Position numbers and translations under genes: made by a program. Below the pieces are notes generated by a model. The model made no database searches, was not told the origin of the DNA, and saw nothing but the letters and a program-made list of their open reading frames with translations. DNA of 59,453 nt, the filler included. It is 5 parts of 5 records of this genome, joined end to end, with 100 filler letters (N's around TTAATTAATTAA, not from the genome) between each part and the next. Parts side by side here need not be neighbours in the genome. Positions count along the whole stretch, not along the records: positions 1 to 13,317 come from SRR31156797_5738; 4 more parts are not named here. One strand, 5' to 3'. Positions 1-59,453 of the stretch are shown piece by piece. Position 1 is the stretch's first letter. Every line of letters begins with the position of its first letter.

Positions 1-1
1 C

Positions 2-1135
2 ACCGAAAAGATCATCATGTACATCAACGCCTGCCGCGATATGGATGTTACCGTACGCCAGCCAGACATCAACCTAGGCGTGGCCCGTTTCTCGGTGTAC
101 GAAGGCGACATCATTTATGGTATGGCCGGGATCAAGAACGTTGGTGAGGAAGCGATTGATGAAATTGTCGCCGAACGTCAAGCTAACGGTCACTTCAAGG
201 ATTTCGTGGATTTTGTAACCCGCGTTAACCTACGCCGGGTTACAAAGCGCGTCATCGAATACCTGATCCGTGCCGGGGCCTTTGATTCCATGGGTTTGAC
301 CCGTTCCGGGCTGATCGCTTCGCTGGATAAAGCTGTTTCCTACGGTCAGAAAAAGACCAAGGAAAAAGAATCCGGCATGATCAACATGTTAGACATGCTC
401 GGCAGCGGAAGCGAAGCAGAAGAACCTACCGTAGTCAGCTTTGAAGAATTCAACATGCCGGAGATGGATGACAAAGAGATGCAGCGTCTTGAAAAAGAAG
501 CCCTCGGCTTTTATCTGACCTGTCATCCCCTGCTTTCCTACCGCAATGAGATGAACCGCCTCGGTTTGCAGAGCATTGAGAACTGCCCGAAAATGGCCCA
601 CGAAGCTCAAGTTAAATTAGGGGCCATCATTACCGGATACAAAGAGATCATCACCAAGAAGTCAGGCAAAAAAATGGCTTTTGCCACCATTGAGGACATG
701 ACCGGTTCAGGGGAGTTGATCATTTTCCCAAAAACTTATGAAGAGGTACACCAATACCTCGATCAGGACATTCCTCTGCTTATCAAAGGCAAGGTGGACA
801 ACCCGCCGCCGGAAGAAGGTCAGGAAGAAGCACCGGCAGAATCCAAGGTCATGTGTGACGAGATTTCACCACTGGAGAATGCGCAGGCCGGCTGTCAGGA
901 AGCGGTTCCGCTTTCCGTGCACCATTCCCTGTGCTCTGAAGAAGGTATCACCGAACTGAAAGCAATCCTTGCCGGATATCCCGGTTCAGCACCGATAACC
1001 TTACAAATGTTCCTTGCCGATTCCATCTGTACCCTGCGCCTCGGTCATAGTTACAACATCAAGCCCAATGGGGATTTCTGGAAGGAATTCAACCAATGGC
1101 GTAAGAACGGCAACGGCAACGGCAAATTGCAGTAA
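2..1135 (+). CDS. dnaE: DNA polymerase III alpha subunit, C-terminal part (5' truncated at window edge)
   Basis: PDIN motif, HhH region (IKNVGE...IVAERQANGHFKDFVDF), LIRAGAFD, EKEALGFYLTCHPL and OB-fold (MAFATIEDMTG). The frame is open from nt 2. Confidence 0.95.
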   Translation, partial: TEKIIMYINACRDMDVTVRQPDINLGVARFSVYEGDIIYGMAGIKNVGEEAIDEIVAERQANGHFKDFVDFVTRVNLRRVTKRVIEYLIRAGAFDSMGLTRSGLIASLDKAVSYGQKKTKEKESGMINMLDMLGSGSEAEEPTVVSFEEFNMPEMDDKEMQRLEKEALGFYLTCHPLLSYRNEMNRLGLQSIENCPKMAHEAQVKLGAIITGYKEIITKKSGKKMAFATIEDMTGSGELIIFPKTYEEVHQYLDQDIPLLIKGKVDNPPPEEGQEEAPAESKVMCDEISPLENAQAGCQEAVPLSVHHSLCSEEGITELKAILAGYPGSAPITLQMFLADSICTLRLGHSYNIKPNGDFWKEFNQWRKNGNGNGKLQ

Positions 1136-1141
1136 AGGCAT

Positions 1142-1160
1142 GCCTCCGGCGGCTTAAACC
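1142..1160. repeat. Truncated copy of an intergenic REP-like element (GCCTCCGGCGGCTTAAACC)
   Basis: Exact 19-bp match to 13277-13295, placed just after the dnaE stop. Confidence 0.7.
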
Positions 1161-1209
1161 ATTTTAGTAATGTTAATTTATACGTAAACGATCAATTGGA
1201 GAAATATAT

Positions 1210-1596
1210 ATGTCTAAGGGAAAATGGAAACTCAAAGTTAAGAAAGACTTCAGCTCCGCACACCAGCTCCGTAACTACGGCGGAAAATGTGAAAACATGC
1301 ACGGCCACAACTTCGGTGTTGAAGTTGAAATTGAAGGAGACCGCTTGGATTCAAAGGTGGAGATTCTCATGGACTTCAAAGCCTTGAAAAAGGAACTTTC
1401 CGAAGTGCTGGACACTCTTGACCACAAACACCTGAACAGCTTGGAATATTTTGAGCATCGCAATCCTTCTTCTGAAAACATTGCCCGTTATATTTATGAG
1501 GAAATGAAAAAAAGGGTTGAGGGCGAGTACGTGCGCATGGTCTTTGCTTCAGTTTCAGAAAAAGAATCTTCCGTGGCAACATACTTCGAGGAATAG
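1210..1596 (+). CDS. queD: 6-carboxy-5,6,7,8-tetrahydropterin synthase
   Basis: FSSAHQL...[11 protein letters not shown]...LDHKHLN...NPSSENIA motifs. Confidence 0.93.
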
Positions 1597-1597
1597 A

Positions 1598-2065
1598 ATG
1601 AAACTGGTCATTCAGAGAACAAGCGGCGGAAAGGTAGATGTTGACGGTTCTACCGTAGGCGAGATCGGCCCCGGAATTATGGTACTGGCCGGATTCGGCA
1701 AAGATGACACAGAGCTGCTTCCTGAATCCAAAGTCTGGAAGACACTGATCGAAAAAATGCTCGGACTGCGCATCTTTGAAGATGAAGAGGGACGTATGAA
1801 CCGCTCCCTTGAAGATATTAACGGCGATGTGCTGCTGGTTTCCCAGTTTACCCTTTACGCATCGTGCAAAAAGGGCCGCAGACCTTCATTTACCGGGGCT
1901 GCCGCACCACAGTTGGCAAACGATCTATTTGACAAACTGGTTGCAGATGTTGCGGAAAAAGCTCCAGCGAAAGTAGCGACAGGTCAGTTCGGGGCTATGA
2001 TGAACGTTGATTTTATCAACTGGGGTCCTGTAACCATCATACTGGATTCTGGGGATTTTATCTAA
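1598..2065 (+). CDS. dtd: D-aminoacyl-tRNA deacylase
   Basis: Starts MKLVIQR (ATG 1598, 1 nt after the queD stop). Has SQFTL, KGRRPSF and NWGPVT (Gly-cisPro) motifs. Confidence 0.95.
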
Positions 2066-2204
2066 TTTTTTAGGTTTTACCTTGACTTCCTTTGCGAAAA
2101 AGGGAGGATTAGGTATATTAAAATTTATCCATTGTGGCAGCCAGAAGTTGTAACGTCTGACGGAACAAGTTTTTTTTACGTCAGGAAGTAAACATGGAGC
2201 ATTC

Positions 2205-2633
2205 ATGCATCGCTTTGTGCTGGAAGCAATTCCGACCCCTGAAGAAAGCAGGGAAGTAGCCCGCAAGGCAATTCTCATTCTTAAGGATTTTGTTGCGGAT
2301 GAGAACCTCCTCCACGACATGGATCTTGTCCTTACAGAAGGTTGCTCCAATGTAGCTCGGCACGCCTATGAAAAAATCGAAAAGTGTAACAGGCTTGAAC
2401 TAACTATCAAGATACATCCCGGCGAGCATATCATCTTTGAAATTGCAGACTGGGGCAAAGGACTTTGTTCAAAATCAATCGATTTTTCTATGCCCTCCCC
2501 GGAAGCAGTGGGCGGAAGAGGCATGTTCATTATGTCAGAACTGATGGATTCCTTTGAGTTAATCAAAGAAAATGGGAAAAATATAATAAAACTGACCCGC
2601 AAATTAAAGGAAGATCAATGGCGGAAGAAGTAA
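2205..2633 (+). CDS. RsbW/SpoIIAB-like anti-sigma factor / Ser kinase (HATPase_c)
   Basis: TEGCSNVARHAY (N box), IADWGKG (G1) and GGRGMFIMSELMD (G2). Adjacent to a STAS gene. Confidence 0.85.
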   Translation: MHRFVLEAIPTPEESREVARKAILILKDFVADENLLHDMDLVLTEGCSNVARHAYEKIEKCNRLELTIKIHPGEHIIFEIADWGKGLCSKSIDFSMPSPEAVGGRGMFIMSELMDSFELIKENGKNIIKLTRKLKEDQWRKK

Positions 2634-2947
2634 TAAAAATCCAAGATGGTATTCTGACCTTGAAATGTGGAAGAGAGGTCACCATTGAAACCATCTACGA
2701 ATTCAAAGAACAGGTTGAGAAGGACAGTGAGACTTCTGAAGTTGAAGCTGTTGTTGCCGACCTTTCAGAAGCTCGTTTTCTTGACAGTTCAGGAATAGGC
2801 TTCCTTGTTTCTCTGAATTCAAGGCTTAAAAGCAACAACAAAAACATGTATCTTCTGCGCCCCAGTGAACAGATCTGTAAGACCCTTGAACTGGTAAGAC
2901 TTATCTCATTTTTCACTATCATTGAAGACGAAATGGAAATCCCCTAA
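2618..2947 (+). CDS. STAS-domain anti-anti-sigma factor (RsbV/SpoIIAA-like)
   Basis: DLSEARFLDSSGIG with the conserved phospho-acceptor Ser; 109 aa. Confidence 0.88.
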   Translation: MAEEVIKIQDGILTLKCGREVTIETIYEFKEQVEKDSETSEVEAVVADLSEARFLDSSGIGFLVSLNSRLKSNNKNMYLLRPSEQICKTLELVRLISFFTIIEDEMEIP

Positions 2948-2976
2948 CCGTCCCGCGCATTTACCGGAGCATCCGC

Positions 2977-4089
2977 ATGCCCTGCCTTAAGCACTATTTT
3001 GATCCTGACTTCGATTATACTGACCTGAAACCGATAGAAAAAAACGACGGGAGCGTAGATTATTACAACATGGGCTACGTTCAGAGCGTAATTGTCGGTC
3101 AGGTTCTTGCCCAATGGGAAGAGCCTGGAGAAAACGGCAACTGCCCTCTAGGACAACGTCATTACCCAGAAAAAAAATTCCCGCGCGGCCCCAACACTAA
3201 AATCAATCCCGAAAACACTGATCAGCTGATTGCAACCCGTAACGGCTATGTCTTCTACAATGAAGAAGGTTTGATCACCGTTAAGGAGTTGCTCAATGTG
3301 CGTGGAGACGTAAACCTTTCCACCGGAAACATATTTTTTGTCGGCGACATGGTTGTACATGGCTCAATCAAATCCGGGTTGGACGTGAAAGCCAACAACA
3401 TCAATGTCAAAGGGGTTATTGAACAGGCTAATGTGCATGCTGCCGGATTCCTCAAGTGCGATGGGGGCATAAAAGGCAACACCAAGGGATTAGTTGAATC
3501 CAAAGAGACACTGCGTACAAGCTTTTGTGAGAATGCAACACTTGTAAGTAGCGGTAACATTATCATTGATAAAAACTGCATGCACACTACAGTATACTGC
3601 GAAGGTAAATTCGCGGTAAAGGGACGTTTTGCTGGCGGCAGATGTTATAGTGACCAGGTTGTATTCATCGGAGAACAATTAGGAGGTGGACTAAGTGCTG
3701 CTTCACAGGTCATTGTTGGCTACAACCCGCTGCTGCTCCTTCAGATCGACAAAATTTCTACTCAAATTTCTGTTTTAGAAACCGAAGTAAAAGACTTGCA
3801 GAAAATTATGAGTAATGGTGCTTCAACCACTGCTGAATTCACAGGCAAAATTGAAAAATGCGAAATGAAAATTCGTTTTTTGAAAAACAAGAAAAAACAG
3901 CTTTGGAGTAAAATACAGCAAACTGAAAAGCTGGAAAGTTGTAGAATTATGGTTCAGGGCATTGTAAAATCGGGAGTTGAAATAAGCATCGGTCCCGCAT
4001 ATATGCAGGTAAACGAACCTCTGGAAAATGTTTTTTTCTACTATGAAAACAACGAAATCAAAGTGGGCTCTCCCGCATTAAAGAAATAG
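2977..4089 (+). CDS. FapA/DUF342 family flagellar assembly-associated protein
   Basis: V.GDVNLSTGNIFFVGDMVVHGSIKSG beta-solenoid repeats and C-terminal coiled coil. Lies upstream of motAB. Confidence 0.8.
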   Translation: MPCLKHYFDPDFDYTDLKPIEKNDGSVDYYNMGYVQSVIVGQVLAQWEEPGENGNCPLGQRHYPEKKFPRGPNTKINPENTDQLIATRNGYVFYNEEGLITVKELLNVRGDVNLSTGNIFFVGDMVVHGSIKSGLDVKANNINVKGVIEQANVHAAGFLKCDGGIKGNTKGLVESKETLRTSFCENATLVSSGNIIIDKNCMHTTVYCEGKFAVKGRFAGGRCYSDQVVFIGEQLGGGLSAASQVIVGYNPLLLLQIDKISTQISVLETEVKDLQKIMSNGASTTAEFTGKIEKCEMKIRFLKNKKKQLWSKIQQTEKLESCRIMVQGIVKSGVEISIGPAYMQVNEPLENVFFYYENNEIKVGSPALKK

Positions 4090-4096
4090 AGCAAAT

Positions 4097-4852
4097 ATGG
4101 ATATTGCAACTTTAATAGGAATTGTCGGCGGTTTCGGTCTTATCGGGGCAACCATTGTCATGGGTGGTAATGCAGCCGGTTTTGTTGACCCTCCATCAAT
4201 GGTTGTTGTTATTGGGGGAACATTTGCCTCCTGCTTCATCATGTTTCCCATGAGTGTTGTGCTTAAAGCTTTCAAAATAGCTTTAAAAGGTTTCTTTGCT
4301 AAATCCGAAGATCCCAAAATCATGATCGACCAGATCGTAGCCCTTGCAGAAACAGCACGTAAAGAAAGCCTTGTTGCACTTGAAAAAGTTTCCATAGACG
4401 ATGAATACCTCAAAAAAGGAGTCATCCTTGTTGCCGACGGCACGGATGGAGACTTAGTCCGGTCCATCATGGAGTTTGAAATTGACGCCATGAAAAAACG
4501 GCATTTTCAAGGACAGGCAGTCATGAAAGGAATGGGGGCCATGGCCCCGGCATTTGGAATGATCGGTACGCTGATCGGTCTGGTGCAGATGCTTTCAAAC
4601 CTCAGTGATCCTGACGCTATCGGCCCAGCAATGGCGGTTGCTTTGTTGACAACCCTTTACGGTTCCGTTCTGGCCAACGTTATTTTCCTGCCCTTGGCAA
4701 AAAAGCTTGAAGAGCGCTCCATTGAGGAAGCCTCATACATGGAAATTATGGTTGAAGGAGTTGTCGCCATCCAGAAAGGTGAACATCCCTCAATTGTAAA
4801 AGAGAAACTGCAGGCATTCCTTTCTCCGGGCCTGCGTGATGCTACGGCATAA
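4097..4852 (+). CDS. motA: Flagellar stator protein MotA/PomA
   Basis: MDIATLIG N-terminus, APAFGMIGTLIGLVQML and AVALLTTLYG motifs. Confidence 0.92.
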   Translation: MDIATLIGIVGGFGLIGATIVMGGNAAGFVDPPSMVVVIGGTFASCFIMFPMSVVLKAFKIALKGFFAKSEDPKIMIDQIVALAETARKESLVALEKVSIDDEYLKKGVILVADGTDGDLVRSIMEFEIDAMKKRHFQGQAVMKGMGAMAPAFGMIGTLIGLVQMLSNLSDPDAIGPAMAVALLTTLYGSVLANVIFLPLAKKLEERSIEEASYMEIMVEGVVAIQKGEHPSIVKEKLQAFLSPGLRDATA

Positions 4853-4867
4853 ATCAAAGAGCGCAGC

Positions 4868-5614
4868 ATGGCCAAAGTAGTTGTCATCAAACCGAAGAAT
4901 AATGATCCGCCACCGGAAGAAGGTCTTCCGCCATGGATGGCTACATTCGCGGATATGGTAACCCTTCTGCTATGCTTTTTTGTTCTGCTGCTATCTTTTG
5001 CGAACAACGACCTAGATAAATTCAAAGAGTTGCTTGGCTCGCTCAAGAATGCCTTCGGAGTAAAAATTGAGCGTAAAGAAGATGACTTTCTATCTTTGAC
5101 TCCGTCCGACCTGAAGCGGAAAGAAGTCAAGATGGACAGCAATGATAAACGGTTGCTTGGTTTGGTCCTGCGCGTCAAGGCCCTATTGGAAGAGGACGAT
5201 GCGACCCGTAAGTCCTCCGGGGTCAAAGCAGATCAGGATGGTGTCTTAGTTAATACAGACTCTGCCACTCTCTTCAAACCCGGATCAGCAACGCTAAGAC
5301 CTGATGCTCATAAGGTTCTGGACAAAGTCATCAGTATCCTCAAAGACCATAACTATAACCTTGTGGTCCGCGGACATACGGACAATTCAGAAATACGTTC
5401 CCAAAAATTTCCCACCAACTGGGAACTTTCCTCGGCAAGAGCAGCAAGTGCCCTGCGCTACATTGTTGAGAAAGGGGGCATAGCTCCTAAGCGGCTCAAA
5501 GCCGTGGGTTATGCCGACACGCAGCCGCTGGTAAAAAACGACTCCTCTGCAAATAAACGTAAAAACAGAAGGCTTGAATTTTTCTATCATAAACCGGCCC
5601 GGGATTCTTGGTAG
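4868..5614 (+). CDS. motB: Flagellar stator protein MotB/PomB
   Basis: WMATFADMVTLLLCFFVLL TM segment with conserved Asp, plus OmpA-like domain (GHTDN, NWELSSARA, NRRLE). Confidence 0.93.
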   Translation: MAKVVVIKPKNNDPPPEEGLPPWMATFADMVTLLLCFFVLLLSFANNDLDKFKELLGSLKNAFGVKIERKEDDFLSLTPSDLKRKEVKMDSNDKRLLGLVLRVKALLEEDDATRKSSGVKADQDGVLVNTDSATLFKPGSATLRPDAHKVLDKVISILKDHNYNLVVRGHTDNSEIRSQKFPTNWELSSARAASALRYIVEKGGIAPKRLKAVGYADTQPLVKNDSSANKRKNRRLEFFYHKPARDSW

Positions 5615-5623
5615 GTAACCTTG

Positions 5624-7294
5624 ATGAGCACAACTTACACCGCTGAAGCTGTCAGCGAAAAAGACACTCTTGTGGACATCCGCATTAGCGTGGATGGCAG
5701 AAAAAAACACATGTGGGGCAAATACGGACTGCGCCGGGAAACAGATCTAGCCGCACAGCTGGATGAGGACAGAATCCCCCTGCTGGTTGGTTCTGGTATC
5801 GGTGTAGCAGCTCAGGAGCTTCTTAAACAAAAAGACCGCCACCTTCTCATCCTTGACTGCGAAACTGAAATACTCACCGCCAGCGGCTTAAAAGAAGAAC
5901 TTCGCAAGGACCCCAGAGTAATCTGGATCAATACCAGCTCCCCCCAAAATGCTGCAGCACACATAATGGAACTGGAATCAACTTCCGGTAAAAAAGTCCA
6001 GCTGCTCAAAAATCCCTTCTACCTGCGCCTCTCCCCCTTCTATACCCAGACAGAGAAACTGCTTATCGAACAGGAAGGAAAGCCTGTTGAGTTTCCGGTC
6101 TGGCCTAAGTTTCAAAATGACGAGCCAAGAATCCTGCTTCTAACCAGCCAATATTTCCTTATGGGAGAAATCGTGGCCGCCTGCCAGCGTCAGGGTGTGC
6201 CGCACATGTTCATCAACATGGACGCTAAAGAGATGGAACTCGAACAATTCGTGGCCCGGATTTCATCCGCCATCAATACCTTCCGCCCTGACTTTGTGCT
6301 TACGGTCAACCACCTTGGTGTTGATCAGGAAGGAGTCCTCAACACCCTGCTCCATAAATTTCAATTGCCGCTGGCCTCATGGTTTGTGGACAATCCCTTA
6401 CTGATTCTGCCCCTTTATCAAACGCAGGACAACGAGAACACCACCATCTTCACTTGGGATGCAGACCGCATGGACTCCTTGCGGCAAATGGGTTTCAAAA
6501 CAATTTTCCACCTGCCACTGGGGACGGACCAAACCCGCTTCCTGCCCTCCAAAGGCTGCACGGAAAATAAATGGGCAAGAGATATTTCCTTTGTAGGAAA
6601 TTCCATGGTCCACAAGACAGCCAAAAGAATGGAAGTAGCCAGAATTTCCGGGCCGCTGGCTGAAAAATATCAAGAGGTGGCCCATGCTTTCGGACAGGGC
6701 AATGAACATTCTGTCGTAAATTTCCTTAAAACCGACTACCCGGAACTTATCCCGGAATACGACAACCTAGCAATACCCCACCGCAAACTGGCTTTCGAAA
6801 CTCTGATCATCTGGCAGGCAACCCTTGAATACCGCCTCTCCTGCGTGAAGCAGACTCTGGGATTTAATCCCATGATAGTAGGCGATGACGGCTGGAAACA
6901 ATTGCTGGCAGACAAAGCCACATGGGAATACCACAGCGAACTTTCCTATTATGACGACCTGCCCCGCTTTTATCCATGCTCAAAAATCAACTTCAACTGC
7001 ACCAGCCAACAGATGAAAGGTGCGGTAAACCAACGGGTATTCGATGTCCCGGCCTGTAACGGATTCATCCTCACCGACCACCGCTACCAGATGGAAACAC
7101 TATTTGAGCCGGGCAAGGAAATTGCCGTCTACAATTCACAGAAAGAAATCCCTCAACTGATCGATAGATACCTGAGCGACGAAACCACCCGCAAAGCAAT
7201 AATTAAAGCTGCCCGCAAAAGGATTCTGGCTGAACACACCTACGACTGCCGCATCAAAACCCTGATTGATTGTATGCGCCAAGCGCATTCTTAA
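5624..7294 (+). CDS. CgeB/YkvP-like glycosyltransferase (DUF3880 + GT-B C-terminal domain)
   Basis: SWFVDNP, HLPLGTD, DISFVG, SKINFN...NQRVFDVPACNGF and RILAEHTY..R motifs. Start is either ATG 5624 or TTG 5621. Confidence 0.8.
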   Translation: MSTTYTAEAVSEKDTLVDIRISVDGRKKHMWGKYGLRRETDLAAQLDEDRIPLLVGSGIGVAAQELLKQKDRHLLILDCETEILTASGLKEELRKDPRVIWINTSSPQNAAAHIMELESTSGKKVQLLKNPFYLRLSPFYTQTEKLLIEQEGKPVEFPVWPKFQNDEPRILLLTSQYFLMGEIVAACQRQGVPHMFINMDAKEMELEQFVARISSAINTFRPDFVLTVNHLGVDQEGVLNTLLHKFQLPLASWFVDNPLLILPLYQTQDNENTTIFTWDADRMDSLRQMGFKTIFHLPLGTDQTRFLPSKGCTENKWARDISFVGNSMVHKTAKRMEVARISGPLAEKYQEVAHAFGQGNEHSVVNFLKTDYPELIPEYDNLAIPHRKLAFETLIIWQATLEYRLSCVKQTLGFNPMIVGDDGWKQLLADKATWEYHSELSYYDDLPRFYPCSKINFNCTSQQMKGAVNQRVFDVPACNGFILTDHRYQMETLFEPGKEIAVYNSQKEIPQLIDRYLSDETTRKAIIKAARKRILAEHTYDCRIKTLIDCMRQAHS

Positions 7295-7303
7295 TTTTGC
7301 AAC

Positions 7304-7341
7304 AAGAAATCCCCGATTCGCTTGAACCGGGGATTTTTTTA
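7304..7341. terminator. Intrinsic terminator between convergent genes
   Basis: AAATCCCCGATTC-GCTT-GAACCGGGGATTT stem followed by a T-run. Confidence 0.75.
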
Positions 7342-7345
7342 TTAC

Positions 7346-7361
7346 TCTTCCGACCGGAAGA
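7346..7361 (-). other. Candidate bacterial SECIS element for the FmdB gene UGA (7373-7375)
   Basis: mRNA reads UGA-GGUUGAUAAUU-UCUUCC-GGUC-GGAAGA. The perfect 6-bp stem starts 11 nt after the UGA and has a GGUC loop. No U-tract follows, and it is separate from the terminator. Confidence 0.65.
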
Positions 7362-7366
7362 AATTA

Positions 7367-7582
7367 TCAACCTCATGAAAAGCCGGAGCTGCCGCAACCT
7401 CCAGCCGGCGGAGCGGACGGAACAGGGTCGGGAAATGATGCTCCGGAACTAAATGAGGAAAGAAGCTTTCCGGTATCCGGGCTTTTGCATTCCGGGCACT
7501 TAGGATTCTCAGCACTGGAAGAAAGGACCAGTTCCTCGAATTCATGCCCGCAGACATTGCATTTATATTCATAGATAGGCAT
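7367..7582 (-). CDS. FmdB-family zinc-ribbon protein, probably with C-terminal selenocysteine (...GGCGSSGFS-U-G)
   Basis: MPIYEYKCNVCGHEFE...CPECKS is the FmdB signature. The apparent stop TGA (7373-7375) is followed by GGT TGA TAA and a SECIS-like hairpin. The family call is secure; Sec readthrough is inferred (without it the CDS is 7373-7582). Confidence 0.85.
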
Positions 7583-7585
7583 CTG

Positions 7586-7738
7586 CTATTTGCCTCCGCA
7601 ACCACCGTTTTTATTGTTGGAACCCCCACGGGGCCCCTTGCCAATCTGTCACGGGGCAATTCCCATTTTGGGGATCACCACTTTCACGATGATGAAAACG
7701 ACTGCGAACACCGCAATCAAGCCAAGTAAATCTGACAT
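7586..7738 (-). CDS. Small single-TM protein with in-frame UGA, candidate selenoprotein (MSDLLGLIAVFAVVFIIVKVVIPKMGIAP-U-QIGKGPRGGSNNKNGGCGGK)
   Basis: Translated by hand; absent from the ORF track. GAGG lies 5 nt before ATG 7738. A hydrophobic helix is followed by TGA at codon 30 (7649-7651). The readthrough ends at TAG, 3 nt before the FmdB start. Confidence 0.65.
7619..7637 (-). other. Candidate bacterial SECIS element for the UGA at 7649-7651
   Basis: mRNA reads UGA-CAGAUUGGCAA-GGGGCCCC-GUG-GGGGUUCC. The 8-bp stem (2 GU pairs) starts 11 nt after the UGA and the loop begins with GU. Confidence 0.6.
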
Positions 7739-7844
7739 CTGAACCTCACAGGTTGGTTATCTACACTTCCTTACCAGTTAAATCTTATATTACCTGTGTC
7801 AATAACAGACCACAAGAATAATCATATCAATCAATGGCTCAAGA

Positions 7845-9563
7845 TTAAACACTGTCTAGATTCACATAAAAACGAAAAGTAGTCCCCTCTCCTACATTGC
7901 TGGACACAAAAATTTCCCCACCCATCATGCCCACCAACTTGCGTGAAATGGGCAAACCAAGCCCCGTTCCTCCATATTTCCTGGAAGTAGAAGAATCTGC
8001 CTGAGTGAAGCTTTCAAAAACATAATTGAGTTTGTCTGCTGATATTCCAATGCCTTCATCCTTCACCGCAAAAAAAAGTTTCCCGGCATCCCGATAAACG
8101 GACACCGCAATAGTTCCTTCGCTGGTAAATTTTACCGCATTACTGATCAGGTTATTCAAGACCTGCCTGATTCGAGTGGCATCACCAATCACTTTCTCCG
8201 GTATGTCCTCATCAATATGACAGACAACCTTCAAACCTTTACGAGCGGCATCCACAGTGAAAACGCCAACCACTCTTTCCAACATCTCATGGAGCAAAAA
8301 TTCATGCCGTTCTATTTCCAAATGTCCGGCTTCAATTTTCGATATTTCCAGAACATCATTAATTATCTCAAGAAGATTTTCCCCGGCGGTCCCGGCAATA
8401 TTCAAAAATTCCCGCTGTTCGTCGTCAACTTTGGTTTCCTTGAGCAACTCCACCATTCCGAGAATAGAGTGCATGGGAGTTCGGATTTCATGACTCATGT
8501 TGGCCAAAAATTCAGTTTTCACCCTGCTGGCGGTTTCTGCCTTTGTTTTTTCTTCCTGCAGCAAAACCAGAATATCATTTATTGATTTAGACAGATCATT
8601 GAGTTCATCATTTCCACTCAAACGAAGCGTCCTTTGTTCCGGGCCGGTAAAAAACTCACCACGTAGCTGCTCCTGCAACCTCTTCACCCGGGAAATAAAA
8701 TACCTGTTGAGGACAAAAGTAGCGCCAACACCGAGAAGCAAAAGAGCCCCGCACATAAAGATGAGAAAGACCTTGAACAAGGAGCTTCCGATTTCATAGG
8801 CATCACGATCCATGCCCAATCCCAACAGAACTAGAGGTTTTCCGAGAACATCCCGCTGAGCGATAAATCCGTTAAGTTTATCATCCCCGCTTTCCTGAGA
8901 ATCAAAAAAAATATCCCTGTCAGGAATAACTTTCAGCTCCTTGAAAAAAAGATCCATCTGTAAAGCCTTACCCAACATGCCCAGATGACGGTCCCCAAAA
9001 TAGCGGCCCATAATCATCGTTCCCGCAGGAGTGCCCTCTAAATTGCTTTTTAAAATTTTTTGCACGCTGATCTGCATCAGTCTATGGTCAATTCTGGCCA
9101 ACCCGGTCAAACCTTCACTTCCGCATTTACGGATTATCTTGTTTCCCTGACAGCCCTCGGTAGTAAAACAGAGTTCTATGGCATCATTTCCTTCAGCTAA
9201 ATGCGAGAAATAATGTTTCCCCTCATTATCAAAAAACATAATCAGATCGAGATCAAGGTTGACCAGAACCTCCGGAGTCAAATTTGAGAGGACATATTGT
9301 TCGTTGAATTCTTTTACAAATAGATATGTATCATCCCACCAGGACCAGTCACGGCAAAGTCTCTGCAAAGCCTGTGAACTTTCATTCATCGCAAATTCTG
9401 CCCGACTGAGATTTTCTTCCATCAGTACTTTTTCAACCTTGGATATAGCGCGACTGTTGAGCTTATAAACCAGCAGGACACTACCCACAAATACCAGCAG
9501 GCAAATCATAGACACAATTAAATAACTTTTACCCTTCAACCCAATTCGCATGAACACCCTCAA
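7845..9563 (-). CDS. CHASE4-domain membrane sensor histidine kinase
   Basis: DWSWWDDTY (CHASE4), two TM segments, [14 protein letters not shown]-box, [10 protein letters not shown] and GGTGLGL. Confidence 0.9.
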
Positions 9564-9600
9564 GAGATGATAGATTTTCTTTTATCTTACATCGTTAACA

Positions 9601-9635
9601 AAAAAAAAGAAACCGGATCGAAATCCGGTTTCTTT
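9601..9635 (-). terminator. Intrinsic terminator downstream of cysS
   Basis: AAAGAAACCGGAT-CGAA-ATCCGGTTTCTTT inverted repeat. The A-run at 9601-9608 gives the U-tract on the minus strand. Confidence 0.85.
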
Positions 9636-9669
9636 AAAATTATTTGTCGACTGTTAAGAAAGTTACTTT

Positions 9670-11133
9670 TTAAATCACGGACCAGACCGCTCCTTGCGGG
9701 GTATCCTTGACTTCCACACCGAGTTCAATCAGTTCATCCCTGATTTCGTCGGAACGGGCAAAATCCTTATTCTTACGTGCTTCCTGACGGGCAGCAACAA
9801 GTTCTTCAACTTTTGCCACTTCAATTCCCTTGCGCTCAAGCATGCAGAGCTTAAGCTCTTCAAGAAACTCCTTGGGATCACGGGTGAAGATACCAAGCAC
9901 TTCGCCCCATTCTTTCATATCCTCAAGGATACGGGTCCATGCATCACGCCCGCCTTCGGATTTGCGCCATGCCTTTTCTTCACCGATACGTCCGGCAAGA
10001 CGGATCAGGGTGAACATGTGGCCCATTGCGCCGGCGGTGTTCATGTCATCTTCCATGGCCTCAGCCCACCCCTTTTCGGCAGCTTCGATTTCAGCCAAAA
10101 CCTCTTCAGGCAGTGCGGCCTTGGACCACTTCGCTTTGTTCAAAGCTTCCCCGGTCTGCTCCAGCGCGGAATACACGCGACGGATACCTTTTTCAGCTTC
10201 TTCAAGAGCTTCAAAAGAGAAATCGAGGGGGCTGCGATAATGCATGGTCAGCAGAAAATAGCGCAGGGTTTCGGGCATAAATTTATCAATAATATCCCGA
10301 ATGGTGAAAAAATTGCCCAGAGACTTGGACATTTTTTCGGAGTTGATCTGCACAAAACCGTTGTGAACCCAAAAACGGGACATTTCCTTTCCGGTAGCTG
10401 CTTCACTCTGGGCAATCTCGTTTTCATGATGGGGGAAACTGAGATCCTGTCCACCGCCATGAATATCAAAAGGAAGCTCGAAATATTTCTCGCTCATGGC
10501 AGAACATTCGAGGTGCCAGCCGGGACGGCCCTGTCCCCAAGGACTTTCCCATGAAGGCTCACCGGGCTTGGCTGCTTTCCAGAGAGCGAAATCAAGAGGA
10601 TCTTCCTTTTCTTCTCCGGGTTGAATACGCGCTCCGGACTGCAGATCTTCGATATTTCTGCCGGAAAGTTTTCCGTAGTCATCAAAAGAGCGAACCTTAA
10701 AATAAACATCACCGGAAGGTGTTGCGTAAGCATGGTCCTTTTCAATCAAGATCTTGGTCAGCTCGATCATCTCAGGAATGTGCTCAGTACATTTGGGTTC
10801 AATGTCCGCGCGCAAGATATTCAGCTTATCCATGTCCACATAGAATTCACCGATAAATTTCTCGGCCAGCTCAGTGGAGGTTACCCCGGTTTCATTGGCC
10901 CGGTTGATGATCTTGTCATCAATATCAGTGAAATTGCGCACGAAGGTAACATCATAACCTTTGAAACGCAGGTAACGGACCAGAATATCAAAGACCACGG
11001 AAGAGCGGGCATGACCGATATGGCAGAGATCGTAGGCGGTAATACCGCAGGCATAAAGATTCACTTTGTTGCCGTTTAAAGGTACGAACTCTTCCTTCTT
11101 CCGTTTGAGTGTATTGTAAAGGCGCATAGCCAC
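9670..11133 (-). CDS. cysS: Cysteine--tRNA ligase
   Basis: HIGH (HIGHAR), KMSKS, DFALWK, GRPGWHLECSAM and HGGGQDLSFPHHENE motifs. Confidence 0.97.
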   Translation of the reverse strand: MAMRLYNTLKRKKEEFVPLNGNKVNLYACGITAYDLCHIGHARSSVVFDILVRYLRFKGYDVTFVRNFTDIDDKIINRANETGVTSTELAEKFIGEFYVDMDKLNILRADIEPKCTEHIPEMIELTKILIEKDHAYATPSGDVYFKVRSFDDYGKLSGRNIEDLQSGARIQPGEEKEDPLDFALWKAAKPGEPSWESPWGQGRPGWHLECSAMSEKYFELPFDIHGGGQDLSFPHHENEIAQSEAATGKEMSRFWVHNGFVQINSEKMSKSLGNFFTIRDIIDKFMPETLRYFLLTMHYRSPLDFSFEALEEAEKGIRRVYSALEQTGEALNKAKWSKAALPEEVLAEIEAAEKGWAEAMEDDMNTAGAMGHMFTLIRLAGRIGEEKAWRKSEGGRDAWTRILEDMKEWGEVLGIFTRDPKEFLEELKLCMLERKGIEVAKVEELVAARQEARKNKDFARSDEIRDELIELGVEVKDTPQGAVWSVI

Positions 11134-11136
11134 TCC

Positions 11137-12024
11137 TTATTTTCGTGAATAAAAATTTGCCTCGACCGTAATCCCATAAAGGTCAAGCAGTTCTTCGAAA
11201 CTGCGCCCCATAAACATGTAAAGCAGGGGAACAGGTTCGGCCGGTTCTACCCGGACGACCAACCTCTCGGGATTATCTATAAATTTAATGAGCTCGGCAT
11301 AAAAAATCTCAGCATAGCCGTTCCCGATACTTCTAGCTTCCTGCATTTGCAATTGCAGGGATTCCCGCAGCCTGTCCCGGTAAGCTTCAATCTCGACTCC
11401 TTCACTTTCTGCTGAAAGAGCCACGACTTTCTTCGTAAGGGACAAATCCTGCCAGACAAAGGAACCGTCAAGCATGCTGGTTCCCACAAGTCCACCTATT
11501 CCGGGTCCCCGAAGACTGACATCACCGAGGCTAAACCCTGCACTGACCCGGCAAAGATCTGTTCCGTCAAAATTTATGGACTTTACTGTGAGCCGTTTGG
11601 TTTCGTCTTCATAGCTGTAGTCGGCAAAGAGGTCAAAATCCAGCTTTTCATAGCCCATTTTTCGAAAATCACGGGCAAGTGTTCCCATATTTATGAACTC
11701 CACCGGAACAGATACACCCTGAATCCTTCCCCGAAAAAAACGGGGCGGGGTATGTTCATGATCAAAGGAATCAACTTCCAGCTTACGAACCGTGCATCCT
11801 GCTCCGCTGGCAAAACGGCAATCAAGACCCCAAACATGTAAAGACTTGTCAAAAGGATTAAGCAATGCCCGCTCAAAATCCACCCGGATCAGACCAGCGT
11901 GACGGTCCACTGTCTCACGGACTTTGGCAGCGGAAAAGTCCTCCAGCTTGAAATATCCTCCGGCAGTAACTGCAACCAGCAGGGCCAGCGTCAGGAATAA
12001 TTTCAAAAAGGATTTTCCGCTCAT
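11137..12024 (-). CDS. Hypothetical exported/membrane-anchored protein
   Basis: 295-aa ORF with an N-terminal hydrophobic segment, tightly packed between ispDF and cysS. Confidence 0.75.
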   Translation of the reverse strand: MSGKSFLKLFLTLALLVAVTAGGYFKLEDFSAAKVRETVDRHAGLIRVDFERALLNPFDKSLHVWGLDCRFASGAGCTVRKLEVDSFDHEHTPPRFFRGRIQGVSVPVEFINMGTLARDFRKMGYEKLDFDLFADYSYEDETKRLTVKSINFDGTDLCRVSAGFSLGDVSLRGPGIGGLVGTSMLDGSFVWQDLSLTKKVVALSAESEGVEIEAYRDRLRESLQLQMQEARSIGNGYAEIFYAELIKFIDNPERLVVRVEPAEPVPLLYMFMGRSFEELLDLYGITVEANFYSRK

Positions 12025-12033
12025 GCCGGAACC

Positions 12034-13224
12034 TTAAATCTTTTTCAGGCCGGTTACAGCGGCCACAGCTTTTATGCCTTTTTTTTCACCGGTAAATCCT
12101 AGTTTTTCCTCGGTGGTGGCTTTAACATTGACCTGAGCCTTATCAAGCCCCAGAACCGAAGCCACATTCTTGCGGATCAGCTCCCGATGCGGAGAAAGTT
12201 TGGGAATCTGGCTTATCACGGTCAAGTCCACATGGACGATCTCCACCCCGGCTTCCTCAGCCTTGACCATGACCTCTTTAACGATGATCCCGCTGGACAT
12301 ATTTTCGCAGGCAGCAGAAGTGTCAGGAAAATGATGGCCGATGTCGCCGCCACCGAAAAGCCCCAGAATGGCATCGGCCAAAGCATGAAGTAGAACATCG
12401 CCGTCAGAGTGGGCAATAACTTCCGGTCCGCCGGCAATGGGTACGCCGCCCAGCACCATGGGCCGGCCTTCTCCAAATTTATGTACATCGTAACCCCAGC
12501 CCACGCAGGGGATGGTCCGCTTGTCATCTTCGATTTTTTGCAAATCTTCGGGGTTGGTCATTTTAATGTTACCTTCTTCTCCCTCACAAATATGTACATC
12601 TTTCCCGGCCATTTCCACCATGGAAGCATCATCTGTTACATCCCAGTTATCTTCTTCAGCCTGCCTATGCGCGGCCAAAAGAGTAGGCAGCGAAAAGCCC
12701 TGCGGGGTCTGCACTGCTTTCAAGCGGGAACGGACCAGAGTTTTTTCTACAACTCCGTCTGCAACTTCCTTGATGGTATCGGTCACATCAATGGCTGGAA
12801 TGACCCCTTCATCTCCAGATTGCAGACGATCGATAATCCCGCTGACCATCTTTACAGATGCAAAAGGACGTGCAGAATCATGAACCAGCACATGCGTACA
12901 CCCAGAAGGCAGTTCATTCAAGCCGTTGAATACGGAATCCTGCCTGCGCTTCCCTCCTGCAGTAACCTTGAAACGCATGCCAAGAGAATCAGCACCGTCC
13001 AGCTTGGCCACAACCTCTTTCATCTCCTCAACCTGATCGGGAGGAAACACAAAGATGATGCCGGAGACAGCAGGAGTATTGGAAAAAGTAATGGCGGAAT
13101 GCCAGAAGAGCGGGAACCCCTTCCATTCAAGGAATTGTTTTTTGACCCCGCCCACAGCTTCTGCCAGACGGGTGCCGCTGCCTGCTGCCAGCAAAATGGC
13201 CCAGACTTCACCGGATTTGTTCAT
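12034..13224 (-). CDS. ispDF: Bifunctional MEP cytidylyltransferase / MECDP synthase
   Basis: IspD motifs (LLAAGSGTR, VLVHDSARPF, VQTPQGF, TDDASMVE) fused to IspF motifs (GYDVH, HSDGDVLLHALADA, KATTEEKLGFTG). Confidence 0.95.
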   Translation of the reverse strand: MNKSGEVWAILLAAGSGTRLAEAVGGVKKQFLEWKGFPLFWHSAITFSNTPAVSGIIFVFPPDQVEEMKEVVAKLDGADSLGMRFKVTAGGKRRQDSVFNGLNELPSGCTHVLVHDSARPFASVKMVSGIIDRLQSGDEGVIPAIDVTDTIKEVADGVVEKTLVRSRLKAVQTPQGFSLPTLLAAHRQAEEDNWDVTDDASMVEMAGKDVHICEGEEGNIKMTNPEDLQKIEDDKRTIPCVGWGYDVHKFGEGRPMVLGGVPIAGGPEVIAHSDGDVLLHALADAILGLFGGGDIGHHFPDTSAACENMSSGIIVKEVMVKAEEAGVEIVHVDLTVISQIPKLSPHRELIRKNVASVLGLDKAQVNVKATTEEKLGFTGEKKGIKAVAAVTGLKKI

Positions 13225-13276
13225 GATTTAGATCCTTTTGATCTGATGCGCTCCGCGCTATTTATATAAGGATTTC

Positions 13277-13317
13277 GCCTCCGGCGGCTTAAACCCTTTG
13301 GAAAGGGTTTAAGAATC
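13277..13317. repeat. REP-like intergenic element with palindrome, cut by the contig end
   Basis: GCCTCCGGCGG followed by a perfect 12-bp inverted repeat CTTAAACCCTTT-GG-AAAGGGTTTAAG (13288-13313). Shares 19 bp with 1142-1160. Confidence 0.7.
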
Positions 13318-13417
13318 NNNNNNNNNNNNNNNNNNNNNNNNNNNNNNNNNNNNNNNNNNNNTTAATTAATTAANNNNNNNNNNNNNNNNNNNNNNNNNNN
13401 NNNNNNNNNNNNNNNNN
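13318..13417. other. Artificial contig spacer
   Basis: N-run + TTAATTAATTAA + N-run, 100 bp. Confidence 0.99.
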
Positions 13418-13491
13418 CATCTTGTAGCACGTACCCCATTTGACCCGGCTTTTCTGGTGTACCATTCAAAAAATCAACGAAGGAATCCCAA

Positions 13492-14238
13492 ATGAAAATG
13501 CTGTTTGCCCTTTTACTCATTCATTTTTTTTCCATTGTCACGGTCCACGCCCAAACTGTGCATCTCTCTGTTGCAGCGAGCATGACCGACGCATTTAAAG
13601 AAATTATCAGTGTCTTTGCTGCAGCACATCCAAAAACGGAAATCCTGCCCAACTTTGCCTCATCAGGAAGTCTGGCAAAACAGATTGAGCAGGGAGCACC
13701 TGCAGATTTTTACGTTTCTGCCAACCCCAAATGGATGAGATATCTTGTCGAACAAAAAATTATCACCCCAAAATCAGACCATGTATTTGCCTACAACCAG
13801 CTGGTCTTTATTGGTGAAAAACATATTAGTGCGTCCTCTCTAAAAAGCCTGCTGAGTCTGCAACGCATTGCTTTAGGCAGTCCAGGCAGCGTGCCGGCAG
13901 GTCAATATGCCAAACAGGCAATGAAAAACGTCGGGATTTATGCAAAGCTTACAGCACAAAAAAAACTTATCATGGCCAAGGATGTTCGCCAGGCTTTGAT
14001 GTATGCGGATCGCGGTGAGGTAGACGGTGCATTTGTCTATACAACAGATGCCATGCTTGCTGCCAAAGCAAAGGTACTCTTTACTGTGCCGCAGGGACTC
14101 TATGACAGGGTTGCATACCCGATGGGACTAACTGTGTCGGGAGAATCAAATGGGATGGCCAAAGCTTTTTACCAGTACATGGGCACTCCTGAGGCGCAGG
14201 AAATCTTGACCAAATATGGATTCGAGCCAGTTCGCTAA
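13492..14238 (+). CDS. modA: Molybdate ABC transporter substrate-binding protein
   Basis: Signal peptide, AASMTDA, FASSGSLAKQIEQGAPADFYVSAN and VPAGQYA motifs. Confidence 0.93.
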   Translation: MKMLFALLLIHFFSIVTVHAQTVHLSVAASMTDAFKEIISVFAAAHPKTEILPNFASSGSLAKQIEQGAPADFYVSANPKWMRYLVEQKIITPKSDHVFAYNQLVFIGEKHISASSLKSLLSLQRIALGSPGSVPAGQYAKQAMKNVGIYAKLTAQKKLIMAKDVRQALMYADRGEVDGAFVYTTDAMLAAKAKVLFTVPQGLYDRVAYPMGLTVSGESNGMAKAFYQYMGTPEAQEILTKYGFEPVR

Positions 14239-14265
14239 CCCCTCCCCAAAGCAAGGTACGCAAGT

Positions 14266-14946
14266 ATGCTTTCCCTCACTCCCGACGATCTTCTGGCAAT
14301 TAAATTATCGGTACAGGTTGCGGTCACAGCAACAATCATCGCTCTGCCGGCAGGGTTTGGTGCCGCCTATATGCTGGCACTATCAAATATACGCGGCAAG
14401 GCTGTTCTGGAAGGGATCATCAATCTGCCCCTTGTCCTGCCACCGGTTGTTACCGGCTACCTGCTGTTGCTCCTTTTAGGGCGCAACGGCTGGCTAGGAA
14501 AAGCGCTGGCAATGTTTGATATCCGTATAATATTTACTCTGCGTGGTGCCGTCATTGCTTCGGCAGTGGTTGGTTTTCCGTTGTTAGTCCGCTCCATCCG
14601 CATTGGCCTTGAAAACATCGATAAACAATATATACAGGCATCGAGAACCCTGGGAGCACATTGGTGGGATACTCTCTTTACTATCACCATTCCTCTCTGC
14701 AGCCGGGCCATCTTAGCAGGAACCACGCTCATGTTTGCAAGAAGCCTGGGCGAATTCGGTGCAACCATTGTGCTGGCAGGAAACATGCCAGGTGTGACGC
14801 AGACCATTCCTCTGGCCATCTATCAATATACCAGCACTCCAGGCGGCGACCGAATGGCCCTCTCTCTTTGCCTGGTATCCATCTTCCTGTCCTTTGTAGT
14901 ACTGCTGATCGGTGAGGCTGCCAACCGAACACTGGCAAGGAGTTAA
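14266..14946 (+). CDS. modB: Molybdate ABC transporter permease
   Basis: LPLVLPPVVTGYLLL, FARSLGEFGAT and TQTIPLAIY motifs. Confidence 0.95.
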   Translation: MLSLTPDDLLAIKLSVQVAVTATIIALPAGFGAAYMLALSNIRGKAVLEGIINLPLVLPPVVTGYLLLLLLGRNGWLGKALAMFDIRIIFTLRGAVIASAVVGFPLLVRSIRIGLENIDKQYIQASRTLGAHWWDTLFTITIPLCSRAILAGTTLMFARSLGEFGATIVLAGNMPGVTQTIPLAIYQYTSTPGGDRMALSLCLVSIFLSFVVLLIGEAANRTLARS

Positions 14947-14947
14947 T

Positions 14948-16003
14948 ATGTATCTGGAAGTGGATATAGAAAAAAAACACGGCGATTTTTCATGCAATTT
15001 TGCCTTTACACTCAGCTCTGAAGAATGTGGGATTTTCGGCCCTTCAGGAAGTGGCAAGACATCGCTGATGCACATGCTTGCCGGACTCCTCACGCCAGAC
15101 CGGGGAGCCATTAAAATCAACGGGACGACCCTTTTCGACAGTGAAACAGGGATCAACCTTCCCCCTGAAAAAAGACGGGTTGGGGTCGTTTTTCAACACG
15201 CCCGTCTCTTCCCCCATATGAGCGTCGAAAAAAACCTGTTCTACGGTATGAACAGAGTACCGCAAGAACAAAGGAACATTCAGCCGAGCCTGCTCATTGA
15301 TGCACTCCAGGTCAAAAACCTCCTTGACCGTAGCGTCAACAACCTCTCAGGCGGCGAGCGACAGCGAATAGCTCTTGGCCGAACAATTCTTGCTTGCCCC
15401 CACCTTATCCTGCTCGATGAACCCATGTCCGGTCTCGACGGGACCCTGAAATACCAAATTATCCCTCATTTGCAGGCAGTTTTCAAAGAATTCTCCACCC
15501 CCATCCTTTTTATCAGTCATAGCCTGCAGGAAATGAGGATGATGACAAAAGAGGTCATCGTCATGGATAACGGTCGTATAAAAGACCACATGGCAACAGA
15601 AGAACTGGCAAGGACAGGCGTAGGGAGCGGTGGTTCAGGCTACATCAACATGCTCCATCTTGATGCACCTCAGGACCTTGGCAGGCTCCTTCGCTATCAG
15701 TGGGGTAAGGTGTCCCTGATGCTTGTGAAAACCAATGACCAGGGCCCTGGCCAATTTGCACTCAGCAGTAGAGACATCCTGCTCTTCAAAAAACACCCGG
15801 AAGCATCAAGTGCCCGCAATGTGCTCCCTTGCAAGGTCCGAAAAACCTACCAGACAGATTGGCTGGCTGGCGTTGAGCTTGACTGCAACGAAAACACCCT
15901 GATAGCTGAGATCGTTCCCCAGTCACTGGAGGAACTTGATATCCGTCCAGGATGTGAGGTAATCGCTGTGTTCAAGGCATCAGCATTCCAACGGCTCTAT
16001 TAA
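14948..16003 (+). CDS. modC: Molybdate ABC transporter ATPase with C-terminal TOBE domain
   Basis: GPSGSGKT, LSGGERQR, LLDEP and SARNVL (TOBE). Likely start is ATG 14948, 1 nt after the modB stop. Confidence 0.93.
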   Translation: MYLEVDIEKKHGDFSCNFAFTLSSEECGIFGPSGSGKTSLMHMLAGLLTPDRGAIKINGTTLFDSETGINLPPEKRRVGVVFQHARLFPHMSVEKNLFYGMNRVPQEQRNIQPSLLIDALQVKNLLDRSVNNLSGGERQRIALGRTILACPHLILLDEPMSGLDGTLKYQIIPHLQAVFKEFSTPILFISHSLQEMRMMTKEVIVMDNGRIKDHMATEELARTGVGSGGSGYINMLHLDAPQDLGRLLRYQWGKVSLMLVKTNDQGPGQFALSSRDILLFKKHPEASSARNVLPCKVRKTYQTDWLAGVELDCNENTLIAEIVPQSLEELDIRPGCEVIAVFKASAFQRLY

Positions 16004-16492
16004 AAATAGCTGACCATACCTGAACACCTTGACCGCTTGATGCCGGTGGGATGTCACATTACTATTGCATGCTAGACGTTCCCCTGCCCGTGGCAGAATA
16101 CCTGTCTACCATGACAGGTATTCTGCCTCAGAAGATGGGAACTAACTGGAATGGTCAAGCAAACTCAATGCTGCCCGAGCTTGCGGAGAAGGTGCTCGCG
16201 CAACGACAACAGGCATTTGCCAACTCGGCTTTAATGGTCTTGATACTCTGTTTAAAGGCTGACCCTACGACCAAGGTAGGTAAAAATAATACAAAACCCC
16301 GCCCGAACATATCTTTTCAAGCGAACTTTTAAACCAACAGAGACAATCCTCCGCAAACCGCTTCTAGCTGCAATTAGATAAACCAATCCCTTCTTTGCCA
16401 ATCGATTATATGCTATGTTTATGAAGCTAATAAGCGAGCACAGCAGCCTGGAAGCACCTTCGCATCCCTTTTTACATATTTTTGTGTAAACA

Positions 16493-17677
16493 ATGACAGC
16501 TATTATTAAACGACTCTACACATGGATCATTTTCTCATGCCTTCTGAGTTGCTGCACGGCTCATGCGGCCTCCCTTCAATTCTCACCTGCTGAACAGGAA
16601 TGGCTGCGAACACATAAGGTAATACGAATGAGCGGTCCTCAGTCCTTTCCTCCCTTTCAATACGTTGACGATCAAGGCGCTTACAAGGGTATGGCATCGG
16701 ATTACGTCCTCCATATTGCCCAGATGGCAGGACTTCAGGTTGAAAAGGTACCCAACATGCCGTGGCCTGAAATACTGCAGCAAATTAAAAATAAACATAT
16801 AGATGTGTTGAGCTGTGCAGCCATTACTCCGGACCGTGAAGCCTATCTCAGGTTTACAAATCCCCACCTCTCCTTTCCGCTTGTCATTATAAGCAGGAAA
16901 GACTCTTCTTTTGTTGCTGACATACAAGGACTGACTGGTCAACAAGTTGCTCTTATCAAGGAAAATGTCGTATCGAACTGGCTGGAAAAAGATAATATTC
17001 ACGTTAGCCCGGTATTTGTTTCGTCTCCACTTGAAGCCCTCAAAGCTGTTTCTTTGGGTAAAGCTGAGTATGCCATAGAGAACCTAGCTGCCGCATCTCA
17101 TCTTATCGAAAAATATGGATTGACCAACCTCAAGATTGCTGCGCCAACCTCATTTAATAATTATACGCTTTCCATGGCCGTTCGCAATGACTGGCCAGAA
17201 CTTGTATCTATCCTCAACAAAGGGTTAACTTCTCTTTCCCAAGAAACCCACAACAGTATTCGTCAACGTTGGATTTCAGTACGTTATGAACATGGCCTTA
17301 AAAGAGCTGACATAATCAAATGGGTCCTACTGGTTGGTGTCATTGCGCTGGTATTGCTGTCGGTTTTTTTTTACTGGAACAGACAACTTGCAAGAGAAAT
17401 ACGGGAACGAAAAAAAGCAGAGCAGGAAAAACAAAAACTTATCGAAACATTAACAACTGCCCTGGAGGAAATAAAGACATTGCGAGGTATCCTCCCGATC
17501 TGCTGCGAATGCAAAAAAATCCGTGATGACGAAGGATATTGGACCAGAATAGAGGCCTATATAAGTAAACACTCAGAAGCCGACTTTAGTCATGGCATAT
17601 GCCCCGATTGCGTGGAAAAACTTTACGGTCATGAAGGGTGGCATCTGCATAGAAAAAAGAGGGTAAGCATTCAATAA
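16493..17677 (+). CDS. Periplasmic binding-domain (PBPb) membrane sensor with C-terminal Cys-rich domain
   Basis: SBP_bac_3-like domain (PPFQY...GMASDY), a TM segment, a coiled coil, then LPICCECKKIRDDEGYW...FSHGICPDC. Confidence 0.85.
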   Translation: MTAIIKRLYTWIIFSCLLSCCTAHAASLQFSPAEQEWLRTHKVIRMSGPQSFPPFQYVDDQGAYKGMASDYVLHIAQMAGLQVEKVPNMPWPEILQQIKNKHIDVLSCAAITPDREAYLRFTNPHLSFPLVIISRKDSSFVADIQGLTGQQVALIKENVVSNWLEKDNIHVSPVFVSSPLEALKAVSLGKAEYAIENLAAASHLIEKYGLTNLKIAAPTSFNNYTLSMAVRNDWPELVSILNKGLTSLSQETHNSIRQRWISVRYEHGLKRADIIKWVLLVGVIALVLLSVFFYWNRQLAREIRERKKAEQEKQKLIETLTTALEEIKTLRGILPICCECKKIRDDEGYWTRIEAYISKHSEADFSHGICPDCVEKLYGHEGWHLHRKKRVSIQ

Positions 17678-17711
17678 CAAAGACGGTTTAAACTGTTTCC
17701 CCATCACCCCC

Positions 17712-18608
17712 TCACCCCTTTTTCAGCATTCCCTGTAGCTTGATCCTCCTGGTCAACACATCAGGATTGATCGAAACCAGTAAGATACCTAAAAGAGTCA
17801 TTCCACCTCCCACTATCAACTTCCAGCCTAGTTCGTCACCAAAACAAAAAACACCAAAAATAGAGGCCAGGATGGGAGCCAGAAGCATGAGCGGCGTTAC
17901 CGATGAAACCGGATATCTGCCCAAAAGGTAATACACGATTCCATGACCGACCACAGAGGCAGCGACTGCTGAATACAAAGGCGACCACAAATCAATCAAA
18001 TGAGTTTGACTTACGATCTGTGCGTGTCCGGACTCAAAAATAAGCGATAACAGGAGAAGAGAAGGTAAAGCCACAGCAGCGATCCAAGCCTGCAGTTTGA
18101 AGACACCGAGATTTGGACATTGCCGCATTAGTACCGTAGCAACCGCCATGGCAAAAGCAGCACCCGAGACCCACAATATGGCGTCGAGATGGTTAAACAC
18201 TGTTGGATCGAACCCTATTACCATCACCCCCAACAGGGCAATGGTGATAGCAAGTATCCGAATAAAAGTTATCCGCTCCCGCAAAAAAAGGGTAGCCAGG
18301 ATGGCTGAAAAAGGAACATAGAGTTGGGTGGTAATGGCAATTGAAGCAATATTACCACCTGCGTTCAAGCCGATAAAAACCATCCCAAAGTGGATAACCC
18401 CCAACAAAAAAGAGACCCTGAGCAAAGGTTTCATATAGCCGGGTGCAGGCTTAAGCCAAGGCAGCATAATAATCAGTAAAAACAAAAATCGGATACTGGT
18501 AAAAAAGAGGGGCTGAAATTGTGCTGCGCCTATTTTTCCGGCGATAAAGTTAAAACCCCATGCAAAATTAGCTAGCAGGGCAAGCAGGAGGTCAGGTAGA
18601 CTCATCAT
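17712..18608 (-). CDS. DMT/EamA family transporter
   Basis: About ten hydrophobic helices in two EamA repeats (WGFNFIAGK, FFTSIRF, LLAPILASIFG). Confidence 0.9.
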   Translation of the reverse strand: MMSLPDLLLALLANFAWGFNFIAGKIGAAQFQPLFFTSIRFLFLLIIMLPWLKPAPGYMKPLLRVSFLLGVIHFGMVFIGLNAGGNIASIAITTQLYVPFSAILATLFLRERITFIRILAITIALLGVMVIGFDPTVFNHLDAILWVSGAAFAMAVATVLMRQCPNLGVFKLQAWIAAVALPSLLLLSLIFESGHAQIVSQTHLIDLWSPLYSAVAASVVGHGIVYYLLGRYPVSSVTPLMLLAPILASIFGVFCFGDELGWKLIVGGGMTLLGILLVSINPDVLTRRIKLQGMLKKG

Positions 18609-19229
18609 GGTTTTTCTTGTTTAATAATTCTTGGAGAGCGATTGTCCAACCAGACAGCAGCCCAAAAAAGCTTTTTATGCTGCTTACCATTCCCCCTGAC
18701 GGGTTGGTTGCTTTCCGGCGTCAGGTTCATTCCATTTTCGAATGTGAAACAGTTGTAGCTCACCTTGGTTACCTTTTCTGCAAATATTTGAAGATTATCG
18801 AATTTTCCGGCACAACTACCAACTATAGCGTTGCGGCTCCTTACTTTTAAGGGGCTTGAAGGATACTTTTATCGCCGAGCAAGACCCGGTAAGCTCAGGT
18901 TCCGAGGCATGGATAAATTTTCGCCCTAGATATATAGCTGATATCGAAGTTTACACTTATCCCCAGGACATTTTTTTTAATATCGTCGAAACTGGAAAAA
19001 ATATATTTTTAAAGGTCCTTTAAAAGTGGTGCCTAGATAAAGGTAAAGCTTCGAAGTAGCACAGGGAACTCTAAAGTTACAATTTCCCCCTCTCCTATCA
19101 AGATAAAACAAAACAGAATAAAAAACTTGTATGGACAAGCTATACAGGCTCATTCCCGATCATAAATTATGTTATGTTATTATATACTAAAAATATTCTT
19201 ACTACCCCTTGAATAAAAAGAAAGCCGCA

Positions 19230-21305
19230 ATGCCCACTAAGCCAACCTATGAGCAACTCGCACAAAAAGTGCTGGAGCTCGAACGCCAACTGCAAAAAAA
19301 CAGCACTTTTACCACAAACCAATGCCCTCAGCAGAAATCAGTCGACAAAAATATCAGTGCGCAAAAGCAAGCGCTGAAAGCCAGTGAAAAAAAGTACAAA
19401 ACACTTTTTGAAAGCATGGCACAGGGGGGATATTTTCTAAATGCAGCAGGACAGGTGGTGGAGTGCAATTCTGCTGTATTGGAGATGTTTGGCATCAGCC
19501 GGGAACAGTTTCTGAAAAAATCAGCAGCCTCTCACTGGCAGGTGATAACAGAGAAAGGGACTCTTCTTCCTCCAGAACAACACCCGTCAATAATCGCCCT
19601 CCAGACCAGCAAACCGGTTCTCAACTTTCTGGCAGGGGTCTTTAATCCTAAGAAACAGGATTACGTTTGGCTGAGTATCAATGCTGTTCCACTTTTTAGA
19701 GAAAAAGAAACTAGCCCTTACCAAGTCTTTGTCACCTTGCATGATGTCACAGAAAGAAAAGAGGCTGAACGCGCACTCCGAGAAAGTGAACAAAAAATTA
19801 AGGAAGCCCACAAACTGCTGCAGCTTGTCATTGATACCATACCTATGCGTATTTTCTGGAAAAACAAAGAATTTAAATATCTAGGATGCAACCATTTATT
19901 TGCCAAGGATGCAGGCTTTCAACGACCGGAAGAGTTAATCGGGCTTAATGACTACGACATGGCATGGAAACGCCACGCCGACCTATACAGGAAGGACGAT
20001 TCCCACGTTATTCTATCAGGCAATCCCAAATTAAATTACGAAGAACCGCAGACAACAACGAATGGCAAGCACCTGTGGCTGGCAACCTCCAAGGCACCGC
20101 TTCGAGACACCAATGATACTATAGTAGGACTGGTGGGAACATATGAGGACATTACCCATCGTAAGCAGACAGAACAAGAGCTGCTGAAAGTCCAAAAGCT
20201 CGAATCTCTTGGTCGCCTCGCTGGCGGCATAGCGCATAATTTCAATAATATTTTAATGACGATCATGGGCAATATATCTTTTGCCAAAATGGAGATCCCC
20301 TCCACAGAAAAGGTCTATGACCGCCTTATCAATGCGGAGAACGGTTGTCTAAAGGCCAAAGATTTATGCCAGCAATTTCTCACCTTCTCCAAGGGAGGAA
20401 CCCCGGCCAGAGAGTCGACTCCAGCTTCCCTGGTAATAAAGGCAAACAGTCAACTGGCATTAAGCGGAACAAAATCCCTCTGCACATACACTCTCCCTGA
20501 TAATTTGTGGAACATGTATGCTGACGCAGACCATATCGGCCAAGTTCTGACCAACATTCTTCTTAACGCTGACCAGGCAATGCCCAACGGCGGGATAATA
20601 GATGTGTGTGCTGAAAATGTGCTCCTGGGGGAGGGAAATAAATTTGGTGTGAAAAAGGGTAATTATGTCAAGGTATCTGTCCGGGATCAAGGTACGGGTA
20701 TAGATAACAAGTATCTAAACAAAGTTTTCGATCCCTACTTCAGTACCAAGGTAAACGGCAATGGCCTGGGACTGTCTTCAGCCTACTCGATTATCAAAAA
20801 ACATGAAGGCTCCATTGCGGCAGAGTCGAGTTCGACAACGGGCACAACCTTTACCTTTCTTGTCCCGGCAGCAAGTCCGCAACTTTCTCCACGTCTCCAA
20901 ACCACAGAATATGCAATAACCAGAGGAAGCGGTCACGTCCTTATCATGGATGATGACAGAACGATTCTAAATGCTGTTGAGGCGATGCTGGATCATCTTG
21001 GATATAGCTGCCTGTCAGTTGAAAACGGGGAAGAAGCCATCACAGCCTATATCCAGGCTCGTAAGCAAGGAAGTCCTTTTGATTTGGTAATCATGGACCT
21101 GATCGTCCCTGGAGCCATGGGAGGAGAGGAGGCTGCACAACGATTGAGAGCTCTCGACCCCGTGACCAAACTGGTTGTCTCCAGTGGGTATAGTAGGGAT
21201 CCGGTGGTTGCTAACTACCAAAAATACGGTTTCAGTGGAGCGATATCCAAGCCCTATCGCCTGGAAGAGTTAAGCCTTTTTATGCAAAAAATCTTCCGTA
21301 GCTGA
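19230..21305 (+). CDS. Cytoplasmic PAS-PAS hybrid histidine kinase with receiver domain
   Basis: KPTYEQL N-terminus, two PAS/PAC domains, LAGGIAHNFNN H-box, FDPYFSTK..GNGLGL and receiver (MDDD...MDL...SKP). The ORF track opens at TTG 19209. Confidence 0.9.
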   Translation: MPTKPTYEQLAQKVLELERQLQKNSTFTTNQCPQQKSVDKNISAQKQALKASEKKYKTLFESMAQGGYFLNAAGQVVECNSAVLEMFGISREQFLKKSAASHWQVITEKGTLLPPEQHPSIIALQTSKPVLNFLAGVFNPKKQDYVWLSINAVPLFREKETSPYQVFVTLHDVTERKEAERALRESEQKIKEAHKLLQLVIDTIPMRIFWKNKEFKYLGCNHLFAKDAGFQRPEELIGLNDYDMAWKRHADLYRKDDSHVILSGNPKLNYEEPQTTTNGKHLWLATSKAPLRDTNDTIVGLVGTYEDITHRKQTEQELLKVQKLESLGRLAGGIAHNFNNILMTIMGNISFAKMEIPSTEKVYDRLINAENGCLKAKDLCQQFLTFSKGGTPARESTPASLVIKANSQLALSGTKSLCTYTLPDNLWNMYADADHIGQVLTNILLNADQAMPNGGIIDVCAENVLLGEGNKFGVKKGNYVKVSVRDQGTGIDNKYLNKVFDPYFSTKVNGNGLGLSSAYSIIKKHEGSIAAESSSTTGTTFTFLVPAASPQLSPRLQTTEYAITRGSGHVLIMDDDRTILNAVEAMLDHLGYSCLSVENGEEAITAYIQARKQGSPFDLVIMDLIVPGAMGGEEAAQRLRALDPVTKLVVSSGYSRDPVVANYQKYGFSGAISKPYRLEELSLFMQKIFRS

Positions 21306-21358
21306 AGGCTGTAAAGCAAAAAAAAATTATGCGGGCTCCTTTCGTTGTTAATGCTCTT

Positions 21359-22111
21359 TCATTTTTGATAAATCTTCACAAGGTAACGACCGTTTTGACC
21401 GGTAGCAACCTGTTGACATTCAAGACCGTTATAGTCAGCTAGCATCTGCAAGGTTGGCAGGCCTACATATATCCACTTAAAAGGATCTGAGGTTATGGTT
21501 TTGTAGGTGATAACAAATTCAGTTTCCCCGTAATCGCTGTCATCGGGGAACTCATGTTCCCCATCTTCATTCCTAGATAATAGACGTAAGTCTGTAGAGT
21601 CGGCAATGACCTGTCCACCCTCTGTCAATAGTGCCTGAACATACTGCAGGAAAAGATTTAAACCATCAAGTGAGCCACAAATGCCAAGACCGTTCATAAG
21701 CATAAGGATGGTATTGTAGTTCCCGCTCTCCAGGGAAAACAAATTATTATGGATTGGATTTTTCACCTGCCGCTGCTCCATAACCTCTATACAACCTGGT
21801 GATATATCCAGGGCATCCACAACCACATTCCGCTCCTGTAAGCAGAGTGTGTGGCAACCGCTCCCTGCCCCCACGTCCAAAACCCTTCCCTTGCACAAAT
21901 GGAGTGCCGTATGTTCTATCTCTTCCATTTCTGAATATGGCCTGAACATGGTCTTAGCAGGCATGGTCGACATGTTATACGTGGTGGAAGCTACCTTTGC
22001 GTACACCGATTGGTGTCCATTCAGATAATCCAACATCATGGCTCCCAAAGGATCCTTGTAAGGATCGTGAATAATACTTTTCATACTCTCTTCAATGTGA
22101 TTGCGCTCCAA
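21359..22111 (-). CDS. Class I SAM-dependent methyltransferase
   Basis: GRVLDVGAGSGCH motif I, ALDIS and LMLMNGLGICG. Confidence 0.85.
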   Translation of the reverse strand: MERNHIEESMKSIIHDPYKDPLGAMMLDYLNGHQSVYAKVASTTYNMSTMPAKTMFRPYSEMEEIEHTALHLCKGRVLDVGAGSGCHTLCLQERNVVVDALDISPGCIEVMEQRQVKNPIHNNLFSLESGNYNTILMLMNGLGICGSLDGLNLFLQYVQALLTEGGQVIADSTDLRLLSRNEDGEHEFPDDSDYGETEFVITYKTITSDPFKWIYVGLPTLQMLADYNGLECQQVATGQNGRYLVKIYQK

Positions 22112-22388
22112 TTGCTGCAGCCAGAGTAAATTAAAAAAGGCCCCGGTCGACAGTCTTACAGCTACCTAATCAATCTATAAATTATCATGTCAATTATTTA
22201 TGCATGCCATACTAATAAGGCGATTGATAATGGCTAAACCAAGATACAATAAATCCAGGATATATGTTATGGATACTTTGCGTTAGTTAATTTCGCCGCC
22301 GCTTCAGGACCTCTAGCTGCCGGCGTAAAAGCTAATCAACTTCGCTCAATCTTACTTTAAACTCTGTAATTATTATTTTAGCTCAACC

Positions 22389-23102
22389 ATGCCCTTTCAA
22401 CATCGTATAGTTCAACCTGGCCCCAAACAAAATAGTGTTATCGACCTCAACGGCGAGGTATTGGTCCCCCCACAAGACTGGGTCTTTCTCAAAGCGGGAA
22501 ACGGCCCCCTTACCCGCAGTGTAAAAAGTCGATGCTCTACCTGGCAGGTCCAAATAAAAAAAGGGAAACGAACTATTTCCAAGGGAATATGGGCGAAAAA
22601 GGGACATATAGATGCGGCCACAGAGGAGCTTAACCGAAAACGCGCCACCCCTGAATATCAACGAAAAAGGGCCAGCGATCTTAAACGCAAAGAGCGGAAA
22701 CACGCTGAATATGTCGATGATTTCTACCAGGCAACCCTTGATTTTCTTGCCTTTCACCCTGCACACAGCCAGACAGCAGAACGCCTGGCTACAGAAGTCA
22801 CCAATCTGGCAACACCAGTTGGCTCCGGAACAGTGGCGAGGACCACACGCATTCCTGTCCACAAACGGGTTGAAGCAGCTGTTATTGCCTGGTTGCGTCA
22901 TCAAACCACAGGCTATGATCAGATGCACATTATTCGCAAAAAAGGAAACAGAAGAGAAGTGCGTCGGATGCTAGCCCAAAAATCCAAGGCCATGCTTACC
23001 CAATACCGAACAGGAGAAGCCATTGCCAACACTTGCCCTCTGCAGAAGGCGTTGGCAGCAGAGCGTCACTTACGTCCACTGACGGAAGAAGACTTGATAT
23101 AA
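22389..23102 (+). CDS. DUF2293 domain protein
   Basis: ATPVGSGTVART...AAVIAWLRHQTTGYD motif. Confidence 0.75.
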   Translation: MPFQHRIVQPGPKQNSVIDLNGEVLVPPQDWVFLKAGNGPLTRSVKSRCSTWQVQIKKGKRTISKGIWAKKGHIDAATEELNRKRATPEYQRKRASDLKRKERKHAEYVDDFYQATLDFLAFHPAHSQTAERLATEVTNLATPVGSGTVARTTRIPVHKRVEAAVIAWLRHQTTGYDQMHIIRKKGNRREVRRMLAQKSKAMLTQYRTGEAIANTCPLQKALAAERHLRPLTEEDLI

Positions 23103-23213
23103 CAAGCCCCTGGCAACTTTAACATGACGTTTTAACCGTCCTGCTAAATTAAAACCACAACATCAATTGTACAGAGGCACCTGATCATTAATCATTTAGA
23201 AAAAGGATAAATT

Positions 23214-23813
23214 ATGTATGCCTTAGCCGTTAATGGAAGCCCGCGAAAAGGTGGTAATACAGAATTACTGCTCCAAGAAGTACTTGGAGAATTAAGCAGC
23301 AGTGGCTGGGAAACAGAACTGATCAAGGTAGGCGGTACAGATATCCGAGGCTGTATTGCCTGTGAACAATGCTTTGCCAACAAAAACAACCGGTGTGCTG
23401 TAAAAAAAGACGCTTTTAATGATATCTATGCCAAAATGTGTAAAGCGGACGCCATGATCTTAGGATCTCCAACCTACTTTGCAGCTGTATCCGGTGATCT
23501 CAAAGCACTCATAGAGCGAGCCGGCTTTGTTGCCTATGCAAATGATAATGCTTTCACCGGTAAAATTGGTGCTGCTGTTGTTGCTGTCAGGCGAGGTGGA
23601 GCAACCCACGCCTATGACACTATTAACCATATGTTTCAGATGTCGAGAATGATCCTACCCGGCTCAACGTACTGGAACATGGGTTATGGCTTGAAAAAGG
23701 GAGAGGTGAAAGAAGATGTCGAAGGCTTGAACAACATGCGTCACCTCGGGAAATCCATTGCATGGTTAGGTAAAGCAATACAACCCCACCTGGACGATTA
23801 CCCAAAAGGATAA
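23214..23813 (+). CDS. Iron-sulfur flavoprotein / NADPH-dependent FMN reductase family
   Basis: NGSPRKGGNT, CIACEQC...C cluster motif, GSPTYF and RRGGA. Confidence 0.88.
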   Translation: MYALAVNGSPRKGGNTELLLQEVLGELSSSGWETELIKVGGTDIRGCIACEQCFANKNNRCAVKKDAFNDIYAKMCKADAMILGSPTYFAAVSGDLKALIERAGFVAYANDNAFTGKIGAAVVAVRRGGATHAYDTINHMFQMSRMILPGSTYWNMGYGLKKGEVKEDVEGLNNMRHLGKSIAWLGKAIQPHLDDYPKG

Positions 23814-23826
23814 ATCGGCTGGTCTC

Positions 23827-24585
23827 ATGTTTGATCCAATCACACTGTTTGCTGTTGTCGGAATATTTCTTATTGCCGGCACAGTAAAAGGCGTTATAGG
23901 ATTAGGGCTGCCGACCATCAGCTTAGCGTTGCTGACGGCAGCCTTTGACCTGCACAGTGCCATGGCCCTGTTACTATTGCCATCTCTGATGACAAACCTG
24001 TGGCAGGCTTTGGCCGGCGGTCACGGCAAGATACTCATACTGCGAATCTGGCCCTTTCTTTTCATGGCCACGGCGACCGTTCTGCTTGGCGCAACCGCGT
24101 TGACCCGCATTGCCCCTTCTTCTCTTTCTGCATTGCTAGGAATCCTGCTGATTGCCTATGCTGCGTCAAGCCTCATCGGTTACAGACTCGTACTTACCAG
24201 AGCACAAGAACGTTGGTACGGCCCGGTAGCCGGTTGCATAAACGGTATCCTCACCGGGATGACCGGCTCTTTTGTAGTTCCGGGGGTACTGTTTCTTCAG
24301 GCTATAGACCTTTCCCGGGACAAACTGATCCAGGCAATGGGTATGCTTTTCACAACTTCAACCCTGGCTCTGGCATTTGCTTTACAACATAATAATCTCC
24401 TCACTCTAGAAAAAGGAACACTTTCCTTTATAGGCCTTCTGCCTGCTATAGCCGGCATGGTAGTCGGTCAATGGATTCGCAAAAAAATATCGGAACCATA
24501 TTTTAAGAAAATCTTCTTTTTTTCTCTTCTCCTGTTGGGCATCTATGTGGTACTGAGCAGTGCCTTCTTCCATCCTCCCCACTGA
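23827..24585 (+). CDS. Sulfite exporter TauE/SafE family membrane protein
   Basis: AGTVKGVIGLGLP and GILTGMTG repeats; about 8 TM segments. Confidence 0.85.
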   Translation: MFDPITLFAVVGIFLIAGTVKGVIGLGLPTISLALLTAAFDLHSAMALLLLPSLMTNLWQALAGGHGKILILRIWPFLFMATATVLLGATALTRIAPSSLSALLGILLIAYAASSLIGYRLVLTRAQERWYGPVAGCINGILTGMTGSFVVPGVLFLQAIDLSRDKLIQAMGMLFTTSTLALAFALQHNNLLTLEKGTLSFIGLLPAIAGMVVGQWIRKKISEPYFKKIFFFSLLLLGIYVVLSSAFFHPPH

Positions 24586-24684
24586 CTGCCCCCAAAAAAC
24601 ACATTGCCGATATTACTGATATTGTGTAAAAATAAATTTCTCTACGGTGTCATACATATAATCACGCACTACCTGTAATCGGGG

Positions 24685-25275
24685 ATGATTATTCTGAGTA
24701 AGAATCTCACTATACTGATTATTCTATTCCTGCTCGTTTGTGCTGCGAGCTTGCATTTTGTTTTAGATTCCAGCCTGACCAAGTACCGGGCTGCTCAAAT
24801 ATTAAAAAAAGAAGTCTTTCCGCTCCAGGATATTGTTCCGTTCACCCTCTTTGGCAATAATGCCCTTTTTATTCCTCATAAAGGGCTTGAGATAGACGAC
24901 CACCTGCTTAGTCGCCTGGAAAAACTAGCCCAGGACGGATTTATTAAGCTTACCCATATCGATATGGCTCAACCGCAGTACATGCATGACACGCAAAACA
25001 GTGTCGTAACAATTGAACTGACTGACAAAGCAGCTCCCTTTATATCTCGAAAGGTGTCTAAGTCGGTATTGGTTAAAGCATGTGCTCTTACTTTGTATAA
25101 AATCACAGCCATCGTGCTCGATGAGGTGAAAAAGAAGGCTGTAGTTTATATCCTCTATAGATCCACCGAAAATACACCCTTTGCCTCTTTTTCAGACAAC
25201 TGTGACGGCCAGTCGCATAAAGCACATTTTAATTTTATTTGGGATGAAAAAAACTGGAAACTCACCGGTGACTGA
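24685..25275 (+). CDS. Hypothetical protein with N-terminal membrane anchor
   Basis: 196-aa ORF with a hydrophobic N-terminus and no recognised motif. Confidence 0.65.
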   Translation: MIILSKNLTILIILFLLVCAASLHFVLDSSLTKYRAAQILKKEVFPLQDIVPFTLFGNNALFIPHKGLEIDDHLLSRLEKLAQDGFIKLTHIDMAQPQYMHDTQNSVVTIELTDKAAPFISRKVSKSVLVKACALTLYKITAIVLDEVKKKAVVYILYRSTENTPFASFSDNCDGQSHKAHFNFIWDEKNWKLTGD

Positions 25276-25370
25276 CCCATTTGTAGTACCATGAAGATCT
25301 TTGCTTCAATAGTTCATTGGGGGACCAGGCAAGGCAATTGGCAAAAAAATAATTATACAGGGAGGGCACT

Positions 25371-25511
25371 ATGGATTCTGCAAGTCATTTCTACGGATTA
25401 CTACTGCTATGTATTGGTATAATCATGATGATGCTGTTCATCGTACTCTTACTGTTGCGGAAACTGCAAATCGAAGTTAGAGAGGGGATGCATAAAATTG
25501 CTGTTCTTATC
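25371..25511 (+). CDS. Small membrane protein (3' truncated at contig end)
   Basis: Strong GGAGG RBS before ATG 25371 and a hydrophobic helix; runs into the spacer. Confidence 0.45.
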
Positions 25512-25611
25512 NNNNNNNNNNNNNNNNNNNNNNNNNNNNNNNNNNNNNNNNNNNNTTAATTAATTAANNNNNNNNNNNNNNNNNNNNNNNNNNNNNNNNN
25601 NNNNNNNNNNN
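25512..25611. other. Artificial contig spacer
   Basis: N-run + TTAATTAATTAA + N-run. Confidence 0.99.
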
Positions 25612-26250
25612 AATAATATTGCTCACCAATGGAGACAACCTTTGGCAAATCTATCTTTTATCAACCTTGATTTACAAATGGCAATCAAAAATAAAGATAT
25701 TTCAACCAAATATTTAAATGAAATAGCAAATGACTCTCAAGAGCAAATAACATATATGTCAGATACTTTGGATAACTTTAAAGGCTTTTTTCAACCAAAT
25801 AGAAAAAAAGAAAAATTTCATATAAGTAATACAATAAAAAATGCACAATCAATAATAAACTCAACTTTACAAAAAGAAAATATTAAACTTATAATAAATA
25901 TAAAAAAAGACAAAGAGATTAACAGTTATGAAAATGAACTTTTGCAAGTTATTCTAAATATTCTTTCAAACAGCAAGGATGCTCTACTTCAAAAAGAGAT
26001 TCAAAACCCATTTATTGAGATTATATTAGATGTTGAAAAAAATAAAAACACATTAATTGAAATAAATGATAATGCACAAGGAATTTCAGAAAAACTAATA
26101 CATAAAATTTTTGACCCATATTTTACAACAAAACGCAATAGCAATGGAATTGGACTTTATATGTCAAAAATAATTGTAGAATCACATCTAAATGGTGAAA
26201 TTGAAGTTAAAAACAAACCTTTAGGTGCATCTTTTTTAATAAAAATCTAG
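25612..26250 (+). CDS. Sensor histidine kinase, C-terminal part (5' truncated)
   Basis: Frame is open from the contig start: NNIAHQWRQPL H-box (Campylobacterota type), then FDPYFTTK..GIGLYMSK. Confidence 0.9.
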   Translation, partial: NNIAHQWRQPLANLSFINLDLQMAIKNKDISTKYLNEIANDSQEQITYMSDTLDNFKGFFQPNRKKEKFHISNTIKNAQSIINSTLQKENIKLIINIKKDKEINSYENELLQVILNILSNSKDALLQKEIQNPFIEIILDVEKNKNTLIEINDNAQGISEKLIHKIFDPYFTTKRNSNGIGLYMSKIIVESHLNGEIEVKNKPLGASFLIKI

Positions 26251-26300
26251 TCAGGACATAACTAAGACACACAAATTAATTATACTTCTTTTATGATTTC

Positions 26301-26326
26301 AATAATGATTATTGATAATAGTTATA
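26301..26326. promoter_or_regulatory. Fur-box-like sequence upstream of TonB-dependent receptor
   Basis: AATAATGATTATTGATAATAGTTAT consists of overlapping (G)ATAAT hexamers just upstream of the RBS. Confidence 0.5.
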
Positions 26327-26343
26327 TAAACACAAGGATACAA

Positions 26344-28431
26344 ATGAAAAAATCTAGATTAAGTAATATAATCTTATCTACACTTATAGGTGTTTGTACT
26401 GCAAATTCACTTTATGCAAAAGATAAAAAAGATTTAGGTGAAATAGTTATAGAAGGAAGTAAACTAGAAAATACTTTACTTGAAACTGTTGGAGGAGTAC
26501 AAGTTTTAGATGAAGTTGATTTTTTAAATAGTAGTACACTAAATGATATGTATGATGTTTTTGAACAAACATCAAATATTAATAGATCTGGGAAATATGC
26601 ATTTAATATCAGGGGAATAAACTCAACAGGAATTGCGGGTTCATATATAGGACCAAGAACAATTAATGTTTCTCTTGATGGAGTTTCGCAGGGCTCAAAT
26701 GCATCAAAACAAGGAGCAATTTCTACATGGGATATTGACCATGTTGAGATTTTAAAAGGACCACAATCTACAACTCAAGGTAGAAACTCTCTAGCAGGTG
26801 CAGTTGTAATAAAAACAAAAGACCCAGAGTTTATTGCAAATGGAGCAGCTCAAGCAACATACGGTACAAATGATACTTATCAACTATCTGCAATGCAAAC
26901 AGGAGCAATAAATGAAAAAATGGCTATTAGACTTTCTGTAGATAGACAATCTTCAGATGGATTTGTGACAAATGATACAATCAGAGGTGATGAATTCAAC
27001 AAAAGAGATATTACAACTTTTAGAGGTAAATTATTATATCTACTTGACAATGACGCATCTATACTTTTTAATGTAAGTAAAAATATTTATGATGATTATG
27101 GACACTCAATGGTTGATAAGAATAGACAAAGTCCATATAATACTGATGGATTTTATAACTCTGATGCCTTATCAAACTCAATTGAAGTTGATGTTCCTCT
27201 AAATGACAAATGGTCTTTAAAATCAATTACAAGTTATACAAATGAGCATTTAACAAGAAGAAATGACTTAGATTATTCTTCTGGTGATGCGATTGCAAAC
27301 TTTCAAAGAAAAAATGACAGTATTAATCAAGAGTTAAGACTTAACTACAAATCTGAGAATATTAAGTCAGTATTTGGTTTATATTATTCAACAGGTACAG
27401 GAACAGATGATAGAAAAGTTTCTGACTTAGCATTTACATCAAGTGTGTTTGTGGATTATCAACAATACTTAGAAGAAGAATATACAAATACAGCACTATT
27501 TTTTAATACTGATTACAGTTTAACGGATAAATTTACTTTGATTTTTGGAGCAAGACTTGACAAAGATACAAGAGAAAATATAAGCACAATTGACGCACAA
27601 AGAATCAATGACCTTGGTTCAAGTCTAAATGCTATAATTGATGCACAATTAGCAGCAATTGCAAATGGTGATATTTCAGCAAAAGATTCTACAATTAACT
27701 TTCTTCCAAAAATAGGTTTTGATTACAAGTGGAATGAAAATATTCACACAGGGTTTATATACTCTAAAGGTTATAGACCAGGTGGAGTTTCGGTAAATCC
27801 AATTACTGCAGAATCAAGTGAATATGATACTGAACATACAAATAACTTTGAACTTTCATTAAAATCATTATGGTTAGATAGAAGATTAATGTTTAACGCC
27901 AATATCTTCCTTACTAAATGGAAAAATCAACAAGTGTTAGAAACTGGTTCAACAGGAAGTCCTTTTGATACAAATATAATCAATTCAGGTGAAAGTACTC
28001 TAAAAGGTATTGAATTTGATACAAAATATCAAATAAACGATGAACTTGATATTTATGGAAATATAGGTTACATCAAGGCTGAGTATGATGAATATATGAA
28101 CTCAGGTAATGATTATAGTGGAAATGAGATTATTAAAACACCAAATGTTACTGGAAACATTGGACTAAATTATAGAAATAGCAAAGGTTACTTTATAGGT
28201 GGTAATATAAACTACATAGGTTCTCAATATGGCGACAGTGCAAATGAAAGAAAAATCTCACCTTATAGTGTTGTAAATCTAAAAACTGGATATGAACAAA
28301 ATGATTGGGCTTTATATCTATTTGCTAATAACCTATTTGATAGAAAATATGAAACTAATAACTATGGTTCAGGAAGATATGAGTTAGGAGATGAGAGAGT
28401 TGTGGGAATTACTCTTAAATATTATTGGTAA
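26344..28431 (+). CDS. TonB-dependent outer-membrane receptor
   Basis: Signal peptide from MKKSRL (ATG 26344, AAGGA RBS), plug motif VEILKGPQST.QGRNSLAG, ANNLFDRKY and C-terminal aromatic residue. Confidence 0.92.
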   Translation: MKKSRLSNIILSTLIGVCTANSLYAKDKKDLGEIVIEGSKLENTLLETVGGVQVLDEVDFLNSSTLNDMYDVFEQTSNINRSGKYAFNIRGINSTGIAGSYIGPRTINVSLDGVSQGSNASKQGAISTWDIDHVEILKGPQSTTQGRNSLAGAVVIKTKDPEFIANGAAQATYGTNDTYQLSAMQTGAINEKMAIRLSVDRQSSDGFVTNDTIRGDEFNKRDITTFRGKLLYLLDNDASILFNVSKNIYDDYGHSMVDKNRQSPYNTDGFYNSDALSNSIEVDVPLNDKWSLKSITSYTNEHLTRRNDLDYSSGDAIANFQRKNDSINQELRLNYKSENIKSVFGLYYSTGTGTDDRKVSDLAFTSSVFVDYQQYLEEEYTNTALFFNTDYSLTDKFTLIFGARLDKDTRENISTIDAQRINDLGSSLNAIIDAQLAAIANGDISAKDSTINFLPKIGFDYKWNENIHTGFIYSKGYRPGGVSVNPITAESSEYDTEHTNNFELSLKSLWLDRRLMFNANIFLTKWKNQQVLETGSTGSPFDTNIINSGESTLKGIEFDTKYQINDELDIYGNIGYIKAEYDEYMNSGNDYSGNEIIKTPNVTGNIGLNYRNSKGYFIGGNINYIGSQYGDSANERKISPYSVVNLKTGYEQNDWALYLFANNLFDRKYETNNYGSGRYELGDERVVGITLKYYW

Positions 28432-28732
28432 AATTAAAGGAGTAGTAACAACTACTCTTTTAAAGAAAGATAATAATGCAAATCTTGGATTTATAAGACT
28501 GTTTTTGGGACTAATTGGTTCACTAATAACTTCATATCTAGCAATAATCTTTATTTCAAATCAATTAAGCTTTTCTATTTTTGAAAATATTGTGGTAGGA
28601 ATTATCTTACTTCCTTTTATTTGGTCTATCTTTGCTTTATGGATTATATACTCAGAAACTAAACTAAATGCAATTTTAAAAACTTTATTTTTATTTTTTC
28701 TATTTTTAGTTTTATTATTGAAAGTGAACTAA
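28391..28732 (+). CDS. Small 3-TM membrane protein associated with PepSY/TonB receptor genes (start uncertain)
   Basis: Three hydrophobic helices, ending 1 nt before the PepSY gene start. The only in-frame ATG overlaps the receptor's 3' end. Confidence 0.6.
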   Translation: MRELWELLLNIIGKIKGVVTTTLLKKDNNANLGFIRLFLGLIGSLITSYLAIIFISNQLSFSIFENIVVGIILLPFIWSIFALWIIYSETKLNAILKTLFLFFLFLVLLLKVN

Positions 28733-28733
28733 G

Positions 28734-30284
28734 ATGAAAAAAAGATTATTTAATATGCACAAACTAATAGGAGTAAATATTCTTCTATTTTTTTTCATCT
28801 CACTATTTTTTGGTATTATAACTATATTTCAACCACATATTAGTTTCTGGGAAGATTCTAATAAACATATTTCACATATAAATATTGAAGATATAGATTT
28901 AAACAAATGCCTTGAACAAGTAAAAAAAAGAACATACTTTGGAGAAAATGGGAAAAAAGTAAGTAATGATTTAATCAAAATAAACCTTCCTTCAAAACAA
29001 ACAAAAGCAACAAACCTCATAAGAGTTGTAAATAGACCTCACTTTTATTTAGACCCACATACCTGTAAAAAAATTAGAGGAAAAAGTTTTGAGATATCAC
29101 AATTTTTTGACAAAATTCATACTGGAAGAATTTTCAATTCTCTAATTTTTAGAATACTATTTGGTTTTATGTCTGTTGCTGTTGTTTTTTTATCTTTAAC
29201 AGGTCTTTTTTTAATTATAAAAAACAATTATAGAAATGGCAAAACAAAAAGTTTAAAAGGGTTTTATGCCAAATATCATAGATTGTTATTTCTTTATACT
29301 TTACCTATAGTTTTTATGTTTGGACTAACAGGGGCATTATTTAATCTTGGAATTTTTAGTTCTCCACTAATTACAAAATATCTAACAAATGGACAAACTG
29401 GAAATATCTTAAAAGTTGAAAAAAATATTCTTGTAGACAAAGACTTAAAAGTGTATGCTCCAAGCAAAAAAGTAAAAACACTAGAGTTATCAACTTTATA
29501 TTTTGAAGCAAAAAAACAATTTGACAATGTCTCTTTTTATGCAATGCATATTTATAACTATGATGATATCAATGCAAGAGTTAAATTTATAGGGTATGAA
29601 CCTGATAAACTTTTTATAAGCTCAATGACAAATGAGTCTTATGTAATTTTAAGTGGAACAACAGGAAAAGTTTTAGATAAAAAAGATGCAACGCAAGGTT
29701 CTTTTGTAGAAAAAACTTTAGATTCTATTTTCTTTTTACACTATCTAAGAACATTTATGGATATTCCTAGAATTTTATTTTCATTAATTTGTTTTATGTT
29801 TTTAGTTGGGCTTATCTACGCTATGACACTTTGGTTAGAAAGAGCAAAAAAAGATAAATTTACCTATAAAGTTTTAAAGCCATTTAGCTTTACAATCATC
29901 TTAGGTTCTATTTTCTCTTTTTCTATACTACTTGCAAGTAATTGGGTTTTAAAAAAAGAGTTTATAAGTTTTACACTAAATAATAAACTATACTTTACAC
30001 AAGAAGTTTTATTTTATCTATCTTTTGTATTTATATTTTTATTGATTTTTATTCAAAAGAATTTATATAAGACAACTAAAATATCTTTATATCTAAGTTC
30101 ATTTTTTATGATTTTAGCTGTAATAAACCACAATATTTTTAGTGGTTTCAATCTTAAGAGTCTATATGAAAAAGGATTGTATGAGATATTTTTTACAGAT
30201 ATTTCATTTATAGTTTTTGCCATTGTATTTTTAGTAATAGCTAAAACTATAAAAATAGAACATTTTACTTTTGATAAAAAGTAA
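28734..30284 (+). CDS. PepSY-associated TM helix domain protein (iron-regulated membrane protein)
   Basis: Four conserved His in TM-flanking motifs (MHKLIG, KIHTG, KYHRLL, FLHY) and many TM segments. Follows a TonB receptor. Confidence 0.82.
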   Translation: MKKRLFNMHKLIGVNILLFFFISLFFGIITIFQPHISFWEDSNKHISHINIEDIDLNKCLEQVKKRTYFGENGKKVSNDLIKINLPSKQTKATNLIRVVNRPHFYLDPHTCKKIRGKSFEISQFFDKIHTGRIFNSLIFRILFGFMSVAVVFLSLTGLFLIIKNNYRNGKTKSLKGFYAKYHRLLFLYTLPIVFMFGLTGALFNLGIFSSPLITKYLTNGQTGNILKVEKNILVDKDLKVYAPSKKVKTLELSTLYFEAKKQFDNVSFYAMHIYNYDDINARVKFIGYEPDKLFISSMTNESYVILSGTTGKVLDKKDATQGSFVEKTLDSIFFLHYLRTFMDIPRILFSLICFMFLVGLIYAMTLWLERAKKDKFTYKVLKPFSFTIILGSIFSFSILLASNWVLKKEFISFTLNNKLYFTQEVLFYLSFVFIFLLIFIQKNLYKTTKISLYLSSFFMILAVINHNIFSGFNLKSLYEKGLYEIFFTDISFIVFAIVFLVIAKTIKIEHFTFDKK

Positions 30285-30286
30285 AA

Positions 30287-31999
30287 TTAAATACTAACTG
30301 TAAAACAAGCTCCATCTTTAGAGTTTTTTGCAGTTAGTTCCCCTTTAAAGTGAGAGTTAATAATAGTTTTTGACATATAAAGACCTATTCCACTTCCTTC
30401 CTCTTTTGTAGAAAAATATGGTTCAAAAATCTTATTAATATTTTTTTCATCTATTCCTCCAGCATTGTCACAAACAGTTGTTATACTTTTGCCTTCTACT
30501 CTAGTTATTTTGATAAAAATATACGGATCTTTAATTTGATTATTAATCAATTCATCTTTTGCATTTGTCAAGAGGTTTAAGATTACTTGAGCGAATTCAT
30601 TTTTATAAGATTTTATTTGTTGATCTTTAACAACCATCAAATCTAATTTTATATTATAAATTTCCAATAATGGATACATAATAGTAATTGAACTTTCTAC
30701 AGCCTCAGATATCCAAAAAAGTTCTTTTTCTTTTTCAGGTTTATAAAAATCCCTAAAACTATTAATTGTATTTGACATAAACTCTATTTGCTCATTACTT
30801 TCTATAATTTTATTTTTTAGAAAAGCTTTATCAATAGTCTTATCTTCCAAAGCTAGTTGCATATTCATATTAACAAAACCTAGATGAGTTAAAGGCTGTC
30901 TCCATTGATGTGCAATATTATTTATCATTTCTCCCATTGAAGCTAGTTTACTTTTGTGTACCAATAATTTTTCTTTTTCATTTTGTTCATCAACTATCTC
31001 TTTTAACATAACACCAAGGGCAAAACTAAAAACTAAAGACTCTAAGGGTGTTGCGATGTGCATTGCATAAATACCACTTAAAGGGAACATTCTATTTTCA
31101 GTAATAAAAATAAAACAACACATGATAAACCATCCAATAGTATAAATCGTTGCATATTTTATTTTTTTATTTATAGCTATAAATCCAGCTATACTAGGGA
31201 TTAAAAAGCCTATATAAAAAGGCATATACTCATATAAAATTGAATATTTAAAAATTAAAATTAGAAAAATATCTAATATATTTAAGACAACAAATAAATT
31301 TAAAACTTTATCCATAAATGGCATATGTGTTTTTGTATATAAAATCTCTTTTACAAAAAGAATAGTAAATAAAAAAGCAGAGGTTTCACAAATATCAACT
31401 GCAGCTTGTTGATAACTGTAAATGTAAGCTTGAAAACTAAAATATGTAAACCACAATAAAGAAAATAAAACAGATAACTGCATTAGTGAGTAATATAAAA
31501 AACATTTCAGTCTTGTTGAAAAATAGATGATTATATAATAAAGAAATGCACAAAAAATTATCCCATATGCCAAACCATATAAAATCCCTTCATAATGAAG
31601 TATATTATCGTGTTCAAATTCATTTATGACATTTACTCTAAACTCACCCCATTTTGGCTTTTTATATTTATATTCAAACTTTAAAGTTTCAGGTGAATTT
31701 TTATCTAGTTTTACAATCATTATATGATTTTGCCGAACAAATTGTGTATTTATATAAGATAAAGAATCCACATCTGAGACAATTGTCATATAATAAGTTT
31801 CTTTTTCTAACACATCTTTATTTAAATGCATTTTGATGGAAAACTCTTTTAAATCTTTTCTTTTATAAGTTTTATGACTTAAAGGTTTGTATTCACCTTT
31901 ATTTTCAGATAAATATACATTATTAACTGTTTTATTATAAAATTTGATATTTGCAAAACCTTGCAATAAGAAAAGTAATAAAAGAAATACTATTTTCAT
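30287..31999 (-). CDS. 7TM-DISM sensor histidine kinase
   Basis: YGIIFCAFLYYIIIYF 7TM region, ASMGEMINNIAHQWRQPL and FEPYFSTK.EGSGIGL. Confidence 0.88.
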   Translation of the reverse strand: MKIVFLLLLFLLQGFANIKFYNKTVNNVYLSENKGEYKPLSHKTYKRKDLKEFSIKMHLNKDVLEKETYYMTIVSDVDSLSYINTQFVRQNHIMIVKLDKNSPETLKFEYKYKKPKWGEFRVNVINEFEHDNILHYEGILYGLAYGIIFCAFLYYIIIYFSTRLKCFLYYSLMQLSVLFSLLWFTYFSFQAYIYSYQQAAVDICETSAFLFTILFVKEILYTKTHMPFMDKVLNLFVVLNILDIFLILIFKYSILYEYMPFYIGFLIPSIAGFIAINKKIKYATIYTIGWFIMCCFIFITENRMFPLSGIYAMHIATPLESLVFSFALGVMLKEIVDEQNEKEKLLVHKSKLASMGEMINNIAHQWRQPLTHLGFVNMNMQLALEDKTIDKAFLKNKIIESNEQIEFMSNTINSFRDFYKPEKEKELFWISEAVESSITIMYPLLEIYNIKLDLMVVKDQQIKSYKNEFAQVILNLLTNAKDELINNQIKDPYIFIKITRVEGKSITTVCDNAGGIDEKNINKIFEPYFSTKEEGSGIGLYMSKTIINSHFKGELTAKNSKDGACFTVSI

Positions 32000-32697
32000 G
32001 CAATAAGTTCTATCTTATAACCAATTTTTGATATATTTTTGATTTTGTTTTCTGGTAATTTTTTTCTTAAATCTCGAACTAGTAACCTTATGGCATTTTC
32101 ACTCATATATTCATCATACCAAATTCTGTTTTGCAACTCTTCATATGTAACTGCTCTTGGAGATTTTTCACATAACAACTGTATAAAAAGATTTTCATTT
32201 TTTGTAAGCTTAACTGTTTTTTCATCTATTATTAAAAGTTCGTTAAAAGTATCATAAAAACAGCTTTTTGAGATATATTTTTTATTATTTGAATTCTCAA
32301 ATAAATTTTTTGCACAATTCATTAACAAAGGGTATATAGTTTCATGTTTAATTGGTTTAGTAAGGTATTTAACCAAACCCAAATCAATTGCATCCAATAA
32401 ATAGTTTTTATCTGTAAAAGCAGACAATACTATAAACTGAGTTTTTTTATCAGATTCTCTTACCTTTCTTATCATATCTAATCCACTTATTTTAGGCATT
32501 TTGATATCTGTAATCACAATATGAGGATTCTCTTTTTCCATTAAATCCATAGCTTCATTTGCATTACTTGCTTCAAGTACATTATTAAATAATCTATTTA
32601 GATAAGAAACAGCATTAGTTCTTATTAAATCTTCATCTTCAACATAAAGTATTTTCAATTTTCTATACATATCCTGTGTCATAAGAAAATTATACAA
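31996..32697 (-). CDS. OmpR-family response regulator
   Basis: LYVEDE, TDIKMP and YLTKP receiver, plus winged-helix C-terminus (LRKKL...GYKI). ATGA overlap with the kinase gene. Confidence 0.92.
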   Translation of the reverse strand: MYNFLMTQDMYRKLKILYVEDEDLIRTNAVSYLNRLFNNVLEASNANEAMDLMEKENPHIVITDIKMPKISGLDMIRKVRESDKKTQFIVLSAFTDKNYLLDAIDLGLVKYLTKPIKHETIYPLLMNCAKNLFENSNNKKYISKSCFYDTFNELLIIDEKTVKLTKNENLFIQLLCEKSPRAVTYEELQNRIWYDEYMSENAIRLLVRDLRKKLPENKIKNISKIGYKIELIA

Positions 32698-32714
32698 TAT
32701 CTTTAATTAATTTT

Positions 32715-32733
32715 AATAGTGATTATCATTAGT
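32715..32733. promoter_or_regulatory. Fur box between the divergent response regulator and AraC genes
   Basis: AATAGTGATTATCATTAGT matches GATAATGATAATCATTATC at 14/19 positions. Confidence 0.6.
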
Positions 32734-32776
32734 ATATATTAGTGGTAATTTATATATAATTATGTAAAATATATCT

Positions 32777-33763
32777 ATGGGTACAATTAAAAAAATTAAT
32801 TATTATGAACTTTTAGGTGAAACAAAAAAGCTATCTTCTCCATTTTCTAGAGAACTATTCGTATCTTCTATAAAAGAAGATATAGGTTCTGGGGTAATGA
32901 TTAAATATGATATGGGAAATGGAATAGCAATTTTTACAAGAAGCTTCAAAATAAACAGAGATTTAATATTAATAGAAGAAAGTAATATTTCTGCAGGAGT
33001 TTTTATATTTAATCTTGGAGGAAACCTACTTTTTAAATATAGTGATAAAAGAGAATATCTATTAGAAACAAATTATTTTACAACTGCAATGGCCTCAAAT
33101 AATTTTTCATCTGAAGTAAAACTAGAAAAAGACAAAACATATACAACAATAACCATAGGGATGAAAGAAGAATTGTTTTTAAACTTAACTAATAAGTTTG
33201 ATAATCTACAAGAATATCTTAAACAAGTAGAAAAACATAACTATGCAATTTTAAACAATTCCCAAATTGACCCTAGACAGTTAAATATTTTATCATATTT
33301 TAAAACAAAAAATTCATACGAAAATCTACTAAAAAATCTTTTTATAGAATCAAAAATCAGTGACTTGTCTCACTACACAATAAAAAGAATCATAAATAGT
33401 TCAATCAATACAAAAAATATAAATCTTGAAAAAGACAGAGTTAAATCCCTACAAAAAGCAAAAGAGATTATCATAAAAGAATACTTCAAAAATGACCTTT
33501 CAATCAAAACAATAGCTTATAAAGCAGCAACAAATGAGTGCTATTTGAAAAAAGACTTCAAACTATATTATGGAATGACTATTTATGAAATGTTACAAAA
33601 ACAAAGAATGCAAATAGCAAAAGAGCTACTTCAAAAAGGCTTAAGTGTAAAAGAAATTGCACAAAAAGTTGGATATAAGCATTCTGGAAATTTTAGTAAA
33701 ATATTTTTTAAATATTTTAAAATAATGCCTAGTGATTACAAAAAACAATTCCTTGACTATTAA
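32777..33763 (+). CDS. AraC-family transcriptional regulator (PchR/YbtA-like)
   Basis: C-terminal double HTH (LKKDFKLYYG...VKEIAQKVGYKHSGNFSKIF...PSDY). Lies upstream of a siderophore receptor. Confidence 0.9.
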   Translation: MGTIKKINYYELLGETKKLSSPFSRELFVSSIKEDIGSGVMIKYDMGNGIAIFTRSFKINRDLILIEESNISAGVFIFNLGGNLLFKYSDKREYLLETNYFTTAMASNNFSSEVKLEKDKTYTTITIGMKEELFLNLTNKFDNLQEYLKQVEKHNYAILNNSQIDPRQLNILSYFKTKNSYENLLKNLFIESKISDLSHYTIKRIINSSINTKNINLEKDRVKSLQKAKEIIIKEYFKNDLSIKTIAYKAATNECYLKKDFKLYYGMTIYEMLQKQRMQIAKELLQKGLSVKEIAQKVGYKHSGNFSKIFFKYFKIMPSDYKKQFLDY

Positions 33764-33811
33764 AATTCCCTTTTAAATAAATGATTTCCTCTTATTAGTA
33801 TTAAACATATT

Positions 33812-33830
33812 GATAATCACAATCAATAAT
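33812..33830. promoter_or_regulatory. Fur box upstream of siderophore receptor
   Basis: GATAATCACAATCAATAAT matches the Fur consensus at 14/19 positions. Confidence 0.6.
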
Positions 33831-33863
33831 GCTAGTATTTCCCAAATTTTTTTTGGAGAGAAA

Positions 33864-35906
33864 ATGAAAAAATCGTATTTATCAATCACATTATGTGGAT
33901 TATTATTTGGAAATATTGCCCTTTTTGCAGATGATGAAAAAGAATTAGAAAGCGTTACTATTGTAGGGAATACTTCTTCTAACTATTTAAGTGAAGGTAA
34001 TTCAAATATTACAAGAACTAACTTAAGTTTAGAAAATACACCTAAATCTATTCAAGTATTTAATGAAGAATTAATAGATGATTACCAACCTCAATCTATA
34101 AACGATATTATAGAACTTTCATCAAATACTGTTTTTATAGGTGATAATCATGGTCGAGAAAATATGTTTGCAATTAGAGGTTTTTCGGGTGTCCCTGTTT
34201 TAAGAGATGGATTTAATATAGACAATGCTGTATCTTATCCTGAAGTGTACAACCTTGAAAGTATTGAAGTTTTAAAAGGTCCAGATTCTTTACAATACGG
34301 ACAATCTAGCCCTGGTGGTTTAATAAATTTGGTAAAAAAGAAACCAAAAAAAGAAGCTGTTAATGAGATAGAATTAGAACTAACATCAAACACTTCATAT
34401 GCAACTAAAATGGACCTTACAGGACCACTAAATCAAGAAGGCTCAGCAAGATACAGACTTGTGTCTGTTTATAAAAGTGATGAATCAATAAAAGACTATA
34501 ACTTCAATGAAACAAGATTTTTTATTGCACCAACAATTGAATATGATATAAATGATAATCATACAATCACTTTTCTAAGTGAATATATGAAAGAAAAAAA
34601 ACATTCTGATTTTGGTTCTTTTATTAATAGTAAAGGAGAATTGGCAACAGATGTACAAACAGTTAGTTCTCATCCCGATGAAAAATTAAGTAAAGAGCAA
34701 ACTATCTTAGGGTTTAACCTTGACAGCACTTTTGATACATGGAACTCATCATTAAAATATAGATTTATTGATTATGATATAAATAACCCTAATGTTCATA
34801 TGCCATTTGGATATATTGAAAGTACAAGTACAATTGTAAAATATTTTGCAAGTCAAAGACTTCAGGCTAAAGAGCATGCATTTGAATATACTCTTAATAA
34901 AGAAGCTACAATAGCAGACTTCAAAAATAATATTAGTGTTGGAGTAGATTTTAAAAGAGCTCATTACACTTATGATGGTTATGTTGACTTAACAACACCA
35001 TACTATTTAGACTTAGCAAACATCTCATATGAAACTCTTACTACATTAAGTGAGCATCCTAATGCAACAAAATATTTAGACCAAGATGAAGTTACTAAAA
35101 AATATGGCGTGTTTATTCAAGACTCTATAGATATAACAGATGATTTAATTTTTAGTTTAGGATTAAGATATGATAGAGTTAAACCAAAATCAAGTACAGA
35201 TAAAGATGCTTTATTACCACAAGTTGGTATAGTTTATAAAATAACACCAAAAACTAGCATTTATGCTAATTATTCAGAATCATTTACTCCTCAAACAGAT
35301 GTTGATTCAAATGGAGACACACTAGATCCTGAAGAGGGAAAAGGTTTTGAACTTGGATTAAAACAAAAACTATTTGATGATAATTTTGTTTTAACTACGG
35401 CACTATTTAAAATAGAAAAAAGCAATGTATCTATGGAAGACCCTAGTAATACTCTATACTCAGTAGCAAGTGGGAAACAAGAAAGCAAAGGTATAGAAAT
35501 AGACCTTTCAGGTAAAATAACAGATAACTTATCTATTGTAGCTTCTTATGGTTATACAAAAACTAAAGATAAAGGTACAAATAATGGGAAAGAATTAGCT
35601 GGTATTCCTCACCATTCTGCAAATATTTTTACAACATATAATCTAAGTTCGTTTAATTTACCAAATGCCTATGTTGGTGCAGGTGTTAGATATTTAGGGA
35701 AAAGATATGCAAATGATACAAATACAATATCTATTAAATCAAATATGATTTACAGCCTAAGTGCAGGATATGAAAAAGGTAATTGGAAAACATCTATAGG
35801 AATTCAAAATTTAACAGATGAAGAGTATGTTCAAACAGCAAGAGCTACAAGAGTTACAGTTGGTTCACCAAGAGCAGTAGTTGCATCAATAAGTTATAGA
35901 TTTTAA
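33864..35906 (+). CDS. TonB-dependent siderophore receptor
   Basis: Start MKKSYL (ATG 33864, GGAG RBS), TPKSIQV, IEVLKGPDSLQYG..SPGGLINLVKKKP and C-terminal YRF. Confidence 0.93.
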   Translation: MKKSYLSITLCGLLFGNIALFADDEKELESVTIVGNTSSNYLSEGNSNITRTNLSLENTPKSIQVFNEELIDDYQPQSINDIIELSSNTVFIGDNHGRENMFAIRGFSGVPVLRDGFNIDNAVSYPEVYNLESIEVLKGPDSLQYGQSSPGGLINLVKKKPKKEAVNEIELELTSNTSYATKMDLTGPLNQEGSARYRLVSVYKSDESIKDYNFNETRFFIAPTIEYDINDNHTITFLSEYMKEKKHSDFGSFINSKGELATDVQTVSSHPDEKLSKEQTILGFNLDSTFDTWNSSLKYRFIDYDINNPNVHMPFGYIESTSTIVKYFASQRLQAKEHAFEYTLNKEATIADFKNNISVGVDFKRAHYTYDGYVDLTTPYYLDLANISYETLTTLSEHPNATKYLDQDEVTKKYGVFIQDSIDITDDLIFSLGLRYDRVKPKSSTDKDALLPQVGIVYKITPKTSIYANYSESFTPQTDVDSNGDTLDPEEGKGFELGLKQKLFDDNFVLTTALFKIEKSNVSMEDPSNTLYSVASGKQESKGIEIDLSGKITDNLSIVASYGYTKTKDKGTNNGKELAGIPHHSANIFTTYNLSSFNLPNAYVGAGVRYLGKRYANDTNTISIKSNMIYSLSAGYEKGNWKTSIGIQNLTDEEYVQTARATRVTVGSPRAVVASISYRF

Positions 35907-35933
35907 AACAAAACCACTTTCGTGGTTTTGTTT
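35906..35933. terminator. Bidirectional intrinsic terminator between convergent receptor genes
   Basis: AAACAAAACCAC-TTTC-GTGGTTTTGTTT perfect inverted repeat. Confidence 0.8.
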
Positions 35934-35934
35934 A

Positions 35935-36237
35935 TTAGAATGTATATTTTAAAGTTAAAGTAGCGTTTCTAGGTGTTCCATACACCATAGAGTTTGCTCC
36001 AATTCCTTCATAATATTCTTTATCAAAAATATTGTTTACATTTAATTGTAAACTTGTATTTTTATTAAGTTCATATCTAGCCATTGCATTTGCAATTACA
36101 TAAGCTTTTTGAGTGATTTTTCCACCAGATGTTTCTGTGTAATATTTACTTTTATAATTTAAACCACCACCAATAGAAAATTTATCAAATTGGTATTTAC
36201 CAAAAATATTTGCAGTTGTTCTTGAAGCTTTAGTATT
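35935..36237 (-). CDS. TonB-dependent siderophore receptor, C-terminal fragment (truncated by contig end; not in ORF track)
   Basis: Hand translation: ...AMARYELNKNTSLQLNVNNIFDKEYY...YGTPRNATLTLKYTF-stop. Confidence 0.9.
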   Translation of the reverse strand, partial: NTKASRTTANIFGKYQFDKFSIGGGLNYKSKYYTETSGGKITQKAYVIANAMARYELNKNTSLQLNVNNIFDKEYYEGIGANSMVYGTPRNATLTLKYTF

Positions 36238-36337
36238 NNNNNNNNNNNNNNNNNNNNNNNNNNNNNNNNNNNNNNNNNNNNTTAATTAATTAANNNNNNN
36301 NNNNNNNNNNNNNNNNNNNNNNNNNNNNNNNNNNNNN
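36238..36337. other. Artificial contig spacer
   Basis: N-run + TTAATTAATTAA + N-run. Confidence 0.99.
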
Positions 36338-37710
36338 TCTCTAAAATCATCAATTGTTTGAGAAAGGTGTTGTGCCGTAGTATTAATAAGCTCTAAGATC
36401 TCAAACTCTTTCTCTTTTGTAGCCACTCCAAACTCTTTTTCCATTTTTAATCCAGTAGCAGCAGTAGAGATCACTGAGAGAGGTTGTCTCCATTGATGTG
36501 CAATATTTTCAAGCATCTCACCCATTGAAGCCATTTTGGACTGTTGGATAAGCTGTTCATTTTTCATCTCCAACTCTGCATTTGCCAAAACCTCTTTCGT
36601 GATATCAAGCTTTAGTGCAACAAACTCTATAATATTTCCTTTATTATCAAATACTGGGGTAATAGATGCTTTTTCATATCGTGTTTCCCCGTTTTTATTG
36701 AGATTGATAAACTCACCAAACCACTTATGTCCATTGTGTATGGTATCGTGAAGCTTTTGATAAAATTCAGGGGAGAGTTTATTGGATCGTAAAAGACTTG
36801 GTTTTTTCCCTTTCACCTCTTCAAAAGTATATCCAGTAGATTTGATAAAAGCATCATTCACATATTTTATTTTTTCATTTTTATCAGTTACTACTACGAT
36901 ATTATCGCTATTTTCAATAGTCTTTTTAAATCTTTCAACTTGAATATTTTTTAGAAAGATCTGTGAAGAATAGTAGATATAAAACACAACAAATAAAATA
37001 AGTATCACTAATAAAACAATTACAGAGTTTTGCGCTTTAAAGATACTGCTATTTGTCAGAACTTCATATTCATAGGAGATATCATCAAGTTGTTTATCTA
37101 TTTTTAAAAGTGCGATTTTCTCTTTAATAATTTTAAACTCTTGTAGTTTACTGATTATTATCTTCGCATGATTTAAGAACATTGTTTCATATTTATTCTT
37201 TGGCTCTGTTTTATTTAGAGTCTCTAAAACTGTTTGAATATCAAAGTTATCACTAAAATTACTCATAAGCACCGTTGCATATATCTCATTAAATCGATTT
37301 GAATCCATATACCTTTTGATTTTTGGCATAAAATGGTAAGAGTTATTGATGAGAGAATTGATAGATTTAATATCTTGAATCATAGCTACTTTATTATCAA
37401 TATCATTTTGTAGCTTTTGAACTTTTTGTTTTAACTGCTTTGAGAGAGCATCATTTAACACTTTGTGTTCTAATAAGATTTTAAAATTATTTTTTAACAT
37501 ATTAATCTTATTTTCAATAGTATCAAAATTTATAAAGTTATCACTTTTTTTAGTAAATAGATCGAGTTCTTTATTGACTAAAATAATTGTATCAATAGTT
37601 TTATCAAGTTGCATAAAATCTTGAATATCGTCTTTAGTACTTTTAATATTGATCACTAATGTTGCAATAACAATTAGAAAAAGAAATGAACTAATGAGTG
37701 CTTTTTGCAT
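36338..37710 (-). CDS. Membrane PAS sensor histidine kinase with all-helical (DAHL-like) periplasmic domain, 3' truncated
   Basis: Two TM segments flank a helical domain, followed by PAS (YVNDAF..STGYT.EEV.GK.P) and ASMGEMLENIAHQWRQPL. Confidence 0.85.
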
Positions 37711-38647
37711 CTACCATATCATCTTTCATAATAGCAGGAGTCTTTCCTGTAAGAGCTTTTAAAAACTCTACTATATTATCTACGTCATTTTCCCCTAAAA
37801 TTGTCCCTATTTGATAATGGATCATAGTAGAAACAGCTTCTTTTAAACTTTCTACTTTTCCATCGTGAAAATATGGAGCAGTTAACTCTATATTTCTTAG
37901 AGTTGGAACCTTAAAAACATACTTATCTTTTGTATTATTTGTAACTTCAAATCTTCCCTTATCTGTAGTATCCATATGATACGGCTTTAATAATCCAATA
38001 CGCTGAAAAAGGTTTCCTCCAAGGTTCACACCATTGTGACACCCAATACACCCATACTCTTTAAAAGCTTTAAAGCCCTCTTTTTCTTTATGGGATAATG
38101 CCTTAGTATCACCTCTTAAAAACTGATCAAATCTTGAATTTGGAGTGATTAGAGCTTTTTCAAACTCCGTGATCGCATCACTAATATTATGAGACGTAAT
38201 CCCATCAGGATAAATTGCATTAAACGCTTGTTTGTATTCACTATCTTTTGATAATTTTTTCACTATTTCTTTAAAATCACTTCCCATCTCCACAGGATTA
38301 TGGATAGGACCTTCCACTTGATCAAAAAGATCATTTGCTCTTCCATCCCAAAACTGTGTAAAGTTATACCTTGCATTTAACACAGTTGGACTATTTCTAG
38401 TACCCATTTGTCCATTAATTCCGATAGAAACAGAGAGATTATCATCTCCGCCAGATTCTATTTGATGACATGTTGCACATGATATGGTATTATCACTGCT
38501 AAGTCTTGGATCAAAAAAAAGTTTTTTCCCAAGAGTTGCTTTTTTATGATTGTACTCATCTTCTAAAGGGATAGGAGTAATCAAATTCTGTCCATAAAGA
38601 GTGGTAATGAAAATTAAACTATTAAATAATAAAACTAAACTTTTCAT
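37691..38647 (-). CDS. Di-heme cytochrome c peroxidase (CCP/MauG family)
   Basis: LGKKLFFDPRLS, CATCH, QFWDGRA, CIGCH and FKVPTLRNIELTAPYFHDG. Confidence 0.92.
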   Translation of the reverse strand: MKSLVLLFNSLIFITTLYGQNLITPIPLEDEYNHKKATLGKKLFFDPRLSSDNTISCATCHQIESGGDDNLSVSIGINGQMGTRNSPTVLNARYNFTQFWDGRANDLFDQVEGPIHNPVEMGSDFKEIVKKLSKDSEYKQAFNAIYPDGITSHNISDAITEFEKALITPNSRFDQFLRGDTKALSHKEKEGFKAFKEYGCIGCHNGVNLGGNLFQRIGLLKPYHMDTTDKGRFEVTNNTKDKYVFKVPTLRNIELTAPYFHDGKVESLKEAVSTMIHYQIGTILGENDVDNIVEFLKALTGKTPAIMKDDMVDAKSTH

Positions 38648-38723
38648 AATGATATTATAGTAAATTTTTTATAAATAAGCAAAATTAATAACTAGTTTTA
38701 TACAAAAACTATATAATACTTTT

Positions 38724-40943
38724 ATGATAAGGTATAAATATACAATTAAAGGGATCGTTCAAGGGGTTGGGTTTCGACCTTTTATTTATAAATTGGCAAA
38801 AGAGTTAGACTTAAGAGGTTTTGTACTCAATAACTCTAAAGGAGTCATAGTAGAACTTGAGGGGAAAGTACTCAATATCGAACTATTTGATGAAAGATTA
38901 TTAGAGGAGCTTCCTCCACTTGCTCATATAGATAGCTTTGAAAAGCATCCAATAGCACTTGAAAACTCTTTAGATTTTGAGATTATCCATTCAATAAATA
39001 ATAAAAATAAAACCACTCTTATATCCCCTGATATCAAGATATGTGATGAGTGTATAAAAGATATAAAAAAAGAAGGAAAATATAAAAATTATTTTGCAAC
39101 CAATTGTACGAATTGTGGTCCTAGATACTCCATCATAAAAACAGTCCCTTATGATCGTATAAATACTTCAATGATTGAATTTATTATGTGCCCATCTTGC
39201 CAAGAGGAATATACTGATCCACTCAATAGAAGATATCATGCACAACCTATCTCATGTAATGAGTGTGGACCAAAGATCGCTTTATATAAAAAAGATACCT
39301 TACTTCAAACAAACACTTTATATAAAGATCTTGCAGATATTATTAAAAATGGTAATATAATAGCTATTAAAAGTATTGGAGGATTTCATATAGTTTGTGA
39401 TGCTACAAATGATACTGCAATACAAAAACTACGTCAATATAAAAACCGCCCAACAAAACCTTTTGCAGTTCTGTGCAAAGATCTTGAGAAGATCAAAAGC
39501 TTTGCTAACATCTCTTTAAAAGAGGAAGAGATACTAAGATCAAAAGAAGCACCTATTGTCATACTTGATAAAAAAAACACCAATATTCTAAGTAAACAAG
39601 TAGCTCCAAATATAAATAAAATAGGATGCTTTTTACCTACAACTGCCCTGCACTACTTACTTTTTGAGCATTTAGAAGATCCAATCATAGCAACCAGTGC
39701 AAATCTTGGCGGGGAACCTATTATTACAACAAAAAAAGAGATAGAAGAGAAGCTTCCTTTTATTGAATATATAGTTGATTTTAATAGAGATATTATCAAT
39801 GCCATTGATGATAGTCTTGTGCAAGTTGTCAATAACAAAATTTCTACTCTTAGACTTGCCCGTGGATATGCTCCAAAAGTGATCAAACTTCCTTTTAAGT
39901 TAAATAAAAAGCTTTTAGCTGTTGGAGCTAATTCTAAAAGTACTATTGCAATTGCATTTGAAGATAGTATAATAATAAGTCCTCATATTGGTGATCTAGG
40001 ATCAACAGTGTCATTCGAGTACTTTATGAGAACTATCGAGACTTTTAAAGGATTTTATGAGTTTGAACCTGATATTATCATCACTGATCTTCATCCAAAC
40101 TATGAGAGTACAAAGTGGGCAAAATCCCAAAATAAAGAGCTTTTAGGGGTACAACATCACCTTGCTCATATCTATGCTTTAAAAGCAGAATATAATCTAC
40201 AAAATAGATCTTATATAGGCTTCTGTTTTGATGGAACTGGGTATGGAGAAGATCACACATTATGGGGAGGAGAAGTATTTATTGATGATAAAAGAGTTTA
40301 TAGCTTTAAGCCTATTAAACTCTTAGGGGGAACAAAAGCTATCAAAGAGCCTAGACGTATCGCCCTTGCACTACTTTTTGAAAGGTTTTCTTTTGAAGAG
40401 CTTGAAAACTTAGATCTTCCTACAATAAAAGCTTTTAGTCAAAGTGAATTAAAGCTTTTATACCAAAGTTATCAAAAAAATATTAACTGTTTTGAAACGA
40501 GTTCAGTTGGAAGGCTTTTTGATGCTATTGCTTCCTTTGGCGATATATTACAATTTCTCTCTTATGAAGGGGAAAGTGGACTTATCATTGAGAGTCATTA
40601 TGATCACTCTTATAACAAAATCTTTGAATATACTATTCAAGGTAGTATTATAGATATAAAACTTCTTGAGTATATTTTGGAACATAAAAGCTCAAAAGAA
40701 GAGCTCTCTTCCATGCTTATCAATACACTTTGTCATATAATCATTGAGATATCTTCTTATCATGACCTAGATATCTATTTAACTGGTGGTGTATTTCAAA
40801 ATAAGACTCTTTTAGAAAAAGTAAGTCAAAATCTAGTACAACAAAAAAGAGCATTTTACACCAACAGTACGATCCCAACTAATGATGCTGGAATCTCTTT
40901 AGGACAAATCTATAAAACCTCTTTATCCCTCAAAGCGAAATAA
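38724..40943 (+). CDS. hypF: [NiFe]-hydrogenase maturation carbamoyltransferase
   Basis: GIVQGVGFRPF acylphosphatase domain, zinc fingers (CTNCGPRY, C..C..EY.DP.NRRYHAQ), DLHPNY, QHH.AH, DGTGYG and NDAGISLGQ. Confidence 0.95.
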   Translation: MIRYKYTIKGIVQGVGFRPFIYKLAKELDLRGFVLNNSKGVIVELEGKVLNIELFDERLLEELPPLAHIDSFEKHPIALENSLDFEIIHSINNKNKTTLISPDIKICDECIKDIKKEGKYKNYFATNCTNCGPRYSIIKTVPYDRINTSMIEFIMCPSCQEEYTDPLNRRYHAQPISCNECGPKIALYKKDTLLQTNTLYKDLADIIKNGNIIAIKSIGGFHIVCDATNDTAIQKLRQYKNRPTKPFAVLCKDLEKIKSFANISLKEEEILRSKEAPIVILDKKNTNILSKQVAPNINKIGCFLPTTALHYLLFEHLEDPIIATSANLGGEPIITTKKEIEEKLPFIEYIVDFNRDIINAIDDSLVQVVNNKISTLRLARGYAPKVIKLPFKLNKKLLAVGANSKSTIAIAFEDSIIISPHIGDLGSTVSFEYFMRTIETFKGFYEFEPDIIITDLHPNYESTKWAKSQNKELLGVQHHLAHIYALKAEYNLQNRSYIGFCFDGTGYGEDHTLWGGEVFIDDKRVYSFKPIKLLGGTKAIKEPRRIALALLFERFSFEELENLDLPTIKAFSQSELKLLYQSYQKNINCFETSSVGRLFDAIASFGDILQFLSYEGESGLIIESHYDHSYNKIFEYTIQGSIIDIKLLEYILEHKSSKEELSSMLINTLCHIIIEISSYHDLDIYLTGGVFQNKTLLEKVSQNLVQQKRAFYTNSTIPTNDAGISLGQIYKTSLSLKAK

Positions 40944-40985
40944 AACCTTTATAAGCTTATAATTGCAAAAAACTGGGGAAGTACT

Positions 40986-43900
40986 ATGGATCAAAATAGC
41001 TTAGCATCACTCTTAGACACTCATTATAACTCTGTTGAACAGGTTATTCTTTCAAAACAAAACCCAATTACAGGGCTTCTTCCTGCAAGTACTGCTGTTA
41101 ACTCCCATGGAGATTATACAGATGCTTGGGTACGAGATAATGTATATAGTATCTTAAGTGTTTGGGGCTTATCACTTGCGTATAAAAAATATATCCCTGA
41201 TCACCATAGAACTTTTATATTACAACAAAGTGTAATAAAACTGATGCGTGGACTTTTAACTTCCATGATGAGACAATCAAATAAAGTAGAAACTTTTAAA
41301 AATACCCTTAAACCATATGATGCACTCCATGCAAAGTATGGAACTGATACAGGACTGAGTGTAGTTGGAGATGATGAATGGGGACACCTGCAACTTGATG
41401 CAACCTCTTTATATCTACTTATGCTCACTCAAATGATCGCCTCAGGTCTTAAGATCGTCTATACTATGGATGAAGTAAATTTTATCCAAAATCTTGTGCA
41501 TTATATTAGTAGAAGCTATTGTACAGCAGATTATGGTATTTGGGAGCGTGGAAATAAGATAAACCATGGAGAACCAGAGATCAACTGTAGCTCAGTTGGT
41601 ATGGCAAAAGCTGCTTTAGAAGCTTTAAAAGGATTTAACCTTTTTGGAAATATCCTCTCCCAAGAAGCTGTCATTCATGTAATCCCAAACGATATCGCAC
41701 GATCACGTTTTACCCTGCAAGGTTTGCTCCCAAGAGAATCAAACTCAAAAGAAACAGATGCTGCACTTCTTAGTATCATAGGATATCCTGCATATGCTGT
41801 TGAGAGTAGTGAATTAGTAGAAAAAACTAGAAATAAGATCATTAAAAAACTTTGTGGGGAATATGGATGTAAAAGATTTTTACTTGATGGTCACCAAAGT
41901 GTTTTAGAAGATCCCCATAGACTTCACTATGAACCAAGTGAGCTTAAAGAGTTTGAGCATATTGAATCTCAGTGGCCTCTTTTTTATACCTATCTGCTTC
42001 TAGATGCTATTATGAGAAATGATCATGAGAAGATAACTTATTGGAGAGAAAAGCTAGAGAATACTTTTGTCCAAAAAGATGGAGAGAAACTTTTACCTGA
42101 GCTGTACTTCGTACCACAAGAATCAATTGAAGCTGAAAAAGAGACTCCAAACTCACAAAAAAGAGTTCCAAATGAGAACCTTCCTCTTGTTTGGGCACAA
42201 AGCCTTTATCAGCTCTCACAAATGATCATAGATGGGATACTTCTACCTGATGAGATAGATCCTTTAAAAAGAAGACAAAAACTTGGACTTTGCAAACAAA
42301 CCTATCCTTTGGTATCTATTTTATCTCAAAATGAGAGTGTAAAACAAAGCCTTGCAAATTATGGAATCTTTTCTGAGACTATTGGAGATGTAGCTCCTAT
42401 TAAAATAATGTATTCAAATGAGCTTTCACGTGTCCATACACTTCTTGGGAAAAATGACAAATTAGGACTAAGTGGTCGTCCCTATGCAGAATCTAGAACA
42501 ATCACCACTTCTTATATCCATCTCTTAGATGGAGAAAAAATCATTTTCTTACCATACTATTTTAATCCAAAAGGGTTTTATTTTAGTTATGATAATAAGC
42601 TTTTAGTAGATCATTTTAGATCTTCTCTAAAGTTTCTCTCACTCCATTGGGATGATAAAGGACAACCACTCATTGTCTTTTTTGTAAGAGAAGATATGCT
42701 AAGTGTGAATGATAAAAAAGATGTATTGGAGCTTTTAAATGATCTTCAAAATCCAGACTATAAAGATATGCCACTTAAAACTGGTCCACTAGCACAGCTT
42801 TTAAATACTGCTGCGATCGAAAGGATCGATTATCTTCATGGGATAAAAATAGATAATATCATCCATACTGAAGAGTCGTTTAATACCAAAGAGTTTCATC
42901 AAAATAATGAATACGGCTATCAGATAAATAGTAAAAACCTTATAGAACTTGATACTTTAGATGATCTCAGTCTACTAGAGCTTGTCACTACTCATAAAAA
43001 TAGACTTAAATCTGCTATCTCACTAAGCAAACTTTTTGAAAGATCAAAAGATTGTTATAAACTTGATATTGAGGGAAAAGAGATAAACCTTTGTGATATA
43101 GCAGAACACCAGTATGTCACAGCTACACTTTCTCATGATTGGGCGGTGGTAAGACGTCTTGCACAGATCACCAATAAATATGATGATAAACTTGAAGATG
43201 CGCTTTTAGAAGTGATCATCCGTCAAAAGCATCTAGCAGTTGGTCGAGCATATAATGAAGATGCAACCTTAACCCAACCTCTTGATTCACAAACAATTGT
43301 AAAAGTTGTCAATCAACACTGTGGGGATAATACGGCTGAAAAGATCCTTACCCAAGAGATCATTTTACATCTTGGTCATCTTATTCGAATAGAGCCACAT
43401 CTTTTTGAAAATACTTTGACTCTTCGAACTTGGTATTATGTACAATTGATGGTAAGTCAGATCTGTATCGATCAAAACTTATCAATTGCAGATGGATATG
43501 AATATCTTATCTCTTTATCTCCTTATGATATTTATAATACTTTAAAAACCATCCTAGAATCATTTAATGAAAAAGCGGCTCAGCTAAAATATCATGAAAA
43601 ACTTCATAGTTCAGGCTTAACAAATTTTCAAAGCTTATTAGCAACACTAAAACTTGATGAAAACCATGAGATCAAGGATTGGAAACAATGGAGAGTTGAA
43701 GCGGGAATGTTAGGGCATAGTAGTGAAAAGCTACATAAAAAAGTATGGTATATTCTACAACAGTGTAATGGAGTAGTAATAGGTGATAAATATGATCTAA
43801 AAACTAGAATTGGAAATGAGCTCACCCATAAATCAACTGCCAATGAGAGAAGTTTTGAGATCCTTGTAGATACGCAACTCCATAAGATACACTCTCCAGA

Positions 43901-44171
43901 ATATAGACAGCTTAATGTTGAACTGATACAAACACTTGATAGATTATTGCGAGAAAATAGCTCTATCTATATAGAAGATGATCTTATCTTTGATGTTATC
44001 ATTGGTCATGCTGTAAAAATAGTATGGTGTGAGGGGAAAGATATATGTTTATATGATGAAGAAAAAGCACCAGCTTGGGAATCATTTTATAAACTCTCCA
44101 TGAAAAAAGTGGATGAAGCTTTTGTAAAATCTTTAAAGTACTTACTATTAGAGGAGTTACCAAAATCATGA
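40986..44171 (+). CDS. Glycoside hydrolase family 15 protein, phosphorylase kinase alpha/beta-like
   Basis: QNPITGLLPAS, AWVRDNVY, WGHLQLDATS, DYGIWERG.K.NHG, LPRESNSKETDAALL and PLVWAQS; 1061 aa. Confidence 0.85.
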   Translation: MDQNSLASLLDTHYNSVEQVILSKQNPITGLLPASTAVNSHGDYTDAWVRDNVYSILSVWGLSLAYKKYIPDHHRTFILQQSVIKLMRGLLTSMMRQSNKVETFKNTLKPYDALHAKYGTDTGLSVVGDDEWGHLQLDATSLYLLMLTQMIASGLKIVYTMDEVNFIQNLVHYISRSYCTADYGIWERGNKINHGEPEINCSSVGMAKAALEALKGFNLFGNILSQEAVIHVIPNDIARSRFTLQGLLPRESNSKETDAALLSIIGYPAYAVESSELVEKTRNKIIKKLCGEYGCKRFLLDGHQSVLEDPHRLHYEPSELKEFEHIESQWPLFYTYLLLDAIMRNDHEKITYWREKLENTFVQKDGEKLLPELYFVPQESIEAEKETPNSQKRVPNENLPLVWAQSLYQLSQMIIDGILLPDEIDPLKRRQKLGLCKQTYPLVSILSQNESVKQSLANYGIFSETIGDVAPIKIMYSNELSRVHTLLGKNDKLGLSGRPYAESRTITTSYIHLLDGEKIIFLPYYFNPKGFYFSYDNKLLVDHFRSSLKFLSLHWDDKGQPLIVFFVREDMLSVNDKKDVLELLNDLQNPDYKDMPLKTGPLAQLLNTAAIERIDYLHGIKIDNIIHTEESFNTKEFHQNNEYGYQINSKNLIELDTLDDLSLLELVTTHKNRLKSAISLSKLFERSKDCYKLDIEGKEINLCDIAEHQYVTATLSHDWAVVRRLAQITNKYDDKLEDALLEVIIRQKHLAVGRAYNEDATLTQPLDSQTIVKVVNQHCGDNTAEKILTQEIILHLGHLIRIEPHLFENTLTLRTWYYVQLMVSQICIDQNLSIADGYEYLISLSPYDIYNTLKTILESFNEKAAQLKYHEKLHSSGLTNFQSLLATLKLDENHEIKDWKQWRVEAGMLGHSSEKLHKKVWYILQQCNGVVIGDKYDLKTRIGNELTHKSTANERSFEILVDTQLHKIHSPEYRQLNVELIQTLDRLLRENSSIYIEDDLIFDVIIGHAVKIVWCEGKDICLYDEEKAPAWESFYKLSMKKVDEAFVKSLKYLLLEELPKS

Positions 44172-45148
44172 TCTTAGGTGTAGATATAGGGGGAACAAAA
44201 GTAAATATTGCCCTTTTTAAAGAAGAGAATAAAAAACTTATCATAGAACTTGAAGAGCAATACCCAAGTAAACAGTATAACTCTTTAGTAAATATCTTAG
44301 AAGAATTCACCTCTAAACATAAAGATATCACTATCACAAAAACCTGCTTTGGAATTGCAGGACCAGTGATAGATGGAAGATGTATCACTACAAATCTTCC
44401 TTGGAATATCAGTATACAAGAGCTTCAAAAATTTTTTAAAATTGAGCAAGTGGCACTTATCAATGATCTTGAAGCTACTGCTTATGGGATGCTTTATCTT
44501 GAAGAGGATAAATTTATCTCACTGAATCCAAAAGGGATACAAAAAGAAGCAAATAAAGCAATTGTAGCAGCAGGAACAGGACTCGGTGAAGCTCAACTTT
44601 TCTTTGATGGAGAAAACTATCATCCAATAGGGTGTGAAGGTGGACATACAGACTTTGCTCCACAAGATGCAGTGCAAGATAGATTACTCGTATGGCTACG
44701 AGATCGTTTTCCTGATCATGTGAGTTATGAAAGAGTACTTTGTGGAAGTGGGATCTTTTTACTTTATCAGTTTTTATGTGAAGATGAAAATATCCCTTTT
44801 CATGATCTTATTCAAAATCCAAAAGAGGATGAAGATAAAAGTGCTATAGTATCACAACTAGCACTGAGTCAAAATGATCAAATAGCAGTAAAAACCTTAA
44901 AGCTTTTTTCTAAAATATATGGAGCTGAAGCTGGGAATATGGCTTTAAAAGCAATGTCTTTAGGTGGCGTTTATATAGGTGGAGGGATCGCTCCCAAAAT
45001 ACTACCAATCTTAAAAGAACACTTTTTAGGAAGTTTTTTAGCAAAAGGAAGATTTCAATCACTTTTAGAAACAATGGAAGTAAAAATCTCTTTAGAAGAT
45101 AAAACAGCTCTTTTAGGAGCTGCTTATTATGCGAGAGATAAGTTTTAA
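44168..45148 (+). CDS. glk: Glucokinase
   Basis: DIGGTK, GIAGPV, TNLPW, INDLEA, GTGLGEA, EGGH.DFAP and GGVYIGGGIAPKI. ATGA overlap with the GH15 gene. Confidence 0.93.
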   Translation: MILGVDIGGTKVNIALFKEENKKLIIELEEQYPSKQYNSLVNILEEFTSKHKDITITKTCFGIAGPVIDGRCITTNLPWNISIQELQKFFKIEQVALINDLEATAYGMLYLEEDKFISLNPKGIQKEANKAIVAAGTGLGEAQLFFDGENYHPIGCEGGHTDFAPQDAVQDRLLVWLRDRFPDHVSYERVLCGSGIFLLYQFLCEDENIPFHDLIQNPKEDEDKSAIVSQLALSQNDQIAVKTLKLFSKIYGAEAGNMALKAMSLGGVYIGGGIAPKILPILKEHFLGSFLAKGRFQSLLETMEVKISLEDKTALLGAAYYARDKF

Positions 45149-45158
45149 ACTTATCTCT
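45134..45158. terminator. Palindrome / probable terminator between convergent glk and rhodanese genes
   Basis: AGAGATAAGTTT-T-AAACTTATCTCT perfect inverted repeat overlapping the glk stop. Confidence 0.55.
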
Positions 45159-45165
45159 TAATAAT

Positions 45166-46356
45166 TTATATACCTAAAGGTGCATTAGGTTCTATTTTAC
45201 AGTTTCCCTTCCCATCACATTCAATATTTGCATCAAGATAAAATACATTATCGATTCTTTCATATTTTATCTCTTGTAAAAACCCTCTTGCTTCTAAGCC
45301 TCTTGTCCCTGTACCACAAAAGAAGATCACATCTCCACTTTGAGGGATAGCTTTTGCTAACTCTTTTGGAGTCATTTTCTCAGCTTGGATATTGATTGCT
45401 CCTGGAATTGTCCCTTTTTTATAATCACTCGGTGCTCTTACATCAACTAAAGTTACAGATTTTGGAAATTTTTTATAATTTTTTACAAACCATTCCCCAT
45501 CAACAGTTCCTTTATCCACACCTTGCTCTAGCACACCACTTTTACTAAGCCCTCTTTTTTTCAATGAGGTTTTTGCTACTGCACCAGAACTTCCTGTAAT
45601 ATTATAGTTCTTTTTCTTCCAATCTGGAAAACCAGCTGCTAAAACTTTTACATTTGTATATCCAAGTGCTACAAGTTTATTTGCTACAGAGTGCGATTTA
45701 TGACAATTAAACCCTCCACAAAATGGAACAATTGCAGCAGTTTTATCTACTGGCATAAATTTAGCATATTTTTCAAACTTTGTATCTGGAACACCCATTG
45801 ACCCTACAATAGTACTTCCAGCAAATTTTGGCCAAGGTCTTGCATCGATAAAAAGTGCATCTTGTTTGTCAAATAATACTTTTGCAACTTTTGTATCTAT
45901 CTCTACATAGTTTTTCTTTTTCCACTCAGGAAGTCCCTCAGTGTAAACCTTAACATTTTTATGCCCTTTTTTAATAAGTGCAATTGCTACTTTTGGAGAT
46001 TTTACACATTTAATTCCACCACAATACACGATCACTTCTTTGTTTTTATCTATTTTTCCATAAAGGATATCGTATAGAGTATCAAACTTTGTATCTGGAA
46101 GTGGTTGAGCACTCGGGATGTGAGATACTTTATATTTTTTTAAAGGACGAGCATCTAGGATCAATGATTTTGCTCCTTTTCTAGTCCCATCACCGATAGC
46201 TTTTAATACATAGTTATAATCTACAACTTTAAGATTATTCTCTTTTATCAGCTTTTGCACCTCTGCTGAAGTTTCATTTGCCCCTGCAAAACCAGTAAAC
46301 ATTACAAGCAATAATGAAGCGAATAATAACTTTGCCATTTTGTTGATCTCTTTCAT
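45166..46356 (-). CDS. Exported three-domain rhodanese (sulfurtransferase)
   Basis: Signal peptide and three rhodanese repeats (LDARP..Y..SHIPSA, IDARP, VDVRAP..Y..GTIPGA) with loops YCGGIKC, FCGGFNC and FCGTGTR. Confidence 0.88.
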   Translation of the reverse strand: MKEINKMAKLLFASLLLVMFTGFAGANETSAEVQKLIKENNLKVVDYNYVLKAIGDGTRKGAKSLILDARPLKKYKVSHIPSAQPLPDTKFDTLYDILYGKIDKNKEVIVYCGGIKCVKSPKVAIALIKKGHKNVKVYTEGLPEWKKKNYVEIDTKVAKVLFDKQDALFIDARPWPKFAGSTIVGSMGVPDTKFEKYAKFMPVDKTAAIVPFCGGFNCHKSHSVANKLVALGYTNVKVLAAGFPDWKKKNYNITGSSGAVAKTSLKKRGLSKSGVLEQGVDKGTVDGEWFVKNYKKFPKSVTLVDVRAPSDYKKGTIPGAINIQAEKMTPKELAKAIPQSGDVIFFCGTGTRGLEARGFLQEIKYERIDNVFYLDANIECDGKGNCKIEPNAPLGI

Positions 46357-46495
46357 GATGTCTCCTTTTTAAAGTTCAAGATAATCATAACAAATTCTTA
46401 ACTAAAAATTCAATCATTTTATCTTTCTTTTAACAAAATTGTATCATAATTTTATTAAAGAATGAACAATCATTCATAATACCAAGGAGTTTATC

Positions 46496-47884
46496 ATGGT
46501 AAGTAAAGAAAGAACATTTGAAGTTTTAGAGAGTTTTAGTCGTAGAGATGCTATCAAAGCCCTTGGTCTCATCTCTACAACCCCTTATTTGCTAAATACT
46601 CAAGCAAAAGCCTCTGTAAAATCACAAGCAAAAATTGTAATCGTAGGTGGTGGAGCTGGTGGGATAACAGTGGCTGCAAGACTAAATAGAGCTATGGATA
46701 ATCCAGATATAACTATAATAGAGCCAAGCTCACGCCATGTATATCAAGCAGGCCACACTTTAGTAGGTGGTGGGATTACAAAAGCAGAAAAACTGATACG
46801 AAGTACACAAGAGTATATTCCAGACACAGCAAAATGGATACAAACAAAAGCTACAAATATAGATCCAGAATCACAAAAAGTAAGCCTAGAAAATGGTGAA
46901 GTACTAAGCTATGATTATCTTGTAGTTTGTCCAGGCTTACAATATGACTGGAATAGAATAGAAGGGCTTGATCCAAACACCATAGGACAAAATGGTCTTA
47001 ATACTATCTATACACTTGATGGTGCTATAAAAACATGGGAAAATATCCAAGCCTTTGCAAAAAAAGGTGGAGAAGCGATCTTTACCCATCCTGATACTCC
47101 TATTAAATGTGGAGGAGCTCCAAAAAAGATCATGTATATTATGGATGATTATTTACGACAACAAGGGATGAGAGATAAAGCAAACCTCCACTATAACGCA
47201 AATAGTGGGAAACTTTTTACTATTCCAGTTTTTGCAGAGGCTATCAAAGGTCACTTTACTGAACGAAATATGAACTATAAACTAGGACATAACTTAGTAA
47301 AAATAGACCCAGATAAAAAAATAGCTACCTTTGCTACAAAAGTAAAAACAAAAGGTGCATGGGATCCTGATCTAGAAGAGTATGAAGAGATCATAGAAGA
47401 TAAACTTATTACTCAGCCTTATGACTTTATACATGTGCCACCTCCAATGAGTGCACCTGATTTTATCAAAGACTCCCCTCTTCCATGGACAAAAGGAGCT
47501 GCTGGAAAACTAGGACTTATTGATGTGGATAAATATACACTCCAACACAATCGTTATAATAACGTGTTCTCTTTAGGAGATGTCATAGGAGCTCCATATG
47601 GAAGAACAGGAGGAAGTGTAAGAAAACAAGCTCCAGTATTAGTAGAAAATATGCTTAGCGTTATGCAAGGTAAAGAAGCTACTGCAAAATTTAGCGGATA
47701 TACAGTATGTCCTATTATCACAAGATATGGAAAAGTTATGCTTGCAGAGTTTGACTATACTGGTGGTGTAGCTCCAACAATCCCTGGAATTGATCCAACA
47801 CAGGAAAGATGGATGTGGTGGATTATGAAAGTATATATTTTAGAGCCTATGTATTTTTATGGGATGCTTAGAGGGTTAGCGTAA
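46496..47884 (+). CDS. sqr: Sulfide:quinone oxidoreductase-like flavoprotein (type II-like), Tat-exported
   Basis: SRRDAIK twin-Arg leader, IVGGGAGG FAD motif, KCGGAPKK and GYTVCP catalytic Cys motifs, MLAEFDY. Confidence 0.78.
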   Translation: MVSKERTFEVLESFSRRDAIKALGLISTTPYLLNTQAKASVKSQAKIVIVGGGAGGITVAARLNRAMDNPDITIIEPSSRHVYQAGHTLVGGGITKAEKLIRSTQEYIPDTAKWIQTKATNIDPESQKVSLENGEVLSYDYLVVCPGLQYDWNRIEGLDPNTIGQNGLNTIYTLDGAIKTWENIQAFAKKGGEAIFTHPDTPIKCGGAPKKIMYIMDDYLRQQGMRDKANLHYNANSGKLFTIPVFAEAIKGHFTERNMNYKLGHNLVKIDPDKKIATFATKVKTKGAWDPDLEEYEEIIEDKLITQPYDFIHVPPPMSAPDFIKDSPLPWTKGAAGKLGLIDVDKYTLQHNRYNNVFSLGDVIGAPYGRTGGSVRKQAPVLVENMLSVMQGKEATAKFSGYTVCPIITRYGKVMLAEFDYTGGVAPTIPGIDPTQERWMWWIMKVYILEPMYFYGMLRGLA

Positions 47885-47895
47885 CTTATCAATTT

Positions 47896-47926
47896 AGAAG
47901 TCGTTTTCTACGACTTCTTCTCTTTT
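47896..47926 (+). terminator. Intrinsic terminator after sqr
   Basis: AGAAGTCGT-TTTCT-ACGACTTCT followed by TCTCTTTT. Confidence 0.7.
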
Positions 47927-48040
47927 AATATTAACTTTTACTTAAATTAGCTATCCGTTTTCGATTTTTTTAGTATTTGTGACAGGAATTTTGACACTTT
48001 TATTTTATAATAATTTAAATTTAAAATAATAAGGAAAACA

Positions 48041-50239
48041 ATGTTTTATGAAGACTATTTCACGAGAATTGAAGATATAATTGGATTTAAAGAAGAGGCT
48101 TATAATAAAAAAATTAAAGGAAAATATGATTGTGAAAAGTCTAAAAACTTATTTCAAGATTGTTTTTCCAATCATGTTGATTTTGACAATCCATTTGTTG
48201 ATACACTCGAATATAATTATAATAAAAATGCAACACGATATATAAAAAGAGATACATTATCTGCATATTTTATTAATACAATATATAAAGTACCAGAAAT
48301 ATATGAAAAATCTTCAAATAAATTAGTACCATATTCAAAATTTTTAAAAATTATAACAGAAGAATCTTATTCAGATAATGTTATGGAAAATTATGATTTA
48401 GGTAGTAATAGATTAAGGTTTATTGTTGGTGATGTGGGTGAAGGAAAATCTGCATTAGTAAAAAAAACTATTGCTGAAATATGCCGAAATAAACAAACAT
48501 TTGATGAGAATTATGAAATTTTTAGTATTTACATTAATTTTGAAGATTTTTATAATTTTGGTAGTGAACCTAAATATTTACAAGTGGATGATGACTTTTA
48601 TAAAGTATTTTATCAATTAATTAAAGAAAGGATAGATAAAAAAATTGATTTATCAGAAATCTACTGTACTCAAAATATTTCTACAGAGCCAATTTTATCA
48701 ATAAAAAGAGTTTTGGATAAAATAAAACAAGAAGGTTTAAGGTTAATTATCTTTCTGGATAATTTAGACTTTTATCACTATTATACAGCACGATATTCAT
48801 ATTTTAAAGAATATTTTACTGATCAAGATAAAAACATTAAAAATAATATATCATGGTTATATTCTTTATTTTCAAAAAAAGGAAAACTTGGAGATATGGG
48901 TTTAAATGTAGTTTTTAGTGTTAGAAACTATGTATATGCTGATATTGTTGAGTCCTTTAAAGGAACAGATACAGAAATTGACACCTCAAGAGCATATAAA
49001 ATAAAATTAGCAGATGAAGAAGAAGTATTATCAAGTCGACTTCAACTTTTAAAAGATGCAATTGACATTGTATCTACTGAACATACTAATCAAGCTAAAG
49101 AACTTGAACGTATCTATGATACCTTAAGGATTATAATGGATCCTACAGAATTTAATATAAACGATCATACTTTATTAAATAATACATTTCTTACATCAGG
49201 AAATATTCATGACATATTTAGTATCAACTACTATTCCCCAATAAAACAAATTTCCAAAATTGGCCAACATGGATATAGAACTTTAGTTCATTTCTTTTCT
49301 TCTTTAAACATTTCATATCTAGACTTTGAACTAATTGAGCGTTTTTTTATAAATCAAGTATCAACATTAAGGCTTTTGTATTTTACAAATATTTTTAGTA
49401 GATACACTCAAGCTAAAAACCATTTTCCAAATTTATTTTTAAATGATTGTGTTATCTCATATGATCAAAATTTTGAAAATGCTCATCAAGGACATATACA
49501 TACATATTGGCTCAAATATTTTATTCTAAAATATATTGTAAAAAAAGAAGAAGTGAAATGTAATTCTATTGTTAATATTTTTAAGAAAAAAGGTCTTTAT
49601 GAAGAACACTTAATACTACATGTTTTGGGTAGTTTAAACACAGCAAATGAATTTAGATGTATAGAATATAATACTTTAAAAACTAATAATAATATATTAA
49701 GTAGAAAACTAACGGCAACAAGTCGAGGAAAATATTTTTTTGATATGCAAAATAATATTGAAAATTGTTTCGATATAGAATATTTACAAATTATTGTTGA
49801 AGATAAATGGTTATCTATTCCTAACATGTTAATTAATGACTTTTACGATAAAGATATTAATTATTCTCATCTTTACAAAACTGGAGAAAAGTATATATCA
49901 ATTTCTATTGAACATGCAGAGAAAAAAGCTTATAGTGCACTATATATGCTTAAAATATTACAAGCAAGCTATGATATAGAAATTAAAAAATTACAACCAG
50001 AACTCCATGCTTTTCTAGAACAAGAAAATTTAATACCTAATTTAACCTATGCATCAGATATGATTATTGAATATCTTGAAGGAATCTTACTATCTTTCAA
50101 TAAAGAAAAACGTATCGTTGAAAGTAAACTTGATAAAATTCAGAATAAGTTATCCGAATTAAACAATGACCAACAAATTAGAAAATTTTTTATGGACTAC
50201 TATTTAAATCAAACTGAAGATAAAAAGGTTTCAGCATGA
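48041..50239 (+). CDS. Uncharacterised large P-loop NTPase (STAND-like architecture)
   Basis: Walker A FIVGDVGEGKS, Walker B LIIFLDNLD, sensor-like VVFSVR and a possible C-terminal winged helix (LTATSRGKYFF). AAGGA RBS. Confidence 0.75.
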   Translation: MFYEDYFTRIEDIIGFKEEAYNKKIKGKYDCEKSKNLFQDCFSNHVDFDNPFVDTLEYNYNKNATRYIKRDTLSAYFINTIYKVPEIYEKSSNKLVPYSKFLKIITEESYSDNVMENYDLGSNRLRFIVGDVGEGKSALVKKTIAEICRNKQTFDENYEIFSIYINFEDFYNFGSEPKYLQVDDDFYKVFYQLIKERIDKKIDLSEIYCTQNISTEPILSIKRVLDKIKQEGLRLIIFLDNLDFYHYYTARYSYFKEYFTDQDKNIKNNISWLYSLFSKKGKLGDMGLNVVFSVRNYVYADIVESFKGTDTEIDTSRAYKIKLADEEEVLSSRLQLLKDAIDIVSTEHTNQAKELERIYDTLRIIMDPTEFNINDHTLLNNTFLTSGNIHDIFSINYYSPIKQISKIGQHGYRTLVHFFSSLNISYLDFELIERFFINQVSTLRLLYFTNIFSRYTQAKNHFPNLFLNDCVISYDQNFENAHQGHIHTYWLKYFILKYIVKKEEVKCNSIVNIFKKKGLYEEHLILHVLGSLNTANEFRCIEYNTLKTNNNILSRKLTATSRGKYFFDMQNNIENCFDIEYLQIIVEDKWLSIPNMLINDFYDKDINYSHLYKTGEKYISISIEHAEKKAYSALYMLKILQASYDIEIKKLQPELHAFLEQENLIPNLTYASDMIIEYLEGILLSFNKEKRIVESKLDKIQNKLSELNNDQQIRKFFMDYYLNQTEDKKVSA

Positions 50240-50652
50240 CATCAATTGAAGCAGTAAATAATTTTCTGAATAATAACCCCAAAACAGCTATGGTATTACT
50301 AAATGCCATAATTGCTGTTATTTTAATTTTTTGTAAACACTATTTTGATAAGTACATTAATACTAAAGAGACTATTAATTCTGCAAAAATTCTTTTAACT
50401 TCATTTTCTAATATTTTAATTAGTGCTATTATGAACAATAATAAAGATATAGCAAAAGAACATTATATAATCTTATTAAATAGTTCAATTATATTTAAAA
50501 ATGATATTCATCTATATTCAATTTTTAATGACTTACAACAATTGTATATATATCTACAACTAGATAATTTTGTAAATGAATCCAACGATGTTTTTTCAAA
50601 AGACATTGCAATTAAAAAAATAGAAACGCTGAAAAAGTCCTTACAAACTTAA
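50236..50652 (+). CDS. Small hypothetical protein with N-terminal TM helix
   Basis: 138 aa, TM segment AMVLLNAIIAVILIFC, ATGA overlap with the NTPase stop. Confidence 0.65.
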   Translation: MTSIEAVNNFLNNNPKTAMVLLNAIIAVILIFCKHYFDKYINTKETINSAKILLTSFSNILISAIMNNNKDIAKEHYIILLNSSIIFKNDIHLYSIFNDLQQLYIYLQLDNFVNESNDVFSKDIAIKKIETLKKSLQT

Positions 50653-50704
50653 ATATTTCTAAACTAAAATACCAGTTAAATTAAATAAAGTGATATAACT
50701 TTAT

Positions 50705-51580
50705 TTAATTTCTAAAAATCACCCTATTCCGTCCACTCCCTTTCGCCTCATATAAAGCATCATCTGCTTGTTTTAAAAGCTTATCTATCGTATCTGTAGT
50801 TTGATCTTTTTTTGCTATTCCTATACTAATAGTAAAGGTTACCTCTTTTGTATCTTCAGTTATTACACTTTTTTCTTCTATAAGTTTTCGAATCGATTCC
50901 ATATCTTTTTCTATATCTTCAAAAACAGGCATATCTACTATGATGGCAAACTCTTCTCCACCTAGTCTTCCAAATACAGTATTTTTGGCAAGTTGTTCTG
51001 AAATTGTAGCGGTTACACATTTGATCACTTCATCTCCAACTGAGTGTCCATAGGTATCATTGATATTTTTAAATTTATCTATATCTATCATCACTGCATA
51101 GATCGACTCTGTACTATAAGAAAAAAGTTGTTCACCTAGTTCAAAAAATTTTCTTCGATTAAGAATCCCAGTCATTTGATCATATGAAGAGATATATTCT
51201 AAATGGTTTATTGTATCTTGGAGTTTAAACTCTCTTGTAAGTCTAGCTAATAGTTCCCGTGGTTTGAAAGGTTTGGTTATATAATCACTGCCACCAATCT
51301 CATACGCTTTTTCAATACTATCTTCATCTGTTTTTGCTGTGATAAAAATAATTGGTATATCTTTTGTGTTTTGATTATTCTGAAGCTTTTGACATACTTC
51401 AAACCCATCCATCTCTGGCATCATTACATCAAGTAAAATAAGGTCACACATCTCTTCTTCTAATATCTCTAATGCTGTTTTCCCATTTAAAGCAACCATA
51501 ACATCGTATCGATCACTTAATAATTCAACTAAAATATTAATATTAGTTCGTGTATCATCAACTACAAGAATCTTTTTCAA
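50705..51580 (-). CDS. Response regulator / diguanylate cyclase (REC-GGDEF)
   Basis: LVVDD...LLDVMMP receiver, DIDKFK.INDTYGH and GRLGGEEF. Confidence 0.93.
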   Translation of the reverse strand: MKKILVVDDTRTNINILVELLSDRYDVMVALNGKTALEILEEEMCDLILLDVMMPEMDGFEVCQKLQNNQNTKDIPIIFITAKTDEDSIEKAYEIGGSDYITKPFKPRELLARLTREFKLQDTINHLEYISSYDQMTGILNRRKFFELGEQLFSYSTESIYAVMIDIDKFKNINDTYGHSVGDEVIKCVTATISEQLAKNTVFGRLGGEEFAIIVDMPVFEDIEKDMESIRKLIEEKSVITEDTKEVTFTISIGIAKKDQTTDTIDKLLKQADDALYEAKGSGRNRVIFRN

Positions 51581-51783
51581 GAGAGCTCCTTTTGTGATAG
51601 GTATTGTAGCAAGAGTTTCTGTAATTTATCAAATTCTATTGGTTTACAAAGGTGATCATCCATTCCTGATTCTAAACTTTTTTGAATATCCTCTTTCATA
51701 GCGTTCGCACTTAAAGCAATAATTGGTACTGCTTTATCTTTTTTTCTAATCTCTTTTGTTGCATCATACCCATTCATTATTGG
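51577..51783 (-). CDS. Receiver-domain C-terminus, probably of a hybrid kinase (5' truncated)
   Basis: PIMNGYDAT..IR...PIIALSANA...GMDDHLCKP. Frame is open to the contig edge. Confidence 0.85.
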   Translation of the reverse strand, partial: PIMNGYDATKEIRKKDKAVPIIALSANAMKEDIQKSLESGMDDHLCKPIEFDKLQKLLLQYLSQKELS

Positions 51784-51883
51784 NNNNNNNNNNNNNNNNN
51801 NNNNNNNNNNNNNNNNNNNNNNNNNNNTTAATTAATTAANNNNNNNNNNNNNNNNNNNNNNNNNNNNNNNNNNNNNNNNNNNN
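51784..51883. other. Artificial contig spacer
   Basis: N-run + TTAATTAATTAA + N-run. Confidence 0.99.
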
Positions 51884-52124
51884 TGCAAATCCTTTTCCTG
51901 CTTCTCCTGCTCTGGCAGCTTCTATAGCAGCGTTTAGAGCCAAAAGATTTGTTTGCTCTGCAATTTGTTTTATTGAAATCACCATTCCACCAATATTTTC
52001 TGTTAAATTTTTAGTTTGTTCAAAACCTTTTGATGAAAGATTTACTGTTTGCTTCATTGAAGATAAAGCTGATTAATCAAATTATCAAAGTCCCCAATAT
52101 TCTCCCTTTCACACTTAATTTCAT
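51884..52124 (-). pseudogene. Methyl-accepting chemotaxis protein remnant (internal deletion; also cut by contig end)
   Basis: RBS and MKLSVKGRILGTLII end at TGA 52077-52079. The MCP core [27 protein letters not shown] follows within about 110 nt in another frame. Confidence 0.6.
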
Positions 52125-52210
52125 CTTTCCTCTCCTTTTTCTCCCTTTTTCTTCTCCTTCTTTTAGCTATTAAATACTAACTCCGCTTCAAACATTAACT
52201 GAAATTTTCA

Positions 52211-53896
52211 CTATCCATTGTATACAATATGTGAAAGTTGCTTTCCATATTTTTTATCTTCAACATCAATATGGTTAATTAACCAATCTCGTAAAAACTC
52301 AATTATCTCAATAGATGGTTTTTTATCGTTTTCAATTAGATCTCGCTCAAACTCTTTAATTTTGTTTAGGAAAATAATATGCTGCTCTTTTTGTCGTTGT
52401 AGATTTTTCTGATTATATGAATGTTTCTCGAGCAATCTCTCTTCCTCACCAAAATGCTTCTGAGTATACTGAAATAGTTCTTTAACCACATCAATAACAG
52501 CACTCATATTATCTTCTGAGTTTAAAACCATATTTCCTATTTTATTTGTAATATTAAATAAAACCTTATGCTGATCATCCATTTGATTAATGAGAACACT
52601 ATTGTCTACAGTCCACTGAACAAATTTAAGTTCTCTATCTAGTGCTTCCGGTGAGTAGTTATATTTTTTAGTTAGAAATCTTAATGCACTTGAAACATTT
52701 CCAAGTTCATTTGCAAAATTAAAACTTTTAATAACCTGATTATGTAGAAAATCCGTTGACTCCATTTGATTTTCTACTTTTGAAAATATATTTGTACTAC
52801 GTTCAGTTAGATCATCCATTGCATGCTTAATCTCCTCTAATGAGCTGGTTTGTTCATTAAGCTCGTAAGAAGTACTATCACTAGCTAACTTAACTATTTC
52901 AGCACTTTTCATTATCTCATCAATTAATTTCTGAGAAGATGAGATTGACTCTTGTTCTTCTACAACCATAGTTTTTGTTTCATCTACACTAGCATTTACC
53001 AGAACTACCTTCTCCATAATATTGTTCAATATCTTTGAAATCTCTTTAGTTGATTCTTGAGAAGTTCCTGCTAATTTTCTGATTTCGCTCGCTACAACAG
53101 CAAATCCCTTTCCAAATTGACCTGCTCTTGCTGCTTCAACAGCCGCATTGAATGCCAGCAGATTTGTCTGTTCAGAAATATTATTTATCAAAGATAAAAT
53201 TTCATTAATATCTTTGGTAAAATTTCTTAATTCAGATGTTTCTTTATTTATTACATTCATTTGTTCATTAATTTTATTTATCTTTTCAATATCTTTAGTT
53301 AAATTATTATAACCTTGTTCAGAATTTTTTAAAGTTTCCTGTGCTGTTAGTTTTGTAGACATTGCTTTTTCATTTACACTTTGAACAGCACCAACAAGAT
53401 TTTGAACAGCTGAAGAAACTTGTTCAGCCGAGCTAACCTGACCATTTACATCATTTATTACCTCTTTCATAGTTTCCGTTGCATTCATAATTGTTTCATT
53501 TTTTCTTACTTTATCCAAATCATCCTGTAGTTTTATACTCATTTCAGCTAGATTCGTAGCAGTAAAAGATATTTTAGAAATTGTTGTTTCATTTGATTGA
53601 ATTAATTTATTAATCTTTTTAACAAAAGTGTTAAAAACCCCTCCTTTTACATCAATTCTTTCGTTCAACTTCTCTTCATTAAGTTCAATATTTCTGAACT
53701 CCTCTATGCTTTTATTAAGAGTAAATATAATGTAATAAAACATTAGTAAAATCAAAAATGATATTGGAATCAATAACATATGCAAATCATATGCAAATTC
53801 CAAAACCAACATTACGACAAATATTATCCCCGGTATTAATACAAATATTCTTTCCATCCTCATCTCCCCTTCAAAATTAAAATAAACACATTTCAA
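52211..53896 (-). CDS. Methyl-accepting chemotaxis protein with C-terminal bacteriohemerythrin domain
   Basis: Two N-terminal TM segments, [33 protein letters not shown], and W...SV....MDDQHK...HFGEEE...[13 protein letters not shown]. Real start is probably a downstream Met. Confidence 0.9.
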
Positions 53897-54137
53897 TTAT
53901 TCTAGATATTGTATACTAAAAAAAATATTTTTTCCTTTTTACAAAGAAATAACACTAGTGTAAAAATTAAAATTTATGCTCTACCCATAGTATTCTCTGA
54001 TGCAACCAATTAATTTAAAAGTGTTATTTTTTTATAGATTTTAATTTTTTGTCAACTTTTTTAAAAAAATTAATAGTTTTTTTCAAAAATAGAGTATAAT
54101 ATCCCTATAGAATTTATCAAGAATTAGGAGTAATCAC

Positions 54138-54743
54138 ATGAAAAAAAATTTAATTTATTTAATTCTAATAATCGCATCCATTTCCGTAAATGCTCATCCG
54201 CATATTTTTGTTGATGCACTTTTACTTGCAGATTTTACTGATAATGGCCTAAAAGGTGTAGAAATTCGTTGGGTTTATGATGAGATGTACAGTGCTACTA
54301 TTGAGATGATCACCGGAAGATTCGGAGTAGAGAAATTTACAGAGGAAGAGATAGAACTGCTTAGGCAAGAGGAGTTTGAACTCATGAAAAAAAATAATTA
54401 TAATACAAAAATTAAAATTGATGGAGAAAATTATCCTGTAAATAAAGTAGAAAACTTTAAAGCTAGAAAATATGAGGATTTCGTTGTATTTTCTTTTTAT
54501 ATTCCTCTTAATATAGAGTTCGGAGAGCAATACAGGGAAATTAGAATTTCTCTATATGACAAAGAGTATTATACAGAATATTACCTAATTGAACCTGATC
54601 CAATAATATTTAGAGACGCGAGTAACTATGAAGCTGATTATTATTTGGAGTATAATGAAGAGGAAGCGTACTATTTTGATCAAATATATCCACAAGAGAT
54701 AATTATAGATCTAAAGAAAAAAGCAGAGGAGAAAATCAAATGA
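54138..54743 (+). CDS. DUF1007 family exported protein
   Basis: Signal peptide followed by AHPHIFVD, then W.YDEMYS and YDKEYY. Confidence 0.82.
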   Translation: MKKNLIYLILIIASISVNAHPHIFVDALLLADFTDNGLKGVEIRWVYDEMYSATIEMITGRFGVEKFTEEEIELLRQEEFELMKKNNYNTKIKIDGENYPVNKVENFKARKYEDFVVFSFYIPLNIEFGEQYREIRISLYDKEYYTEYYLIEPDPIIFRDASNYEADYYLEYNEEEAYYFDQIYPQEIIIDLKKKAEEKIK

Positions 54744-55576
54744 ATAAAGCATTAAAACTCTTTATTATAATCTTTTTTCTAATTTTCTCTTTTTTAACTT
54801 ATCAACAATATGGAACAAAATTAAAAATTAATTATCGAAAAAATCTGATAAGTTTACAAAGAGATTTTAAGAAAAAAATGTCAAAAAATTTAATCAAAAT
54901 TAAAAAAGAAAATTCTAAAGAAGCAATAGTTGTTTTACTTCTATCATGCTTTGTCTATGGTGCTGTACATGCAGCAGGCCCCGGACATGGAAAAGTTTTT
55001 CTTTCCTCATATGTAATCTCAAAAAATATCAACATCTCCGAGATTATTGCAACCGGAAGTTTAATCTCATTCTTCCATGTAAGTTCCTCCATAATAATCG
55101 TTACTGTTCTAAAAATAAGTCTTGAAAGAATATTACCCTCAATGTTTACAAATGTTGAGAGAGTTATCCAGATTATAAGTTACTCTTTGATTATTCTAAT
55201 GGGAATATATTTGTTCTATCATGAACTTCAGCATCATAGGGAAAAACATAAGAAAAAAGAGTATAAAAACTCTCTTGTCATGGCTCTGATGATCGGAAGT
55301 GTTCCTTGTCCCGGAACTATAACTTTACTGATATTTTCACTTTCCCTTAAGCTATTTATATTAGGTCTCTTGGGGGCTTTTGTTATGGCGCTTGGTATGG
55401 CTGTCACTATATCCACTATCGGAATTCTTACTAAATTCGGTAAAATTAGTATAGGTAAAACTTTCGAAGAAGAAGCCCGGCATTCAAATATAATTAGTAA
55501 AATTATTCCTTTCATAGGACCTGGTTTAATAGTTATTTTTGGAATAATATTTTTATTAAGCATAATTTATATATAA
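54740..55576 (+). CDS. Nickel/cobalt transporter (RcnA/NiCoT-like)
   Basis: YGAVHAAGPGHGK, short His/Lys-rich loop and G.VPCPG. ATGA overlap with DUF1007. Confidence 0.85.
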   Translation: MNKALKLFIIIFFLIFSFLTYQQYGTKLKINYRKNLISLQRDFKKKMSKNLIKIKKENSKEAIVVLLLSCFVYGAVHAAGPGHGKVFLSSYVISKNINISEIIATGSLISFFHVSSSIIIVTVLKISLERILPSMFTNVERVIQIISYSLIILMGIYLFYHELQHHREKHKKKEYKNSLVMALMIGSVPCPGTITLLIFSLSLKLFILGLLGAFVMALGMAVTISTIGILTKFGKISIGKTFEEEARHSNIISKIIPFIGPGLIVIFGIIFLLSIIYI

Positions 55577-55583
55577 ATTTTTC

Positions 55584-55612
55584 TTGACAAAAGCGTATAT
55601 ATGGTATACACT
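55584..55612 (+). promoter_or_regulatory. Sigma70 promoter P1 overlapped by palindromic operator 1 (55592-55612)
   Basis: TTGACA-17 bp-TACACT; operator AGCGTATA-TATGG-TATACACT. Confidence 0.75.
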
Positions 55613-55624
55613 CATATTACAGAA

Positions 55625-55645
55625 AGCGTTAAGTAGCTATACGCA
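55625..55645. promoter_or_regulatory. Palindromic operator 2
   Basis: AGCGTTAA-GTAGC-TATACGCA, a near reverse complement of operator 5. Confidence 0.65.
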
Positions 55646-55674
55646 AACTATCAATAACTAGATTCAAAAAATTC

Positions 55675-55703
55675 TTGACATAAGTGTATATATCCTATAC
55701 AGT
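55675..55703 (+). promoter_or_regulatory. Sigma70 promoter P2 overlapped by operator 3 (55683-55703)
   Basis: TTGACA-17 bp-TACAGT; operator AGTGTATA-TATCC-TATACAGT. Confidence 0.75.
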
Positions 55704-55719
55704 GTAGTTGGTGATGAAA

Positions 55720-56220
55720 ATGGAAGAAAAAAAGAAGGTAATTGATAATAAAGTTATGACATTTGTAGAAACATTTCATGATGTAATACACGACATTATA
55801 GACTTGGAGTCACGTACAATGACTTTTGGTACTGATACAGAGCTTTCAAGGGCTGAAATTCATTTAGTTAAAACGATAAAAGAGAACGCAAATAGTTCTG
55901 TAACAAAACTAGCTGAAATTCTGGAAGTAACAAAAGGAGCAATATCACAGTCTCTTGCTAAATTAAGCAAAAAGGAAATGATTAAAAAAGAAATTGACCC
56001 CGAGAACAGATCCCGATTAATAATTAAGCTCACTGAAAAAGGGGAAGTTGCATATATCGGGCATGAAAAATTTCATAACAGTTTTGACTCTAATTTCTTG
56101 TCTTTATTTGATGACTATAATGAAGATGAAATGAAATTTTTGGTTAATTTCGCTATAAAATCAAGAAATATGCTACAAAATTTCAATGATAACATAATAA
56201 ATAAAGATAAACTTAAATAA
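55720..56220 (+). CDS. MarR-family transcriptional regulator
   Basis: SVTKLAEILEVTKGAISQSLAKL..K.MI......ENRSRLIIKLTEKG winged HTH. Start could lie anywhere in 55708-55720. Confidence 0.92.
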   Translation: MEEKKKVIDNKVMTFVETFHDVIHDIIDLESRTMTFGTDTELSRAEIHLVKTIKENANSSVTKLAEILEVTKGAISQSLAKLSKKEMIKKEIDPENRSRLIIKLTEKGEVAYIGHEKFHNSFDSNFLSLFDDYNEDEMKFLVNFAIKSRNMLQNFNDNIINKDKLK

Positions 56221-56253
56221 TTTTTTTAGGCATAAATAATATGTCTAAAAAAA
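56221..56253. terminator. Hairpin after marR
   Basis: TTTTTTTAGGCATA-AATAA-TATGTCTAAAAAAA inverted repeat. Confidence 0.55.
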
Positions 56254-56262
56254 TTTAAGCGA

Positions 56263-56283
56263 AGAGTATAGTGTCTAAACACT
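56263..56283. promoter_or_regulatory. Palindromic operator 4 upstream of methyltransferase
   Basis: AGAGTATA-GTGTC-TAAACACT, closely followed by TATAAT. Confidence 0.65.
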
Positions 56284-56307
56284 TTATAATATTGAGGAGG
56301 AAATCAA

Positions 56308-56868
56308 ATGGAAACAACAAAAACACATGTTTGCCCGTGGTGGGTTGGATATTTATTAGCTAGTCCTTTAAGAAAACTAATACAAGATCCTGAGAAAATT
56401 TTAAAACCATATGTAAAAGAAAATATGAAGGTCCTTGATTTTGGTTGTGCAATGGGATACTTCAGTTTAGCAATGGCAAAAATGGTAGGTGAAAATGGAA
56501 AAGTTATTTGTATTGATTTGCAAGAAAAGATGTTGAAAGAATTAAGGAAAAGAGTGAAAAAATTTGATTATGAAAACCGAGTAAAACTAAAACAATGCTC
56601 ACAAGACAATACAGAAATTTCGACTCTCATAAATCTTGATTTTGCTCTCGCTTTCGCAGTAATTCATGAGATGCCTCATCAAAAAAAGTTCCTTAGAGAA
56701 ACATATGATGCTCTTAAAAACAAGGGAAAACTATTAATCGCAGATCCAAAAGGCCATGTATCAAAAGAAAATTTTGATATAACTATCAAAGAAGCAGTGG
56801 AAGTTGGTTTTAAAATTATAGATTATCCAAAAATTAGTAAGTCAATGTCTGTCTTATTGGAAAAGTAA
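56308..56868 (+). CDS. Class I SAM-dependent methyltransferase
   Basis: HVCPWW N-terminus, VLDFGCAMGYF, CIDLQEKML and AVIHE; GAGGAGG RBS. Confidence 0.9.
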   Translation: METTKTHVCPWWVGYLLASPLRKLIQDPEKILKPYVKENMKVLDFGCAMGYFSLAMAKMVGENGKVICIDLQEKMLKELRKRVKKFDYENRVKLKQCSQDNTEISTLINLDFALAFAVIHEMPHQKKFLRETYDALKNKGKLLIADPKGHVSKENFDITIKEAVEVGFKIIDYPKISKSMSVLLEK

Positions 56869-56883
56869 TATTTTTTTGTTCAG

Positions 56884-56904
56884 AGTGTATAGCTACTTAA
56901 CACT
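56884..56904. promoter_or_regulatory. Palindromic operator 5 upstream of MMPL gene
   Basis: AGTGTATA-GCTAC-TTAACACT. Confidence 0.7.
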
Positions 56905-56922
56905 ATAAAGGGAGGATATAAA

Positions 56923-59352
56923 ATGCAAAAGATACTAAAATTCAGATTACTCATAATAATTTTATCAATAATATTAACCGGGGCAATAATCCCGCAATTT
57001 AAAAATATTAAAAAAGATGTCGGTGTCTCTTCGTTGTTAGAAAAAAACAATGAGGATTTCATCTACTGGGAAACATCACAGGATCTATTTGGTGCTTCTG
57101 ACCAGGTTGTTGTGGGAGTTACAGTAAAAGAAGGGGATATTTATACTTTAGAAAACATAAAAATCATAGAGGAAATATCTAGTTTTTTTGAGCAAATGGA
57201 AGAAGTTGATGAAGATGATGTAATTAGTATATCTACTATCAGGGATATTAAAGGAGAAGAAACAGCATTAATTGTTGAAGAGTTATACGATAGAGAAAAC
57301 ATTGATAAATTGACAAACGAAGATATAGAAAATATAAAAATGAGTGTTAGAAATAACCCTATGCTAAAAGATAGAATAGTCAGCTCAGATGAAAAAACAG
57401 CTGCAATTGCTGCCGGAGTTCATAATGATTTAAGTCTGAATGAAAAAAAAGGAACAGTTTTTAAAGAAAAAGTAGTGAAAAAAGTAGATGAATGGAAAGA
57501 ACAATATCCACATCTGGATATCAGACTCTCGGGACTTCCTATTATGAATGCATATATGTCTGAATATATGCAACAAGATCTAAAAAAACTATTTCCTATT
57601 GCAATATTAACAGTAATGATAATCATATTTTTCTTAGTAAGAAGAGTATCAGGAATGATCGCTCCAATATTAGTAACTTTATTCAGTATTGTTTGGGCAT
57701 TCGGAGCAAAAGGGCTCTTGAATTCAAATTACACAATTGCAGAGATTACTATCCCGATTATGCTTATCGCTATTGGCTGTGCTGATGGAATCCATATTGT
57801 TAGTGAGTTCTTTCATTTTCAAAAGAAAGGTTATGACAGTAAATCTGCTATTACTAAAACTATGAAATTACTGGCATTACCGGTTGTACTAACTTCAGTT
57901 ACAACTGCACTTGGTTTCGCTTCACTTACTACAGCTCCGGGAGTATCTATCAAAAACGTAGGGATTTTCCTAACTATAGGTGTACTTGTGGCTATGATAT
58001 TCTCTTTAACTTTTGTTCCTGCTTTTCTCTCATACAGAAAAAATAAGTATGTTGATAATGAGAATAAAGTTATACACAAAGAGAAAACTACTCATAAAAG
58101 TCATATGTGGAAAATTGGTGAATATCTTTCAATTAGAGTAATCAAATATAAGTTTTTAATGTTAATCACAGCTCTCGTAATTCTGCTTATTTCGATATTT
58201 GGAATCTTTAATGTAAAAATTGAGATGAACGCAATAGAGAATTTCAAAAAAACAGATCAGTTAAGAATAGATACAGAAGTGTTAGAACAGAATATCGGTG
58301 GAGTTTTCGTACTGGATATTATTCTAGAAGGAAATGATATAGATAAAATCAAAGAACCGGAAGTATTGAAATATATGTGGAATATGCAAAAATATCTGGA
58401 AAAACATGAACTGGTTAGTTATACATATTCTCTATCTGATAATATAAGACACATAAATTATGTCCTAAATGAAAATAACGAGAACTATCGTAAAATTCCT
58501 AATAAAACAGAAGTTATAGAGTATGAAAGTTATGAGGAGATAAACGGTGAAGAAGAGATAATAATGAAAAAAGAGAAAGTAGCAGGAAAAGATCAGATAG
58601 CACAATTTTTATTACTATTCGAATCCGGTGGCGGGGAAAATCTGGATAAGATGGTTGATACAGAGTACCAAACGTCAAAAACAGTAGTAAGACTAAAAAA
58701 TGGAAGCACATATAAACTAAAAGAATTAATGAATTATATTGAAACTTATATAGATCAAAATCCGTTACCAGAGGGAATAAATATAAAGTATACAAACCAT
58801 TATGTAAGGCAGGTTATGACGAATCTAATAGTTGAAAGTCAGATCAAAAGTATTGCAAGTCTCCTGATCATAACACTTGTATTATTAACTATTATATTCA
58901 AATCACCAATTGCAGGTTTTGTTACGGCAGTTCCGGTATTTATAGCGATTCTGTTTAACTTTGCTGTAATGTGGCTATTCAATATTCCACTTGATTCGGG
59001 TACTTCAATCATTGCATCAGTTGGAATGGGAGTTGGAATTGACTATGCTATTCATTTCTTCAGTCGATTCAAAGTTACCTTTGAGGAGGAAAGAGAGTAT
59101 ATCTCAGCTGTGCAGAGAACAATTCAGGAAGTATTTACACCGATCTTCTCAAATGCATTTGCAGTTGGGATAGGATTTACAGTATTGATGCTGTCAAAAT
59201 ATGAAACTATATCAAGAATTGGGTGGATAACTGCACTATCAATGCTTACAACTGCTGCTGCATCAATAATGATACTGCCTGCACTTATATTAATATTTAA
59301 ACCAAAAATTAACAGTGCAAAAAAGAAAAAAGCTTCATTTGGGAAAATATAG
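56923..59352 (+). CDS. MMPL/RND-family transporter
   Basis: Two RND halves with AIGCADGIH and GVGIDYAIH, plus LTSVTTALGF; about 12 TM segments. Confidence 0.9.
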   Translation: MQKILKFRLLIIILSIILTGAIIPQFKNIKKDVGVSSLLEKNNEDFIYWETSQDLFGASDQVVVGVTVKEGDIYTLENIKIIEEISSFFEQMEEVDEDDVISISTIRDIKGEETALIVEELYDRENIDKLTNEDIENIKMSVRNNPMLKDRIVSSDEKTAAIAAGVHNDLSLNEKKGTVFKEKVVKKVDEWKEQYPHLDIRLSGLPIMNAYMSEYMQQDLKKLFPIAILTVMIIIFFLVRRVSGMIAPILVTLFSIVWAFGAKGLLNSNYTIAEITIPIMLIAIGCADGIHIVSEFFHFQKKGYDSKSAITKTMKLLALPVVLTSVTTALGFASLTTAPGVSIKNVGIFLTIGVLVAMIFSLTFVPAFLSYRKNKYVDNENKVIHKEKTTHKSHMWKIGEYLSIRVIKYKFLMLITALVILLISIFGIFNVKIEMNAIENFKKTDQLRIDTEVLEQNIGGVFVLDIILEGNDIDKIKEPEVLKYMWNMQKYLEKHELVSYTYSLSDNIRHINYVLNENNENYRKIPNKTEVIEYESYEEINGEEEIIMKKEKVAGKDQIAQFLLLFESGGGENLDKMVDTEYQTSKTVVRLKNGSTYKLKELMNYIETYIDQNPLPEGINIKYTNHYVRQVMTNLIVESQIKSIASLLIITLVLLTIIFKSPIAGFVTAVPVFIAILFNFAVMWLFNIPLDSGTSIIASVGMGVGIDYAIHFFSRFKVTFEEEREYISAVQRTIQEVFTPIFSNAFAVGIGFTVLMLSKYETISRIGWITALSMLTTAAASIMILPALILIFKPKINSAKKKKASFGKI

Positions 59353-59453
59353 AAGAAAAAATTAAGATCATTTATATTAAAAAAAGATTTATTGAGGCGG
59401 TGAAGAATTTAGGATATTTTCAAAACATTTCAATCTTGAACCATGATTGAAAT

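What the first reader, a model, noticed from the sequence alone, without database searches (positions are those of the whole stretch)
7346..7738. Hidden two-gene selenoprotein operon: unannotated membrane micro-protein plus FmdB zinc ribbon, each with UGA and a SECIS-like hairpin at +11 nt
Seen in sequence: two tandem minus-strand genes 3 nt apart. Each has a TGA followed exactly 11 nt later by a stable hairpin with a small G/GU-containing loop (GGGGCCCC-GUG-GGGGUUCC and UCUUCC-GGUC-GGAAGA). Established knowledge: bacterial SECIS elements lie just 3' of the Sec UGA. The E. coli fdhF minimal element starts 11 nt downstream and has a GU-containing loop, and sulfate-reducing Desulfovibrionales often use Sec. 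Inference: two hairpins of unrelated sequence with the same geometry in adjacent genes are unlikely by chance. This suggests a compact redox or metal-sensing module: a membrane-anchored Sec/Cys peptide plus a soluble Zn-ribbon protein with a Cys...Sec-Gly tail. Standard gene callers would miss the first gene and truncate the second.
Basis: partly seen in the sequence, partly recalled or inferred. Interest (0 to 1): 0.85.

Follow-up and report, generated by a model that had tools for sequence, protein, structure and literature searches.

The report
Two adjacent hidden selenoprotein genes
Two tiny neighbouring genes of a sulfate-reducing bacterium almost certainly read their apparent UGA stop codons as selenocysteine, and the first belongs to a widespread small membrane-protein family that I could not find in current selenoprotein lists.

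Summary
On the minus strand, gene 1 runs 7738-7586 with UGA at 7651-7649. Gene 2, an FmdB zinc ribbon, runs 7582-7367 with UGA at 7375-7373. The genes lie 3 nt apart, and each UGA is followed 11 nt later by a hairpin.

Gene 1:
- The UGA sits at the same codon in 59 of 60 genomes inspected.
- The downstream frame stays open and changes almost only at third codon positions.
- Relatives carry Cys exactly where the UGA lies (…T-C-MSGxC against …T-U-MSEAC).
- The hairpin shows compensatory changes.

Gene 2:
- All 30 intact copies next to gene 1 end F[ST/G]-UGA, then 1-2 codons, then a stop.
- The codon after UGA varies synonymously, and the hairpin covaries.

Selenocysteine machinery is present in the relatives and in the run that probably yielded this DNA.

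Gene 1 matches no Pfam or NCBIfam model and fits no entry in the 2026 catalogue of 119 selenoprotein families. It was found in 113 of 401 sampled Desulfobacterota genomes.

FmdB selenoproteins are already predicted in print, but with a CxxU/UxxU motif rather than this C-terminal form. This scan has already noted the C-terminal form on other DNA.

The proteins' function is inferred only, probably thiol/selenol redox or sulfur handling. No experiment exists.

The parts
7586..7738 (-). Gene 1. A 50-residue single-helix micro-protein, MSDLLGLIAVFAVVFIIVKVVIPKMGIAP-U-QIGKGPRGGSNNKNGGCGGK, with stop TAG at 7588-7586.
   Evidence: Translation. Homologues with the same layout in 59 further genomes. 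Cys-form relatives.
7649..7651 (-). In-frame TGA of gene 1, the predicted selenocysteine codon (residue 30).
   Evidence: TGA at this codon in 59 of 60 genomes inspected. Aligned with Cys in at least 61 database proteins. Third-position substitution pattern continues downstream of it.
7619..7637 (-). SECIS-like hairpin 1, GGGGCCCC-GUG-GGGGUUCC, starting 11 nt after the TGA and lying inside the coding region.
   Evidence: Covariation on 28 sequences: 82.6% of cells paired, 5 of 8 pairs changed on both sides, 0 of 500 shuffles reach this.
7367..7582 (-). Gene 2. An FmdB-family zinc-ribbon protein of 71 residues ending ...GGCGSSGFS-U-G, with stop TGA at 7369-7367 followed by TAA.
   Evidence: PF09723 and TIGR02605 hits. 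Translation. Thirty of 30 intact copies beside gene 1 end the same way (plus the window).
7373..7375 (-). TGA of gene 2, the predicted selenocysteine codon (residue 70, penultimate).
   Evidence: The first stop is always TGA, then 1-2 codons, then a stop. The next codon is GGT, GGC or GGA in 17 of 18 Desulfovibrionaceae copies.
7346..7361 (-). SECIS-like hairpin 2, UCUUCC-GGUC-GGAAGA, starting 11 nt after the TGA and lying in the 3' untranslated region.
   Evidence: Covariation on 17 sequences: 93.3% paired, 4 of 7 pairs changed on both sides. The loop is GGUC in 15 of 17, with one GGGC and one 5-nt GGUCU.
7301..7334 (-). Terminator-like stem-loop with a U-rich tail, closing the two-gene unit.
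   Evidence: RNAfold of 7290-7385: -37.5 kcal/mol, z -5.31. An equivalent GC stem follows in the related loci. The simple terminator scan did not list it.
7744..7747 (-). GAGG ribosome-binding motif 5 nt before the gene 1 ATG.
   Evidence: Read. TGTGAGGTT is conserved before the ATG in the related loci.

Best explanation
Both genes are selenoprotein genes decoded by the ordinary bacterial mechanism. SelB with Sec-tRNA(Sec) binds a hairpin shortly 3' of the UGA and inserts selenocysteine there.

Gene 1 gives a 50-residue protein. It has one N-terminal membrane helix, an invariant P-K-x-G-x-x-x motif, then Sec, and a short basic tail with one Cys. The wider family has the motif [Sec/Cys]-x4-5-Cys directly after the helix.

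Gene 2 gives a 71-residue FmdB zinc-ribbon protein. Its flexible Gly/Ser tail ends C-x6-Sec-Gly, and its SECIS lies beyond the stop codon.

Shown here: conservation of the UGA, of the reading frame and of the hairpins, Cys/Sec exchange for gene 1, and presence of the Sec machinery.

Inferred, not shown:
- The Sec/Cys pairs are redox-active (selenenylsulfide) or bind sulfur or a metal.
- The tail of gene 1 faces the cytoplasm. This rests on the positive-inside rule, which is my reading and not a tool result.
- In this lineage the two products work together at the inner face of the membrane.

My odds: gene 1 Sec about 0.93, gene 2 Sec about 0.83, a thiol/selenol redox or sulfur-handling role about 0.4.
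For: Gene 1
1. TGA sits at the same codon in the window, in all 30 family loci L008-L037 and in 28 of 29 phylum loci L039-L067.
2. In whole-genome searches, the 25 best of 47 matches among 401 Desulfovibrionaceae genomes carry exactly one TGA. So do 111 of 114 match rows from 113 of 401 Desulfobacterota genomes.
3. The frame stays open for 17-33 codons after the UGA in every locus, and indels come in multiples of three.
4. The five codons between the UGA and the hairpin were compared in 9 loci. They differ at codon positions 1/2/3 by 0/0/81, with 67 synonymous and 14 non-synonymous codon differences. Over 13 codons the figures are 26/0/135.
5. Of 250 database relatives, 124 stop exactly at the motif and 61 have Cys at the Sec position (...T-C-MSGxC). 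Most of 32 further rows that my pattern missed are also Cys forms.
6. The hairpin shows covariation. Two unrelated stem sequences, GGGNCCC and GCUGC, occupy the same place.

Gene 2
7. All 29 intact FmdB genes downstream of gene 1, and the window, end their plain ORF with TGA. Then come 1-2 codons (G, AA, AG, AV, A, GS, GT; D once) and a stop.
8. In 17 of 18 Desulfovibrionaceae copies the codon after TGA is GGN, varying only at its third position (GGT/GGC/GGA).
9. C63, G64, F68 and U70 are invariant in 26 aligned sequences.
10. The hairpin shows covariation and a GGUC loop.
11. Where FmdB is deleted or truncated (L011, L014), the hairpin is lost or its loop has decayed.

Machinery
12. In five close relatives, selB is present in 5 of 5, selA in 5 of 5, tRNA-Sec in 5 of 5 and selD in 4 of 5. 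Each selD carries an in-frame TGA.
13. Contigs of run X1 cover the relative's selB and selA at about 88% identity. X1 holds all sampled words of the window region 7250-7900 that was searched.
14. Known selenoprotein genes of relative G001 (selD and two fdhA) have hairpins with G-rich loops about 13-19 nt after their UGA.
Against: - There is no experimental evidence of any kind: no 75Se labelling, no mass spectrometry, no ribosome profiling. No RNA run was listed.
- One homologue (L055) has TAA at the Sec position, although its genome has selA.
- Taken singly, neither hairpin is more stable than shuffles.
- Rfam gives nothing for this stretch.
- The co-occurrence test with selA had no power, because 371 of 401 genomes in the phylum sample have selA. 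Four gene-1-positive genomes had no selA match, but they do have selB and tRNA-Sec. Ten further selA-negative genomes were not listed, so I could not cross-check them.
- In many non-Desulfovibrionaceae members the codon after UGA is AUG. There a separate downstream peptide is formally possible.
- In the window's lineage the only Cys of the gene 1 tail (GGCGG) overlaps the GGAGG ribosome-binding site of gene 2. Its conservation may therefore be partly RNA-level.
- For gene 2 I have no clean column-by-column Cys/Sec alignment. Cys-rich tails of other FmdB proteins, such as ...GCGSGGCGCH, resemble it but do not align unambiguously.
- The two genes are not always together.
Confidence: 0.8

Rival explanations
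1. Gene 1 is a selenoprotein, but the UGA of gene 2 is a plain stop. Under this reading, GGN-stop is a tandem back-up stop, and the GGUC hairpin is a 3'-UTR stability or termination element.
For: Only 1-2 codons follow the UGA, so there is little coding signal to measure. The hairpin sits just before an intrinsic terminator. I have no unambiguous Cys-for-Sec column for this position.
Against: TGA is the first stop in 30 of 30 copies. Gly or Ala always follows, with third-position variation. F68 and the Cys six residues before it are invariant. The hairpin keeps its distance from the UGA, covaries, and decays where the gene is lost. The organisms use Sec.
Confidence: 0.13
2. Both UGAs are ordinary stops. 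Gene 1 would then be a 29-residue membrane peptide, and the conserved sequence after it would be an RNA element, for example one that couples or regulates translation of the downstream gene.
For: Gene callers call the 29-aa ORF. The hairpin and the ribosome-binding site of gene 2 lie in that stretch. One homologue has TAA.
Against: The third-position-only substitution pattern lies outside the hairpin (0/0/81). The frame stays open in all 60 loci, with in-frame indels. At least 61 relatives read straight through with Cys at that codon. The stretch is also kept where no FmdB gene follows.
Confidence: 0.03
3. The UGA of gene 1 is passed without selenocysteine. Either a near-cognate tRNA (Trp or Cys) reads it, or translation stops and restarts to give a second tiny peptide.
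For: An AUG follows the UGA in many non-Desulfovibrionaceae members. Twenty-eight database entries show W and two show G at the position, probably because callers used other genetic codes.
Against: None of the 28 Desulfovibrionaceae sequences has a start codon after the UGA; they have CAG, CAA, CGN, GGN or AGC. A covarying hairpin at SECIS distance, and Cys as the only residue I take to be genuinely encoded there besides single L and S entries, point to Sec. All genomes tested carry the Sec machinery.
Confidence: 0.04

Closest known systems
FmdB-family selenoproteins predicted from Global Ocean Sampling reads. Source: Zhang and Gladyshev 2008, PMC2398784, where I read passages only. They are listed in the reviews PMC9312934 (passage read) and PMC13188914 (Table 1 read).
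   Same: Same protein family (TIGR02605/PF09723), a predicted Sec, and a bacterial SECIS after the UGA.
   Different: The published members are described by a CxxU motif (2008), then 'U/CxxU' (2022) and 'UxxU, 2 Sec' (2026). They rest on 2 metagenome reads. Here there is one Sec as the penultimate or antepenultimate residue in C-x5-6-U-[G/A], no CxxU, and the SECIS lies beyond the stop. I could not see the paper's Figure 6C, so I cannot say where in the protein their motif lies.
Selenoproteins with Sec next to the C-terminus: the 'UXX-star' families NF041114 and NF041211, and the 'KCU-star' family NF033934. They are listed in Table 1 of PMC13188914.
   Same: Sec sits 1-3 residues before the stop, so the SECIS must lie in the 3' untranslated region. 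This is the layout of gene 2.
   Different: These are unrelated protein families. Neither gene 2 nor its relatives match the models.
E. coli fdhF SECIS and the bacterial SECIS consensus of Zhang and Gladyshev. The details are recalled. [quoted passage not shown]
   Same: A stem-loop a short fixed distance 3' of the UGA with G (and U) in the apical loop. The GGUC loop of hairpin 2 is, from memory, the loop of the fdhF element.
   Different: The stems are shorter. I did not look for a bulged U. No bSECIS scoring program was available here.
FeoB-associated Cys-rich membrane proteins (PF12669). The resemblance is recalled.
   Same: An N-terminal single helix followed by a short Gly/Cys tail.
   Different: No Pfam match at E <= 1 or E <= 10. 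The motif here is P-K-x-G-x-x-T-[U/C]-x4-C directly after the helix.

Membership tests
Bacterial selenoprotein gene (SelB/SECIS-dependent UGA recoding): gene 1 | In-frame UGA conserved among orthologues, with coding conservation on both sides. | tested here: met
   TGA in 59 of 60 genomes. Downstream codon-position differences 0/0/81 and 26/0/135.
Bacterial selenoprotein gene: gene 1 | Homologues with Cys aligned to the UGA. | tested here: met
   Sixty-one of 250 database relatives have Cys at that position; T29, C30 and C35 are invariant in 27 aligned Cys forms.
Bacterial selenoprotein gene: gene 1 | Stem-loop shortly 3' of the UGA with G/U in the apical loop, supported by covariation. | tested here: met
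   No dedicated bSECIS scoring tool was available.
Bacterial selenoprotein gene: genes 1 and 2 | The host has selA, selB, selC and selD. | tested here: met
   In five close relatives: selB 5/5, selA 5/5, tRNA-Sec 5/5, selD 4/5. selB and selA are covered by contigs of the probable source run at about 88% identity. selC and selD were not checked in that run, and no whole genome is held for the window.
Bacterial selenoprotein gene: genes 1 and 2 | Selenium actually incorporated into the product. | not testable with these tools
   Needs 75Se labelling or mass spectrometry.
Bacterial selenoprotein gene: gene 2 | Conserved UGA with constrained codons after it, and a conserved hairpin. | tested here: met
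   Thirty of 30 copies have TGA, then 1-2 codons, then a stop. The GGN codon varies at its third position. Hairpin covariation.
Bacterial selenoprotein gene: gene 2 | Homologues with Cys aligned to the UGA. | tested here: inconclusive
   Other FmdB proteins have Cys-rich tails (P0037-39, P0045). The low-complexity tails do not align column by column.
FmdB family zinc ribbon (TIGR02605 / PF09723): gene 2 | N-terminal MPxYEY.C..C ... C..C zinc ribbon scoring above the curated cut-off. | tested here: met
   60.5 bits against a cut-off of 31.3, and 61.7 bits against 34.4.
Published FmdB selenoprotein form (CxxU / UxxU) | Sec within a CxxU or UxxU motif. | tested here: not met
   The only UGA lies at C-x6-U, and all four ribbon Cys are TGC/TGT-encoded Cys.
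Any Pfam or NCBIfam family: gene 1 | A match to a curated model. | tested here: not met
   No family at or near its cut-off for Sec forms or Cys forms.

The most novel reading that the evidence does not exclude
The membrane micro-protein and the FmdB tail would form a dedicated selenium-based relay. The Sec-x-Cys motif held at the inner membrane face would exchange a selenenylsulfide or diselenide, or a bound sulfur or metal atom, with the Cys-x6-Sec tail of the soluble zinc-ribbon protein. That would couple a membrane or redox signal to a cytoplasmic partner. In Desulfovibrionaceae this partner may be the conserved CHASE4 histidine kinase encoded directly upstream. Under this reading the FmdB family, whose function I know of no assignment for, would be a redox or sulfur carrier, and the micro-protein would be its membrane dock.
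Probability: 0.2. Interest if true: 0.8.

Novelty: new member of a known kind. Interest (0 to 1): 0.66.

Why it matters
Prokaryotic selenoproteomes are still being catalogued; the 2026 review lists 119 families.

Gene 1 would add a family that is common. It was found in 113 of 401 sampled Desulfobacterota genomes, and 1156 clusters at 50% identity match its profile when Cys forms are counted. It has been overlooked because the product is only about 50 residues long and gene callers cut it to 29.

Gene 2 shows that many database entries of the very large FmdB family are probably two or three residues short, and those residues include the chemically most reactive one.

A two-gene unit in which both products carry a Sec/Cys pair is a compact starting point for finding out what FmdB proteins do. 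The Cys forms of gene 1 lie beside sulfide and persulfide enzymes, and the Sec forms beside CcdA/DsbD-like proteins. That gives a testable lead towards sulfur or thiol redox chemistry at the membrane.

Tried and rejected
- **Whole genome of the window:** none is held. I therefore worked through relatives and through the probable source run.
- **Rfam:** no family at gathering score in the window. Only sub-threshold chance hits over the terminator at 7250-7800.
- **tRNAs:** none in the window.
- **Locus L007:** a spurious match, with no shared layout.
- **selA co-occurrence:** uninformative, because 371 of 401 genomes have selA.
- **RNA evidence:** no RNA holder was listed.
- **Protein Atlas:** one weak hit at 0.88 to an unnamed cluster. 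This is a lead only.
- **Cluster look-up of ten relatives:** no informative names.
- **TsoB idea:** the CcdA/DsbD-like neighbours might have been the selenoprotein TsoB. They score 57-82 bits against a cut-off of 805, so they are generic DsbD-type membrane domains.
- **GSU2086 neighbour:** the only paper found calls it a hypothetical protein in a sugar-biosynthesis operon (PMC5585712, passage read). No functional lead.
- **Literature on gene 1:** the searches found no paper describing this micro-protein.
- **FmdB beside Cys forms:** none in 42 loci with at least 600 nt downstream. Sixteen of the 80 loci were not parsed by my pattern and were dropped from that count.
Full report
**What is there**

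All coordinates are on the minus strand.

- A 29-codon hydrophobic ORF starts at ATG 7738 and runs into TGA at 7651-7649. The same frame then stays open for 20 more codons, up to TAG at 7588-7586.
- Read through, the product is MSDLLGLIAVFAVVFIIVKVVIPKMGIAP-U-QIGKGPRGGSNNKNGGCGGK.
- Three bases later, at ATG 7582, an FmdB-type zinc-ribbon gene begins. It matches PF09723 at 6.7e-17 and TIGR02605 at 1.2e-16.
- That gene ends ...AGGCGSSGFS-TGA(7375-7373)-GGT-TGA-TAA.
- Eleven bases after each TGA there is a hairpin: GGGGCCCC-GUG-GGGGUUCC at 7637-7619 and UCUUCC-GGUC-GGAAGA at 7361-7346.
- A strong terminator-like stem follows at 7334-7301 (z -5.31).

Taken alone, the two hairpins are not exceptional in energy (z -1.62 and -1.38). 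However, a simple geometric rule of my own is met by only 8 of 2322 TGA trinucleotides in the window. The two candidates are the only ones among those 8 that close a real ORF.

**Where the window comes from**

- No whole genome is held for the window.
- The nearest loci found in public genomes carry record titles of Maridesulfovibrio or Desulfovibrio species.
- The rest of the window is ordinary chromosome: MotA/MotB, CysS, IspDF, a molybdate-type ABC transporter, HypF and others.

**Gene 1: the test by relatives**

*Conservation of the TGA and the frame.*
- A first protein search returned 9 relatives, all exactly 29 residues long. That is, all are cut at the same codon.
- In the DNA of six Maridesulfovibrio-type genomes the stop is TGA in 6 of 6. 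The frame behind it is kept, including an in-frame two-codon insertion.
- A profile search of 401 Desulfovibrionaceae genomes found 47 matches at E <= 0.01. The best 25 each contain exactly one TGA.
- A broader profile found matches in 113 of 401 Desulfobacterota genomes. Of the 114 match rows, 111 contain a TGA. Two end before the position, and one has TAA.
- I inspected all 59 loci that were delivered. The TGA follows the invariant P-[KR]-x-G-x-x-x motif in 58 of them. The exception, L055, has TAA.
- A Cys follows the Sec codon after 4 residues in most Desulfobacterota and after 5 in most Desulfovibrionaceae. In the window's own subgroup a Cys sits instead near the C-terminus, in GGCGG.

*Coding signal after the UGA.*
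- In nine loci of one subgroup, the five codons between the UGA and the hairpin differ at codon positions 1/2/3 by 0/0/81. That is 67 synonymous against 14 non-synonymous codon differences.
- Over 13 codons the figures are 26/0/135.
- In the window's subgroup the 20 downstream codons give 389/297/590. Synonymous changes are about three times more frequent than in the two other frames.

*Cys-containing relatives.*
- A profile search of 5.8 billion proteins gave 542 hits at E <= 1.
- A search of 1.84 billion cluster representatives gave 1156 hits at E <= 0.001.
- I fetched and classified 250 of these proteins:
  - 124 end exactly at the motif.
  - 61 continue with Cys at the Sec position (...LPKLGxxT-C-MSGxC...).
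  - 32 were missed by my pattern. Most of these are visibly the same Cys form.
  - 28 show W and 2 show G. These are probably TGA read under other genetic codes by the gene caller, which I could not check.
  - One each shows L, S and K. The K entry is a spurious repeat protein.
- In 27 aligned Cys forms, L22, P23, G26, T29, C30 and C35 are invariant.

This is the classical Sec/Cys pair used to validate a selenoprotein family.

*The hairpin after the UGA.*
- It is present in every locus.
- On 28 aligned sequences, 82.6% of cells pair, against 63.2% in shuffles and at most 56.3% when the partner is slid.
- Five of 8 pairs change on both sides, and 0 of 500 shuffles reach the covariation score.
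- Two unrelated stems, GGGNCCC and GCUGC, occupy the same place with a G/U-containing loop.

**Gene 2: the test by relatives**

- Every intact FmdB gene found downstream of gene 1 ends its plain ORF with TGA. This holds for 29 of 29 loci, plus the window.
- One or two codons follow (G, AA, AG, AV, A, GS, GT; D once), and then a stop.
- In Desulfovibrionaceae the codon after TGA is GGT, GGC or GGA in 17 of 18 copies. It therefore varies only at its third position.
- In 26 aligned proteins the four ribbon cysteines and, in the tail, C63, G64, F68 and U70 are invariant.
- The hairpin pairs in 93.3% of cells, against 83.4% in shuffles and at most 66.4% when slid. Four of 7 pairs change on both sides.
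- Its loop is GGUC in 15 of 17 sequences, with one GGGC and one 5-nt GGUCU.
- Where FmdB has been deleted or truncated (L014, L011), the hairpin has decayed or is gone. The hairpin therefore belongs to the gene and not to the terminator.
- Many database FmdB proteins from other sources end ...GCGSGGFS or ...GGFT at their annotated C-terminus. Others carry Cys-rich tails.
- These low-complexity tails do not align well enough to give a clean Cys-for-Sec column. The case for gene 2 is therefore somewhat weaker than for gene 1.

**Machinery**

- Five close relatives have selB (5/5), selA (5/5), tRNA-Sec (5/5) and selD (4/5, each with its own in-frame TGA), all over the curated cut-offs.
- Run X1 holds all sampled words of the window region 7250-7900 that was searched, and may be the source of this DNA. 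Its contigs cover the relative's selB and selA completely at about 88% identity.
- The known selenoprotein genes of relative G001 (selD and two fdhA) carry hairpins with G-rich loops 13-19 nt after their UGA. This is the same geometry as here.
- Across the phylum, selA is nearly universal (371 of 401). Co-occurrence therefore says little.
- The four gene-1-positive genomes without a selA match do have selB and tRNA-Sec.

**Are the two genes a unit?**

- In the window's family they are 3-4 nt apart.
- Elsewhere in the phylum FmdB lies 97-202 nt downstream, in 14 of the 26 loci parsed.
- In several Desulfovibrionaceae FmdB is lost while gene 1 stays (L011, L014, L021, L023, L029-L032, L034).
- Beside the Cys forms from metagenomes no FmdB gene follows. 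The count is 0 of 42 loci with at least 600 nt downstream; 16 of the 80 loci were not parsed.

The pairing is therefore lineage-specific and not obligatory.

**What might the proteins do?** (inference only)

- Gene 1 matches no Pfam or NCBIfam model, in either the Sec or the Cys form.
- By the positive-inside rule, which is my own reading, the basic tail with [U/C]-x4-5-C should lie at the cytoplasmic face of the membrane.
- Neighbours of the Sec forms:
  - CcdA/DsbD-type membrane proteins in 5 of 29 phylum loci.
  - PrxQ-type peroxiredoxins in two loci (L035 of the family set, L066 of the phylum set).
  - Hsp33 in 1 locus.
- Neighbours of the Cys forms, 26 loci scanned:
  - A persulfide-dioxygenase-like/rhodanese fusion with TauE in 2, one of them also with an SQR-like flavoprotein.
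  - A CoA-disulfide reductase in 2, one of them fused to a rhodanese domain.
  - DsbD-thioredoxin in 1 and thioredoxin in 1.
  - A 1-Cys peroxiredoxin in 1.
  - A cytochrome-bd-I-like protein in 6.
  - DUF302 in 4.
- In Desulfovibrionaceae the pair lies between a CHASE4 histidine kinase and a DUF3880 glycosyltransferase-like gene, in 9 of 13 loci scanned.

These contexts fit a thiol/selenol redox or sulfur-handling role, but they do not prove one. Binding between the two products could not be tested (see Tried and rejected).

**Comparison with what is known**

- FmdB-family selenoproteins were predicted from two ocean-metagenome reads in 2008 and described by a CxxU motif (PMC2398784, passages read).
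- They appear as 'U/CxxU' in a 2022 review (PMC9312934, passage read).
- They appear as 'UxxU, 2 Sec' in the 2026 catalogue of 119 families (PMC13188914; I read section 7 parts 1-2, including Table 1).
- The form found here, a single Sec one or two residues before the C-terminus with the SECIS in the 3' UTR, is not in that table. Its layout resembles the unrelated 'UXX-star' and 'KCU-star' families listed there.
- I could not see Figure 6C or the supplements of the 2008 paper. Those might show where its Sec lies.
- Nothing in the table fits gene 1. Literature searches for a small membrane selenoprotein in these bacteria found nothing.
- The deep-Sep paper states that its method may miss families lacking Cys homologues (PMC12013277, passage read). 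Its list of nine new families does not include either protein by name.
- Earlier notes of this scan describe the C-terminal FmdB selenocysteine in other genomes. I treat them as agreement, not as evidence.

**Verdict**

The hidden two-gene selenoprotein reading is well supported by comparative evidence: gene 1 about 0.93, gene 2 about 0.83. The mechanism is the standard bacterial one.

The finding is a new, widespread micro-selenoprotein family, together with an uncatalogued C-terminal Sec form of FmdB. The function of both is open, and no experiment yet exists.

Noticed in passing
L055 (G512:C11), codon aligned with window 7649-7651: One homologue of gene 1 has TAA instead of TGA at the Sec position. 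The downstream ...KSCSMQP frame is still open, and the genome has selA. It may be a recent knock-out or a sequencing error.
   Followed up: partly
Database proteins P0057, P0061, P0065, P0055, P0235 and others: Twenty-eight relatives of gene 1 are deposited with W, and two with G, at the Sec position. This looks like gene callers applying genetic codes 4 or 25 to contigs of ordinary bacteria.
   Followed up: no
L011, L014, L021, L023, L029-L032, L034 (Desulfovibrionaceae loci): The FmdB gene downstream of gene 1 is deleted, truncated (for example MPVYECKCTE**) or reduced to a few recognisable codons. Gene 1, with its TGA and hairpin, is kept.
   Followed up: partly
L022, just after gene 1: This FmdB copy reads ...AGPIYEYRC with no ATG, GTG or TTG at the usual start, yet it keeps the GFS-TGA-GGN-stop ending.
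   Followed up: no
L039, L046, L052, L067: In four Desulfobacterota loci outside Desulfovibrionaceae, a GSU2086-family gene (NF052581, 397-431 bits) lies directly upstream of gene 1 on the same strand. FmdB lies downstream.
   Followed up: partly
L070, L074, L090, L143 (metagenome loci of Cys forms): The Cys form of the micro-protein sits inside apparent sulfide and persulfide detoxification clusters. These contain an MBL-fold/rhodanese fusion and TauE, in L070 also an SQR-like flavoprotein; or a CoA-disulfide reductase, in L143 fused to rhodanese.
   Followed up: partly
G001-G004 selD; G001 and G002 fdhA: In the close relatives, selD itself and two formate dehydrogenase alpha genes carry one in-frame TGA each. 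These organisms therefore have several conventional selenoproteins.
   Followed up: partly
window 7342-7659 (-): The mechanical ORF list shows a 105-codon ORF in another frame across both genes. It has no support and is a shadow of the two real genes.
   Followed up: yes
window 23214-24585 and 45166-47884: Further sulfur-related genes lie in the window. One group is an FMN reductase followed by a TauE/SafE-type exporter. The other is a triple-rhodanese protein lying divergently next to a pyridine-nucleotide-disulfide oxidoreductase.
   Followed up: no
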